A stretch of 64,000 nucleotides of DNA. Origin: Eledone cirrhosa. Taxonomy: Eukaryota. Position numbers and translations under genes: made by a program. The notes beneath the pieces are model-generated. The model was not told the origin of the DNA. It saw nothing but the letters and a program-made list of their open reading frames with translations, and searched no databases. Positions 1-64,000 of the stretch are shown in pieces (within the stretch, counting starts at the first letter, position 1; each line of letters begins with the position of its first letter). The DNA is taken from positions 115,196,001 through 115,260,000 of the forward strand of contig OZ024741.1 in NCBI GenBank assembly GCA_964016885.1. The letters are read 5' to 3'.

Positions 1-240
1 GGCGAAACGTACGTAGGTGGTGTTTTAAATAAACATGTTTTAATGGTCTATTCTCCGATTTCTTACTTTTCCACGTGCTTGCGCTCTGCCAACTCTCTAG
101 CTCACTAAATATTAACACTTCGAATATTTAATACTGCCGGCACTCACTAGTATCAAGCACCGTGGGCATACGCTACTTGGCAAATAACTATATGTATCAC
201 CTATCCTCCCCCTTTTTTTTCTCTCTCTCGATACGTAAAT
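1..240 (+). mobile_element. PLE-type terminal repeat tail; 3' half of a minimal hammerhead at the window edge
   Basis: GAAAC-GTAC-GTA at 4-15 (palindromic stem III plus GUA triplet), AATAAA at about 28-33, ends in (TA)n. The CUGANGA half would lie outside the window. Confidence 0.45.
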
Positions 241-241
241 A

Positions 242-518
<277 letters not shown>

Positions 519-539
519 ATATTTATATTTATATTTATA

Positions 540-825
540 TTTATATGTGTTAGATATAACTATAAATATGTAGGGTAGTACTAAGTATTAGCCGGTTACC
601 GGTATGATAAATTTTCAAGTGTTTTACAGAGCCGAGATACAAAGTGTTAAAACGATCAAATTTTCGTTTAGAACATTTATTAGCGGACAATTATTTCTTC
701 CTTCTGGAAGTCTGGAATCATCGAAGCATAAGGAATGTCGAAAACGTGTAACTAGAATCCTAGTCATTTAGAACATTTAAGGTACATAGTTGTTATTAGT
801 GTCAAAGGCATCGTGTGGAGATTCA
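540..825 (-). repeat. Dispersed HHR-bearing repeat; inverted homologue of 49482-49785
   Basis: Reverse complement aligns by eye to 49482-49785; the HHR core here is degenerate (TCGATGA...GAAAT-AATT-GTC). Confidence 0.8.
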
Positions 826-904
826 GCAGTTAAAAAGATGTTCCGCTTGAAATAACACAATTACAGGCAGCACTGGTTGGAAGTGTATGTAAAAGTAAAA
901 TTGA

Positions 905-1055
905 AAAGCACAAGCAAAATAATGACAAGCAAAAAAACATAGGGACAGAAGTTATAAGCAAGGACAATTGGTGTACAATGCAGGAGTAAATACAGTCATT
1001 GCTTGTAAATTATTTCCCTGTGTTTTTTTGCTTGTCATTTTTTTGCTTGTGCTTT
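905..1055. repeat. Short inverted repeat (about 40-bp arms)
   Basis: AAAGCACAAGCAAAATAATGACAAGCAAAAAAACATAGGGA versus TCCCTGTGTTTTTTTGCTTGTCATTTTTTTGCTTGTGCTTT. Confidence 0.75.
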
Positions 1056-1254
1056 AAGAGTGTCACTACGATAAGAGTGTCACTACGAATTCTTTAAGCA
1101 GTGATTATATCCCGGTGGTCTCGCTCCTATTATCTATAAATGGATTATATCTAATCTAGTGCCAAGTTAAGTAGTCCAAAGATTGCTATTATTACAAGTC
1201 CTGCAAACTCTTTGTGGACGACTAATTTATTGTGCACGGAGAGTGTCCAAGGAC

Positions 1255-1670
1255 TATGAGTTTGTTGAAAAAGAGCTTCTTGAGAAATACTCACTGAAGG
1301 TTGACTAAAAATGCTTACTCAGGGATATGGCACAGCACTGCAGAAACTGTACGCTTATCCACAGAATGACATGCATAGATATGTTGCTAAAAAGCTTCAA
1401 AGTGAGAGTAATATAGATAAGCAACTTCTATCGTGGAGCAACAGTAGGTATATTGGCTCTCACTTCGAAGGATATGCTTTTGCAATCCAGGAATAGGAAA
1501 TAACAACGACATACCTTATGTACAAACGAGATAGGAATGCATGTAAAACGCCTAGATATGACAATAGATGTCAACTGTGGAGGATGTTAACCACTTCATA
1601 GTCTGTTGTTTGAAGATGTCATTGTGATACTATCTACCTATGAGGTATGATGTAATGGTCAACACACTAG
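1255..1670 (+). pseudogene. Degenerate C-terminal fragment of an RLE-type (R4/Dong-like) non-LTR retrotransposon ORF
   Basis: SHFEGYAFAIQE*EITT..YDNRCQL resembles the region leading into the CCHC knuckle of RLE LINEs; contains stops and frameshifts. Confidence 0.6.
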
Positions 1671-2090
1671 AGAGGATGTCACTGAAGATAAAGGCGTTTT
1701 AAATCAGATTAGCATTTCATTATCGAATTAGAATTGACGATATAAAATAATGTTTCCCTAGATACTGAGTAGCTTGTACAAGACAAACTACCAAGAGCTT
1801 ATACACCTTGGTAGTTTATGTGGTTCCTCGAAAAGTTAGAAATAGTAGCCGAAGTCCTTCAATCCTTAAAAATGGAAGGACAATGTAGTGAAAGATATAT
1901 TAAAAGACAGACAGCGGCCAAGATTAGGGCATTGCCTTAAAAAGATTTAATAGATCATATCAAACACAGTACTTATTTCATTGGGTTTGGCAGAGTGTCT
2001 TGTAAACAGGCATGGACACGCAAACAAACACACATACACACATATCATGCATACACACACATATACCACACACACACTCACACACACACT

Positions 2091-2142
<52 letters not shown>

Positions 2143-2363
2143 AAGGGATGATAGAAACCCGACTATGGGTATATATATATGTATACACGCACATATATAT
2201 ATATATGTATATATATAAAATTATTTACATGTAGGAACACATACTTTTATTATAAATATATATATATATATATGTATATATGTATACATGCATATATATA
2301 TATAAAATAATTTTTTCCGATACCGCTCTGTCCGTCCCTTCAATCTTTTAATTTCTCACCCTT

Positions 2364-2400
2364 TCTTCCGGTGAAGGACTAGCGTCCGAAAAAGTTAAGA
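2364..2400 (+). ncRNA. Degenerate minimal hammerhead (family of 9888-9925)
   Basis: TCTT-CCGGTGA-AGGAC-TAGC-GTCC-GAAA; flanks homologous to 9870-9950. Confidence 0.45.
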
Positions 2401-2519
2401 CCCTCTTCCTGCTATTTCAAGAGTTAACTTAATATATTCCTTCCATATACTGTACCAATTGTGTTGTCATTTCTGTTTACCTTTTGCATTCACACACACA
2501 CACACACACAAACACATAT

Positions 2520-2670
2520 TACGCCGGCATTCTGGGCAGCTTCTATCAAACAAAAGCATTGTTCAATTCGAGGGTATAATATAAAACACTTGGTTAAGGT
2601 GCCACGGAGTGTTTTTCAACCCGGAACCATGTAATTGTGAAACAAACTACTTAAAATATTGCTATAGTTG
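2520..2670 (-). mobile_element. Degenerate tRNA-derived SINE fragment
   Basis: Minus strand has GGTTCCGGGTTGAAAAACACTCCGTGGCACCTT (B-box-like head plus body); resembles abundant cephalopod SINEs (from memory). Confidence 0.45.
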
Positions 2671-3711
2671 CGACGATGTGCAGAGAACAGAATACACTAG
2701 AATAACTAATTAATTATAAATCATAAAGAATAGCTAATGAAGAATTGCTATATTATTCAGTGAGAGCTGTATTTCCAATTTGTTTCTTGCAATTTTCAAT
2801 TATATAAAAAATTGTAATGAGTTTTTAAACCTTGAGACAGCTAATTGAATATTTTCTGAGATGGAAAATTGTATGCTATTAAGTAGTTAAATTTAGCTAT
2901 GATTCTGCAGGCTTTTTCTGGCATTTCTTGTAACATATATTTTCTAGGGAATTTGAAATTATATTTGCATTAATAATGTTTACAATAACATTATATTAAT
3001 TGATATTGAAGACATCAATGAAAATCAATCCTTGTCATCAGCAGATTCTAAAAAGAGGATAGTATACTCACTTTCATAGTTAACAAATGTATTTTATGGT
3101 TCATGGTTGTTATTGTTAACAAATGTATTTTATGGTTCATGGTTGTTATTGTTGCTGTTTAGTTGTAGATCAGTCCTTATTAGTCAGGACTATGATAAAA
3201 AATGTTTAAGCTATGGTTATGTAGTTTTATGAATATTTTAGCCTGTCTGTATCTATTACTAGACCATCAAATCAGTCATTCCCTTCTGTAAGTCGACGTA
3301 GATACTCCCATGCTGACTGTTTATCGTATTGGTTAATGGTACTATTGAAATGATCTTTTGATATTTTTTAGTTTTTTTCTGGATGTGTGCTAAACAATAG
3401 TTAGACCAAGGTTAGTCTGGTGATGTTAATCCATCATCTGATTAAATAGTCGCCAGCATTACGGCGATAACATACGTATGCAGGCTTATAAACTCTATTA
3501 ACATTTGTTCGTTTTGAGTGGTTTTATTTTTTACCGATTTTATGTCGTAAATATTTCTACAATTTTCTATACTAGAAGTATTTATGAATTGGATTGGTGA
3601 TTGCTAACATTGTATTCAGAAGATTGTAGCCCTTGACATCGACTTCGTCGTTATAATCATAACCATCCGCTCCGCCCATATATATATATATATATAATAT
3701 ATATATATAAT

Positions 3712-3742
<31 letters not shown>

Positions 3743-3899
3743 TCGTAAAAAGGAAAAGAAAATGCTGACAGATTTTTCCCAGTGAAAAATAGTTTAATTA
3801 GGAATAAGTATAAATTAGTAATAAGTATTAGTTAGTATTCAGTTTTAGTTTTAAGTTTTTACCGGTTGCGCATTTCTTATGCGTTTCAAAAATAATTTT

Positions 3900-4412
3900 G
3901 AGATAGAGTGCCCGTGATTTTTGCTCTAATCTGCTCAGATTTGGAAATTCTTCCTGTTTTATGGGAAAAAAGTGGCTTGGAAGGTATTAAAATTGGGTTG
4001 GTTGTTGAATGTCACGTGAATAAGCGCTATAAATTTCGCGCCAATTCGTATTGCAAAAATTCTTGTAGTCAAAACAATTTTGATTGGTCGGTAGAAGTCA
4101 CGTGAATGTTTAACTGATATTAGCGCGAACTGGTTTCGTGCCAAATGTAGGTTTGTAGAAGAGTGTCCTTTTCCGCTTGATTGAGTTGCAGTCATGTTGA
4201 GAGGTCAACAGTTCAGGTGTCTATTAAGACAAATATGTGTGTGTGTGTGAGTGTGTGTGTGTAGCAAAGTGGTTCATTGTTCTGATAATAGAAATGAATC
4301 GGTCAGTAGGAATGTGTGTGTACGTGCGTGTATGCGTGTGTGTGTGTGTGTGGGGGGGGCTTATTTTAACCTGATGAAACTTATTTTTCAGCTCTTGTCT
4401 TATACGGAGACG

Positions 4413-4463
<51 letters not shown>

Positions 4464-5195
4464 ATGGACCAGTATTTTTGTGGTACTGGTAAAAGTGGCG
4501 TACAGTATTCGATATTTTCAGTCATTTGCAAAAACGATTCTCTCAAAATAACATCAATAACATCACTAATAAAAGAGGTGAAATGATGTATAGTATTGTC
4601 ATAACAACAAGGCGTGTGTGAGTCCAGATTGTACGTACTGCAAGGGGAATCCATTAGGCCCTGCCGTATGGGATACTTGTGTACAAATATGTATGCACCC
4701 ACCAATGTGCAATACATGTGTGCGTATGTGTATGCGTGCGTGTCGGCACGTCTATATCTATAAACATCAAAAGGTATGCGAATTTGTGTATATTTGTGTT
4801 GCATCATAGAACATGTGTGTTTACGTATGTCATTGTGTTTATATGTGGATAGAAATGTATGTAAGATGTATGCTGATGTAGGTATGTATGTCAACGTATG
4901 TATGTTGTGGGGTCGTCTTAGGAAGAAGTGTGTAGACGGTGTTCGTATTTGTTAATAGAGTGAGATTCCTTGCTGATGCGCTGGGTGTGGGTGTCATTAT
5001 CGTTAAATTTGTAGAGGGGAAAGATTCTAAAGTTGGGATGATATTGGGCGGCACATGTATCAATGTGTTCACTCAGTGCTATTTTTTCTGTATTCCCGTA
5101 TTTTGATTTGGGATCTATGGACAGTCATGCGTTGGTGGAGGCTGTTTTTAGCCTGGTCTATGTATTGTTCTCGACAACCTGAGCAAGTTAATACG
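3900..5195 (-). mobile_element. PLE fragment: GIY-YIG C-terminus plus 3' UTR
   Basis: LTCSGCREQYIDQAKNSLHQRMTVHRSQI parallels IKCKGCNEDYIGQTKLTIRNRMTVHRQQL of ORF 23527-24216. 3950-4110 shares AAAAAGTGGCT and TAAATTTCGCGCCA with 22520-22610. Confidence 0.75.
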
Positions 5196-5201
5196 TATAT
5201 A

Positions 5202-5280
<79 letters not shown>

Positions 5281-5284
<4 letters not shown>

Positions 5285-6600
5285 TATAAAGTATGTCGAT
5301 AGAATCATTTGATAAGATATATACACCATTTCCTCTCCCAATCACCATAATCAACCACACAAAAAACCAATTAAACCAGGCTATAAGATTAAAAGCACCT
5401 ATGAAGAAATAATAGATAAATAAACGACAGCCATCTATTCGCGATCAACAGCTATAGAACATTTACCCAGCATTTGAATAGCACGTGGAAATCGATTAAA
5501 CATATCGTCAACCATACACAATTAGGTATAAAATTGAAGTTAGAAGAAGAAATGTATATACATATACCAGGTTTACGTTTCTACCCCTTGGGTTTCAGTC
5601 GCTTTTGGAAATATCCGATCAAGGATAAATTCTCGAACTTCGAAATCATCAGGAAAAAAACTCACTTGGACGAAGATTTTTCATAAATGATCCCCGCCAG
5701 AAACAAATTCAAAATGGCCGAGAACTGTGACGTGGCAGTGGTCAAGTCAGAAAGAATGTGATTGGTGCCTAACGGCGAGTGGGCTGGTTGCTAGAAAGCG
5801 TAGCCTAATATTGCCTAAATTGCATCTCAACCTTATGGGAGATTATCAAATATAAAGATTTACATATACACAAACTAGACAAAGTCATTGATATATATAT
5901 ATATATATATCATATATATATATATATGCTTTTGGCAACCATTCACGATGTGGCTCAATGATGAAATAATTAATTAAATAATCAGAGCAATATACTATAA
6001 AGTATGTCCATAGAATCATTTGATAAGATATATACACCATTTTCTATCCCAATCAGCATAATCAACCACACAAAAAATCAATAAAACCAGACTCTAAGAT
6101 TAAAAGGCACCTATGAAGAAATAATAGATAAATAAACGACAGCCATCTATTCGCGATCAACAGCTATAGAACATGTACCCAGCATTTGAATAGCACGTGG
6201 AAATCGATTAAACATATCGTCAACCATACACAATTAGGTATAAAATTGAAGTTAGAAGAAGAAATGTATATAAATATACCAGGTTTACGTTCTACCCCTT
6301 GGGTTTTAAGTCGCTTTTGGAAATATCCGATCAAGGATAAATTCTCGAGCTTAGAAATCATCAGGAAAAAAACTCACTAGGACGAAGATTTTTCTTAAAT
6401 GATCCCCGCCAGAAACGAATTCAAAATGGCTAAGAACTGTGACGTGGCAGTGGTCAAGTCAGAAAGAATGTGATTGGTGCCTAACGGCGAGTGGGCTGGT
6501 TGCTAGAAAGCGTAGCCTAATATTGCCTAAATTGCATCTCAACCTTATGGGAGATTATCGAATATAAATATTTACATATACACAAACTAGACAAAGTCAT

Positions 6601-6662
<62 letters not shown>

Positions 6663-7051
6663 TATATATATATATATATATGTATGCTTTTGGCAACCAT
6701 TCACGATGTAGCTCAATGATGAAATAATTAATTAAATAATCAGAGCAATATACTATAAAGTATGTCCATAGAATCATTTGATAAGATATATACACCATTT
6801 CCTATCCCAATCAGCATAATCAACCACACAAAAAATCAATGAAGCGAGACTCTAAGATTAAAAAGCACCTATGAAGAAATAATAGATAAATAAACGACAG
6901 CCATCTATTCGCGACCAACAGCTATAGAACATTTACCCAGCATTTCAATAGCACGTGGAAATCGATTAAATATATCGTCAACCATTCACAATTAGGTATA
7001 AAATTAAAGTTAGAAGAAAATAATGTATATAAACATACCAGGATTACGTTT
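5281..7051 (-). repeat. Non-coding tandem array, about 2.4 units of 710-760 bp, with a hammerhead per full unit (retrozyme/pLTR-like)
   Basis: Unit start ATACTATAAAGTATGTC recurs at about 5281, 5992 and 6750; flanked by (TA)n. Confidence 0.88.
5578..5656 (-). ncRNA. Type I hammerhead ribozyme candidate
   Basis: TTTC-CTGATGA-(long, weak stem II)-GAA-ACCC-AAG-GGGT-A-GAAA. The second copy at about 6290-6367 has a mutated GAAA. Confidence 0.6.
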
Positions 7052-7169
7052 ATATATATATATATTGTTTGATCAACAACACAACCTCATGATTGTAAGC
7101 TCAACGCTTAATAACTAAGCCACGCATACAGATATATATACACGTACACACACACACACACACACACAC

Positions 7170-7208
<39 letters not shown>

Positions 7209-7213
7209 GCGCG

Positions 7214-7339
<126 letters not shown>

Positions 7340-7880
7340 GAGAGTGTTGTCGGAAAAAAGGAAAAAACGGGAGGATATATCAAAAGCTATTAGAGCACTC
7401 AGTCCAAAGTACGAGTTAGTTCCAGAAAAATTAACAAACCATACTTCAAGACACATGTTTCACCTAAAAGGATTATTCAACTCGTCTATGCTTATAGCGA
7501 GAACGGAATTATTTATGAGCTGGTTGGTTTCTGTGCAGATGTCAGTATTTCATTGCGTGAATAGGAGAATGACTCGAGTAGGACTGTCATGAGAGAAGCA
7601 ACTTTTGAAGAACGATCCATGATGATAGTTCAGCGCGGGTTAATCTTCTGCTTATCCTGGATCCCTCTAGTTACACAATAACATTTCACAGCATTGGGAC
7701 AGCGATTAAAAAAATTGGCTTCGTGTTAAGGCAACCACTGTTACGTAATCTCTGCACGATATTCTTTATGTATGTATCATTAACAACAATTTTCTGAAGA
7801 GTATCTCGATGAAATCACAAATAAATAAGGTACTCGTGACATTAGTAGAGAAAATACATATTTATTTCATATAGGAATGA

Positions 7881-7926
7881 CTTCTACAAGACTAGAACTC
7901 TTTTATTCGCTTGAAATCATCAGGAA
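7881..7926 (-). ncRNA. Degenerate hammerhead (family of 54202-54293)
   Basis: TTC-CTGATGA-TTTCAAGCGAAT-AAAAGAG-TTCTAGTC-TTGTA-GAAG; GAAAC is mutated. Confidence 0.45.
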
Positions 7927-7971
7927 TATCACATAAAGTTGGTTAAGTTCCTGATATATATATATATATAT

Positions 7972-9368
7972 ATAACGAAGGAAATGTGGTAAGGAACCAG
8001 GTGGACCATAACGCACCAAAGTACTCAATACTTGAGGTAGTAGAGTGGGTAATGCATGTAAACATAGATTGCGTAGGACTTACCTCGCCCTCAAACCCCA
8101 TAATGACCCGGGGGGGGGGGGGGTAGACTAGGGCTATAACACCCCACTTGCCGATTTTGCAATGGGTAACCCCTGCTTGCCAAGGGAGACGTAAGATCTT
8201 CTTTGTATTCTTTTATCGCTTCCTTTATCTCCTTCCTTCCCCCCTCTCTCCTTAGTCCTTCTACCCCAGCTCTTCTCCTTTGTCGGCGTCTTTTCTCGCC
8301 CACCCGAGGCTGCCCTTTGGCCCCTTGTAGCCTTAGTACCCCCACCCGCACCCCTAGTCTAGGATAGATTTGGCGGACTCCGCCCTTTATAGCAGTTGGT
8401 TTAGACCCCGGATACTTGTCCCCTTTTTCCGACCGCTCCCACCTTTCTCCGTGCCCTCTATATTTCTTAGTGGCACTTATGCCTTATTTTTTCGTTTCAG
8501 TATTTCTTTCTTCGCTTTTCTTTTGGGCGGGGTGGATTCTGAATTTATTTTTCCGTATTCTACCTTTACTTCGTACGAACTTTCATGTAGCTTGTTTTAG
8601 ATCTTTTAGAGTTAGCATTAGTATATATTTTTCTCGGGACTCAGAATTATTATCTCGTATTAGTTCACTTTGCTGCACTGGGTGGTTGCTGGAATTGTGC
8701 CCGGGATGGAAACCTTTATTGTTTATTTCGTGGTAGTCTCTTTAGTATTTTGGCCCCTTTTGTTGACCCGTCACCGTATCATTTACGTACTTATACCTCT
8801 TAAAAGGGTCCTCGCCTTATTCCGTCCCACCTAGTTCTTTTACTTATTTCGTTATTTCTTTATTTCTTTCTTTACTTCTTTCTTTCTTTCTTTATTTATT
8901 TATTCTAGCCTCACAATAGCTAGAGACCTAGGTCGTAGAATTTAATTTACTTTACTTTTTTCTTTACACTCATTTGTTTTTCTTTACACTTATTTGCTTT
9001 TCTTCACTCTCAGTATTTTTTCTTTCCTATATTTCTACCCCCCATTGTTCTACCTACCGTTCCGACTTCCTCCCCCTCCCCCTCCCCTGTATCTTCTTTG
9101 ACCTCATGCCCAGCTGTAGCTGGCACTACAAACGCTTGATTGGGTCTACTCCACCCCTTCCCCTCTTTCTCCTACTGGCAGGTTTAGCTACCATCTCCCC
9201 TACTAATTTGCAACCACAGAATTACTACTGATTTTTGACAATCACTTTGACCATATATGGAATTACCCCTTGAGAAGATCGGCTATTTAAATACCAGGAT
9301 AAATTTTCATTTAGTCCAGAATTAGCCGTCGAAACGGCTTGAGCTCAGCTGTCGGGGTCTTACTGGTT

Positions 9369-9370
<2 letters not shown>
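7972..9370 (+). mobile_element. Naiad-like PLE family A: ORF end plus 3' UTR/pLTR, with a short inverted piece (7972-8052) at its 5' side
   Basis: Homologous to 37912-39330 (minus) and 40030-40895 (plus). Begins in ACKHRLRRTYLALKPHNDPGGG*; flanked by (TA)n. Confidence 0.85.
9265..9358 (+). ncRNA. Type I hammerhead with U3:A8 core variant
   Basis: ACCCC-TTGAGAA-GA(T)CGGCTA..TAGCCGTC-GAA-ACGGCT..AGCTGT-C-GGGGT. Confidence 0.75.
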
Positions 9371-9461
<91 letters not shown>

Positions 9462-9887
9462 GTATGTATATGTATATATGCATATAAATATATATTACTC
9501 TGAGGTAGAGAAAGCGGAAAAAAGAGGGAGGAGAAGGAAGTAGAAGAAAAAGAAGTAGAAAGAGAGGATGAAGTATAAGGAGTAGTGGAGGTGAATGTGG
9601 AGGAGAGGAAATAAGGTCTTTAACATTTTTGTTCGGTCGCTCTTTTGATACACACGTGCATACTAACATACATGTACATACATGCATCCACAATTATGCA
9701 TGCATACGTACATACATTCCCACATACATATATACACATTCGCACTTATATATATACGCACACACACCCACAAACACACACATACATACACACATATATA
9801 TATGAAAAATTACACACACACACAATTTTCACCCTTTTTTATCTTCTCTTTCTCTTGTATCTTTCGAGTTCTTTAATTTCTCATTCT

Positions 9888-9925
9888 GTCTTCTGATGAA
9901 GGACTATCATGCGAAACGTAAAGAC
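9888..9925 (+). ncRNA. Ultra-minimal type I hammerhead
   Basis: GTCTT-CTGATGA-AGGACTATCATGC-GAAAC-GTA-AAGAC; stem III is only ACGT and stem II is eroded. Confidence 0.6.
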
Positions 9926-9964
9926 TCTTTTCCTGCTATATTATACGTTAAAACTATATATATA

Positions 9965-10877
9965 CTAGACCACCCGTGACCCGTTGGGTCACGTTCGCTT
10001 AAAAATAATTTTTAGATAATTAAAATATACACAAACATTTATATAATGTAAAATGAAATTGGAAGGTCATTCTCACTTAAGAATATTTTTTAAATATGCC
10101 AAAACATATTTTTTTTATCGTATTCACTTGAAAAAAAAAATATATATTACAATGTTGCCTGTGTAAAGAAAACTAAAATATAAATACTTACTGTACGAAC
10201 AATTTGTATTTTCGAAATCACATTCACTTTAAAATATTTCTAAATAATTAAAATATTCTGTTTAACACACTCAAAAATATAAATATTTACGGTAAAAACA
10301 ACTCGTATTTTTCAGTCATATTCACTTAAAAATGTCTTTTTTTAAAAATAATTAAAATATCGTCTGTTTAAAAAAAGCTGAAATATAGACTCTTAAAGTA
10401 CAAACAAATTGTATTTTTGAAATCATATTCACTGACAAATCACTGAAAACATTTTTTTAAATGTATATTATAAATTCTATTCACTTAAAAATATTTTTTG
10501 AATAATGAAAATATTGTCTATGTCCGATTTACGCCAAACTTGTTTTATTCCGTTTGTATTCCCATTTCAGGGTTATTTTACTTTCGGAGTATTTTCCCAT
10601 TATGTGCCGTTTTGGCTATTTATGAAGGTTTTCAGGGTTAGGTTACTTTCGGAGTATTTTTCCATTGTGCATCGTTTTGGCTATTTATGAAGGTACCAGA
10701 AAAATCCCCATATCTCGGGACCCGTGGTCCGATTTACGCGAAACTCGTTTTATTCCATTTGTATTCCCATTTCAGAGGCAACTTCCTTTCAAAGTATTTT
10801 CCCATAATGCAACCTTTTGGGTGTATTACATTGCAGACAAGCATGCAAGGAATCACAGAGTTTTAGTATTATAGAGA
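9965..10877 (-). mobile_element. Non-autonomous Helitron
   Basis: Minus strand starts A|TCTCTATAATACTAAAA and ends with hairpin CGTGACCCAACGGGTCACG followed by CTAG|T; internal short tandem duplications. Confidence 0.8.
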
Positions 10878-10967
10878 TATACGTTTTTCTGTACTGTTTG
10901 CTTTGTTGTTTTCTGTTTACTTTTCACATATACATATGCATTCACATTCACACACACACACACACAC

Positions 10968-11033
<66 letters not shown>

Positions 11034-11523
11034 GGGAGAAAGAGAGGGACCGGGGGGGGGGAGATAATTAGCAGCAAGATAGAGTGCCAGGCAGACAGAG
11101 ATACAAAGCGAGAATCGGGTGCGTGGAAATGTTGATAGCATTAGATATATAAATAGATATAGGTTGTCTTATCACTCATGATATATTCGATCCAATTATA
11201 TATATTTCCTCCTATTGCTATTTCAAGTGCATTGACAACGTAATCCCAGATATATGGACAATTTCTGCGAATTATCATAAACGTATTGACTTTTGCATTG
11301 TCAGATATATTAACTTACATTATCAATGGAATAGCTTCTGATATTCTTCGGAATATGTCTTAAAATAGATTGCTTTGCTGTTTTCATAATATCAGCTTAT
11401 GTAATAGAAGGAAGTAGATAGTAATCTCATCCACATGTATCTACGATACGATTATATATATATATATATATATGATAATAAGGGCGCTGCGGAGTTGCAA
11501 ATGGGTTACATATGAAAAAAGTT

Positions 11524-11627
11524 TGTCCTTCATCAGTGATCTTCCAACTATCATAGGCATTTCATCGCTTTAAAGACCATATACCTCCGGTTGGTGCGAG
11601 CAACGGCTAAAAAAAGTCGTTGGGACA
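11524..11627 (-). ncRNA. Reverse-order (pseudoknotted) hammerhead candidate, family P1
   Basis: Reverse complement of the motif at 12366-12469. Confidence 0.65.
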
Positions 11628-12365
11628 CGTAAATAAAGAGGACACGAGGGTAAACAAACAAAATGGTGAAGCAACAGAAAGTGAGGAAGAAGGAGACAAG
11701 TCCCAGATTTCTATGAATTTAAGTTCTGTGAAATCGTGAACGAGAGAATAAAGACCATCAAACCTGGTTGAAATGTGAGCAAGGAAGGAATTTCGCACAG
11801 GTCTAACGGGAGGAAGAAGGGGTCTGGTCTGCGAATTCGGTAAACATAAGTTCTGTGAAATCGTAGACGAGAGAGAAAAAATTCCGACCAGCTTGGCCGA
11901 GAATGTGAGAGAAAAGAATTACTCACAGGTCAAACGGGAAGAAAGGGGAGGAGGAGGGGTAGTGACAGAGAATGAGTGAGTGAAGGGTGAGGAAGAGGCT
12001 AGCTAGAAAGGGTAAAGATACATAGAACGAAAAAGACGGTGTAGCAGCAGAGGAAAAAATATGTGTAAATATGATAATAAGGGCGCTGCGGAGTTGCAAA
12101 GCTGGTCGGAATTTTTTCTCTCTCGTCTACGATTTCACAGAACTTATGTTTATCAAATTCGCAGACCAGACCCCTTCTTCCTCCCGTTAGACCTGTGCGA
12201 AATTCCTTCCTTGCTCACATTTCAACCAGGTTTAATGGTCTTTATTCTCTCGTTCACGATTTCACCGAACTTAAATTTATAGAAATTTGGGACTTGTCTC
12301 CTTCTTCCTCACTTTCTGTTACTTCACCATTTTGTTTGTTTACCCTCGTGTCCCCTTTATTTACG

Positions 12366-12469
12366 TGTCCCAACGACTTTTTTTAGCCGTTGCTCGCACC
12401 AACCGGAGGTATATGGTCTTTAAAGCGATGAAATGCCTATGATAGTTGGAAGATCACTGATGAAGGACA
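12366..12469 (+). ncRNA. Reverse-order (pseudoknotted) hammerhead candidate, family P1
   Basis: GGTAT-A-TGGTCTT ... GCGA-T-GAA-ATGCC ... AAGATCA-CTGATGA-A-GGACA; stems I and III pair, with a K-turn in stem III. Confidence 0.7.
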
Positions 12470-12981
12470 AACTTTTTTCATATGTAACCCATTTGCAACT
12501 CCGCAGCGCCCTTATTATCATATTTACACATATTTTTTCCTCTGCTGCTACACCGTCTTTTTCATTCTATGTATCTTTACCCTTTCTAGCAGTCTCTCTC
12601 TCTCTGTTAGCCTCTTCCTCACCCTTCACTCACTCATTCTCTGTCACTACCTCTCCTCCTCCTCTTTCTTCCCGTTTGACCTGTGAGTAATTCTTTTCTC
12701 TCACATTCTCGGCCAAGCTGGTCGGAATTTTTTCTCTCTCGTCTACGATTTCACAGAACTTATGTTTACCGAATTAGCAGACCTGACCCCTTCTTCCTCC
12801 CGTTAGACCTGTGCGAAATTCCTTCCTTGCTCACATTTCAACCAGGTTTGATGGTCTTTATTCTCTCGTTCACGATTTCACCGAACTTAAATTCATAGAA
12901 ATCTGGGACTTGTCTCCTTCTTCCTCACTTTCTGTTGCTTCACCATTTTGTTTGTTTACCCTCGTGTCCCCTTTATTTACG

Positions 12982-13084
12982 TGTCCCAACGACTTTTTTA
13001 GCCGTTGCTCGCACCAACCGGAGGTATATGGTCTTTAAAGCGATGAAATGCCTATGATAGTTGGACGATCACTGATGAAGGACA
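12982..13084 (+). ncRNA. Reverse-order (pseudoknotted) hammerhead candidate, family P1
   Basis: Second tandem copy of 12366-12469. Confidence 0.65.
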
Positions 13085-13108
13085 AACATTTTTCATATAT
13101 ATATATAT

Positions 13109-14055
13109 TGTTATGCTTTGGGAGGGTCATGTTGCCAATAATAAACACACGCACCAGTTGCTTTCACTCCAATTATTATAAATTAAATTTATAAATTTAA
13201 GAATTTATAAATTTCCGGTTGGTTGGTTGGTTCTATAACTGGACAGTTCTTCATATATTGTCAAAGTTCTTTCGTCACACATATGTGACCTCTTAAGTGA
13301 CTGGGGATTCTTTTCTTTGTTTTGTGCCTCTCCTTTGTACTGTCCTACGCCATCTTGTTTTTGTGTGTGTTGCGTGTTAGTTTGCGCATGTGTTACATCA
13401 GGGTGTCTGAGTGTGTTTTTATTTGTTTATTTATTTCTTTATTTACATGTTACTAGTTAGTTGTTTGTTCTATGTGTGTGTGTGTGTTTTCATTTGGTCC
13501 TTAATTGTAAGTTGTGATCTTGCTATTCCATTCATGTTTTCTATTCTTTTTTCTCCAACCAAAATTAAATAGAAAACATGAATGGAATAGCAACATCACA
13601 ACTTACAATTAAGGAGAAAATGAAAACATACACACACATAGAACAAACAACTAACTAGTAACATGTAAATAAAGAAAGAAATAAACAAATAAAAACACAC
13701 ACAGACACCCGGATGTAACACATGCGCAAATTAAGTACACACAAAAACAAGATGGCGTAGGACAGAACAAAGGAGAAGCACAAAACAAAGAAAAGAATGC
13801 CCAGTCACTGAAGAGGTCACAGATGTGTGACGAAAGAACTTTGACAATATATGAACAACTGTCCGGTTATGGAACCAACCAACCAACCGGAAATTTATAA
13901 ATTCTTAAATTTATAAATTTAATTTATAATAAATTGGTGTGAAAGCAACTGGTGCGTTTCTTATTGGGAACATGACCCTCCCAAAGCATAACAATATCGG
14001 TTTCAACACACGTTTTCAGATAAAGAATCTTGCTAAACAAATTCAGAAACGAAAT
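13109..14055. repeat. Fold-back pair of PLE pLTR-like repeats (about 440-bp arms)
   Basis: 13109-13546 is the reverse complement of 13565-13995; related to 36475-36835 and 40931-41520. Confidence 0.9.
13804..13845 (+). ncRNA. Minimal type I hammerhead
   Basis: GTCA-CTGAAGA-G-GTCACA-GATG-TGTGAC-GAAAG-AA-CTT-TGAC. The mirror copy at 13260-13301 has CTTAAGA (G5 lost). Confidence 0.85.
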
Positions 14056-14071
14056 ATATATATATATATAT

Positions 14072-14616
14072 ATAGAAGTGGATGGATACTTCAACAGGTA
14101 CAATGTACTTGTAGAAATATTCAAGTTGTTTATAATACATGTGGTTCAATGGCACTAATTCGAAATACCAGAACAATATAAAAGTAGCGAAACAAACGGT
14201 TATTAAACAATTTTCTAAATAAATTAAAAAATGATTAAATAATCACCTGTTCAGATGCTGTTACCGACGGTTTCATCATTCCGAAAGATTGGAAATCCAA
14301 CGAATTTCCAATGGAAAGAAATGAATCTTCAGACAGCCCTATTTCCACGCTATAAGGTATAGCAAGTAAATATTATGCTCCCTGCCCAACGCATGCGGTC
14401 AAGCCGTTAAAGTGACACACACGCAAATCATGTCGCTGATAAAAGCTGGATATTATAAACATGTCGAATTGCCACTAAAATTAGCAGCATTATTCAACGT
14501 TTTGTTCTCTACATAAGGAGAATAAATTATAGAAGTGGATGGATACTTCAACAGGTACAATGTACTTGTAGAAATATTCAAGTTGTTTATAATACATGTG
14601 GTTCAATGGCACTAAT

Positions 14617-14620
<4 letters not shown>
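14072..14620 (-). repeat. About 456-bp non-coding unit with a ~90-bp terminal direct repeat and a central hammerhead
   Basis: 14072-14163 repeats at 14528-14620; (TA)n on both sides. Confidence 0.85.
14257..14337 (-). ncRNA. Type I hammerhead with long stem II
   Basis: GCTGT-CTGAAGA-T-TCATTTC..ATTGGAAATT/GATTTCCAAT..GGAATGA-T-GAA-ACC-GTC-GGT-A-ACAGC. Confidence 0.85.
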
Positions 14621-14657
<37 letters not shown>

Positions 14658-14712
14658 ATAATATTAATATATGGAAACTATCTTTATAAAACCATATTTA
14701 TTTTATTATATA

Positions 14713-15262
14713 CTAGCAGTGGTACCCGGCGTTGCACGGGATAAGGTATTTTGGAACGCGGGCCGCCAACAGACCTAATCGTGGAAGAACTGCATGGCTG
14801 GACAATATGTAAAGAAAATAAACCGAATACTCTGATGGCGGGATAATCTAAGATTTTCCTCGATGAAGCAGGAACAAGGCAGGTTTTCACCTAATGCGGG
14901 CACTAGGGGGGTCAAGAAAATGAATTTTTTTATGCGCATAATATGCCTTGAAATTTTGGGAAAATCGGCTAGACGTAACGTCTCAAAAAAGCCCTGAAAA
15001 GATGAAAAAAAAATGAAGTTTTCACCTAGGCCACAAAAAAGTTGGATTTTCTTTGCTCACGGTATGAGGAAGAGACTGACTTATACATAGTTACCATTTC
15101 AAGGAAATCGGTCTGACGTAACGTCTCAAAACGCCCATAAAAAGCTGGAAAAACGCAGTTTTTCTTCTAATGCGGGCCCTAGGGTATGAAAAAGTTGAAT
15201 TTTTTATGTGCATAACCTACCAGAAATATAAGTTTTAAAAAGATCGGTTGGGTACTTCTCGG

Positions 15263-15304
<42 letters not shown>

Positions 15305-15405
15305 TACATACATGATGATGGCTGCCCCCTCATTATCGATTATGGCCATTGCACGAGGAGAAAAAAAAATTAATAAATAAATAAAAAATAAAATTTAAAA
15401 AAAAG

Positions 15406-15456
<51 letters not shown>

Positions 15457-16149
15457 TATATATACATACACACATACATACACATATACACACACACACA
15501 TATACACACACACATACATTAATAACAATAATCATAATAATAATAACAACAATAATAACGACAACAACAATAATATACATATACATATATATATACACAC
15601 ACACGCACACACATAAGCATACATACATACATACATCATTCCTCAGTTTGATATATATATATATATATACATATATAGATTAAAATAACCCTATTAAAGT
15701 TTAAGCAAAGAATCGTTGCTTTCACCCTTAACGGGATCTTCTGAAACTAGAATCATCAATCTGTGAACGCAGAAGTAAATATTTCGAAAAACGTTACAAC
15801 CGAATGAAAACAGGAAGACGATACTTTGATTCGTGAAGACGTTCCCTGGCAATTAACGGATAATAGCGAACATAATACGTCATCAATGTTCGTCAGAATA
15901 TCGTAATGCAGACAGCCAAGCATACAGACAGATATTATAAGAGCGCGACGGAGATGGATAACTGGCGCTTAACACCCCTTTAACAACAGAAAATTGAAAA
16001 ATAGAGGCTGCATTTAATATCTTTAGACCGCAAGGAATATATAAATGCAACTTTGAAGTCAATCGGTGTAGAAATGTGGATTTGTATAGACTTCGCAAAA
16101 ATGAGGACACACACACAGACACAGACAACATCAGTTTTATATATATAGA
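14713..16149 (-). mobile_element. Non-autonomous Helitron with nested microsatellites and a PLE pLTR
   Basis: 5' end A|TCTATATATATAAAACTGATGTTGTCTGTG at 16149; 3' hairpin CCCGTGCAACGCCGGG plus CTAG|T at 14713. The flanks rejoin into a sequence matching 22090-22150. Confidence 0.7.
15680..15860 (-). mobile_element. Diverged pLTR copy of the Naiad element at 17659-20537, including its hammerhead
   Basis: Reverse complement of about 20355-20530. Confidence 0.8.
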
Positions 16150-16169
16150 TATTTCAAGGGTATCAACAT

Positions 16170-16480
16170 TATTCAAAATATTAATAAATGAAAAATATTC
16201 TCATAATCAAAATATATATTTTATTATACATATTTCAAAGTTACAATGTTGTTTAAGTACGTTTTCATCAGATAAAATATAAGATTTGATATGCGACATA
16301 CCGCTACGGTTTTGATTATTCAATTCTAATCGTGGCAATGATTTATTTCACCAACCCTCAACGTTTTTATACCACAAATAATATGATAAACTTAGAGAAG
16401 AAGAAGACGTGGAGCAAGGTAGAAATATAGAAGGGGAGTTGAGATGGAAGATGCAAAGAAAAAGAAGTGAAATAAACAAA

Positions 16481-16511
<31 letters not shown>

Positions 16512-17505
16512 ATGAAGAAAAGAAGAAAAAAGGTCTAAGAGAAAAAAGGGGAATAAAAACAGAAGAAAGGGAAGATACGGAGAGAAAAAAAAAGAAAATG
16601 AAGCGGAATAAAGAAAAAAAAAGAAGAGGAAAAAGAAAGCATAAAATAAAGGGAAGAATAAAAAAAACCGTTGTATTCAAATGCTAGACAAAATTAGAAA
16701 TTAAAAATGTTTCATATTTATCAGTGAATATCGCCTGTATTGGATTACGCTTTAGTTAATTACAAGTTTATATTGTATCCAGATTATTAGGCATAGATTA
16801 CTTTCTATAGCAATAAAATATTTAAGTTAATTACAAATTTATGTTTAAATCAATTTAATTTAATTTAACACATTCTAGATTATTATAATTTTTTATTATA
16901 AGGTAAGATATTCTATTAATATTATACTACAACTTTAAAAGAATTTATCTTTAAAGCCTAATTAAATAATTATTAAATATGTATTAAAATATAATAACAT
17001 GCATATATCTCCATCAATATATATAATATATTTTGTTCATGTATGATCTAAATTAATTTAAAATTTGAAAATTCACTTTTTGTGAAACTTCGTTGTTTTT
17101 TAATTTTCAGTTATTTCTTAGAATCCAACTGTGGTTATATTTACTCTCTATAAATTTTATTTCATTTAATGAACGGTTATATTTACTTCTGTATTTAATT
17201 ATTCTGATATATATAGTTTCCTTTTAATGATAGTCTATGTATTATTAAATTATTAATCATTATTAATTATTAATCATTAAGTTTATCATATTATTTGTGG
17301 TATAAACACGTTGAGGGTTGGTGAAATAAATCACTGCCACTATTGGAATTGAATAATGAAAACTGTAGCGGTACGTCACATATCAAATCTTATATTTTAT
17401 CTGATGAAAACGTACTTAAACACCATTGTACCTTTGAAATATGTATAATGAAATATATATTATGATTATGAGAATATTTTTCATTTATTAATATTTTGAA
17501 TAATA
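16170..17505. repeat. Inverted repeat pair (16170-16393 / 17279-17505), each arm with a hammerhead
   Basis: The arms are reverse complements; HHRs at 16220-16276 (-) and 17396-17452 (+). Confidence 0.85.
17396..17452 (+). ncRNA. Type I hammerhead (AUA triplet)
   Basis: TTTAT-CTGATGA-AAACGTAC..GTACCTTT-GAAAT-ATGT-ATA-ATGAA; homologues at 16220, 22121 and 48111. Confidence 0.7.
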
Positions 17506-17596
17506 TTAAATACTTCAGGAAAATGTTTGTCGAGTGCTTCTGAACTATTGTAAAATTGTATTCGTTGAATAATCAACGAACCATATTAATCTTTGG

Positions 17597-17662
<66 letters not shown>

Positions 17663-17959
17663 ATAATAATAAATTTGAAGACTAATATCCAAAGAGGGCT
17701 CGATAAGGATAAATATATATCAAATATATAAGAAACGTAGAGCAAATATTTATTAAAATAACAGATTAAAGTTTAAGCAAAGAATCACTGCTTTCAACCT
17801 TAACGGGATCTTCTGAAACTAATAAATATTTGCTCTACGGTTCTTATATATTTGATATATATTTATCCTTATCGAGCCCTCTTTGGATTTTAGTCTTCAA
17901 ATTTATTATTATTACTATTTGGCTCCCTCGGTTGAGCACTCTACTGACTTATATTCATC

Positions 17960-20089
17960 ATGCAGAAACAACATCTGAATATTTCTACAAAGAACATACC
18001 CGTACCAAGCAGGAAAACATACCTAAAACTCCTGATACAGAAAACAGACGCGTTCATTAAAAGGTTGCGTTGGCGTGCCTTTTATTTCGATAATCCGCGA
18101 AAAGCAGACAACAAACAGGATAAATTTGGATTTAAAACCTATAATAACCCCCCGTGTAACCCAGCATTGCTACCCTTCGAAAATGATGTTTTGGAACTCA
18201 TTCGGAGTATCAAATTTCGGAATAGGAGCAATTCCTTCCAGCAAGAACTGAAGAATAGAATTCGTTCTATTAAGGATTCTAATGCCGTGCACGTCCATTC
18301 CGACAAAACTGGCAACCTATATCAAGTGGAGCGCAGTACTTACCATCAACTACTACATAATGCTGTAACTAAGGATTACCGTAAAACTAATCGGTGCGTC
18401 ATCAATGAAATCAACGATGCTGGGTTTATAATCACACCTGATCTCAACATCCTGGACCGGACCGAACCTCCGGACCCCATTTCTCCCCACTTTACCCTGA
18501 AGGATCACAAATCCAATTTTCCGAACAACCCCTCTTTTCGGCTTATTAACCCTACGAAGTCCGATTTAGGCAGACTTAGTAAAACGATTCTTGATAGAAT
18601 TATACCTGAAATTAGAAGTTTGGCCCCTCTTGCACTGTGGAACAATTCCTTCGCGGTGATTGATTGGTTCAACGGCATATGTAACAAGGAACATTGCCGT
18701 TTTATCCAATTCGACATCAACAATTACTACTCCTCCATCACTTTACCACTTCTCCTTAGAGCTATCAATTTCGCTAAAACACTCACAGTGGTTAAGGATT
18801 TCGAAGTTGATGTCATCCTAAATGCCCGAAAGTCGGTGATTAATTTCGACGACTCTATTTGGATTAAAAAATCCAATAGTACCTCATTCGACGTGAGTAT
18901 GGGCGCCTGTGATTCTGCGGAGGTTACTGATCTTATCGGCCTTTTCCTTCTTTTCTCTATCAAGGATGAATTCCCCAACGCGGGCGGTGGTTTGTACCGT
19001 GACGATAGTCTTTTGACCATGACTAAGTGCGGACCTCGTGCTTGCGACAGGTTCAGAAAAGAACCCACAGCCTTCTTTAAAGGCTTCAGCCTCTCTATAC
19101 AGGTTGAGGCCAATCTCTCAGTCGTTAATTACCTCGACGTTTCCCTCAATTTATTGAATGGGTTGTATTACCCGTATAGAAAGCCGAATGATACGCTTAA
19201 TTACATAACTAAGCATTCCAACCATCCTGCCAGCATAACCAAGAACCTGGTAAGAAACGTTTCGTTGAGGCTTTCCCGTCTTTCCACCAACGAGCGTATT
19301 TTCAACGACCATTCCACTTATTACAATGAAGCTCTTGCTCGAAGTGGATTTTTCGATAAGGTAGCATATACAGAGTACGAAAATAGACCTAGAAGAAATA
19401 GATCCCGTCGCATTTGTTGGTATAACCTACCATATAATATGGAGGTGGCCACACCTTTAGCTAAGATCTTTCTTTCCCTTATTACGAAGCATTTTCCCCC
19501 TACACATAAATATAGTAAACTTTTTAATAGAAATACTATTAAAATTTATTACTCTACGACTCCTAACCTTGCACATAACATCACAGCTTCAAATTTAGCT
19601 AATCTACCTAGCCGTAGGAACACGTGCAACCCTGTAGTTAGTACTAACTGTAATTGTAGGAATCGGGTTGATTGCCCCCTATCCGGGAAATGCCTCTCTA
19701 GTAACATTGTCTATAAATGTAAGGTTGTAACACCCACGTCCCGTAGGGCCTACATAGGGTTAACCGCCAATAGATTCAAGCAGCGGCTTTACATGCATAC
19801 CCATTCTTTTCGTTACCCTCTAAGAAGGAATATGACGTCACTCTCAGCTTATATCTGGAGTCTAAAAGACAACCACACCCAATATAAGTTACACTGGGAG
19901 ATCCTAGCTAGGGCTAGATCGTATAACGGAAAGAAAAGACCATGTGACCTCTGCGCCGCTGAGGCCCTGGAAATACTCTACGCCACAGACCACATCTTAA
20001 ACAAAAAATATGAGGCAATTTCGGCTTGTAAACATAAATTGCACAAAACTTTCCTGTATTACAGCCCCACGTTATACCCTAACGGATAG
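17960..20089 (+). CDS. PLE polyprotein, reverse transcriptase plus C-terminal GIY-YIG endonuclease (709 aa, Naiad-like)
   Basis: STKNIPVPSRKTY N-terminus; TLKDHK..RLINPTKSDLG; RT motifs FDINNYYSSI, FDVSMGACDSAE and GLYRDD; CNCRNRVDCPLSGKC; IVY..AYIGLT..FKQR; CDLC. Confidence 0.93.
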   Translation: MQKQHLNISTKNIPVPSRKTYLKLLIQKTDAFIKRLRWRAFYFDNPRKADNKQDKFGFKTYNNPPCNPALLPFENDVLELIRSIKFRNRSNSFQQELKNRIRSIKDSNAVHVHSDKTGNLYQVERSTYHQLLHNAVTKDYRKTNRCVINEINDAGFIITPDLNILDRTEPPDPISPHFTLKDHKSNFPNNPSFRLINPTKSDLGRLSKTILDRIIPEIRSLAPLALWNNSFAVIDWFNGICNKEHCRFIQFDINNYYSSITLPLLLRAINFAKTLTVVKDFEVDVILNARKSVINFDDSIWIKKSNSTSFDVSMGACDSAEVTDLIGLFLLFSIKDEFPNAGGGLYRDDSLLTMTKCGPRACDRFRKEPTAFFKGFSLSIQVEANLSVVNYLDVSLNLLNGLYYPYRKPNDTLNYITKHSNHPASITKNLVRNVSLRLSRLSTNERIFNDHSTYYNEALARSGFFDKVAYTEYENRPRRNRSRRICWYNLPYNMEVATPLAKIFLSLITKHFPPTHKYSKLFNRNTIKIYYSTTPNLAHNITASNLANLPSRRNTCNPVVSTNCNCRNRVDCPLSGKCLSSNIVYKCKVVTPTSRRAYIGLTANRFKQRLYMHTHSFRYPLRRNMTSLSAYIWSLKDNHTQYKLHWEILARARSYNGKKRPCDLCAAEALEILYATDHILNKKYEAISACKHKLHKTFLYYSPTLYPNG

Positions 20090-20463
20090 TACGATCTATA
20101 CGTGGATATTTTACGTCTTGATGTGGTAGCTAAGTATATGTTTTGTTTATACCATTACTTATTTGCATAGGTAAATGTCATCTTGGTTAAGAGAGTGAGA
20201 CTGGCTTTGTGCAGTGCCTTTGTTCACTATAAAAGCTTCACGGCACAGGCATTGCTTTATATCTGGAGATCCCTCTGCACTTGTCATCACATGGTACCAA
20301 TGGGCCACCATATATATATATATGTATATGTGTGTATATATATATATATATTACTTATTTGCACAGGGAACGTTTCCACGAACCAAAGTAACGTCTTCCT
20401 GTCTTCCTCCGGTTGCAACGTTTTTTGAAATATCCACTTCTGCGTTTACAGATTGACTGTATT

Positions 20464-20514
20464 AGTTTCAGAAGATCCCGTTAAGGGTGAAAGCAGCTAT
20501 TCTTTGCTTAAACT
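20464..20514 (+). ncRNA. Hammerhead in the Naiad pLTR, CAGAAGA core
   Basis: AGTTT-CAGAAGA-T-CCC-GTTAA-GGG-T-GAA-AGCA..TGCT-T-AAACT, followed by AATAAA. Confidence 0.7.
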
Positions 20515-20668
20515 TTAATCTGTTATTTTAATAAATATATATACATATATATATATATATATGTATGGGGGAATGAAGTATTTCCGTCGGAAAGGTACAG
20601 GAAAAAAGAGTGCTCTATGTAGGCTACAGAGCTTATTAGTTATGTAATAAACAACATAAGATAATTAT

Positions 20669-20729
20669 TTCATTTACCAGTCGTTTCTTGAAGGCAGATG
20701 TTATGTCTGTCTTCAGTCGTCAGAATGAA
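20669..20729 (-). ncRNA. Type I hammerhead
   Basis: TTCATT-CTGACGA-C-TGAAGACAGA..TCTGCCTTCA-A-GAAAC-GACTG-GTA-AATGAA. Confidence 0.8.
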
Positions 20730-21176
20730 TAAATAACATGGTGTTTTCATTAATTATGGATTTGAAAAAAATATTTAGGAAATATGAAAGTGAGGCTGAA
20801 AAAAAAGGCAAAAAAGGAATTAGGGGAAAAAATATATAAATAAATATCCAGAACATAAACATACACACACTCAACCATGCGCATATACGTAATAGTACGT
20901 AGACGTATACTTTCTCACATAAGCGTATTTGCTTCTACATGGAAATACGAACAGGAACAAAAATACATACACATACATATACACAAATATATATGCACTC
21001 AAAGAAGTACACACAAATACACACACACATATCAAAAGGGGGTATACACACACATATATACATACATAAAAACACCAAAACACAAAAACAAAAAGCTCTA
21101 TACATACGCATACACAAACATATATATATATAACACACGTACACATAAATACCCATACACACATATATACATGCAT

Positions 21177-21209
<33 letters not shown>

Positions 21210-21216
21210 CATACAC

Positions 21217-21286
<70 letters not shown>

Positions 21287-21290
21287 ATAT

Positions 21291-22022
21291 CTAGGGTAGG
21301 TAAAATTCCCGAGATCCATGGACGAGTTCTCTCCAGCGGTCTCTGTCCCTCATTATCGCTGCCATGTCTTGCGTCTCCAACAGACCAGTGTCTGTCCTTA
21401 GGGCATCAACATACGTTAACCTTGGTCTTCCTTTTCCAGTGTGTCCATGTAGGGGCTCCAACAGGTGCACTGAGTGCAATGTCAACTCTGGATGTCGGTG
21501 AGCATGTCCAGCTAACCTTAGTCTCCTCTATGTCACTTTTGAGCTGACTTTTGGGATGCTCCCATACAGCTCTGAGTTTTTCATGCTCAGTGTATACAGT
21601 GAAGGACGCAGAGGATTTGATGCAGGAGGTTGAGACTGTGTCGATGAGTGTGGGGCTGAAAATGAATGAGACTAAAACAAAATATCTGGTAGAGAATGTT
21701 GAGAAGGTAGAGGGGATCACTAATGTAGGCGGGAAGCCGCTAGAATTGGTTGAGGACTTCCTGTATTTGGGACAATGATTGGAAATACGGAAGATGATGT
21801 GGTTGAGAGGAAGAGCAAAGCCTAGGCGGCGTGCCAGAGCTTGAGCTTGAGCTCGGTGTGGGAGTCTGACCTTCGTAAAGACCTGAAAATCCGCCACTGC
21901 ATTGCTGTAGTAGAGCCTGTGCTGCTGTGTGGGTCTGAGACTTGGACACTGACCAAGAAACTCACTCAGATGGTGGATGGGTGCTATCCAAGAATGCTGA
22001 GGATGGCTTTGAACATTAAACA
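21291..22022. mobile_element. RTE-group LINE fragment with internal inversion
   Basis: Minus 21291-21570 encodes the C-terminus GRPRLTYVDAL..RDRDRWR. Plus 21590-22022 encodes GLKMNETKTK, VEDFLYLG and LLCGSETWTLTKK. Confidence 0.8.
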
Positions 22023-22077
<55 letters not shown>

Positions 22078-22120
22078 ATGATATTAAGTAAATGGAAACT
22101 ACTCATAAAACCAGATTTAT

Positions 22121-22175
22121 TCTATTATAGATATTTCAAGGGTACCAACATTTTGGTACGGTATCATCAGATAAA
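22121..22175 (-). ncRNA. Type I hammerhead (family of 17396)
   Basis: TTTAT-CTGATGA-TACCGTACCAA-AATG-TTGGTACCCTT-GAAAT-ATCT-ATA-ATAGA. Confidence 0.65.
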
Positions 22176-22242
22176 ATACGAAGTGTGTTTCATAAATTTT
22201 GAGATAACGAAGGAGAATATACCTTAACCGTTCAAATTATCC

Positions 22243-22339
<97 letters not shown>

Positions 22340-22418
22340 GATAGATAAAGAAAAAAAGATGAAATCGAAAATGCAACTGGAGTCTTATTTAAAAAAGAAT
22401 ATATATATTTATTTGGTT

Positions 22419-22456
22419 CCTTTACCTGTTTCGCAGTTCTTCTGCTTTTCAAAATA
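22419..22456 (-). ncRNA. Minimal hammerhead with U3:A8 core
   Basis: TTGAAAA-GCAG-AAGAA-CTGC-GAAAC-AG-GTA-AAGG; stem I is weaker than in the copy at 45704. Confidence 0.55.
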
Positions 22457-23526
22457 AGAGTTGAGATGGAGGGTCTGTGGTTTTTCTCACATCTGGTTGG
22501 TCTTTGAATATTACTTGTTTTATATGGAAAAAAGTGGCTCGAAACGCCAGGTTTTTACAGAAGTAATTTGATAGATTGTTCAATAAGTATAATAAATTTC
22601 GCGCCAGTTCCCGTTACAAAGTTCTTCAAACAGGGGGGGGGGGGGGCTCAGGTTGTTTTTCATATATGAGTGAAGTTTGGTTGGTTGATGCAGTCACGTG
22701 AATAAGCACATCAGCTTTCGCGCCAGTCTGTTTGAATTTCTTTTTACTTAAAAAAGGGGGCTCACGAAGGCTTTTTTAAAAAATGTAATTTGATTGGTTA
22801 TAAATGAAATTATGGCTGTCAAGTGAACAAGTTCATTAAAATTCGCGCCCGTATTTGGGAATTTATTTTTTAGCCTTTTAGAGAATTTTATGACAAACAA
22901 AAGATAATGGTCAAGAGAAATGGGATGGGAGAATTGTTCTGGTTCAGTGAATATGGCTGGTTCGCTGGGGTGTTAGAATTCAGACTTTCTATTGAAATAA
23001 AGAAAGTAGAGATATGTATGTTTATTTGTGTGCTGTGTGTGTGTGTAGGAAGATGATTCTATTAGTAGAAATGAGGGAGGGAGTTGTGTATGTGTCTATA
23101 TGGGTGCTATGTGTGTGTGTGTGTGGGAGTATGTTAAGATGGAGAGAATATATATATTTTGTGTGTGTGTGTAGAAAAGTTATTCTATTAGTAGAAATGG
23201 GGGAGGGAGTTGTGTGTGTATGTGGGGGGGGGGTATGTGTGTGTGTATGGGTGTTATGTGTGTGTGGGAGTATGGTTAGCATGTTAAGATGAAGAGAATA
23301 TATATATATTGTGTGTGTGTGTGTGTAGGAAAATGATTCCGTTAGTAGGAATATTTTTGAATGAACATATTTTCCTTACTTATTCGTATTTGTTCTGTTG
23401 TATTGTCAGCGCAAACGTATGTTAAGGTTTATTTAGTTCGGGTTTTTATTTTCTAAAGTAGAAGGTGTTATGTGTGTATGTGTCTGTTTGGATGGTTAGC
23501 ATGTTATGGTGTTGACATAATGTATA

Positions 23527-25570
23527 TTAAACCATATTTAATGTTGGTCTATATTTTTCAATAAACATATTTTCCTTATTTATTCGTATTTGTTCTGTTG
23601 TAATGTCAGCGCATAGGTAAAATGGGAAGACTTGGAATTTGGGTGTCTTATTACTTGCGCATATGTCTAGATATGCGCTTAGTGGTATCTGTCTCGTGGT
23701 TGGATCTCGTAATTGTTGGCGATGAACTGTCATTCTGTTTCTGATTGTGAGTTTAGTTTGTCCTATATAATCTTCATTGCATCCTTTACATTTAATGGCA
23801 TAAACTAGATTTTTTGATGAGCAAGTGAAGTGATTTTTTACAGTAAAATTTTGTCCTGATTTAAATGTATACGTATTGCCTTCAATGAAGTGAGTGCAGG
23901 TTCCACAATTAGAGCGACCATATTTTTTGACACTTGGTTGTGGGTTTGTGGTAGGTAATTTGGCATTGGTGAGTAATGTTTTCAGTGATTTCGGTTGTCT
24001 TTTGCTTTTGATTATTTTGTGCGTTTCAAGGGCTTTTTTCATTCTTGGGTTTTGTTTTAGTAGTGGGATGTTCTTGTGAATAGTATTGTAAGCTTCCGCA
24101 TTTCTTGGGTTGTGTGTTGAGATATATGATAGAATATTGGACGTACCTTGAATTTGTTTCTGTTTTCGTAATCCATCAATGCCGATTGCTTTAGCCCTTT
24201 CTATTCCATTATTCATTAGTAATGGAGGGTAGAACTTCCTTTAATTCTTGAAGTCTTTTATTTCGCGTTTCATAATTGGAGACAATTGTGCAAATTATTC
24301 TTAATAGGTTAAAAGGAATGTTCGTCTTCGAGTGCTTTGGATGGTTGGAGGTGAATAGCAGGTATTGTTTGGAATCTGTTGGTTTGTAGTGTATGTCAGT
24401 TTCAATATTTGTGTCTTTTTTTAAGATTAAGATGTCCAGAAATGGTAATTGATCTTGGCTGTATTCCATTGTGAATTGGATGTGGTTATTGATGCCGTTA
24501 ATTACATTTTTGAAATCCTTCAGTTGGTCGGGTGTGTGGGACCAAAGAATGAGACAATCATCCAATTAGCGTTTCCAATTCTCTGATAAATATTTGTGGA
24601 AGTTCAATCCGTATTTTGATTTGGACTTTTCATATATCTGGACTTCTAAGTATGCCATGACTAAGTTGGCATAGATTGGAGCGGCTTTTGTACTCATCGC
24701 AGTCCTCGATATTTGCTTGTAAGTACTGCCATCGAAATCAAAAAAATTGTTCGGTAAGATAAATTTTAATCCGTCGGTGATGAAGCTTATTTCTATTCTG
24801 CCAGGTATATTCTCACTGGGATATTTCTCTAGCCAGAATCCTATTGCTTCTAGTCAGTATTGGTATGGGATCGTTGTGTAGAGATTCACTACATCGAAAT
24901 ACACAATAATAGTGTCGTTGTTGACATGTTTGAGGTGGTTTAAGAGGTCCCATTGTGGGCTCGCTACAATTGGTCTTAATTTAAGGTGTGTTGGGTATTG
25001 TGTGTTCACGCAGGCTGAGGTGGATTGTTTACAGTCATCGTTAATTATTTTACACTTGTGGATCTTCGGAAGTCCGTAAAGGTTGCTGGTTTTGTATTCA
25101 AAATGTGTTAAATAATCGCGTTCCTTTTTAGTTAAGTCTTCCTGGTATCGACAAATCAGTGTGTTTAATTTGGTCATTGTTTTTGATTGCTGGTAGTTTT
25201 TTACTCTTTCATAGCAAATAGTATTTTGTAAGAGAGAGAACATAGAATTTTTATATTTTTCAGCCTCCATAATGACAACAGTACTTCCCTTGTCCGCTTC
25301 CTTAATTATAATGTCCGTATTGTTTTTTAGCTCATGGATAATCTCCCATTCCCTTCGACTCGTGTTGGGTTTGGGTTTAGGTTGCGGTAGTTCATGGTAT
25401 GGGAAAGTAGCTATGTGGTCACAAAATTTGTCCAGAACTCTGTTTCTACATTTTGTTGGGTTGTAGCTGCTTTTATTCCATACAATTTATTGGTCGTTAT
25501 TCTCCTTATCAGCAAATTCCTCTGTGAGACGTAATTTTCTACAGAAGTGTGAGATATCGTCATTTATCAA
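23527..25570 (-). pseudogene. Disrupted PLE RT + GIY-YIG ORF
   Basis: LYGLPKIHK, LRPIV, FDVVNLYTTIP, DDCLILW, LPFLDI, YKPT, NLVYAIKCKGCNEDYIGQT; split by stops and frameshifts. Confidence 0.9.
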
Positions 25571-25609
<39 letters not shown>

Positions 25610-25614
<5 letters not shown>

Positions 25615-25740
25615 ATATAATAAATTGGAAGACTAAAATCCAAAGAGGGCTCGATAAGGATAAATACATATCAAATATAAAACAACCGTTAAGGATGAAA
25701 GCAGCGATTGTTTGCTTAAACTTTAATCTGTTATTTTAAT
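25610..25740. mobile_element. Tiny inverted pLTR remnant of the 17659-20537 Naiad
   Basis: 25610-25685 matches 17659-17735; 25686-25740 matches 20478-20532. Confidence 0.8.
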
Positions 25741-25769
25741 ATATCTATATCTATCTATATATATATATA

Positions 25770-26800
25770 TAATTGAAAAAGTGGAGAATAACATGGTCAA
25801 CAGTACAAAAAAGGGGATTTATTTACAGTCTAACAATTGTTTCACTTATAGAGTTGTCTAAAAATTGCTGAACACTAAAAACAGTGCCACTCAATTTTAA
25901 ATACGATGTTAACCCTACTAGATCATCGGAAACTGAAATAATATATATGTAACCGGCAAATTTACAAATTCAAATTACATCATCAATAATAATATTAATA
26001 ATAAAGATATAGAGAGAAATAAAATAGAAATAAAATAGAGAAATGAAATAGAAATATAAAAATATATATATATGAAAAAATGGTGAAAATATGATGATGT
26101 TAAATATATTTATGTTTGTATTTATGTGTATTGGTTATTTTAATAAATAAATACATTAATTAGTTTTAAGTTATATTATATGATAAAATAAAATGACAGA
26201 GATGAAATAAATAGTGAAAAGCAGAGATATATAAAATAAGAAAGTAAATATAAGAAGTTTTGATGTTGTTCTTTGATAGATAGTAACAATTATAATTATA
26301 ATGATGATGATATTGATAATGTGATATCATAATAGATCCAAGTGGTACAACCTGGGTTATGGAATAGATAAGATGGAATTAAGCTGGTCTAAAGGTCTCA
26401 AATTTGGTTGCAGATTTATGTCGACAAAAAATGTTTTTTTCGATTTTACTATTAAGAAGAATTTTGCTGTAATTTAACATTTGGAACAGTTCCATATTAC
26501 AGAGAGTACAGTGGGCATACCAATTTGATAGGCCTTTGCTTTTGATAGCTTTGTCCAGCTGATTTTATATTCCATGTTTGCATCTTTAAGTTGCCAGATT
26601 TTATTGGCGAGAGTCTTTGTATTTGTGAGAGATTCCTGTTACTCATAGAGTGTCTGTGTACGTACCACCTTTTCTTAAACTCCCCAGCTGTGAAACCAAT
26701 ATAATACCATGCTAAGCTATCTGAATTTATAGTACATAGGTATACTATATTTGTCTCTAGGCATCTGTTTTGTAAAGGGCATTTGTCAGGTAGATGGCAG

Positions 26801-26803
<3 letters not shown>
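25770..26803 (-). mobile_element. Truncated Naiad-type PLE: GIY-YIG fragment plus 3' UTR
   Basis: Minus strand 26803-26400 reads CHLPDKCPLQNRCLETNIVYLC..LYIGFTAGEFKKRW..KIWQLKD..CTLC..CRHK with frameshifts (hand translation). Confidence 0.8.
25826..25935 (-). ncRNA. Type I hammerhead, CCGATGA core, long stem II
   Basis: CAGTTT-CCGATGA-..GTAGGGTT/AACTCTAT..-GAAAC-AATT-GTT-AGACTG, then AATAAA. Confidence 0.7.
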
Positions 26804-26844
<41 letters not shown>

Positions 26845-26850
<6 letters not shown>

Positions 26851-27830
26851 GACGTAAAATAAGAAAATTTTAAAATTAACTTACTTACTAAAATTTTCAC
26901 TCCAACTAATTAGTTTCTGTAAGGGAATAAATATAGTTACGCAACGCAACTATATAGTGCCCTGAAATCTAGTCCCCGCTTGCTTTTTTCCATCCACTGA
27001 ATTATTATTTTTATATGGGTTCCTAGTGTCCGCGCATTGCCTGGGAACTTAGCTGAGAATAGACTCCCTGATGACTTAAGGATTTCTCTATAGTTGCGTT
27101 GCTAACTATATTTATTCCCATACAGAAACTAATTAGTTGGAGTGAAAATTTTAGTAAGTAAGTTAATTTTAAAATTTTCTCATTTTACGTCTTTCATATA
27201 ATTGTTCTGCATCCCCTTGCATAGAACTACAAAGGTAATAAGACATAACATATATTTGCTAGCATGAGTATACATCTGTATACATATGTTGGTATATATA
27301 CTAATTCTCCATATTTATCTCCAAATTATTTGTTGAGCAAAACTTGCCGAAATTTACTGCTATGGTTCATGATAGTAGAAAGGCTCTTGTCTTATCACCA
27401 CTCCACTCCTCACTGATTAACCTCAGTGTCACGTGATTGATTCTTTAGAGTTTGCCACTGACCAAGTAGGCAGTGAATTTTTTCAGTGTCCTGGAATCTA
27501 GTCCCCGCTTGCTTTTTTCCATCCACTGAATTATTATTTTTATATGGGTTCCTAGTGTCCGCGCATTGCCTGGGAACTTAGCTGAGAATAGACTCCCTGA
27601 TGACGTAAGAATTTCTCTATAGTTGCGTTGCGTAACTATATTTATTCTCTTACAGAAACTAATTAGTTGGAGTGAAAATTTTAGTAAGTTAATTTTAAAA
27701 TTTTATTATTTTACGTCTTTCATATAATTGTTCTGCATCCCCTTGCATAGAACCACAAAGGTACTAAGACATAACATATATATTTGCTAGCATGAGTATA
27801 CATCTGTATACATATGTTGGTAGATATACT
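26845..27830 (+). repeat. Non-coding ~530-bp tandem unit (about 1.6 copies) with 5' inverted piece and one hammerhead per unit
   Basis: 26970-27305 repeats at 27495-27830; 26845-26957 is the inverse of 27087-27198. Confidence 0.9.
27592..27673 (+). ncRNA. Type I hammerhead (second copy at 27063-27143)
   Basis: ACTCC-CTGATGA-..TATAGTTGCG/CGTAACTATA..-GAA-ACT-AATT-AGT-T-GGAGT; palindromic stem III. Confidence 0.85.
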
Positions 27831-27986
<156 letters not shown>

Positions 27987-28553
27987 TAGCGAGAATCGCA
28001 TTTCGGCTATTGGAAATTAGCGAAAAACCACTTCCGAGAGTGCGGCAAGCGCTCCATAGAAACTAGTGAACTAGAGCAACAACGTACGTTAAAAGGCCAA
28101 ACACACTGAGACGATGGTTAAACCATTATTTGCAAAGGCATAGAAACTACCTAGCTATTCGGGTCAAACAAATAATAAAATATGATTGAAAATTATACCC
28201 TGACCCCTGGAAGCGGTGGTAAAATCCAATTCTGCAACTCCTAAATCAGGGACTGTCTGCTTAAACAAATAATGTTAAGCTTTTGGTATGATGATCGAAC
28301 AAGGAAGTCACTTTCTCAACAGGCATTTAGTTCTATGCAAAGCTAAGGACTGACCGTTATCTGAACCCACGTGTGGGTTAGAAGGGAGATAAACCCTTGT
28401 CTTGGCGGATGAATTCAGTATGTGTGGTTATTGCAAAATTGCAACACATCACAAAACCAATTAAGCTCTCAAAAGAATAGGTTTTAAAAATTAATATAAA
28501 AATTAACATAAGCTATTAATCAGTCAATAGAATTAATAAAAAAAAACATAAAT

Positions 28554-28609
<56 letters not shown>

Positions 28610-28621
28610 CGCATATATATA

Positions 28622-29727
28622 TATTAGCAGTATCAGTAGAGCGTCGGACAACAGGTTTCGTGGCGTATAGTTCAAATTCTGCCGAGGTTAGCTTTGCTTT
28701 TCATCCTTACTGGGTCGATAAAATAAAGTACCAGTCTCGCACTGGAGTCGATTTATTCGACTTTCCCCTCCTCCCAAATTGCTGGTATTGTGCCTATATA
28801 AGAAACCATTATTATATGGAGAGTAGAGGACGGGATATTAGCAGTATCGGTTGAGCATCGGACAACATATAGTTACGGTCCTTTACCTTCTGAGTTCCAA
28901 TCCCGTCGAGGTAACACAATGGGTCGGCTTAATTGACTTTCCGATTCCCTTCAAATTGCTGGCCATGTGTAGAAAGGAGAACCAATTATTATATCGCGAA
29001 TATTCATACCTTTACATCCACCTGGTATATATAATTCTGTGTGGTGGATTGGTAGAATCATTAGAGAGTCGAATAAACTGCATTGTTGCATTTAGTTACA
29101 ATCCACTTCGTTCTGAATTCAAATCTCACCGCGGACAACTTCGTGTTACCTACTTCCAGAGTCGAAAGAATAAAGTACCAGTGAAGTACTGGTTTCGATA
29201 TAATCAAACCTAGGCCTAAATTAGAAATCATTATATATATATATATATAATGATTTCTAATTTAGGCCTAGGGCAGCAGTTTAGGGATTGAGAAAATTGA
29301 TTATATCGAAACCAGTACTTCACTGGTACTTTATTCTTCGCGGGAGATTGGCAGTATCGTTTGAGGGTCGGACGCCATGCTTTGCAGCATAGTTACGTCC
29401 CTTTACGATCTGAGTTCAAATCCCTCCGACGTTGACTTTGCCTTTCATCCTTACGGGGTCGATAAAATAAAGTACCAGTAATGCACTGGGTAATTGCTGG
29501 CCTTGTGCCTAAAGTAGAAACAATTATATATATATATAAGGGCGGTGAATTGACAGTACTGGAAGAGGGTCAGACATGCTTTCCAGCGTAGTTACGTCCC
29601 TTTACGATCTCAGTTCAACTCTCGCCGAGGTTAACTTTGCCTTTCATCCTTACCGGCTCGATAAAATAAAGTACCAGTAATACACTGGGATAATAGCTGG
29701 CCTTGTGCCAAAAGTAGAAACAATTAT
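28622..29727 (+). mobile_element. Cluster of about five tRNA-derived SINE copies plus an inverted fragment
   Basis: TGGCAGTATCGG A-box-like and GAGTTCAAATCC B-box; conserved CTTTGCCTTTCATCCTTACGGGGTCGATAAAATAAAGTACCAG body. Confidence 0.85.
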
Positions 29728-29925
29728 AAATATATATATATAATTCAGAAAAACACGGTGAAAACACAGAAGACACAAACACAAGGACACTTCCCGCTCA
29801 TCGGCTTCTGTGGATCACTGAAGTTTCGATGTTTCTCTTATGACTCCACCTGTGTACATATTCTTCTATAGAACATGTATTTGGTATGTATACTATATAC
29901 TGCGTTTCTTATACGATATATCGCT

Positions 29926-30078
<153 letters not shown>

Positions 30079-30241
30079 TTTTTTTCCATTTGGTTATATA
30101 TATATATATAAGAAGATAAGACAGTTTTCAATTTTTGTCGGTAAAATCAAACTTGCAGAGTGATTATGCAACTATTAATGAAGAGAGGCAGCTTGCCGAA
30201 TAGATCAATCAACCTGCATAATTGAATCCTGCAAGATGTTA

Positions 30242-30340
<99 letters not shown>

Positions 30341-30352
30341 AATATACATATT

Positions 30353-30491
<139 letters not shown>

Positions 30492-30546
30492 AATATGGGG
30501 AGAAGAATACTGCATGGTTGCACATGGATAACATGTTATAAAATGA

Positions 30547-30647
30547 GTCCCTCATCAGTGATTTGCCAACGGTCATTGGTATTTCATTGCATTAAAGATC
30601 ATATACCTCACGTTGGTGCAATAATAACAAAAATAAGTTATTAGGAC
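30547..30647 (-). ncRNA. Reverse-order (pseudoknotted) hammerhead candidate, family P2
   Basis: GTCC-[TAATAAC/GTTATTA]-TTGCA-CCAACG-TGA-GGTAT-A-TGAT..TGCAA-T-GAA-ATACC-AATGAC-CGTTGG-CAAATCA-CTGATGA-G-GGAC. Confidence 0.65.
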
Positions 30648-31081
30648 AATTAAAACGCGTAAAGCGAGTGAGACAAGTAAACAACACAGGGGAAAGCTAA
30701 CCGAAGATAGGAAGAAACACAAGCTACATAGTTATTCTATCAGTATAAGCTGGGTGAATATATGAGCGATTAAGAAATAGACCTTTCGCGATGTATCCGA
30801 TGTGAGAACGAAGGAAAATCGTTTTCGTGGCGAACGGGGGGAAGTGAGAAGGGGAGAAACAGTGAGTGAGTGAATGGAAGTGCGAGGAAGTGGTCAGTAG
30901 AGAGAAAGTGTTAACTGACATGACAGAGGGGACGAAAGAAAGTAAGAGAAACAGAGAGAACGAGGGAACAGTAAGAGAGAGAGAGAGAGAAAAACAGAAT
31001 CGCAGTTTAGGTAAATATATGTGAAAAATATGGGGAGAAGAATACTGCATGGTTGCACATGGATAACATGTTATAAAATGA

Positions 31082-31182
31082 GTCCCTCATCAGTGATTTG
31101 CCAACGATCATAGATATTTCGTTGCATTAAAAATCATATACCTCACGTTGATGCAATAATAACTAAATTAAGTTATTAGGAC
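31082..31182 (-). ncRNA. Reverse-order hammerhead candidate, family P2 copy 2
   Basis: Stem I TGATTT/AAATCA; G-C closes stem II; substitutions give G-U pairs. Confidence 0.68.
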
Positions 31183-31611
31183 AATTAAAACGCGTAAAGC
31201 GAGTGAGACAAGTAAACAACAAAGAGGAAAGCTAACCGTAGATAGGAAGGGCACAAGCTACATAGTTATTCTGTCAGCATAAGCTGGGTGAATATATGAG
31301 CGCGTAGAAAATAGACCTTTCGAGATGAATCCAAATGTAAGAAAGAAGGAAATTGTTTTCGTTGCGAACGGGGTGAAGTGAGAAGGGGAGAAACAGTGAG
31401 TGAGTGAGTGGAAGTGTGAGGAAGAGGTCAGTAGAGAGAAAGTGTTAACTGACATGACAGAGGGGGCGAAAGAAAGTAAGAGAAACAGAAAGAACGAGGG
31501 AGCAGTAAGAGAGAGAGAGAGAAAAACAGAATTGCAGTTTAGGTACATATATGTGAAAAAATGGGGAGAAGAATACTGCAGGTTGCACATGGATAACATG
31601 TTATAAAATGC

Positions 31612-31712
31612 GTCCCTCATCAGTGATTTGCCAACGGTCATTGGTATTTCATTGCATTAAAAATCATATACCTCACGTTGGTGCAATCATAACAAAAATA
31701 AGTTATTAGGAC
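31612..31712 (-). ncRNA. Reverse-order hammerhead candidate, family P2 copy 3
   Basis: Same motif with a 6-bp stem I. Confidence 0.65.
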
Positions 31713-31815
31713 AATTAAAACGCGTAAAGCGAGTGAGACAAGTAAACAACACAGGGGAATATATATATATATACTGTATATGTATATAAGTAAATATGTT
31801 TTCCTAACATATTTA

Positions 31816-31911
<96 letters not shown>

Positions 31912-32453
31912 TATGTATACGTACATACATATATGTATACAGACGTACAGTAGTATGTATATATATACATACATGCATATATATATATATATAAATATAT
32001 ATATATATATGTATATATAAGTAAATATATTAAGAAAATATATTTACTTATATATACATATATATATATATAGTAATGTGTCGTGATTTTGAATCACAGT
32101 GTAATAAGAAGATAAATAATTAACTTTAAAGAAAGCAGGTGAAGATTATTTATCACGATTAAAAAAAAATTAACTTGATAGACGAGGTTAGGTGTCGGAC
32201 TGATATTAGGTATGTTGGTGTGAAATATTCATACGTTTCATATCTTATTAGGCCACTCTTCTCAGCGAACTATATTCCAATGCGTAGTATTATAGAACAA
32301 TAAAAACGATGAAAGTTTCGAATCAGGAATTATTTACATTTAAAATGTAGTGACCAGAATTTATAGTCTGTCAGAACAGAATTTTCAAATATTGAAATTA
32401 CACGAGGAACGGAAGAAAAGCAATTTTCGTTTCGAGTTTCACTTTTATGGCTA

Positions 32454-32504
<51 letters not shown>

Positions 32505-33238
32505 TCTCTCTCTCTCTCTCTATGTATATATATATATATATATATGCGTGTGTGTGTGTGTGTGTAATATTACATATTAAATTTAAGTAAAAACAACTCT
32601 ATGGAAGTATAAGCCAGACAGAGCAAAATAATTTTTATACAATCTCACTTATCTATATATATCTCCCTACCATGGTTTCATGTGCGGAAGAAGTAATTAT
32701 TGGAAAATACCAATATTTCAAGAATCTGCAAGCTCACCAGGAAGTTATTCCTCAATCCTAAGAGGCTCTAATGAACATGAAATTATACTTGCTGTTGCCG
32801 AGGCAGCATACTGAACAAACCACGTTGTACAGTTGAACTATTAAATGAACAAATGTCTTTTAATATATTACAACTACGTGACAAGCTTATAGTGCCGCTA
32901 GAAATAGCACCCAAAAGACCGTCTGATACAACTCAACAAATTAGGAGCAGCTTAATATTAATTAAAGATTAATTAGATGTTTAATTAAAAATGCTGTGAT
33001 ATATCGATGCTACTGATCCACCGGATTTATTACGATATAATGAAGGTATTTTCCTGAAATCGGAGGGAGTTACCTGTGGTTACTGGGTTTAACCATCATC
33101 ACCACCACCACCTACTACTATTACTACTACTACTACTACTACAAACACCACCACCAACACCACCACCTGTACCACCAACAGTATCACCACAATTTCCACT
33201 CACCACCACCACCACTGCCGCCGCAGTCGCCGCTGCTG

Positions 33239-33277
<39 letters not shown>

Positions 33278-33682
33278 AAATGCGTTTTGTATGTACTGTC
33301 ATACTATATATGTTCGTAGTTAAAGTGTAAACATAATTGACTTTATAAGAATAACCACGATTTAATTATTCAATAATATTTTCATTCATTTCGTGACTAC
33401 GAGTAGTTTCTGATTTTCTGTATTCTTCCTCTGTAAATTATTCTAAAAAATAAATATTCCATCATATATTACAGTCCTACTAATTTTGTTTGAGAGCAAC
33501 AATTACCAAAGTATGGAATTCATATAAATAAATAAATAAATAAATATATATATATGTGTGGTTTTTAAATCCAAATTCAATAAACAGACCAGGATTTTTT
33601 CATTCCGAGGTTTGAAAGCAACATTTTTTGCTTTTAAGAAACCACTGGTAAATGGAATAATTGCCTTATGTTGTTTATTACA

Positions 33683-33747
<65 letters not shown>

Positions 33748-33787
33748 GTGTGTGTGTATGTGTGTGCGTGAGTGTGTTTATGTGTGA

Positions 33788-33827
<40 letters not shown>

Positions 33828-34254
33828 AGAGAGAGAGAGAGAGAGAGAGAATGTTGATCAATACAAAATTATATCGATCATATTGTCTCGTTGTCTGGTA
33901 ATCGCTCAATGACAAAATAGTTTCGAAAAAAACTGGTCAGAGTGTACACATAGCAAATAATATTACCTCGACTAATGTAACCAAGATCATGCGAGGATAT
34001 ATATATTTAAAAGGCATAGGGAAAATGGTATTGGAAGCAACGAATTTACATGAAGGTGGTAATACCGATTCTAAAGCCTATAACGTTATTAAATAGAAGG
34101 CATCATATATATATGTTATTGTTATTATTATCATTTTAAGGGCGGTGGAATGGCAGAATCGGTAGAGCGTCGGACATCCTTCTTCGCGGCATAGAGTTAT
34201 GGCAAATTAAAACTATGGCATCTTTTGTTAACAGTCCAAATCTTCAAGTGTCAA

Positions 34255-35965
34255 TTTGTGCAGATAGAGTACCAGCTTGTGGTCATGCACGATAGTACAA
34301 TGACCGAATATCTAACGATGTGGGATTAGTAATAGTTGGAACATCATTTTTACTCATAAAGATAACACCAAAGAAAATCTTTGAATTACATGGATCTTAT
34401 GATCCATTACAATATTCTTTGATTCTTTGGAGAGGAAAGGATGGCTATTCGTTGGATTTATCTTTATACAATCCAAATACAAATCAAACAGTCCCAAATA
34501 AGAATATTAGATGCAGGCAATATTGTGCATATCATATACAACTAAGAAATACTTGGAATCAAATTGTAAGATGTAAATGATTGTTCCAAATGTATTTAGT
34601 TGATATCTATGCCAAAATTAATTTCGTTTTTCAAATTGAACGAAACTGGCGAATATGCAAGAAGTTTCTTATGAAAAGAATTTCCATCTCATTATACTCT
34701 TACTGTCAATACAACATGGAAAAGAAGATTGAATGGTAGATTTGTGCAAACATATTCTAGAATTTACACTGTACCACCTAATCAAACAGAATGCTATTAT
34801 CTCAGATTATTGCTGAACGTAGTTAGAGGTCCAAAATCTTTCAGAGACGTAAAAACACACGAGGATATTGTCTATAATACATTTAGAGAAGCTTGTTTGG
34901 CAAGGGGATTGTTAGAAGATGACAATCATCTACAACTAGCACTTAGAGAAACTGTTTCTACCGAACTGCCATACCAGATGAGATACTTATTTGTAATAAC
35001 TCTAATTCATTGCAATCCTTCTGATCCTGTAGTATTATATGAAGAATTTAAACAACCAATGTCAGTTGATATTCTATATCGATTAACAAACAAAACAAGA
35101 AAAAATAAATGATGAAGAAATATTATACAGTGAACTTTTACACAAACTTAAAGCTCCTTTATATGAAATAGGACAAAAGGCTTTGATTGAAATAGGACTA
35201 CCTGAACCAACTTACAAAGAACTAGAAGTAAACAATATTGAAAAAGTAAATGAACACTTCGAAATAAGAAACTTTGTAGATGTGTATGAACCATTGTTGA
35301 ATGAAGAACAAAGACTTATTTACACTACAATCAATGATTCAATAACCAATAGAAATGAACAAACATTATATTTGTTAGATACTCCAGGTGGAACTGGAAA
35401 AACATTTTTGATCAATCTTTTTCTACCAAACATTAAAATGAATGGTTATATTAGTATAGTCGTTGATTCTTCAGGAATAACAGCAACTTTAATAGATAAT
35501 GGAAAAACAGTATATTCAATGTTTAAATTACCATTTTCATCATCAATACTTGATGAATTGACAACGTCAACTAGGAAAAATAGTCAAATTTGGATAACCT
35601 TAGAAAATTGTAATTTATTAGTATGGGATGAAGTTACAATGTCACACAAAAAGATTTTAGAGGCTGTTGATAAAACATTGAAAGAGATTAAAAAGAATAA
35701 TTTACCTTTTGGTGGTATTACTGTTTTACTAGCTGGTGATTTTAGACAAATACATCCTGTAGTACCAAAAGGTACAAAAGCTGATGAAATAGATGCATCT
35801 ATCAAGGTATCTCATTTATAGTCATTATTCTACAAATTGTCATTAAGAATTAATATGAGAGTGCATATCCTAAAAAATAAGGACTTACAGGACTTTTCAA
35901 ATAAACTATTATAAATAGAAGAAAAAAGGATCCCAAGTGACGACAATCACATGATATTACCAGTG
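34255..35965 (+). pseudogene. Disrupted Helitron Rep-helicase (PIF1-like) fragment
   Basis: HGSYDPLQY; RIYTVPP..YYLRLLL..GPKSF..TFREAC..GLLEDD; Walker A PGGTGKT; WDE; GDFRQ. Confidence 0.9.
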
Positions 35966-35969
35966 GAAA

Positions 35970-36162
35970 GGGCGGTGCATTGGCAGTATCGGTAGAGGGT
36001 CGGATACCATGCTTTGATGCACAGAGTTACGGCCCTTGCCATTTTGAGTTCAAATCCTGCCGAGGTTAACTTTGCCTTTCACCCTTACGGAGTCGATAAT
36101 TAAAGTACCAGCAATACACTAGGTAATTGCTGGCCTTGTGCCAAAAGAAGAAACAATTATTA
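35970..36162 (+). mobile_element. tRNA-derived SINE (a head-only copy lies at 34140-34203)
   Basis: Same head, body and tail as the 29 kb copies. Confidence 0.85.
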
Positions 36163-36210
36163 GCAGTGGGAAATAGAGTTGAGAGGGAAATTGATTTCGA
36201 AACATTTATG

Positions 36211-36246
<36 letters not shown>

Positions 36247-36321
36247 CATATATATATATATATACATATACTTATATATATATATATACATACACATATA
36301 TATGTATATATATACATATAC

Positions 36322-36352
<31 letters not shown>

Positions 36353-36474
36353 TATATATATATACATATACATATATATATACATATATATATACACATA
36401 TATAAATACATATACATATATATAAATATATATATACATATATATACATATATATACAAACATACATATATATA

Positions 36475-36830
36475 TTTCGTTTATGAATTTGTTTAGCAAT
36501 ATTCTTTATCTGAAAACGTGTGTTATACTTTGGGAGGGTTATGTTGCCTATAAGAAACACACGCACCAGAAGCTTTCACTTCAATTTATTATAATAAACT
36601 TATAAATTTTGGAATTTATAAATTTCCGGTTTGTTGGTTGGTTCCACAACCAGATGATTGTTTATATATTGTCAAAGTTCTTTCGTCACACATTCTGTGA
36701 CCTCTTCAGTGACTGGGATTCTTTTCTTGGTTTTTGTGCCTCTCCTTTGTTCTATCCTACGCCAGAAGATGGCGTAGGACAGAACAAAGGAGAGGTGTGT
36801 TTCTTATTGGCAACATGACCCTCCCAAAGT

Positions 36831-36835
<5 letters not shown>
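36475..36835 (-). repeat. pLTR-like repeat (family of 13109-14055) with intact hammerhead at 36671-36713 and a short inversion
   Basis: Minus strand GTCA-CTGAAGA-G-GTCACA-GAATG-TGTGAC-GAAAG-AA-CTT-TGAC. Confidence 0.85.
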
Positions 36836-36915
<80 letters not shown>

Positions 36916-36939
36916 AATACATATATATTTATATGTATA

Positions 36940-37847
36940 CTAGGAGAATGGCCCGGCGTTGCTCGGGCTTCTAAACATAGATTGGCATGCATGTTTATCC
37001 CTCCTTTCTGAAACAGTGCAGAGAAGTACGGAATACCTCGGCCTGGGGATGGTGTCTACATTTCGTGCTTAGCCAAATAATTTTCCTTTAAGAATTTTCA
37101 AAAGCATGTAATTGCGTTCCCTCTCTTTATTGTTGTTGTTTTTGCTGCTGTTGGTGTGATAGCCGCCATTGGTCATACTACTAACACAGCCAATCGGGTT
37201 TATCCCCTTCTGCCTCGTCTACCTAAACAATGATTGTAGCACCTCCTCGTACACAATGTTCCTTGTACTTCCGTGTCGGCCATATGCAAAGAAATTTGTC
37301 CTGCTTCCCACTCTTGACCAGCCAACATATAGTTGTTCGTGTGAAAAATATGACTCTTCCAAAAGAAGACCAGCAACAGCTAGGGTCTGACCCTGGGATT
37401 TGTTGATAGACATTGCAAAGCTGAAACGGTTCGGTGAATGGTTCGTTGGTTGTCTGTTTCAAGGGCTCTTCTGGTGGCAGTACGTTCAGCATCTTGCGAC
37501 GGTCGAATAGCAGATTCCACTGACGATTCGTTTGCCCGCCTTGTTCTTTTTCCTGCCGCCTTCGCAGTATTTTGGCCAATGGAGTATCTCTTCCTTTGAG
37601 GCATGACCTAAAAGTAGGACGAAGTACACTAAGACTAACTGGTGGAGTAAGGAGTAAACTCGTCAGTGATGCATGTGATTTCCGAACCGTTGACTATGTA
37701 ATTGCTGGCCTTGTGCCAAACGTAGAGGGACTTTTTGGGTGGCATATTGGCAGTAACAATGAGGATAAGCCGTCTGTGCTTTTGTGAAATAAATAAGTTG
37801 TTTATATTTTGTTTTTGTGTATGCAAAAATATCTGTACACGAATATA

Positions 37848-37850
<3 letters not shown>
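36940..37850 (-). mobile_element. Internally deleted Helitron
   Basis: 3' hairpin CCCGAGCAACGCCGGG plus CTAG|T; helicase end MSINKSQGQTL..FSHEQLYVGWSRV..NIVYEEVL. The 5' boundary is approximate. Confidence 0.8.
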
Positions 37851-37914
<64 letters not shown>

Positions 37915-39254
37915 CGAAGGAAATGTGGCAATGAACCAGGTGGACCATAACGCACCAAAGTACTCAATACTTAGGGTAGTAGAGTGGGTAATAGGAACCA
38001 GTAAGACCCCGACGGCTGAGCTCAAGCCGTCTCGACGGCTAATTCTGGACTAAATGAAAATTTATCCTGGTATATAAATAGCCGAGCTTCTCAAGGGGTA
38101 ATTCCAGATATGGTCAAAGTGATTGTCACAAGGATTGGTCACAAGTTAGTAGTAATTCTGTGATGGCAAATTAGTGGGGGAGAGGGTGGATAAACCTGCC
38201 AGTAGGAGAAAGAGGGGAGGGGGTGGAGTAGACCCAATCATGCGTTGGTAGTGCCGGCTACAGCTGGGCATGAGGTCAAAGAAGATACTAGGGAGGGGGA
38301 GGGGGAGGAAGTCGAAACGGTAAGTAGAACAATGAAGGGTAAAAATATATATATGAAAAAAATACTGAGAGTGATAAAAAGCGAATAAATGTAAAGAAAA
38401 AAATATAAGCAATTTCTACGACCTAAGTCTCTAGCTATTGCTAGGCTAGATAAATAAATAAATAAAGAAATAAAGAAATAAAGAAAGAAATAAAGAAATA
38501 AAGAAATAAAGAAATAAAAAGATAAGTAAATAAACTAGGTGGGACGGAATAGGAAAGGACCCTTTTAAGAGGTATAAGTACGTATATCATACGGTGACAG
38601 GTCAACAATGGGGGCCAAAATACTAAAGAAACTACCACGAAATAATTAATAAAGGTTTCTACCCCCGGCACAAGGCCAGCAACCACCCAGTGCAGAAAAG
38701 TAAACTAGTACGAGATAATAATTCTGAGTCCGGAAAAAAATATACTAATGCTAACTCTAATGGTACCGCCACGCTACAAAAGTTCTTATACAAGCTACAT
38801 GAAAGTTCGTACGAGGTAAAAGTAGAATACGGAAAAATAAATTCAGAATCCACCCCGCCCAAAAGAAAAGAGAAGAAAGAAATACTGAAACGAGAAATTA
38901 AGGCAGAGGTGCCACTAAGAAATATAGAAGGCACGGAAAAAAGGGGAGCGGTCGGATAAGGGGGCGAGTATCCGAGGTCTAACACAACTGCTATAAAAAG
39001 CGGAGTCCGCCAAATCTATTATATACTAGGGGAGGGGGTGGGTGTACTGAGGCTACAAGGGGCCAAAGGGCTTCCTCGGGTGGGCGAGAAAAATACGCCG
39101 ACAAAGAAAAAGAACTGGGGTAAAAGGACTAGGGAGGGATGGGGGAAGAAGGAAATATAGAGGAAGTGATAAAAGAATAAAAAGATCTTACGTCTCCCTT
39201 GGCAAGCAGGGGTTACCTATTACAAAATCGCAAGTGGGGTGTTATAGCCCTAGT

Positions 39255-39960
39255 CTACCCCCCCCCCCCCGGGTCATTATGGGGTTTGAGGGCGAGGTAA
39301 GTCCTACGCAATCTATGTTTACATGCAGTAACCAGTTCATCTTTCTTGTTTAGGAGTTGGTCCGTCGAAAACAACATTTGTAAAGTTTCCTCCGAGCATA
39401 AATTGCACGGACGGCGTCCTCCCGTGTAAGAGTTGGCTCTGGACAGTAATCTCCAAGTGAGATCATAGGTGATGTTGTTGTCCTTGAGGTCCCATATGTG
39501 GCCCGAAATGTAGTGGCGTGACGCCGGGCCGGGTTTCGGAAGGTATGTCTATGTTGGTATAGCCGGGTCTTGAAGTCATATGCGGTTAGTCCTATATAAG
39601 ATTTGTTGGAGGTGTCCGTCCTCACGTTGCACTGGTAGATCACATTACTGTCTCTGCATCTGTTGTCGAGGGGGCAAATGGATCTATCAGGACAGTTGCA
39701 CCTCCTGGTCGGCTCTCCTCTGCTATTTAGGTTATTTCTTCCATCGGGGTTGAGTTTTTTGTTGTTAGAGGAGACGATGTTTTGTGCGAAGTTTGGTGTA
39801 GTGCTGTAAGAGAGTTTGATGGTATTTTTGTTAATTATGTTGTGGTAGCGGTGTTGTAGTGGGAAGTGTTTTTCAATGAGCCTAAAGAATAATTTCCCGA
39901 TGGGAGTTGTCACCTCTGCGTTGTGGGGAGGATTGAACCATGTTACATTGCGTGAGCGGC
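39255..39960 (-). pseudogene. Naiad-type GIY-YIG domain fragment (frameshifted)
   Basis: WFNPP..KHFP..NTIKLSYSTTPN..CNCPDRSICPLDNRC..VIY..SYIGLT..FKTR, then in another frame HIWDLKD..PCNLC..LNKKDE. Confidence 0.88.
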
Positions 39961-40788
39961 GGTGTCGCCTGCTGGTTCCGCTAATGGGAGCTGGACAGTA
40001 GGATATTTCCTCCCGGAAACCACTCCGCTTGAGGGCCTACAAATGCTCTTTTCGACGGACCAACTCCTGAACAAGAAAGATGAACTGGTTACTGCATGTA
40101 AACATAGATTGCGTAGGACTTACTTCGCCCTCAAACCCCATAATGACCCGGGGGGGGGGGGGTAGACTAGGGTTATAACACCCCACTTGGCGATTTTGTA
40201 ATAGGTAACCCCTGCTTGCTGGCCTTGTGCCCGGGGTAGAAACCTTTATTAATTATTTCGTGGTAGTTTCTTTAGTATTTTCGCCCCCATTATGATATAC
40301 GTACTTATACCTCTTAAAAGGGTCCTTTCCTATCCGTCCCACCTAGTTTATTTACTTATTTTTTTATTTCTTTATTTCTTTATTTCTTTATTTCTTTCTT
40401 TATTTCTTTATTTCTTTCTTTCTTTATTTATTTATTTATCTAGCCTAGCAATAGCTAGCGACTTAGCTCGTAGAAATTGCTTATATTTTTTTCTTTACAT
40501 TTATTCGCTTTTTATCACTCTCAGTATTTTTTCATATATATATTTTTACCCTTCATTGTTCTACTTACCGTTTCGACTTCCTCCCCCTCCCCCTCCCTAG
40601 TATCTTCTTTGACCTCATGCCCAGCTGTAGCCGGCACTACCAACGCATGATTGGGTCTACTCCACCCCCTCCCCTCTTTCTCCTACTGGCTGGTTTATCC
40701 ACCCTCTCCTCCACTAATTTGCCATCACAGAATTACTACTAACTTGTGACCAATCCTTGTGACAATCACTTTGACCATATCTGGAATT

Positions 40789-40882
40789 ACCCCTTGAGAA
40801 GCTCGGCTATTTATATACCAGGATAAATTTTCATTTAGTCCAAAATTAGCCGTCGAAACGGCTTGAGCTCAGCCGTCGGGGT
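40789..40882 (+). ncRNA. Type I hammerhead with U3:A8 core
   Basis: ACCCC-TTGAGAA-..CGGCTA/TAGCCG..-GAA-ACGGCT-TGAGCTC-AGCCGT-C-GGGGT. Confidence 0.72.
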
Positions 40883-40892
40883 CTTACTGGTT

Positions 40893-40930
<38 letters not shown>

Positions 40931-40933
<3 letters not shown>

Positions 40934-41672
40934 TTGCGAGGTTTTTGATATGAAATTGTGTGTCGAAACAAATATTGTTATACTTGGGGAGGGTCATATT
41001 TGTGTAATATTGCCAGAATTAATAACAGAACACACTCACTGTTTGGTTGGTTTTCCCTTTTCGCTTCTGTGTCTTTTATATCGGTTAATTTAATTTATTC
41101 GGTACTCAATGTTACCATTGACTGACCAACGGTCAAAAATACAGATACAATATAGACACAAACACATATATACAGTCTATCAAAGTTCTTTCGTTGCACA
41201 TCTGCAACATCATCAGTGGTGCTACTGTTTCCTCCCGTTGCATTGTATGTCTAGGCTATCTTTATTTAGTCTGTTTATATATTTATTTATTTGTTTTTGT
41301 GTTTTTTGTCTTCTTTGCGCATGCGTTTGCGTTTGTGTATAGTGTTTTGTTTGATGTGTGTTCGTGTTTGGGTGACTGTGTATTGGTTAATGTATTCTAT
41401 CTTTACTAGTGTGTGTTTATATGTGTTTGTGTTATTGTGTTTGTGTATGTATGCATTTATTTATTTATTTATACTTCTCTTAGGTCGGTGTTGTTTGTTT
41501 GGGTGTTGCTGTTATTCCATTCATTTTTCTGTTTAGCCTTGGCCTTCTAAATTGTATTTCACTGGCCTCTCTGATTTGCCTATCTGCTGGGTCATTTCTA
41601 GGTTTAGATATTATTCTAATTTCTATGTTGTCTATGTTACCGTCGTCTTGTTGTCTGGCATGTTTGTGTAGT

Positions 41673-41680
<8 letters not shown>
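40931..41680 (-). mobile_element. PLE 3' fragment (ORF tail plus pLTR) with hammerhead at 41179-41219
   Basis: RQIREASEIQFRRPRLNRK tail; CTGATGA-T-GTTGCA-GATG-TGCAAC-GAAAG-AA-CTT. Confidence 0.75.
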
Positions 41681-41754
<74 letters not shown>

Positions 41755-41857
41755 ATACAATGAAACGAAATCTCATTTCTCACTCTTAGTACAGCACTTA
41801 CTTAAATGTAAGTATGTATGTATACGTACATACATATATGTATACGGACGTACAGTA

Positions 41858-41924
<67 letters not shown>

Positions 41925-42355
41925 CAGGTACACATATACACATATATATGTACGTATCAGTTTAGCGAACCTTTATTATAACGCTCGCTTGTCCGTTTGT
42001 AAACAAACGAACAGCCTGCTTTATGCCGTACGGTGTTAAGGCAACCACGTCACCTTTTTGTTCAACACTGACACAGGAACGATGTACTCGTTTCAAGCTT
42101 GTTAGCTATCGTCAGCACCGTATACCCTTCTGCCAGATGGTTGAACGTTCGAAAGTATATACTTTCCTTATGAAAATTAACGGCTGAGCAGCCTAATTTG
42201 AATATCGAGTGAGTTCAGTCGGCCAGGAGCACCGAAAACGATAAATTGGAATAGAATGAAACGAAATTTCATTTCTCACTCTTAGTACGGCACTTACTTA
42301 AATGTAAGTATGTATGTATACGTACATACATATATGTACACAGACGTACAGTAGC

Positions 42356-42450
<95 letters not shown>

Positions 42451-42600
42451 CAGGTACACACATATATATGTACGTATCAGTTTAGCGAACATTTATTATA
42501 ACGTTCGCTTTGTGCGTTTGTAAACAAACGGATAGCCTGATTTATGCCGTACGGTGTTAAGGCAACCACGTCACCTTTTTGTTCAACACTGACACAGGAA

Positions 42601-42641
42601 CGATGTACTAGTTTCAAGCTTGTTAGCTATCGTCAGCACCG
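42601..42641 (-). ncRNA. Minimal type I hammerhead (copies at 42080, 43518, 44435)
   Basis: CGGTG-CTGACGA-T-AGCT-AACA-AGCT-T-GAAAC-TA-GTA-CATCG. Confidence 0.85.
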
Positions 42642-42892
42642 TATACCCTTCTGCCAGATGGTTGAACGTTCGAAAGTATATAATTTCCTTATGAAAATTA
42701 ACGGCTGAGCAGCCTAATTTGCATATCGAGTGAGTTCAGTCGACCAGGCGCTCCGAAAACGATAAATTGGAATAGAATGAAACGAAATTTCATTTCTCAC
42801 TTTTAGTACGGCACTTACTTAAATGTAAGTATGTATGTATACGTACATACATATATGTATACAGACGTACAGTAGCATGTATATATATATAT

Positions 42893-43285
42893 ATTAATAA
42901 GAGGAATTCCAACTTTGTCTGATTTACTCGTTTTATTTACAATCCTTTAAAATATATATAATATAATATGGTATTATAATGAAATAGTATGATAGAATAT
43001 TAAATTCTAAGTGTTAATTGAACACGTACTTTCATGCTTTCGCAATCTTCAGGTTCATGATATGTGGTGACAGTCGAGTTTGCAATTTTCATTGCAAACT
43101 CGACTGTCACCACATATCATGAACCTGAAGATTTTGAAAGCATGAAAGTACTTGTTCAATTAACACTTAGAATTTAATATTCTATCATACTATTTCATTA
43201 TAATACCATATTATATTATATATATTTTAAAGGATTGTAAATAAAACGAGTAAAACAGACAAAGTTGGAATTCCTCTTATTAATA
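42893..43285. repeat. Near-perfect palindrome (about 190-bp arms) with a hammerhead in each arm; duplicated at 43810-44202
   Basis: Centre GTTTGCAAT-TTTC-ATTGCAAAC; GAAC-CTGAAGA-..GAAAG-TA-CTT-GTTC at 43121-43157. Confidence 0.92.
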
Positions 43286-44691
43286 TAATCTTCTATACAC
43301 AATCATACACACCCGTGTATATTTACCTATCTATATCTATATATATATATATATATATATATACATACAGGTATACATATATATATGTACGTATCAGTTT
43401 AGCGAACGTTTATTATAACGCTCGCTTTGTCCGTTTGTAAACAAACGGACAGCCTGATTTATGCCGTACGGTGTTAAGGCAACCACGTCACCTTTTTGTT
43501 CAACTCTGACACAGGAACGATGTACTAGTTTCAAGCTTGTTAGCTATCGTCAGCACCGTATACCCTTCTGCCAGATGGTTGAACGTTCGAAAGTATATAC
43601 TTTCCTTATGAAAATTAACGGCTGAGCAGCCTAATTTGCATATCGAGTGAGTTCAGTCGACCAGGCGCTCCGAAAACGATAAATTGGAATAGAATGAAAC
43701 GAAATTTCATTTCTCACTTTTAGTACGGCACTTACTTAAATGTAAGTATGTATGTATACGTACATACATATATGTATACAGACGTACAGTAGCATGTATA
43801 TATATATATATTAATAAGAGGAATTCCAACTTTGTCTGATTTACTCGTTTTATTTACAATCCTTTAAAATATATATAATATAATATGGTATTATAATGAA
43901 ATAGTATGATAGAATATTAAATTCTAAGTGTTAATTGAACACGTACTTTCATGCTTTCGCAATCTTCAGGTTCATGATATGTGGTGACAGTCGAGTTTGC
44001 AATTTTCATTGCAAACTCGACTGTCACCACATATCATGAACCTGAAGATTTTGAAAGCATGAAAGTACTTGTTCAATTAACACTTAGAATTTAATATTCT
44101 ATCATACTATTTCATTATAATACCATATTATATTATATATATTTTAAAGGATTGTAAATAAAACGAGTAAAACAGACAAAGTTGGAATTCCTCTTATTAA
44201 TATAATCTTCTATACACAATCATACACACCCGTGTATATTTACCTATCTATATCTATATATATATATATATATATATATACATACAGGTATACATATATA
44301 TATGTACGTATCAGTTTAGCGAACGTTTATTATAACGCTCGCTTTGTCCGTTTGTAAACAAACGGACAGCCTGATTTATGCCGTACGGTGTTAAGGCAAC
44401 CACGTCACCTTTTTGTTCAACTCTGACACAGGAACGATGTACTAGTTTCAAGCTTGTTAGCTATCGTCAGCACCGTATACCCTTCTGCCAGATGGTTGAA
44501 CGTTCGAAAGTATATACTTTCCTTATGAAAATTAACGGCTGAGCAGCCTAATTTGAATATCGAGTGAGTTCAGTCGGCCAGGCGCACCGAAAACGATAAA
44601 TTGGAATAGAATGAAACGAAATTTCATTTCTCACTCTTAGTACGGCACTTACTTAAATGTACTCACTCGATATGAAAATTAGGCTGCTCAG

Positions 44692-45912
<1,221 letters not shown>

Positions 45913-45959
45913 GTGTGTGTCTGTATGTATATCTATATATACTCTTACTCTTTTACTCT

Positions 45960-46940
45960 ATTACCTGTTCCAGCCATCCGGCTGAGGCCATGCTGAGCAC
46001 CGCCCTTGTTGCTATACATTTTGTCTCCAGCCTGTATTGGTTGGCCACTGGTGCAAGAGAGAATTCGGTGCTGCTGCCCTTAGGTTTCCCTTGTGCCTTG
46101 CTGTGGTTGCTTAGGATAAATGTCTTCCATAGTGTCGACACGGTCTCTCGGTTTCTCGTCCGAAAAGTCCTCAAGATCCAACCAGCGAGTCGTCTGCACA
46201 TTCTCACCACTTTCATGGTGTGTGAGGAAAAAGATGCATCATCGCTCATATCTAATCCCAGGTCTCGTATCGATTTCGACACGGGAATTTCGGTCCCTCC
46301 TAGTCCAATGTAACTGTATTGTACCGTATTTGTGTTTGCAGGTCTGTATTGTAGGGCTTGACATTGTCCAGCATTAAACTGCATGTTGTTGTCTTCAGCC
46401 CATTTGTATATGGCATCCAGATCTTGTTGTAAAAGGGGAACATCAGCCGGGTTTTTGATTGCTTGTGCTACCTTAGTGTCATCAGCATAGCTAGTGAGGG
46501 ATGTTGTATGTACTACAAAGGGCATGTCCGAGACAGCCACTGAAAACATTAGTGGTCCCAGGACTGTGCCTGGGGGCACCCCATTTGTTATTGACGTTTC
46601 CTTTGAGAGAGCCCCGTTTGCTGCAACTGTCTGGCTTCTGTCCTTTAAGAAGTGATGCAGCCACTCACCTACTTTTCCAGTTATGCCGAGTCTGTGTAGT
46701 TTGTGACATATCATTCCGTGGTCGACCTTGTCAAAGGCCTTTGCAAAGTCAATTTATATCACGTCCACATATGCGCTGTCTGGCAGTTGTTTCAGTACCC
46801 AGTCGCAGTGATATAGCAGCTGTGTAAGGCAGCTTCTTCCTGGGCGAAAGCCATGCCGCGTGCTAATCAGGCGGTCATTTTCCTCGAGGGAAGTGATCAG
46901 TTTATTTCTGATGATTCGTTCCAGGTCCTTACTGATATGT
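45960..46940 (-). pseudogene. CR1/L2-group LINE reverse transcriptase fragment (small plus-strand piece at 47130-47278)
   Basis: [41 protein letters not shown]. Confidence 0.88.
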
Positions 46941-46959
46941 GACGTATATATTTATATAT

Positions 46960-46999
<40 letters not shown>

Positions 47000-47277
47000 C
47001 CTGTATTACCGTAGTGTAATCAGCATAGCTATATATACACACATATATATATATACATATATATACATATATATTTATATATACATACATTTATATATAC
47101 ATACATTTATATACATACATATATATACATACAAAGGAAACATCAACAATAAGTGGAGTGCCCCAAGGCACAGTCCTGGGACCACTACTGTTTTTGGTGG
47201 CTCTCTCAGACATGCCCTCTGTAGTACATACAACATCCCTCACTAGCTATGCTGATGACATTAAGGTAGCACAGGCA

Positions 47278-47309
<32 letters not shown>

Positions 47310-47679
47310 GTATACATATATACATATATATATATATACACATACATACATATATATATATATATACACATATATACATACACAAACACACACACACACA
47401 CATATATATATATATGTATATATATATATATCACTGTGTTTAATCAGCTCCTGATAATTACTGGAATTCTATAAGAATCCAGCTTCTATAATTTTCGCCG
47501 AAGGCAGGGGCGTAGGTGGTTTCCATAAACGCCAATAAGCGAGAAACAGACTGTCAATCACTATCCCTTAGTTTTCGCCGAAAATAAAGTAAGTGACATA
47601 GTCGCTACTTTAAAACTCATAGCAAATGGTCATCTAAATGTTTTTAATTAAACATGCAGTATATTGCCGAATATACTAT

Positions 47680-47758
<79 letters not shown>

Positions 47759-47787
47759 TATATATATACACATATATATATATATAC

Positions 47788-47836
<49 letters not shown>

Positions 47837-47859
47837 TAAATAAGCATATATATGTATAC

Positions 47860-47961
<102 letters not shown>

Positions 47962-48110
47962 GCAGAGGTTATATTTAATTTGTTGGGATTCAACAAGCTT
48001 AAATTTTTTTTATAATCGATATAAAACACTCAACAGTTTAGTGGTGTAAATATACAATATTAGTGGTGGAAATATACAAATCGAAACTATATTTATAAAA
48101 CCGTATTTAT

Positions 48111-48170
48111 TTTATTATACATATTTCAAGGGCCACCAATGCAAATTATGGTGCGCTTTCATCAGATAAA
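48111..48170 (-). ncRNA. Type I hammerhead (family of 17396)
   Basis: TTTAT-CTGATGA-AAGCGCACCA..TGGTGGCCCTT-GAAAT-ATGT-ATA-ATAAA. Confidence 0.7.
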
Positions 48171-48676
48171 ATATAATACAGAATTAGTTTTATAAATAAA
48201 TATTGACATACCCCGAAAAAAGACAACCTTAACGGTTGGAGCTTCCTGGATAGTGGAGATACTAGATTTATTGAGGGTGATATAAAGCTATGATTGAATA
48301 TGCAAATGAGTGTCTGAAAAGTTTAAATAACGGTATATTTAAATTAAACTGTTGGAAGAAGGTGATATTGTGAGAGTGGGAGACAAAAAGAAAGAAAGAG
48401 AAAAAGAAGAACTGGTTATATATATTTTGCCAGTGGAATAGTGTGAGAAGAGTGTAGGGTGATTATATTTAACTGAGAGAAAATATTAGTTATAAAGGAC
48501 AAATATAGCGTAAGTGTGTTTACGTGAGAGGAAAGAAGAAGAATCGAAGAAACGAATATAGCGAGGATGAATAATAAAGCAGGATTCGTTATGTTTTGAC
48601 TATGCTATTTATAATGATAGGTTGAAAAAATTTGATTAAATATATATATATACATATATTTATACATATACCTATG

Positions 48677-48762
<86 letters not shown>

Positions 48763-49399
48763 AGCCAGATAATTATAGAAAGAGATTCGATAGATAGAGA
48801 ACTATAACGTCGCAGTCATCATACCATGTGTGTGGTGTATGTGCATGTGTGTACATCTGTTGGCCCTTTATCAATCTGTCTGTGTGTCTGTCTGTCGTAC
48901 ACGCAAGAGCCATGTTGTGGTTACCTGTTTTACTAGATATGACAGCAAAAGAAGCCTTAGCTTCTACAACACACACATTCATTGATTTGTACCTCTATGT
49001 ATAACTCTTTCTATATCTATCTTCCTACTCACATATCTATCTATCCATTTATCTATCTACCTATGTCAAGGGATGTTTTTAATTATAGTTCATTTAATAA
49101 TTTTACAATTGTTTGTAATTCTTTCCCCCATTCTTCTGCCAACAACAATAATCGATTTCAATTTCTTGAATTTATTTTCATTTTCCGAACAGTGAGTCAA
49201 CTACGGAATGCATTCTCCAAGGAAGATGAACTGGATTTGTATAGTAAGTTTATATTTATGAATTTAATTTTCATTGTTAAAATGTCTGTATTGAGTTAAT
49301 ATGTGTGTATGAGTGTGTTTTCTCGTATATTATTATATGAAATATGGTAGTGAAAGCCTGGTTTACTAGGTTGAAGGTTATTGTTAAATATGTATTTTG

Positions 49400-49469
<70 letters not shown>

Positions 49470-49576
49470 TGTGGAGATTCAGAATCTCCACATGATGCCT
49501 TTGACACTAATAACAACTATGTACCCTAAATGTTCTAAATGACTAGGATTCTAGTTACACGTTTTCGACATTCCAT

Positions 49577-49625
49577 ATGCTCCGATGATTCCAGACTTGC
49601 CTCTGGAAGAAACAATTGTCAGCTA
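49577..49625 (+). ncRNA. Minimal hammerhead, CCGATGA core, within repeat 49467-49785
   Basis: GCT-CCGATGA-TTCCAGA-CTTGCC-TCTGGAA-GAAAC-AATT-GTC-AGC. Confidence 0.7.
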
Positions 49626-49784
49626 ATATATGTTCTAAACTAAAATTTGATCGTTTTAACACTTTGTATCTCGGCTCTGTAAAACACTGGAAAATTTGCA
49701 TTGAGCCTTTTGTCATACCGGTAACCGGCTAGTACTTAGAACTACATATTTATAGTTATATCAAACATATATAAATATAAATAT

Positions 49785-49923
<139 letters not shown>

Positions 49924-50084
49924 TAAAACAGAAAACAAAAAAAAACAAAAAACAAACAAAAAACAAAGACGAAGCGAAGAGGTAGTACAAAGTGTTGATA
50001 TTAGATTGACGCTTGAGGCTTGAGAGTGTGTGTGTACGTGTGTATGTGAATGTGTGTATGTGTGTGTGTGCATATTAAGCCTAG

Positions 50085-50370
50085 TTAAACGTAAACTTTA
50101 TATCACCTTGAAAGATCATAAACGGGACTTTAAAACAAAATCTAGTTGTATATTAATTAACTCTGCTAAAACTGATATAGGATTAGCCATTATGAGGATA
50201 TGAAGGGAGATAAATATACGTAACAAGAATAACACTGTCCTATTACAGTGGAAGAATATTTCTTCAGTGATAAGTTGGTTCAATAACATTCAAGAGAAAA
50301 AAGACCAAGTTTACCTAATCCGATACAACAGATTTTTATCCCTTCACTAATTAATTTATTAAAGCTTTAG
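50085..50370 (+). pseudogene. Old Naiad-type RT fragment
   Basis: Hand translation YITLKDHKRDFKTKSSCILINSAKTDIG and LQWKNISSVISWFNNI parallels the 709-aa ORF. Confidence 0.7.
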
Positions 50371-50829
50371 AGTTCACCTGCTGGTTTTGTCCAAAAGAGG
50401 ATTGGCTTTACGATAAATTTATGATATGTGAACTTGTCTACTATAGCATGAATATGTTTTGTTACACTCATTTATGATTCATTGAGAAAAGATCCCAGCA
50501 GTTACCATGTTGTCTTTTCCGAACACCCAGTACATTCGATAAATCTTTATCCAATGTGTCTATCTATTAGATATTATTTCTAAAATTTAAAGCATCTAAG
50601 TACAGATTCTCTCCTCATTGGCTCGATATGCTAATGCAGTAGTGAGCTATAGCCACACATCCTAGGAAAACAAAGATAGAAATCAATTTTCTCTTGCTTT
50701 ATAAATATATATTCGATCTATGGAATTGTATTAATTGACAAGTCTACGTGATAGAGAATATTTATAATGATGTATCTTGATATCTTATATAAGTTAATAT
50801 TGATAAATTTCGTGGGGACAACGGGTGAA

Positions 50830-50990
50830 GGAACGTGATTTATGGGTTAGGATATTGGCTTACAATGCCAAGGTCGTCAGCTGGATTATTGGTCGGGATG
50901 GCGCATTGTGTACTTCAGCAAGATGATTTATTTCATGTTACTCCAGTTCAATCTAGTCCACTCCAGATGTCATTGATGCAAAGTTGTATC
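50830..50990 (+). mobile_element. Degenerate tRNA-derived SINE (second family)
   Basis: Eroded tRNA-like head followed by CATTGTGTACTTCAGCAAGA..TTTATTTCATGTTACTCCAGT. Confidence 0.45.
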
Positions 50991-53900
50991 GCTGTTTTCC
51001 TTTCCCTTAGATTACACCAGTGTCAGGGAGAAAGAAGACCGTCATACATCAGCAACAGCTGGTCTGCCACAACACACCTTATTGATGTTGGTGCCTTGGC
51101 GTGGAACTTTCCATGTAGGACTACAAGGCCAATCAACCTCATGAGGTTTAACCTCATGAGGTTTAACCTCATGGCCCTCTTATTAGGTATAATTATTCAA
51201 TTGTTGCATATTTTTATGGGCGTTTATATGGAATGTACTACTTGAATAAAAGCGTATACGAACCCATATAGAATATTCATAGAAAGACTATATATAAGTT
51301 GTGATCATATCTTAGTGCCGGTTAAGAACCGGCTTATACATCTACACCGACACTGAGGTAGCTCTGATATGATTACATAATTAAATACTTACAGCGAGAC
51401 CATACGTGTATTTATTATATATAAACATATTGCCTATAGGTTCATATATGCCTCATTGTGAATCAAATCGTATCAGTGTTGTTGCTTATAACTTGACTGC
51501 TACTTTATTTTATCAACCACAAAAATGATTCAATACATAAATTGACTCTCGTATGTGTATGTGTATGTATATGTATGTGTATGTATGTGTTTGCGTATAC
51601 GCCCGAGTGTGTGTGGATTTGATCTGTGAAGTTTTCTTGAGATTGGATCGTCATTGAAAAACAATGTAATATGTTAAAAGACAACAAATAATATCCATGA
51701 AATAGAATAAGATGTTGATGAGTGGTAAATAGTAGTGAATACTAAAATGTTGGATAGTGAGCTTTCGAAGAGGAGAAATGATGAAGAAAAGTTACCTTTC
51801 CTTTTTCCTCTACCTCACTACCACTGATCCTCCATATATACTGCAATTTATGGAAATGAACTCGGTATTATGGTGAATAATTTCTAAAATCATCAAATAA
51901 AGTATTAGCTTTCACTAATTTATAGAGTTATGGAGGCAAATGTTTGTTTCCTTGTGATGTAGATATGAATTTAAGAAGACCACTCTCAATAGCTTCTGTA
52001 TCATATCATGCAAATAAGCACCGCATTTCATTGAAACAATTATTTATTTAATAAGATAAACGTGTTCTACCTAATAGATATCTAGAAATATTCAACCATT
52101 CCATACATAATGGCCACCTTTCTATTTTTGATACTATGAACATCAGATAAATACATTGCATTATCATAATTTGATATGATAAGGAAATTATAAGGAATAA
52201 TTTGATAGTTCAAGGAAATTATGTTATCTAGTGAACGTTGACAAAATCAACTTATGATACATTGGTTGTGTTCCACGGAGGGGCTTGTATTAAGTTATAG
52301 ATAATTCTCCTGCCTAAATGGTAGGTTTATATTGAAATAGATAATGTTACTGTTAGATCTAGCATATTTAATGTAGACTTGTGTCAAATGGTCTATAAAC
52401 CAAACTATTTCTTCGGGCCAAATAGTCAGTAGCATATTAAACTGTTAATATTTGATTATCTAATTATATCTTATTCGGCGCTATTTTTGACATAATTTAG
52501 TTGATCTAATTTACAATACTTATGTGAGTCTGTCACTATAAAATAAACTATTATTGCCATCCAACTATATCAAACCATCGCTACTAAAAGCAAGATATCT
52601 AGTCTTTACAGACATCCAAGTTCGCTTATTTATCATTAACCACTAAAAAATATGGGTGTTGAAGGGGGGGGGGTGCTTACCGAAGGTATAGGGCTCAATC
52701 ACGTCACTGGACGCCTCGCCAGAAAGAGGGAGCCGAGTGAAGTCACATAAGTGGAAGGAGGAGCGGTGTGAGCCTCTTTCCCTTCTTTCTTGTTAATCGG
52801 ACGTGTCTGTGGTTTGAGCTTGAGTATATGTCCTAGGTTTTCTGGCCAGGGATTAGGGTGGTAGAGCTCTCGTGGATACATGTCATCTGGACGAGATCAA
52901 CGAGATAGGTGAAGTTACGCTTTTCCATTACAAAAACAAAAAAATGGCGACTTCAAAGTAGTAATTTGATATGTTAAAAATAGCTGACAAATTTCACTCA
53001 AACGGAAACTTAGCATCTGAAAAAATATGGTATGATCACAATGGAATGACCTTAATCACATGTTGGTTCAATTAGTGCTAAGCTGAATTAAATAACAACA
53101 ATCACCGTCACCATCATATTTTATTTAAAACTACCGATATAAATATTTTAAGAGGAGTGGCGCTATACAAATTCCAGATCTATGAACACATAACGTGGCT
53201 TCATAAGTTTCCGTAACGAAAACAATACTATCAAAATAAATACATTCTCTGCTACAGAGTAAACTATTGACCTCAACGATAAAAGGTGAAATATACTTTT
53301 TTTTAAAGCTTGGCTGCCTTTTTATTAATCCTGTAAATGTGCAACCACCAAGTTGGGTGTTCTGAGAAGATATCAACTGCTACGTTTTTCCTCTTTAAAG
53401 TTTAAATCATGTTAAGAAGTAAAAACAAAACAAAAAAAAAGTAAAACAAAAAAAAAAGAAAAAAAAAGAAAAAAAAGAAAAAAAAGAAAAAAAAAGAAAA
53501 AAGCAAACAAACCAAAAGACAAAGGAACCACATAATTAACTAGCAACACAATTATTTCTTCTCGTCTACACCATGTTTATGTTCCTCATTAAAGACAGCA
53601 ATTAAGAAATGAATAAAATATGATGTACGGGTTACACAAACTAATTTTTCTAATGTTATATATAACATGAAACTAAGCTACGTTTTCATAATTTGCTAGC
53701 CTCCACAGGATAGCGTCGGGACGAAATATATACAGCTATATCTAAAGCAGTAATAATTCCCAAGTTGTACTTTTTGGCAAGAGGCTTGATTTGAGACTGT
53801 GTTGAAACTGAAGAAATGTTTCTTTAACCCCTTAAAAACATACATGAAACGTTTACATTCACTTTTGTTTCTTCCTTAGGGGCGAGGGAAATCAAAATGT

Positions 53901-54087
53901 TAGTCGTACTTTAATAACCTGGTCACTGACACAATTTCAATACATCTGCCAAAAAATCTATTACTGTTGAGTTTTTTTAAATTATAAACCACGGGGAGTA
54001 CATAATGTTTTTCTGTTGTCTCTTTTTCTCTTTTTTCTTTTTTTTCTGTTTCTTAACTCCTTCATCCTGTACTTATGTATGTCAGTT

Positions 54088-54139
<52 letters not shown>

Positions 54140-54179
54140 GTTTATCCCGGGTTCAATCGGGGGTAACACAAAGCAGAGT

Positions 54180-54312
54180 ATAAATATTTAATGTAGAAAG
54201 GCTTCTACAGGAATAGAACTGTTTCATTCCGGAGAAATCTTCAGGAAGCCCTGGTGATTTCTCCGGAATGAAACAGTTCTAGTCCTGTAGAAACCTGTTT
54301 ACGTTAAATATA
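54180..54312. ncRNA. Head-to-head inverted pair of hammerheads
   Basis: Minus 54202-54248: CTTC-CTGAAGA-..GAA-ACAG..CTGT-A-GAAG. Plus 54251-54293: CTGGTGA variant. Confidence 0.75.
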
Positions 54313-54689
54313 TATATAACTGACATATATATATATTTATACATTTGTGAAGACCGACGAAGGTCTATTCCATACATTTTTCTTCGTATGTGTTCTAGAG
54401 TGTAGGCTTTGTTTTATTTTGTTATTTACTTTGTTTCACGGCTTACATTAACAATAATTGTTTTAACAACTCTTTCGTGTTTTGTGTTTTGTAGTATATA
54501 TTTTGTTGACTTTACAAACGTATTTTGTTTTGTAAGTTGGCTTTTTTGATTTGGTCCAGAATTGGGATTTGATCTCGGTTATATCTTTTTAAAATATATT
54601 CTCGTAGTTTTAATGTTTGCAGTAGAGGGGAGTTGATAAACTATGCCTATAAAATGTGTTTGATTTTGGCCCATGGCTAACAAATTTCG

Positions 54690-54890
54690 ATGTGTGTTTG
54701 GGGGTGGGAATCAAAGTCGATTAAATCGACTCCTGTGCATTACTGGTGGATTATTTTGTTGATCCCGTATGGATGAAAGCCAAAGCTAACCCCGGCGGAA
54801 TTTGAACTCAGAATGTAAAGGGGTATAACACTATGTTATGAAGCATGTCGTCCGACGGTCTATCGATACTGCCAATTTACCACCTTAAAA
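54690..54890 (-). mobile_element. tRNA-derived SINE (further fragments at 55150-55280 minus and 55535-55633 plus)
   Basis: Reverse complement of the SINE head and body (GAATTTGAACTCAG, GGATGAAAG). Confidence 0.8.
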
Positions 54891-55759
54891 TAGCTCGATA
54901 ATAAGAAAGTTGGTTACATTACTAAAACCATTTAAATGCTGATTGTTTTCAAAATGATTTTAAAATCATTGGCAGTGTCTTCCATTGGATTTGGTTGGCA
55001 TAGTCCCGTAACTCCTGAGAGAATCGTAGGGGCGCCGTATTGACATACAGCATTTCTCGGGCATATTTTAAGCCTGGCGGAGCCCATCCCTCTTCAGGTC
55101 TGAGTACAGCAAATTTCTTCCAGTGAAAGAAACATGATAAAGAGATATAAATATTTATCGACCTCGAAAGGATGACAAGCAAAGTTGACCTAGGCAGGAT
55201 TTGAACTCAGAGAGCAGAGAGCCGGAACGAATATCATAAAACATTCTATCTGACGTTCTAGTGACTCTGCAATTCGTCGACATTGGCTATGCTGTAACGA
55301 AAATGTTAAATACACATTCCCCCACTCCCTCGTAACTTTGTTGATTAAGCGAAAAATAAATTATGGCTATAAAATGGAGTTGTCTCATTGCCATATCAAA
55401 TTATGGTTACAAAATCTATTGGGGAAAAAAGTCGCATAAAATATTTAGGCGAAATATTCTAAATTTTAATGAAGAAATAAGAAAGACGTAATGAGAGAAT
55501 CTTTTGCCGTGAAATATTAGAAACATATATTATTAAGGTTAACTTTGCCTTTCATCCTTACGGGGTCGATAAAATAAAGTACTAGTAATGTACTGGATAA
55601 TTGCTGGCCTTGTGCCAAAAGTAGAAACAATTATTAGGATATACTAGAAGAAACTCCCTTCGGGTGATTTTCTGCTAGCATATGTAGTGTGCATATTGGT
55701 ATTACACGCAAATATATATGTATATAGATATGATATGTAAATTGAAAAGTAAATTGACA

Positions 55760-56420
55760 ATATATTCTTCTTCGCCCACTTATTTCTGAAAGGGTCGTGG
55801 AGGCAGAGTCCCCCTCAAAAACTCCTTCCAGCGAGTCTGTCAAAAGCAAACATCTCTAATTGATCCAACTGGATCCCAAAGTGTGACCAGCCAAGTTCAT
55901 GGATGTAATACAACTATCTTGCTCGAGGTCTCCGGTCGGTTGGTTTTGCCTATAAAATCTTTTCAGCGATTCTTTCCTGAGAACCACATGCCCATAGTAT
56001 CGGAGCTGCGATCTCTCAATCTGGAGACGTAGCGGCTCTACCTGGAGTGACTCTCTGCTCTCCGAGCTATGCATTTCATCGACTAAAGTTACTCTGAAGA
56101 CCCTTCAGAGGAACCCCATTACGGACGCTTGTATTTACAATCGTATTGTTTCGGTCATTACCCAAGATTCATGACCCTAGTTAAGTGTTCGCAGGAATAC
56201 TAAGAAGACAGTCAGCTTGACTTTTAAGCCTACATTCTTCTGATTACTGAATGCTGAAGCTAGCGTATTACTACATCAGCTTTTGCAATTCTTGCACTTA
56301 ATTCAGCCTTCTGCATTCCATCAGCCGTGAATACGGCCCCGAGATACTTGAACTTCTCTACCTGCTTCAGTGGAACTCCATTCACATGTATATAATTTGA
56401 GCGATTTCTGTCCAACCGTC
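55760..56420 (-). pseudogene. RTE-clade LINE 3' fragment
   Basis: LKQVEKFKYLG..ELSARIAKA and LQVEPLRLQIERSQLRYYGHV. Confidence 0.8.
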
Positions 56421-56823
56421 CGTCACCCAATGTGTGTGTTTGGGTGTCTGTGTGAATGTATGTGTGTGCAAAAGGAAGGAAGGGGATACGCACACATATG
56501 GCTCTAACTTAAAAACGGTGACACACACACACATATATATATGACGTCACACGTCTCTAATTTAAGAATGCCGACAAACTCACGCATGCGAACATACACG
56601 CGCTGTCTTATTATCACTTAAGAGTTTTGGCCCGAGCAAACATCCCCTCAATTTTGAAACCGTCTGGGTTGTCCAGAATTGATGGCCAAAGACCAATGTT
56701 TCCAGGTCAAAAGGTAGGTGCTTTGTGTGCTGGCTTGCCTAAAACATGATTAGACAAGTTTCCCAGTGATACTCGCGATATTGTTATCTTTTGCTCTGGT
56801 AACTGCTCGTTTGTCCATCACTT

Positions 56824-57665
56824 TTACCTGCCCTTTGTTGTGTGTGGTCTAGATGTGTATATTACATGCTTAACTAGTTCGCTAATCCGGTCTCTGTAGG
56901 CCTTGCGCGCTGGTAAGGACGCCTTTAGCTTCCAGTAGCCGGGTCCTCGTCTATGAAGCCTATCTAAGTCAAGCACACAGATCACGAATTTGTGGTCCGT
57001 GTAGCTGACTATCTTGAATTGTGGACAGCCTATGCTAGACCTATCTATTTCCCTACAAAATACTCTATCTAGATATGATCTGAATGACCCTATGCGGTTT
57101 GTCCAAGTCCACATTGGCACATTCGGGAAATCCAATCGGTACCTGTCAGACAGTTCAAAACGCCTGCCAAGGTTGGTGAGGCTCTTGCACCCTCCTCCCC
57201 TATCCACTAATCCCACACAGTCCCAGCGTGCATCTAAGACCCCGTTCCAGTCTCCCACTAGAACTAAAGAGCAAGACGTTCCAAGAAAGGTCTCCAGACG
57301 CCGGAAGAAATCAGGCCGCCCTGCTCCTGTCGGGGCATAGACGGCCACTAGCCTGAAAGCTTGCCCGTCTCCACTGGTCACGTCCAGCACCACCAACTTA
57401 CCTTCTGGGTCCAGGAAGATGGCCTGTATGGCGAGATCCAAACCTCTCCGAAAAAGCACAGCAACTCCTTCCCCCTCTCCAGGACGGCTGGGAGATGCGT
57501 ACACATCGTAGCCGCCGAAGATCGGTGCGCAGCCCCGTGCGTCGGAGATTCTGGTCTCGCTGATGGCCACTACATCTATGTTTAGTGACCTGAGATCGTT
57601 GAGCAGGTAGCCCTGCTTCCATGACGACCCCAAGCCACGCGCGTTTATGCTGCCTATTCTGGAGT
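56824..57665 (-). pseudogene. APE-type endonuclease domain of ORF2 (truncated before RT)
   Basis: IGSINARGL, AISET, GVAVLF, VYAP, VGDWN, YLDR, TDHK, GYWKL. Confidence 0.9.
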
Positions 57666-59869
57666 GGAAAAGATGGGAAAGACAACTTACCTTACTTCTC
57701 GTAGAGGAAGGATGGTTTCCCTATCCTTCTCACTGTTTGTGGCCTCCTACGGAAGGATGTCCTTATAAATCTTCCTGGAGAGTGTTTGTCGGAAGTCTCC
57801 GATGTCTTTGGGGAATATTTGTTTTAGTGTCGTGTACGTTTTCTGTGTGATGCGAGTGATTTGTATGTGTGGAGGTGGTGTGAACTTTTGGGGTGTTGTG
57901 TAGTCTTTTTCTGTGATGCTGGTGTTGTGTTGGATGTAGTGTAATAATTGCTTGTTGTTCAAATTTAATGCTGTCTAGTGTGTATCGTTTTGGTTGTTTT
58001 GTTTTGTTTGCGTTTGTTGTGGGTTTGTTTCTGTTTCGCATTTTGGTGACTTTTGTGGTGTAGGTGATTGTGGTGTTGGAGTTAATGATGGTGATGGTGT
58101 TGGTGTTTGGGTTGATGGGGTTGGTGATGCTGGTGTGGATGGTGGCATATCTGTCCTAACTTTTTTGTTTCCCTCTGTATTTTGTTTTTGGAGGGGGAAG
58201 GAAGAGAATTTTTTCTTTTTTGGTTTCTTTTTTTTTCCGGATATCGTTTCCCACTCCTCGTCGTCACAATCTGTCTCCAGTTGTGATAGGCCGGGGAGTG
58301 GAAAATCCTCCACAGGCGTTAATTTTGGTTGTGGCATGGTGGATGGTGTAGGCGCTGGTGCTAGTTCTGAAGCGTTGGGTGGTGGCGGTGTTGGTTTTGC
58401 TGGTGGTGGTGGTGGTGTTGGTTTTGCTACTGTTGCTGCAGTTGTTGCTGTTATAGTTGCTTCTGTTGTTGCTGCTACAGTTGTTGCTGCCATCTCTGCT
58501 ACTGGTGGTGTTGATGGTTGTGTCACTGGTGTGCGTAGGAGAGGTGGCCTCAACCTTTTAGCCTGAGGGCAGAAAGCCCTTAGGTGGGTTCCTTCACCAC
58601 AAACGACACACCTAGGTCTTCTGCCCTCGACAATTACCGTGAGGTGGCTGCCGTCAGTGAGGTCTATTACCTCTGGGATCTCCTCAATGCTTTTTTGGTC
58701 CGCTTGGATCAGGAGCTCCATCCCAGATCCGGACCAGTTCTCCTGCTTTTCTTTTGCTATTGCTATTAGTTTTGTGTTGGCTTCGATGCCGGCGAGGACG
58801 GCCGCTATTAGCCAGGGAATTTCGATGGCCGGTGGAACGTGGGTCACCCTGATCTTTACGAGTCTCTGGCCACAATAGCTTGGGACGAGTGTGAAGTCGT
58901 CACTTCTTAATGGGGCCATGGAGTGTTCTCTAGCCTCCTCTGGTGTTTCAAAGAACACATCCACGGTTCCATACTTTTGCCCACGTCTGATGTGGGTTTT
59001 TCTTGCCCACACATGTCCCAAAGCTTTTTGGATTTGGGACTCGGATGCCCGTTCCACTCGGCGCGATTTTACATTTATTGTTCTATACGACACGGTGCAT
59101 AGGCGCCGATGCTCCATTTTATTAGGTGGGGGGTGAGGCTGACCCTGTACCCATCTTTCTTTACCATTTGTTTGACATTTTCTAAATCCTCCTGAGTTAC
59201 CGTAAATGCTTCGAACTGTTTTGCTACTATTGCAAAACTGAGCGTCGTTTTTATAATGTCATTGTTGTTGTTGTTGCTATCGTTATTTGTGTTAATATAA
59301 TTTTAGTTTCAGTTGTGGTGGTGGTGACGTCAGTCGTCTTTGGTGGGGAAGAGTCCATTTTGCTTGATTTCATTTCGACATCACGAGTTAATTTATTTTT
59401 TTCTTCTTTTGTTTCTGTTGTCGCGGTGGTGGTGGGGGTGGTGGTTGTTGCGGTGGTGGTGGTGGTGGAGGCTTTAACACCTGCAGTCATTGGTAATGGC
59501 GGGAAATGAATGTCTGCCTGAGACAAATTTAAAATATTGCTACTGCTTATATTTTTTTTTGTGTTGGCAAACGTAGTAACATTTACAATGGTGGTGTCGG
59601 TGTGAGGTGTTCATTTGTGAGGAAGGCTTTCAGCTGCTTGGTGCAGAGGTGAATTAGCCATTTTTTTTCAAAGAAATTTTTTGATAATAATAAAAGTTTA
59701 AATTTTGGGCACAAGGCCCCAATCTTTTTGGGGGTCCTTTTCGGAAAACAATGTATGTGCGCTTATAAACAGTTAACAATAAAATTTTCCATAAATGACA
59801 ATTTTTAACAAACGGAAATAACAAACCTTTGCGGAGCTCACGATGATACGATTTACTACGTAGGTCGCC
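56860..59869 (-). mobile_element. Tx1/L1-clade non-LTR retrotransposon, 5' half only
   Basis: GC-rich 5' end GGCGACC..GAGCTCC next to (TAA)n; ORF1 followed by an APE endonuclease; RT absent. Confidence 0.82.
57975..59117 (-). CDS. ORF1 nucleic-acid-binding protein with CCHC knuckle and Pro/Thr-rich tail
   Basis: CVVCGEGTHLRAFC after VIVEGRRP; lies upstream of the APE domain. The original start was probably further upstream (ATG near 59661, now disrupted). Confidence 0.8.
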   Translation of the reverse strand: MEHRRLCTVSYRTINVKSRRVERASESQIQKALGHVWARKTHIRRGQKYGTVDVFFETPEEAREHSMAPLRSDDFTLVPSYCGQRLVKIRVTHVPPAIEIPWLIAAVLAGIEANTKLIAIAKEKQENWSGSGMELLIQADQKSIEEIPEVIDLTDGSHLTVIVEGRRPRCVVCGEGTHLRAFCPQAKRLRPPLLRTPVTQPSTPPVAEMAATTVAATTEATITATTAATVAKPTPPPPPAKPTPPPPNASELAPAPTPSTMPQPKLTPVEDFPLPGLSQLETDCDDEEWETISGKKKKPKKKKFSSFPLQKQNTEGNKKVRTDMPPSTPASPTPSTQTPTPSPSLTPTPQSPTPQKSPKCETETNPQQTQTKQNNQNDTH

Positions 59870-59955
<86 letters not shown>

Positions 59956-60240
59956 GGTCTAATGATTACTTATCGCAAATCCCAGGAAACCCGCGTATAG
60001 GAGAAATACAAAAGATAGTACTAATGTGAACTGCCCATATACTAAGGAAGATTCTGTCAATATAAGTACATCACAAGTCTAAACACTAAAGATGCATGTG
60101 TGAATATGTATGTTCTTTCTTGAACATGGCGGACCTTGTTGTCTCTTGAGGTCACTGGTTGTGACTTGGTGATAACTCGTATGAACATAAAGCAAGATAA
60201 ATGCAACTGTATTAATAATAATAATAATAATAATAATAAG
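59870..60240 (+). mobile_element. (TAA)n tract containing a 5'-truncated R4/Dong-like 3' end
   Basis: 59957-60063 reads YLSQIPGNPRIGEIQKIVLM*TAHILRKILSI*, then a UTR and (TAA)n. Confidence 0.75.
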
Positions 60241-61239
60241 ATAAGGGAAGAAGACGCACGTGGTGGTAGAAGGTCATGAAATCGCTCCCGTAAGTTTTTG
60301 ATTTTTAACATAATTAAATCAATTGTGAAATAACAATTCTTAGTACAAATGATGCATAAAGCACCGAATCAAGTCTCATAAAAATTCGGATCATAATATA
60401 TTGTTATATCGCTCAAATATTCAATTTTGTATTATACATTTTATATTCAAAAAAGAAAATGGTTATAAATTGAAGAAAACCCCCTATACAGAACAGCCAA
60501 ATAACAGCAATTTCACCAACACCAGAAACTAGATACACCACCTACTCCATCACGCCGCTGTGTACACTAAATACAATAGCCAGATAACGGCAATTTCACC
60601 ACCACCACCACCAATCCCAGCATCATAATAATAATTACTATTATTATTGTCTCAAGTTTTAACAAAATGTTTAATTCCAATATTAAGGTAATATGTCAAC
60701 ACATATATTAAACATACGCGACACAAACGCATAGATACTACAGATCAAACAAAACTACAGTCTATTCAAGAAAACTCAGTAACGACAACCACCGCCGCCA
60801 CCACTCCATCCATCATTGCTACCACTATCCCATCACCGCCGCCACCACTCCTTCATTGCTACCACCACTATTCCCCATTATCTTCTTTTAACTTAAGAAA
60901 GGGGAAGGTGGCGGTATCACTAGACAAGGGAGAAGCTAGCAAAATATATAAATATATTGACTTAGTGACCCGGCCACCGGCCAAACCTCAACAACTATGG
61001 CACTGCTGGCTCCCCCTTCCCCACTAACAATATAAAAAGCCCAAGCACCACCACCGACATAGCAAGCAATAACAATAACAAGCAACTTCAGCAAAAAGTA
61101 TATTATATTATTGTAATGCACTGGGTAATTGCTGGCCTTGTGCCTGGAGTGGAGACAATTATTAATAATTTCATTCTTAAGCCACGCAATGCTCACATTA
61201 AGGAACCACTCATGATAATAACAATTTTAAAAAACAACA

Positions 61240-64000
61240 AAAAAGAAAACCTCGTGACCAAGAAATACCGGGATGGCGGCCGGCGGGGAATAGCCGTGTC
61301 TCCAGGGGAGAACGACCCCTCTAGACTTGGTTGACACTCGTTCTAGAAGTGGTAACACGAAATGATTACCCCTTGGCGGATAAGGATAAAACGCGACAAA
61401 ATAAAGTAAATGTCTAATGATAAAATCTCATAGCGGATCGGCCGTCACCCTGGTAAAAAAGGGCCGCGTCCCTCAGAGAGGAACCAGACTGGGGTCTAAA
61501 AATCAGCTAATGGTTCAAACCGTCCCATCACTTCGGTGCTGGAGACCTCCCATAACCGGATTACTCCTACTGTTGGCCCTCCATGCTCACCACTAAGAAA
61601 TCCAAAGAAAAAGAGAGAAAAATGGTCAAGGGAAAATAATAAAGGAGTCCTTGAGGCTTTCTACACTGCCATGTACTACCCATCAAATACATCGAATACA
61701 GAACAGACATATATCAACTGGAAAAAGAAACATCCCGAAAACGGAGGCTATATTGACAGTAACAAACTAGCCAATATACGAAGAAATATTGTAAAAAAAG
61801 TTACTAACTGATATAGAAATTGATCAGATCAAGCTATTAGCACAAAGTCAGCGAAGGGAAAATGAAACATGTGTCAGTGAAAACGAGGTAAATTGTAACA
61901 CTTCGAATCTCAGGGTTGGGGCGGAATCACTGACAACAGAACAAATTAAAGAAAGGATCGAAAAAGTGGAGGGAGTGCATGCTCAAGATGAAACTCCAAA
62001 TGAAAACAATGAGATCGTAAATGATAAAGAAATGAATGAGAATGAACTTGCCAACTTGAAGGATGAAATTATCATCGAATGGATGAAAATGAAAGAATCT
62101 GACATGGGGGAACGAGACACCCTCCCTAAGATCCAGAACTCCAAACAGAACCAAAAGATAATACACAAGACTAACATAATTATCAAAAACATTATCATCA
62201 CAAACAAACTAAACGTTACTGATTTAAATCATCTCTATTATGCATCGGCTTAAGTCACCACACACTTATGTGGAGTGAAGATGAAAAAACAAAGAAATTC
62301 CCACAAGAAATCTACTTGGCAAGAGAACATCAATCGTCAAATAAACCTTCTCCGATCTGACATAGAACATTTAAAAAACTATAAAGTAGGTGAACATGTT
62401 AAACAAAGTAAACTTAGAAAATTGAAAAAAAAGTACAGTATAAAACCAACAAGTGACATAGACATGCTGATAGAAACAATCAAGCAAAAAGTGTCGGGCA
62501 AAGCTGCTCGTATAAAGCACTTGGAAAAACGATCTAGATTCTATAAGGACAATAATATGTTCAAAACCAACCAAAGAAACTTCTACAGAAAAATTGGTAA
62601 GTCAACAATAACTGCTAAATCAATACCACCCAAGGAGGAAGTGCAAGAATTCTGGGAAAAGATCTGGGCCGAAGAAAAAGTTCATAATATACATGCACCA
62701 TGGATAGACAGACAAATGAAAGATACAGCTCCCCTTGAGGAACAAATACGGGAAAATATAACAGTTGAACAGTTGCGTTTGGCTCTAAGAAAAACCAGCA
62801 AATGGAAATCCCCAGGAAAAGACAAAATACAAAATCTTTGGATAAATGCCTTCACAGAGTCTCATGAGCTGTTAGCCCAACTTTACAATGAAATAGTTAA
62901 GGAGCCAGAAAAGATACCATCATGGCTAGTTAACGGCATTACATTCCTGCTTCCGAAGAATGATGAGACAAACAATCCCAAAAGTTACAGACCGATAACT
63001 TGCTTGATCACAATGTATAACATTTTAACATTACTCCTAACTGAATATACATATGACCACCTGATAATAAATGACCTATTTCCCATTGAGCAGAAAGGGT
63101 GTAAACGAGGCTCATATGGCTGTAAGGATCAGCTTTTGGCTAACAAATTGATACTGGAAGAGTGTCATAATAGGCACAAAAATCTATCGATTGCTTGGAT
63201 AGATTATAAAAAAGCATTCGATAGTTTGCCACACAGTTGGATTGTAAAATGTTTAGAGATTTTCATAATATCCCCCGTTGTCGGGAGGTTTTTGTCATTC
63301 AGTATGAAGACATGGAAAACGACACTCCTTTTGAATAGTGAAACAAAATCACTGGAAGCTGGAGAAGTTAATATTAATTGTGGAATTTTTCAGGGTGACT
63401 CTTTATCACCGCTTTTATTCTGCATCGCACTTATACCATTAAGTAAAATGCTCAATGAAACAAAACATGGATATAAAGTCTATGACAAAACCATTAATCA
63501 CTTGGTCTACATGGATGACCTGAAACTATTTGCAAAAAATGATGAACAATTGCAAGGGCTATTATCCACTGTGGAGCAGTTCAGTGATGACATTAAAATG
63601 GAGTTTGGACTAGATAAATGCGCCAAAGCAACGTCCACCAGAGGAAAACTGCTGAAAAGTTCAGACATTCAGGGAATGTGATAAGAGAACTTGATCAAGA
63701 GGAAACTTACAAATATCTAGGTGTTTGTGAAGGAGACGGAATCAAGCACGCGACAATGAGGGAAAGGATAATGAAGGAATGTTACCGCAGAGTAAGAGCA
63801 ATCTTAAGAACGGAATTGAATGCAAGGAATAGGATCGATGCCATAAACACGCTTGCCATACCAGTAGTAACCTACAGTTACAATGTCATCAACTGGTCAA
63901 GCCACAGATATCCGTAGGCTCGATACAAAAATTCAAAAATTCTTAACCATGCACAGAATGCATCACCCTAAGGCAGATACAGATAGAATATATCTCCCTA
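61240..64000 (+). mobile_element. R4/Dong-clade non-LTR retrotransposon, 5' part, running off the window
   Basis: GC-rich leader, N-terminal KWSRE..LANIRR region, then RT. Confidence 0.85.
62275..63917 (+). pseudogene. R4/Dong-type reverse transcriptase (frameshifted near 63680)
   Basis: KWKSPGKD, YRPITCL, EQKG, WIDYKKAFDS, GIFQGDSLSPLLF, YMDDLK, FGLDKCA, YKYLG. Confidence 0.9.

Follow-up and report, generated by a model that had tools for sequence, protein, structure and literature searches.

The kink-turn (K-turn) at positions 12399-12449 of the forward strand is probably, with a likelihood of about two in three, an RNA-only hinge in stem III of a hammerhead ribozyme of S-G-C order. According to a model built on conservation and approximate geometry, it would fold in Mg2+, bend by about 130 degrees, and so let stem III, at its far end, meet stem I and helix c through linkers of one nucleotide each. 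The ribozyme would then cleave between 12413 and 12414, and the cut would release 615-nt monomers, which could be templates for a Naiad-type Penelope-like reverse transcriptase. The protein 15.5K/Snu13 could bind such a K-turn without being required for cleavage. As a motif the K-turn is well known, and this one adds a case to it. The ribozyme represents a variant of type SGC, marked by its split core, its kinked stem III and its place in an animal retroelement.

The K-turn, the hammerhead core and the surrounding helices

The features discussed below are collected in Table 1. The window is the whole 64-kb stretch of DNA that was analyzed, and it holds three K-turn copies of a repeat named P1 and three of a second repeat, P2. 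The P1 unit is a 615-bp, non-coding, TA-targeting Penelope-like repeat.

Table 1. Positions in the window of the K-turn, the ribozyme around it, the host repeats and further hammerhead cores
Feature	Position	Strand	Basis
P1, 5'-truncated partial tandem, 1.6 units of 615 bp, ends in (TA)n	12096-13101	+	sequence
Second P1 ribozyme copy: K-turn 13014-13064, predicted cut after 13028	within 12096-13101	+	sequence
Inverted P1 copy, K-turn 11544-11594	11460-12100	-	sequence
P2, three tandem units (about 530 bp), K-turns 30566-30616, 31101-31151, 31631-31681	30558-31715	-	sequence
Helix a 5' strand GTCC, hairpin b (12371-92), helix c 5' strand TCGC 12394-97, linker A12398	12367-12398	+	covariation, Naiad consensus comparison
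K-turn non-bulged strand = stem III 5' strand	12399-12412	+	sequence, covariation, position table
H17 (A12413), predicted cut 12413/12414, stem I 5' strand	12413-12419	+	hammerhead-core analogy, H17 count, covariation, junction starts
Linker TTAAA, helix c 3' strand GCGA 12425-28, T12429, core GAA 12430-32	12420-12432	+	subfamily rows, covariation
K-turn bulged strand = stem III 3' strand	12433-12449	+	sequence, covariation, position table, genome-wide count
Linker A12450, stem I 3' strand 12451-56, core CTGATGA 12457-63, variable N 12464, helix a 3' strand GGAC	12450-12468	+	subfamily rows, covariation
Canonical minimal type I hammerhead cores, other Penelope-like elements	17401 (+), 16271 (-), 22170 (-), 48165 (-), 4371 (+)		sequence

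Read from the letters, stem III consists of a C helix, a 3-nt bulge, tandem G.A and A.G pairs and a second (NC) helix. The non-bulged strand runs CCAAC (12399-403), C12404 (position 4n), G12405 (3n), G12406 (2n), A12407 (1n) and GGTAT (12408-12); CCAAC-C is the 5' strand of the NC helix, and GGTAT, a strand of the C helix, ends in U16.1. The bulged strand opens with ATGCC (12433-37), which comprises A15.1 and the C helix, and continues with TAT (12438-40, L1-L3), G12441 (1b), A12442 (2b), T12443 (3b), A12444 (4b) and the NC helix strand GTTGG (12445-49). The bulge follows a 5-bp helix, and its length of 3 nt is constant in 20/20 subfamily representatives. In this copy 3b.3n is U.G, -1b.-1n is C:G and 4b.4n is an A.C mismatch. 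The pairing of CCAAC-CG-GA-GGTAT with ATGCC-TAT-GA-TA-GTTGG, proposed in a preliminary description of this DNA, is confirmed and agrees with the standard K-turn consensus at every defining position, namely a 3-nt bulge 5' of G1b A2b, tandem G.A pairs in register and an NC helix. Additionally, -1b.-1n is not G:C, as the published folding rule demands (PMC8191799). With the base composition of the window, the letters G, A, G and A would fall at four fixed places by chance with a probability of 0.0035. The minus strand likewise carries the P2 variant named in the same description, CCAACG-T-GA-GGTAT with ATACC-AAT-GA-C-CGTTGG, at 31631-31681 and 30566-30616, both with C.U at 3b.3n, and a drifted third copy at 31101-31151 has U.U.

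The box C/D motif (RUGAUGA with CUGA) is not matched by the 12399-12449 copy, which reads AUGAUAG/CGGA, and Rfam returned no match at gathering score within the window. RNAfold, a program blind to pseudoknots and K-turns, gives the ribozyme a z of -0.73 and pairs A12407 with T12438 instead.

A complete hammerhead core surrounds the K-turn in the non-circular order S-G-C: the cleavage block (GGTAT-A/TGGTCT, the slash marking the predicted cut), then the GAAA block (12430-37), and then the CTGATGA block (12451-63). The hallmarks of a type-SGC core are all there, with CUGANGA, GAAA, the A15.1-U16.1 pair and H17, in the order S, G, C; H17 is A or C in 20/20 representatives, and stems I and III both covary among them. 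The continuous stem II of type-SGC hammerheads is not present in the window ribozyme. Upstream, TCGC at 12394-97 is the partner of the strand before GAAA (helix c), and GTCC at 12367-70 that of the strand after CTGATGA (helix a). Because the two strands of stem II pair with these separate upstream strands, with hairpin b between them, stem II is replaced by a four-way junction. What the preliminary description calls stem II is thus no plain helix. A direct pair between 12429 and 12464 holds in 16/20 representatives and is one pair long only. The 1-nt linkers are A12398, leading to helix c, and A12450, leading to stem I; A12450 could pair with T12420. P1 and P2 suggested a further helix, in which the TAA linker would pair with bases following GGAC; it was dropped, since the other subfamilies do not keep it.

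Conservation and geometry of the predicted kink in stem III

The core pattern GAAA..CTGATGARGGAC has 15,103 matches in the genome versus 9 in reversed controls, and a pattern with a pyrimidine after the core adds 860 matches versus 32. From the fetched loci, 327 rows were parsed with overlapping loci left unmerged, and 294 of them hold at least 26 of 32 pairs. Alignment A1 consists of 20 hand-picked subfamily representatives in 102 columns. On the K-turn reading of the preliminary description, homologues should keep both GA dinucleotides, and both stand in register in 13,578 of the 14,990 genomic copies of the central pattern (about 91%), with none in the reversed-pattern controls. This retention is mostly a mark of recent amplification. 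Overall identity within the genome is 84%, and 61 of the 102 columns are as conserved among the representatives as the GAs (at least 18/20), among them the TAA linker and some of loop b, so that the invariance of GA alone proves little.

Covariation carries more of the argument. The six-helix model leaves 96.9% of the cells paired across the representatives, and 19 of 34 pairs have changed on both sides, versus at most 49% paired and 4 pairs with double changes when the model is slid out of place. The two helices that flank the K-turn loop covary right up to it. Double changes affect 5/6 pairs of the NC helix (96.7% paired) and 2/5 pairs of the C helix in these representatives, as well as 5/7 pairs of hairpin b, 5/6 of stem I and 1/4 of helix c. 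Helix a is invariant within the genome and changed in the Naiad consensus sequences, on which its support therefore depends.

Within the K-turn, the representatives vary at certain positions and hardly at all at others. G1b and A2b are kept in 20/20, A1n in 19/20 and G2n in 18/20, while -1b is C in 20/20 and -1n is G in 19/20. The variable positions are L1 with three states, 3b with four and 3n with three; 4b and 4n also vary, and L3 is U in 16/20 and G in three. The pair 3b.3n drifts through 8 combinations, with Watson-Crick pairs in 0/20 and G.U in 1/20; a permutation that ignores relatedness expects 4.8 Watson-Crick pairs (P 0.002). One single copy in locus L105, outside A1, has U-A there. 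The sole subfamily-level change at 2n is to U, which is the exception described for Kt-23 (PMC2790904).

More distant relatives were compared by eye, and this comparison comprises two closely related consensus sequences and one locus. At the 3' ends of Naiad_Obim and Naiad_Ovul the C helix again has 5 bp, the bulge is 3 nt long with U as its last base, and GA/GA is present, all set in other helix sequences. Locus L313 has the same C helix length, U-ending 3-nt bulge and GA/GA, and most of its paired positions differ. This locus (L313:708-816, minus strand) is a divergent single copy near the Naiad_Obim design, with C before GAAA and GAU as its bulge; no RT-like open reading frame (ORF) of at least 110 aa lies in the 7 kb upstream.

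What such a kink would achieve can be estimated from a crude axis model, which takes 2.8 Å per pair and assumed angles in place of atomic coordinates. With a straight stem III its far end and that of stem I lie 53-65 Å apart; a 120-degree bend brings them to 32-50 Å and a 50-degree kink to 12-22 Å, and the linkers can span about 31 Å. The suggestion of the preliminary description, that the K-turn would fold stem III back, is supported by this rough model together with conservation, covariation, a distant homologue and the natural alternatives described below.

Relatives of the ribozyme solve the same geometry differently. Three coral Naiads have a straight 10-bp stem III without a K-turn and linkers of about 13 and 20 nt. 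The Q family of the same genome (195 pattern matches versus 1 in the control) forms the same ribozyme without a K-turn and has a pyrimidine-rich bulge of 4-6 nt on the opposite strand, the 5' strand of stem III. Among published Naiads, the entry at place 31 has a plain 3-nt bulge without tandem GA and 1-nt linkers, and the entry at place 37 combines a stem III of 10+5 bp with a 1-nt bulge and 2-nt linkers. Unless the distal helix of the latter opens, it is at odds with a strict requirement for sharp kinking, and a sharp kink is thus not always needed. Because the relatives vary in this way, a bend or a long linker appears as the shared need and the K-turn as the solution of one lineage. The Q family (L314-L350) represents a second superfamily of the ribozyme, with a GC-rich helix c, C11.1 and C17. 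A scripted test flagged 2 of 26 Q-type rows, L339 and L341, as K-turns, and both were rejected because the second helix is out of register; the same test missed the K-turn of L313, owing to a C.A mismatch.

Two readings would do without a true kink. It is very unlikely that the loop is merely a flexible asymmetric bulge, in which GA/GA persists by shared descent and any 3-nt bulge would suffice. The identity of 84% across the genome, the plain bulge at place 31 and a subfamily, P3, which tolerates U at 2n together with U at 3n, fit that reading; however, Naiad_Obim and Naiad_Ovul, whose flanking Watson-Crick positions have mostly changed, retain GA/GA, the length of the bulge and the spacing of 5 bp, and both the constant C at -1b and the lack of Watson-Crick pairs at 3b.3n follow K-turn rules. 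A softer 120-degree bend, moreover, reaches only at the edge of the model. Extremely unlikely is a strand-swapped dimer between tandem units or between molecules, to which the monomer geometry that calls for a kink would not apply. Many insertions contain one ribozyme only, and a single 102-nt copy suffices to draw all six helices, even though copies often stand in tandem and the place-37 Naiad joins short linkers with the absence of a kink. Lunse et al. (2017) reportedly described dimeric cleavage of Penelope-associated hammerheads.

Possible protein dependence, predicted cleavage and the host repeat

The preliminary description also proposed that cleavage could depend on an L7Ae-family protein such as 15.5K/Snu13. 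The folding rules reported for K-turns bear directly on this. With G at 3n or C at 3b a K-turn folds in Mg2+ alone, and with a Watson-Crick pair or G.U at 3b.3n it does not; the U.U of box C/D likewise does not fold in ions alone (PMC4382518). At -1b.-1n, C:G is best for folding and U:A makes a weak folder (PMC8191799). P1 has G at 3n and P2 has C at 3b; for each of them the rules predict folding without help, as in riboswitch K-turns and in contrast to that of U4. The 12399-12449 copy, with its U.G, has neither the Watson-Crick pair nor the G.U at 3b.3n that would mark a U4-type K-turn, and the protein-dependent U4 signature, G-C at this place, occurs in 0/20 representatives. Subfamily P3 has U at both 2n and 3n, and has therefore lost G2n without a compensating G at 3n, and yet it was amplified; A.U in the context of U at 3n is not predicted to fold in ions (PMC2790904). 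The ion-folding rule covers only 9/20 representatives.

A protein-gated ribozyme, in which the K-turn stays open until 15.5K/Snu13 binds and cleavage depends on the host protein, is therefore unlikely, given the ion-folding predicted for P1 (U.G with C:G) and P2 (C.U) and the amplification of P3. The Q-family and coral ribozymes without a K-turn speak against it as well, as do the absence of the U4 signature and the G at L3 in three representatives. Evidence for it lies in the subfamilies: U.U, as in box C/D, stands at 3b.3n in 7/20 representatives and in both Naiad_Obim and Naiad_Ovul, which also have the weakly folding U:A at -1b.-1n (PMC8191799), and subfamily L054 reads AUGAUGG/CUGA, which matches box D fully and box C in all but one letter. 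Furthermore, L3 is U in 16/20, and the G1b and G2n that L7Ae reads are kept (PMC3884654). Tertiary contacts can also fold a K-turn (PMC3651934). For the 12399-12449 copy and for P2, protein-dependent cleavage is thus not supported: the rules predict folding in Mg2+ alone, sister families manage without a K-turn, and P3 without G2n. Binding of the protein to the K-turn is in itself likely, the U.U subfamilies with their likeness to box C/D may leave room for it, and it possibly serves a purpose other than cleavage.

The junctions between copies were compared with the predicted cut. All 34 head-to-head junctions found, with 68 arms, were used: the start lies at offset -3 or beyond in 61 arms, where a uniform model expects 58% of the arms, and 22 of the 61 start within one base of the predicted cut. 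Arm starts number 20 at -3..0 versus 4 at -7..-4; a few arms were mis-extended, their family not being among the references. Stalling of the reverse transcriptase at RNA structure could produce such starts as well and mimic a cut. Junctions with TA repeats were rejected as proof of cleavage: of 21 loci counted by eye, 9 start at the predicted cut, the TAA linker accounts for 7, and the others lie between these two places (2) or upstream (3); the cut and the TAA linker are both TA microhomologies.

The predicted cuts after 12413 and 13028 would delimit a monomer of 615 nt and place the bulged strand near its 5' end and the non-bulged strand at its 3' end, an arrangement also seen in terminal box C/D motifs. 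The accumulation of RNAs with such terminal motifs is reported to need 15.5K (10.64898/2026.08.03.742641). The K-turn could accordingly be kept mainly as a landing site for 15.5K after cleavage, clamping or protecting the monomer ends or favoring circularization, and the box C/D-like subfamilies would suit this. We give this little credence: the minimum free energy (MFE) fold of the monomer leaves its ends unpaired, sister families have spread without a K-turn, and, the GAs apart, subfamilies do not share the letters of box C/D. A combined role is rather doubtful too. Here the K-turn would both close the split core of a Naiad-type ribozyme and serve as a handle for host protein, with 15.5K/Snu13 tuning cleavage in the U.U subfamilies; after the cut it would join the monomer ends, and the RNA would pass as a snoRNP, protected and circularized. 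The RNA-only hinge remains the preferred reading, and a natural coupling of K-turn and ribozyme would be a ready scaffold for L7Ae-responsive switches.

The host repeat behaves like a Naiad. In the fetched loci, insertions are 5'-truncated, form partial tandems and inverted pairs, and run into (TA)n; the ends of those listed fall on two fixed points some 45 bp from each other, and TA repeats or, in inverted pairs, the partner copy come next, except for two cut by a locus end and one stopping inside the unit. The habits of Naiad-type elements are thus all seen, including (TA)n targets, 5' truncation, tandem and inverted copies, and a tail. The P1 unit lacks an ORF with an N-terminal GIY-YIG and RT, none is linked to the ribozyme in the fetched loci, and a search of the genome for a degenerate Naiad RT motif gave 0 matches. 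ORFs near the ribozymes were rejected as the autonomous partner, as they belong to other retroelements separated by TA repeats. As no linked Naiad ORF was found in these searches of the genome, the P1 repeat is taken as a probable non-autonomous derivative of Naiad, not Naiad proper.

Several further observations concern the repeats and their surroundings. The P1 unit contains an internal duplication of about 140 bp with about 73% identity (window 11683-11948, 12119-12310 and 12666-12926). A tandem array of P2-type units of about 515 bp extends over some 90 kb (L106-L130, G000:C1:81.55-81.64 Mb), with a recurring variant that breaks the first pair of stem I. A pattern that excludes the usual end of stem I returned mostly point mutants and one long array, with no new family, and the contigs of sequencing runs X1 and X4 showed the repeat and its variants only. 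Elsewhere in the window, the ORF at 17948-20086 resembles a Hydra-clade RT by eye, with no Pfam match, and 23530-24240 (minus strand) carries GIY-YIG. At 27068 and 27597 (plus strand) and in L292 and L297-L310, other tandem repeats contain a CTGATGA core for which a canonical GAAA partner is not obvious; they are possibly further permuted or decayed ribozymes.

Comparison with known systems

Published type-SGC hammerheads, including HRIMA-1, share with the window ribozyme the S-G-C order, intact CUGANGA and GAAA, an NUH site, a short connection between stem I and the strand before GAAA, and an extra base after the core (PMC10085705). They are described from metatranscriptomes only, and in them stem II is plain and stem III both plain and short (PMC10085705); the window ribozyme differs in residing in an animal genome, in having a four-way junction for stem II and in extending stem III through a K-turn. 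Eckert et al. (2023) noted the difficulty of reconciling the crystal structure with short links where stem III has its far end (PMC10085705), and the words "kink" and "k-turn" have 0 occurrences in their text and supplement. The present family gives one natural answer to this puzzle of a permuted hammerhead with almost no linker at the far end of stem III. The natural alternatives (K-turn, opposite-strand bulge, plain bulge and long linkers) can be swapped in a single construct of 110 nt. In the literature searched (titles and the starts of abstracts, with most subscription journals outside), type SGC is mentioned only by its original paper, and a K-turn in a natural small self-cleaving ribozyme is not reported. 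Pattern scans of metagenomes and viral contigs gave no S-G-C case among the matches listed (at least 118 and 11 stretches), which are chance matches or a canonical type I hammerhead repeat. This canonical repeat recurs at contig ends in several metagenome assemblies (L163, L165, L174 and many more) and is probably a host repeat.

Naiad elements have in common with the window repeat their (TA)n targets, 5' truncation, partial tandems, an inverted 5' copy and a tail of 30-45 bp (10.1101/2021.04.23.441226). By eye, the 3' ends of Naiad_Obim and Naiad_Ovul share the six helices of the window RNA, its hairpin loop and its K-turn (PMC8557442 supplement). This likeness suggests that the animal is an octopod. 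The window repeat differs in being without an ORF, and its autonomous partner was not located in the genome searches. Craig et al. (2021) reported Naiads without a hammerhead, and the note "HHR_half_core" stands 8 times in their metadata (10.1101/2021.04.23.441226; PMC8557442). Many of the Naiad consensus 3' ends in that supplement are non-circularly permuted hammerheads, of S-G-C order in coral, cephalopod and other entries and of C-S-G order in several entries around the nematode Naiads (PMC8557442 supplement); Eckert et al. gave two CSG examples only (PMC10085705). Naiads, published as devoid of hammerheads, thus carry them in an order missed by standard searches. Naiad_Mmer and the entry preceding it share a structured 3' motif without CTGATGA, perhaps a different class of ribozyme (PMC8557442 supplement). 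Animal non-LTR retrozymes are likewise non-coding tandem units with one hammerhead each, proposed as non-autonomous Penelope-like derivatives (10.64898/2026.07.22.740005). They were defined and searched by type I descriptors in 35 genomes, with no mollusc as the text describes them (10.64898/2026.07.22.740005), and such descriptors miss the window ribozyme because they cannot match the S-G-C order.

Standard K-turns, such as Kt-7 and those of the SAM-I riboswitch, U4 snRNA and box C/D, have the C helix, 3-nt bulge, G1b.A1n, A2b.G2n, NC helix and C:G at -1b.-1n in common with the window motif (PMC8191799, PMC4382518), and the protein-free riboswitch K-turns also share its non-Watson-Crick 3b.3n (PMC4382518). 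In contrast to them, the strands of the window motif flank a predicted self-cleavage site in a pseudoknotted ribozyme, 4b.4n is A.C, and 3b.3n drifts within the family. K-turns inside a catalytic RNA are described for archaeal RNase P RNA, where L7Ae binds them (PMC4245976). However, archaeal RNase P is a large trans-acting RNP with L7Ae as a subunit (PMC4245976), whereas the window RNA is a small predicted self-cleaver, whose K-turn is predicted to fold unaided.

Follow-up and report, generated by a model that had tools for sequence, protein, structure and literature searches.

Two bodies of work describe the closest relatives of the repeat analyzed here, one on permuted hammerhead ribozymes and the other on Penelope-like elements (PLEs). 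The type SGC permutation, named after the order cleavage site, GAAA, CUGAnGA, is known, and has been reported only from environmental sequence, as far as the available portions of the paper go, and type CSG from two sequences of metagenome DNA without a host (Eckert 2023, PMC10085705). Ribozymes of both types cleave in vitro, and single SGC constructs cut during transcription. In the same portions, the SGC-3 oligonucleotides, read by eye, show a direct and intact stem II, and the authors could not see how stem III and the helix in contact with stems I and II meet. As to the elements, the accessible part of Craig et al. (2021, PMC8557442), whose table has 17 rows marked as Naiads, assigns to this large Penelope-like clade no canonical hammerhead but only 'cores' fitting no descriptor, and gives the cephalopod Naiads as remnants. 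Non-LTR retrozymes, which are regarded as non-autonomous PLE derivatives, are non-coding tandem units with one hammerhead each, and in the available text hammerheads of type I define them and are the only type looked for (Li, Clavereau, Pollet 2026, 10.64898/2026.07.22.740005). In the PLE of the green anole, reverse transcription starts inside the RNA, behind the hammerhead cut; this hammerhead cut only with added protein, and cleavage was not needed for insertion in vitro, as mutants still inserted.

Here we analyze a repeat of the octopod Eledone cirrhosa with traits of all these systems. We consider it probable that it is a young, non-coding, high-copy repeat, inserted in the manner of a PLE, whose non-circularly permuted hammerhead motif is predicted to self-cleave after AUA and likely comes from the 3' end of a Naiad.

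Repeat units in the window

The window, i.e., the whole stretch of 64,000 nt that was analyzed (assembly GCA_964016885.1, contig OZ024741.1, positions 115,196,001 to 115,260,000 of the forward strand), comes from a 3.0-Gb genome and holds two families of units, A and B, each with three copies of the motif. In family B the motif has 101 nt and recurs at spacings of 535 and 530 nt; in family A the first copy is inverted with respect to the other two. The coordinates and three-copy arrangement that a previous, sequence-only reading had given for family B proved correct.

30485 to 31757, minus strand: whole family B insertion, non-coding, with a 5'-truncated unit (about 31548 to 31757) and, behind it, two complete ones, each of about 530 nt
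30547 to 30647, minus strand: permuted hammerhead motif, copy 1, in the order P1a-P2-P3a-P4a-K-turn-IIIa-AUA-Ia-P3b-GAAA-IIIb-K-turn-P4b-Ib-CUGAUGA-P1b
31082 to 31182, minus strand: permuted hammerhead motif, copy 2
31612 to 31712, minus strand: permuted hammerhead motif, copy 3
11525 to 11626, minus strand: family A motif, inverted unit
12367 to 12468, plus strand: family A motif
12983 to 13083, plus strand: family A motif, 615–616 nt from the preceding one

The units are non-coding and tandem, with one hammerhead-like motif each. At the loci scanned, no open reading frame (ORF) belonging to the unit was found, nor any ORF with N-terminal GIY-YIG, CxC, DKA and reverse transcriptase (RT) in the units or within 1.5 kb of them. 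Upstream of one motif, at L119:1013-3259, 129 nt of the family A body have expanded into about 17 tandem copies.

Fold of the motif

The elements of the fold are located as follows, all on the minus strand, the cut being predicted by analogy with hammerheads.

30552 to 30558 (copy 1), 31087 to 31093 (copy 2) and 31617 to 31623 (copy 3), minus strand: CUGAUGA core
30582 to 30585, minus strand: GAAA core sequence, copy 1
30602 to 30604, minus strand: AUA triplet, copy 1
30602/30601 (copy 1), 31137/31136 (copy 2) and 31667/31666 (copy 3), minus strand: predicted cut
30559 to 30601, minus strand: stem I arms, copy 1 (30596–30601 with 30559–30564)
30578 to 30607, minus strand: stem III arms, copy 1 (30603–30607 with 30578–30582)
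30572 to 30610, minus strand: K-turn strands, copy 1 (non-bulged 30608–30610, bulged 30572–30577), linking stem III to P4
30566 to 30616, minus strand: P4 arms, copy 1 (30611–30616 with 30566–30571), the equivalent of the stem I/II interaction helix
30587 to 30621, minus strand: P3 arms, copy 1 (30617–30621 with 30587–30591), in place of stem II
30622 to 30643, minus strand: P2 side hairpin, copy 1
30547 to 30647, minus strand: P1 arms, copy 1 (30644–30647 with 30547–30550), closing the motif

On the CUGAUGA strand, an upstream half running from P1a to the first arm of stem I is followed by a 4-nt linker and by a downstream half running from P3b to P1b. All window copies have the block order cleavage site–GAAA–CUGAUGA (S-G-C), and C3UGANGA9, G12AAA and the UH site are present in six of six; among 18 copies taken from the genome, the cleavage triplet is AUA in 17 and AUC in one. 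The reverse order announced by the sequence-only reading is thus confirmed, although the order itself had already been described as type SGC. What departs from a hammerhead is stem II: the strand 5' of GAAA pairs with the 5' leader (P3), the strand 3' of CUGAUGA does so with a separate leader segment (P1), hairpin P2 stands between these two leader parts, and the two stem II strands share at most one direct pair. In the E. cirrhosa copies, no multi-pair stem II directly connects the strand behind A9 with the one ahead of G12, 16 of 18 having a single pair; this pair, proposed to close stem II, is A-U, G-U or G-C in the window but is missing in 10 of the 11 Naiad motifs described below.

P4 directly follows P3a, stops 0–1 nt before stem I and continues stem III through a K-turn. 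The junction has the three-nucleotide bulge followed by tandem G-A and A-G pairs between two helices that define the established kink-turn consensus, with which it was compared, and both GA steps are kept in 17 of 18 copies. Stem I is paired in 95% and stem III in 100% of the cells of these 18 copies. By analogy, the motif would most likely work like a type-SGC hammerhead.

Rfam gave no hammerhead match in the window at E ≤ 1, nor in 30400–31800 at E ≤ 10, as expected from the permuted order; its other hits were set aside, those to miRNAs being driven by microsatellites and those to U6 and snoRNAs being weak. Among the latter, positions 30460–30562 and 30992–31097 (plus strand, opposite the 3' tail) show a weak likeness to U6 snRNA (21 and 20 bits, for a gathering score of 44), which is probably due to chance. 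Simple folding of the motif does not recover the seven-helix structure, which is expected for a fold with several pseudoknots, a kind that a covariance model cannot hold.

The same helices might form between two RNA units, in a domain-swapped dimer or between neighboring tandem units, like those of dimeric minimal PLE hammerheads, which are thought to act as dimers. Covariation does not distinguish pairing in cis from pairing in trans, and the geometry of the cage is tight, a point also raised in the portion of Eckert et al. (PMC10085705) at hand. Stem III, however, has its full 5 bp, unlike in dimer-dependent types, the single SGC constructs mentioned above already cut during transcription, and many loci carry a single motif; we hence judge pairing between units to be quite unlikely and retain folding within one unit.

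Conservation and covariation

With the seven-helix model, 94.7% of 170 cells are paired in the six window copies, so that every helix is kept as had been proposed, save for a C-A mismatch in stem I of copy 1 and a mismatch in the hairpin of copy 3. Six pairs changed on both sides, among them three in the side hairpin, one in P3 and one in stem I. Each of the helix swaps quoted by the sequence-only reading is present, but those of stem III are one-sided (A-U to G-U, G-C to G-U) and not compensatory. Its evidence of selection on the fold within the window is likewise real but thin, as it comes from two lineages and 56 of 500 shuffles also reach six pairs. (For these copies a six-copy alignment was used, automatic helix choice having misassigned P2 and P3 in the family A copy.)

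A larger alignment, which had been named as a possible refutation, does show covariation. Of the 611 cells of 18 genomic copies, which represent four groups of subfamilies, 94.4% are paired, and 13 of 34 pairs changed on both sides, a number reached by 0 of 500 shuffles, which is not a probability because the 18 copies are related. When the structure was slid along the alignment, 26–49% of cells were paired and 0–5 pairs were two-sided. The two-sided changes fall in six of seven helices, stem III being the exception, with three in stem I and four of the six pairs of P4. Of these 18 sequences, one (A2_L047) is misaligned in P1; copies retrieved by GAAAC-forcing patterns were excluded as selected mutants.

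Between families A and B, the core and K-turn GA positions are identical at 17 of 17, including CUGAUGA, GAAA, AUA and both GA dinucleotides, which had rightly been called invariant, while paired positions agree at 50 of 66 and other unpaired positions at 12 of 19. The statement that the families share little obvious sequence outside the motif did not hold: they are homologous along the whole unit, with 53–63% identity outside the motif against about 49% for shuffled sequence (z 3–8.5). This homology, together with the fact that family B copies hardly agree more with each other in the motif (92%) than elsewhere (91%), would suit a motif that is a mere relic of common descent, with selection no longer acting on it. 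Yet similarity is unequal along the unit, the motif reaching 77%, and the intact core and the two-sided changes in six of seven helices of young subfamilies also speak against a relic; this reading is largely refuted already and we give it hardly any credence. The covariation among subfamilies and the wholly different stem letters of the Naiad motifs support a hammerhead-like fold in reverse order, conserved on the CUGAUGA strand.

As for the strand, it had been deduced from G-U pairs, and this is true for copy 2 but weak overall: with 26 G-U cells to 16 A-C cells in the 18 copies, wobble pairs alone do not fix it. Better evidence is provided by the polarity of insertion and by the sense position of the motif behind Naiad ORFs.

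The motif is abundant, well beyond chance: a core-order pattern has 5,559 + 5,835 = 11,394 matches in the genome, and the reversed pattern 2 + 4 = 6. A second pattern retrieved further families with other stem I and stem III letters (249 matches versus 9 for the control).

Naiad 3' ends

Among the published Naiad 3' ends accessible in part, and among the matches listed (places 1–57 of 62 for one core spelling and the first 10 for each of three others, a set without denominator), we could read by eye at least nine with the order S-G-C, about six of them independent, and at least six with C-S-G. In two published octopus Naiad consensus ends, as far as available, we found by eye the four outer helices, a K-turn and a P2 loop like that of family B.

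Starting from one of the Naiad remnants of E. cirrhosa, related proteins were collected, which align with N-terminal GIY-YIG, CxC, DKA and RT, and 80 metagenome contigs were fetched. Having dropped 17 with less than 200 nt behind the ORF, we parsed 63 tails. A strict parser, which gives the SGC order an extra helix term shared by the controls, found eight SGC and one CSG motif on the sense strand of these tails, with no canonical order, none on the antisense strand and none in 189 shuffled tails. The other 54 tails are without motif; many are short, but six of at least 1.2 kb lack any core. A looser parser was dropped as a statistic, since over 362 kb its hits numbered 32 in sense, 23 in antisense and 17 in reversed orientation. 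From it, three motifs (L227, L259 and L284) were chosen by eye and tabulated with the eight strict ones. All 11 of these SGC motifs have P1 to P4, in unrelated letters, P3 abutting GAAA in each, and most have a bulge or loop where the K-turn would be.

Some Naiad ORFs are followed by CSG forms with a P4-like helix (L250, L223). Four motifs behind Naiad ORFs, found partly by eye, were missed by the strict parser (L203:3383, L221:4696, L223:3642 and L241:3427); they are CSG-like, one of them with a changed last core letter, except for one S-G-C form seemingly with a direct stem II. Naiad-like ORFs also occur in bacterial and archaeal genome bins (L282-L308), one of which (L284) is followed by an SGC motif; they are probably carried-along animal DNA, as Craig et al. 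(2021, PMC8557442) noted for similar hits in the part of their paper at hand. No Naiad relative was found in viral contigs.

In E. cirrhosa itself, an old and broken Naiad family (L172-L201; C2:198352449-198352634) has the S-G-C order at its 3' end with a U3-A8 core, a swap reported as covariation in PLE hammerheads; the letters of P1 are swapped with respect to families A and B, and there is no K-turn. All Naiad RT matches scored in this genome (150 of 220 and 146 of 1,855 candidates) are broken, with 145 and 86 matches and longest open frames of 223 and 321 aa, which agrees with the description of cephalopod Naiads as remnants. Three motif patterns for an intact Naiad in E. cirrhosa gave two unrelated-looking hits or none, and the DKA pattern gave five old Naiad copies. 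BLAST of families A and B against two old E. cirrhosa Naiad copies showed no similarity. Judging from the sequences, families A and B likely descend from a Naiad 3' end. Since the scored Naiads are broken while family B is young, a different PLE that targets (TA)n may be what mobilizes the repeat today.

Insertion and proposed mobility

The surroundings of the family B insertion in the window are as follows.

30485 to 30546, minus strand: 3' tail up to the fixed genomic 3' end, which lies about 117 nt behind the predicted cut
30338 to 30487, no strand: (TA)n microsatellite at the 3' junction
31759 to 32072, no strand: (TA)n-rich microsatellite at the 5' junction

In the ribozyme sense, 50 family B pieces from 29 further loci were aligned; 48 of them share one end point to within 3 nt, and 26 of the 50 begin at scattered inner positions. 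Their median identity is 97%, hence a young family. At the 3' end, every one of the 30 loci borders on (TA)n or (CA)n, with 29 doing so at the common point, and partial tandems and inverted copies occur among the repeat loci. These traits match PLEs, and in particular Naiads, for which the accessible part of Craig et al. (2021, PMC8557442) gives insertion into (TA)n, truncation at the 5' end, partial tandems and inverted copies, and at whose 3' ends the RNA layout was read here as well; unlike Naiads, which encode a GIY-YIG-RT protein, the repeat encodes nothing. The motif, real and conserved, belongs to a Penelope-like repeat that is non-autonomous. Contigs of three sequencing runs of unknown kind cover this repeat and are uninformative on strand, ends and expression.

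The predicted cut is not where the genomic ends fall; with the common 3' end lying behind it, the template spanned an uncut or re-joined site. Such templates would also be expected if the fold were real but served mainly as a protein-binding or packaging signal for a Penelope-like RT, along with a K-turn-binding protein, catalysis being dormant or protein-dependent. A consensus K-turn is a typical protein site, and the anole hammerhead offers a precedent both for protein-dependent cutting and for insertion by mutants. On the other hand, the catalytic letters are all kept across families and phyla, down to the U3-A8 swap, and the K-turn gives way to a bulge or loop in most Naiad motifs; a role chiefly as a signal is thus unlikely in our estimate, and the self-cutting motif remains the preferred reading.

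With a self-cutting motif, the CUGAUGA strand would be transcribed through the tandem units and would fold into a closed cage, in which the K-turn would bend stem III back so that P4 could link stems I and II. RNAs one unit long, perhaps circular, would result from the cuts. A Penelope-like protein supplied in trans would then nick (TA)n and initiate reverse transcription within the RNA, at the end of the tail, and the copying would read through an uncut or re-joined ribozyme, over less than one to more than two units.

The Hydra-like PLE ORF held by the window was considered as kin of the units and rejected, being without real similarity to them (best E 0.48). Positions 17948–20089 (plus strand) hold a possible trans-acting partner.

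Comparison with described ribozymes

With type SGC, as presented in the available portion of Eckert et al. (PMC10085705), the motif shares the order cleavage site, GAAA, CUGAnGA, a short linker between stems I and II, and a helix tying the outer ends of these stems (their 'I', here P4, which is also found in 11 of 11 Naiad motifs). It differs in that a K-turn joins stem III and P4 on both strands, that P1 and P2 close its ends, located immediately 3' of A9, and that the partner strand of stem II comes from the 5' leader, an arrangement that the six-order scheme of the same paper assumes to be impossible. In type SGC, CUGAnGA is followed by the stem II strand, which has its partner in block G; here block C is interrupted, and this layout breaks the stated hammerhead rule against such an interruption. 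With type CSG, which has block C whole in that portion of the paper, the motif shares the circle of strands: a CSG ribozyme opened between A9 and the first letter of stem II, with its ends joined, gives the present layout. With P3 so taken as stem II, P4 would be the helix in contact with stems I and II, and the RNA a CSG circle with its opening between A9 and stem II. The K-turn suggests how stem III may reach that helix, a geometry left open by Eckert et al. The two cleaving ribozymes CSG-1 and CSG-2 may derive from Naiad-bearing animals.

Like non-LTR retrozymes as described in the accessible text (10.64898/2026.07.22.740005), the repeat consists of non-coding tandem units with one hammerhead-like motif each; unlike in these, the order is S-G-C. 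Having neither an intact stem II nor the type I order, it is filed apart from both type SGC and retrozymes. The open-access literature covered holds no description of this layout, and the supplement of Eckert et al., mainly word-searched, could hide an SGC variant of the kind; a 2026 paper mentioning permutations merely cites Eckert et al. in the part available.

Taken broadly, we incline slightly to the view that Naiads of several animal phyla carry overlooked non-circularly permuted hammerheads, some of them CSG and many opened between A9 and stem II, outside the six published orders, and that E. cirrhosa holds more than 11,000 copies in retrozyme-like offspring outliving the Naiad parent, with the fold closed by a K-turn. 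As ribozymes of this kind they would be the first from animal genomes, and they would rank among the most numerous hammerheads of their carriers. Non-circularly permuted ribozymes, placed so far on environmental contigs lacking a host, would thereby gain a place in the genomes of animals, at high copy number. They would also be a possible answer to the puzzle of a large Penelope-like clade without canonical hammerheads, whose cores fit no descriptor.

Other repeats of the window

Another repeat family carries minimal hammerhead cores of the ordinary, type I-like form (CUGAUGA, hairpin, GAAA), at window positions 17401 (plus strand) and 16271, 22170 and 48165 (minus strand). Moreover, the window holds long self-inverted repeats at 13105–13997, 42890–43287 and 43807–44204, and a direct duplication of 917 nt at 42401–44661.
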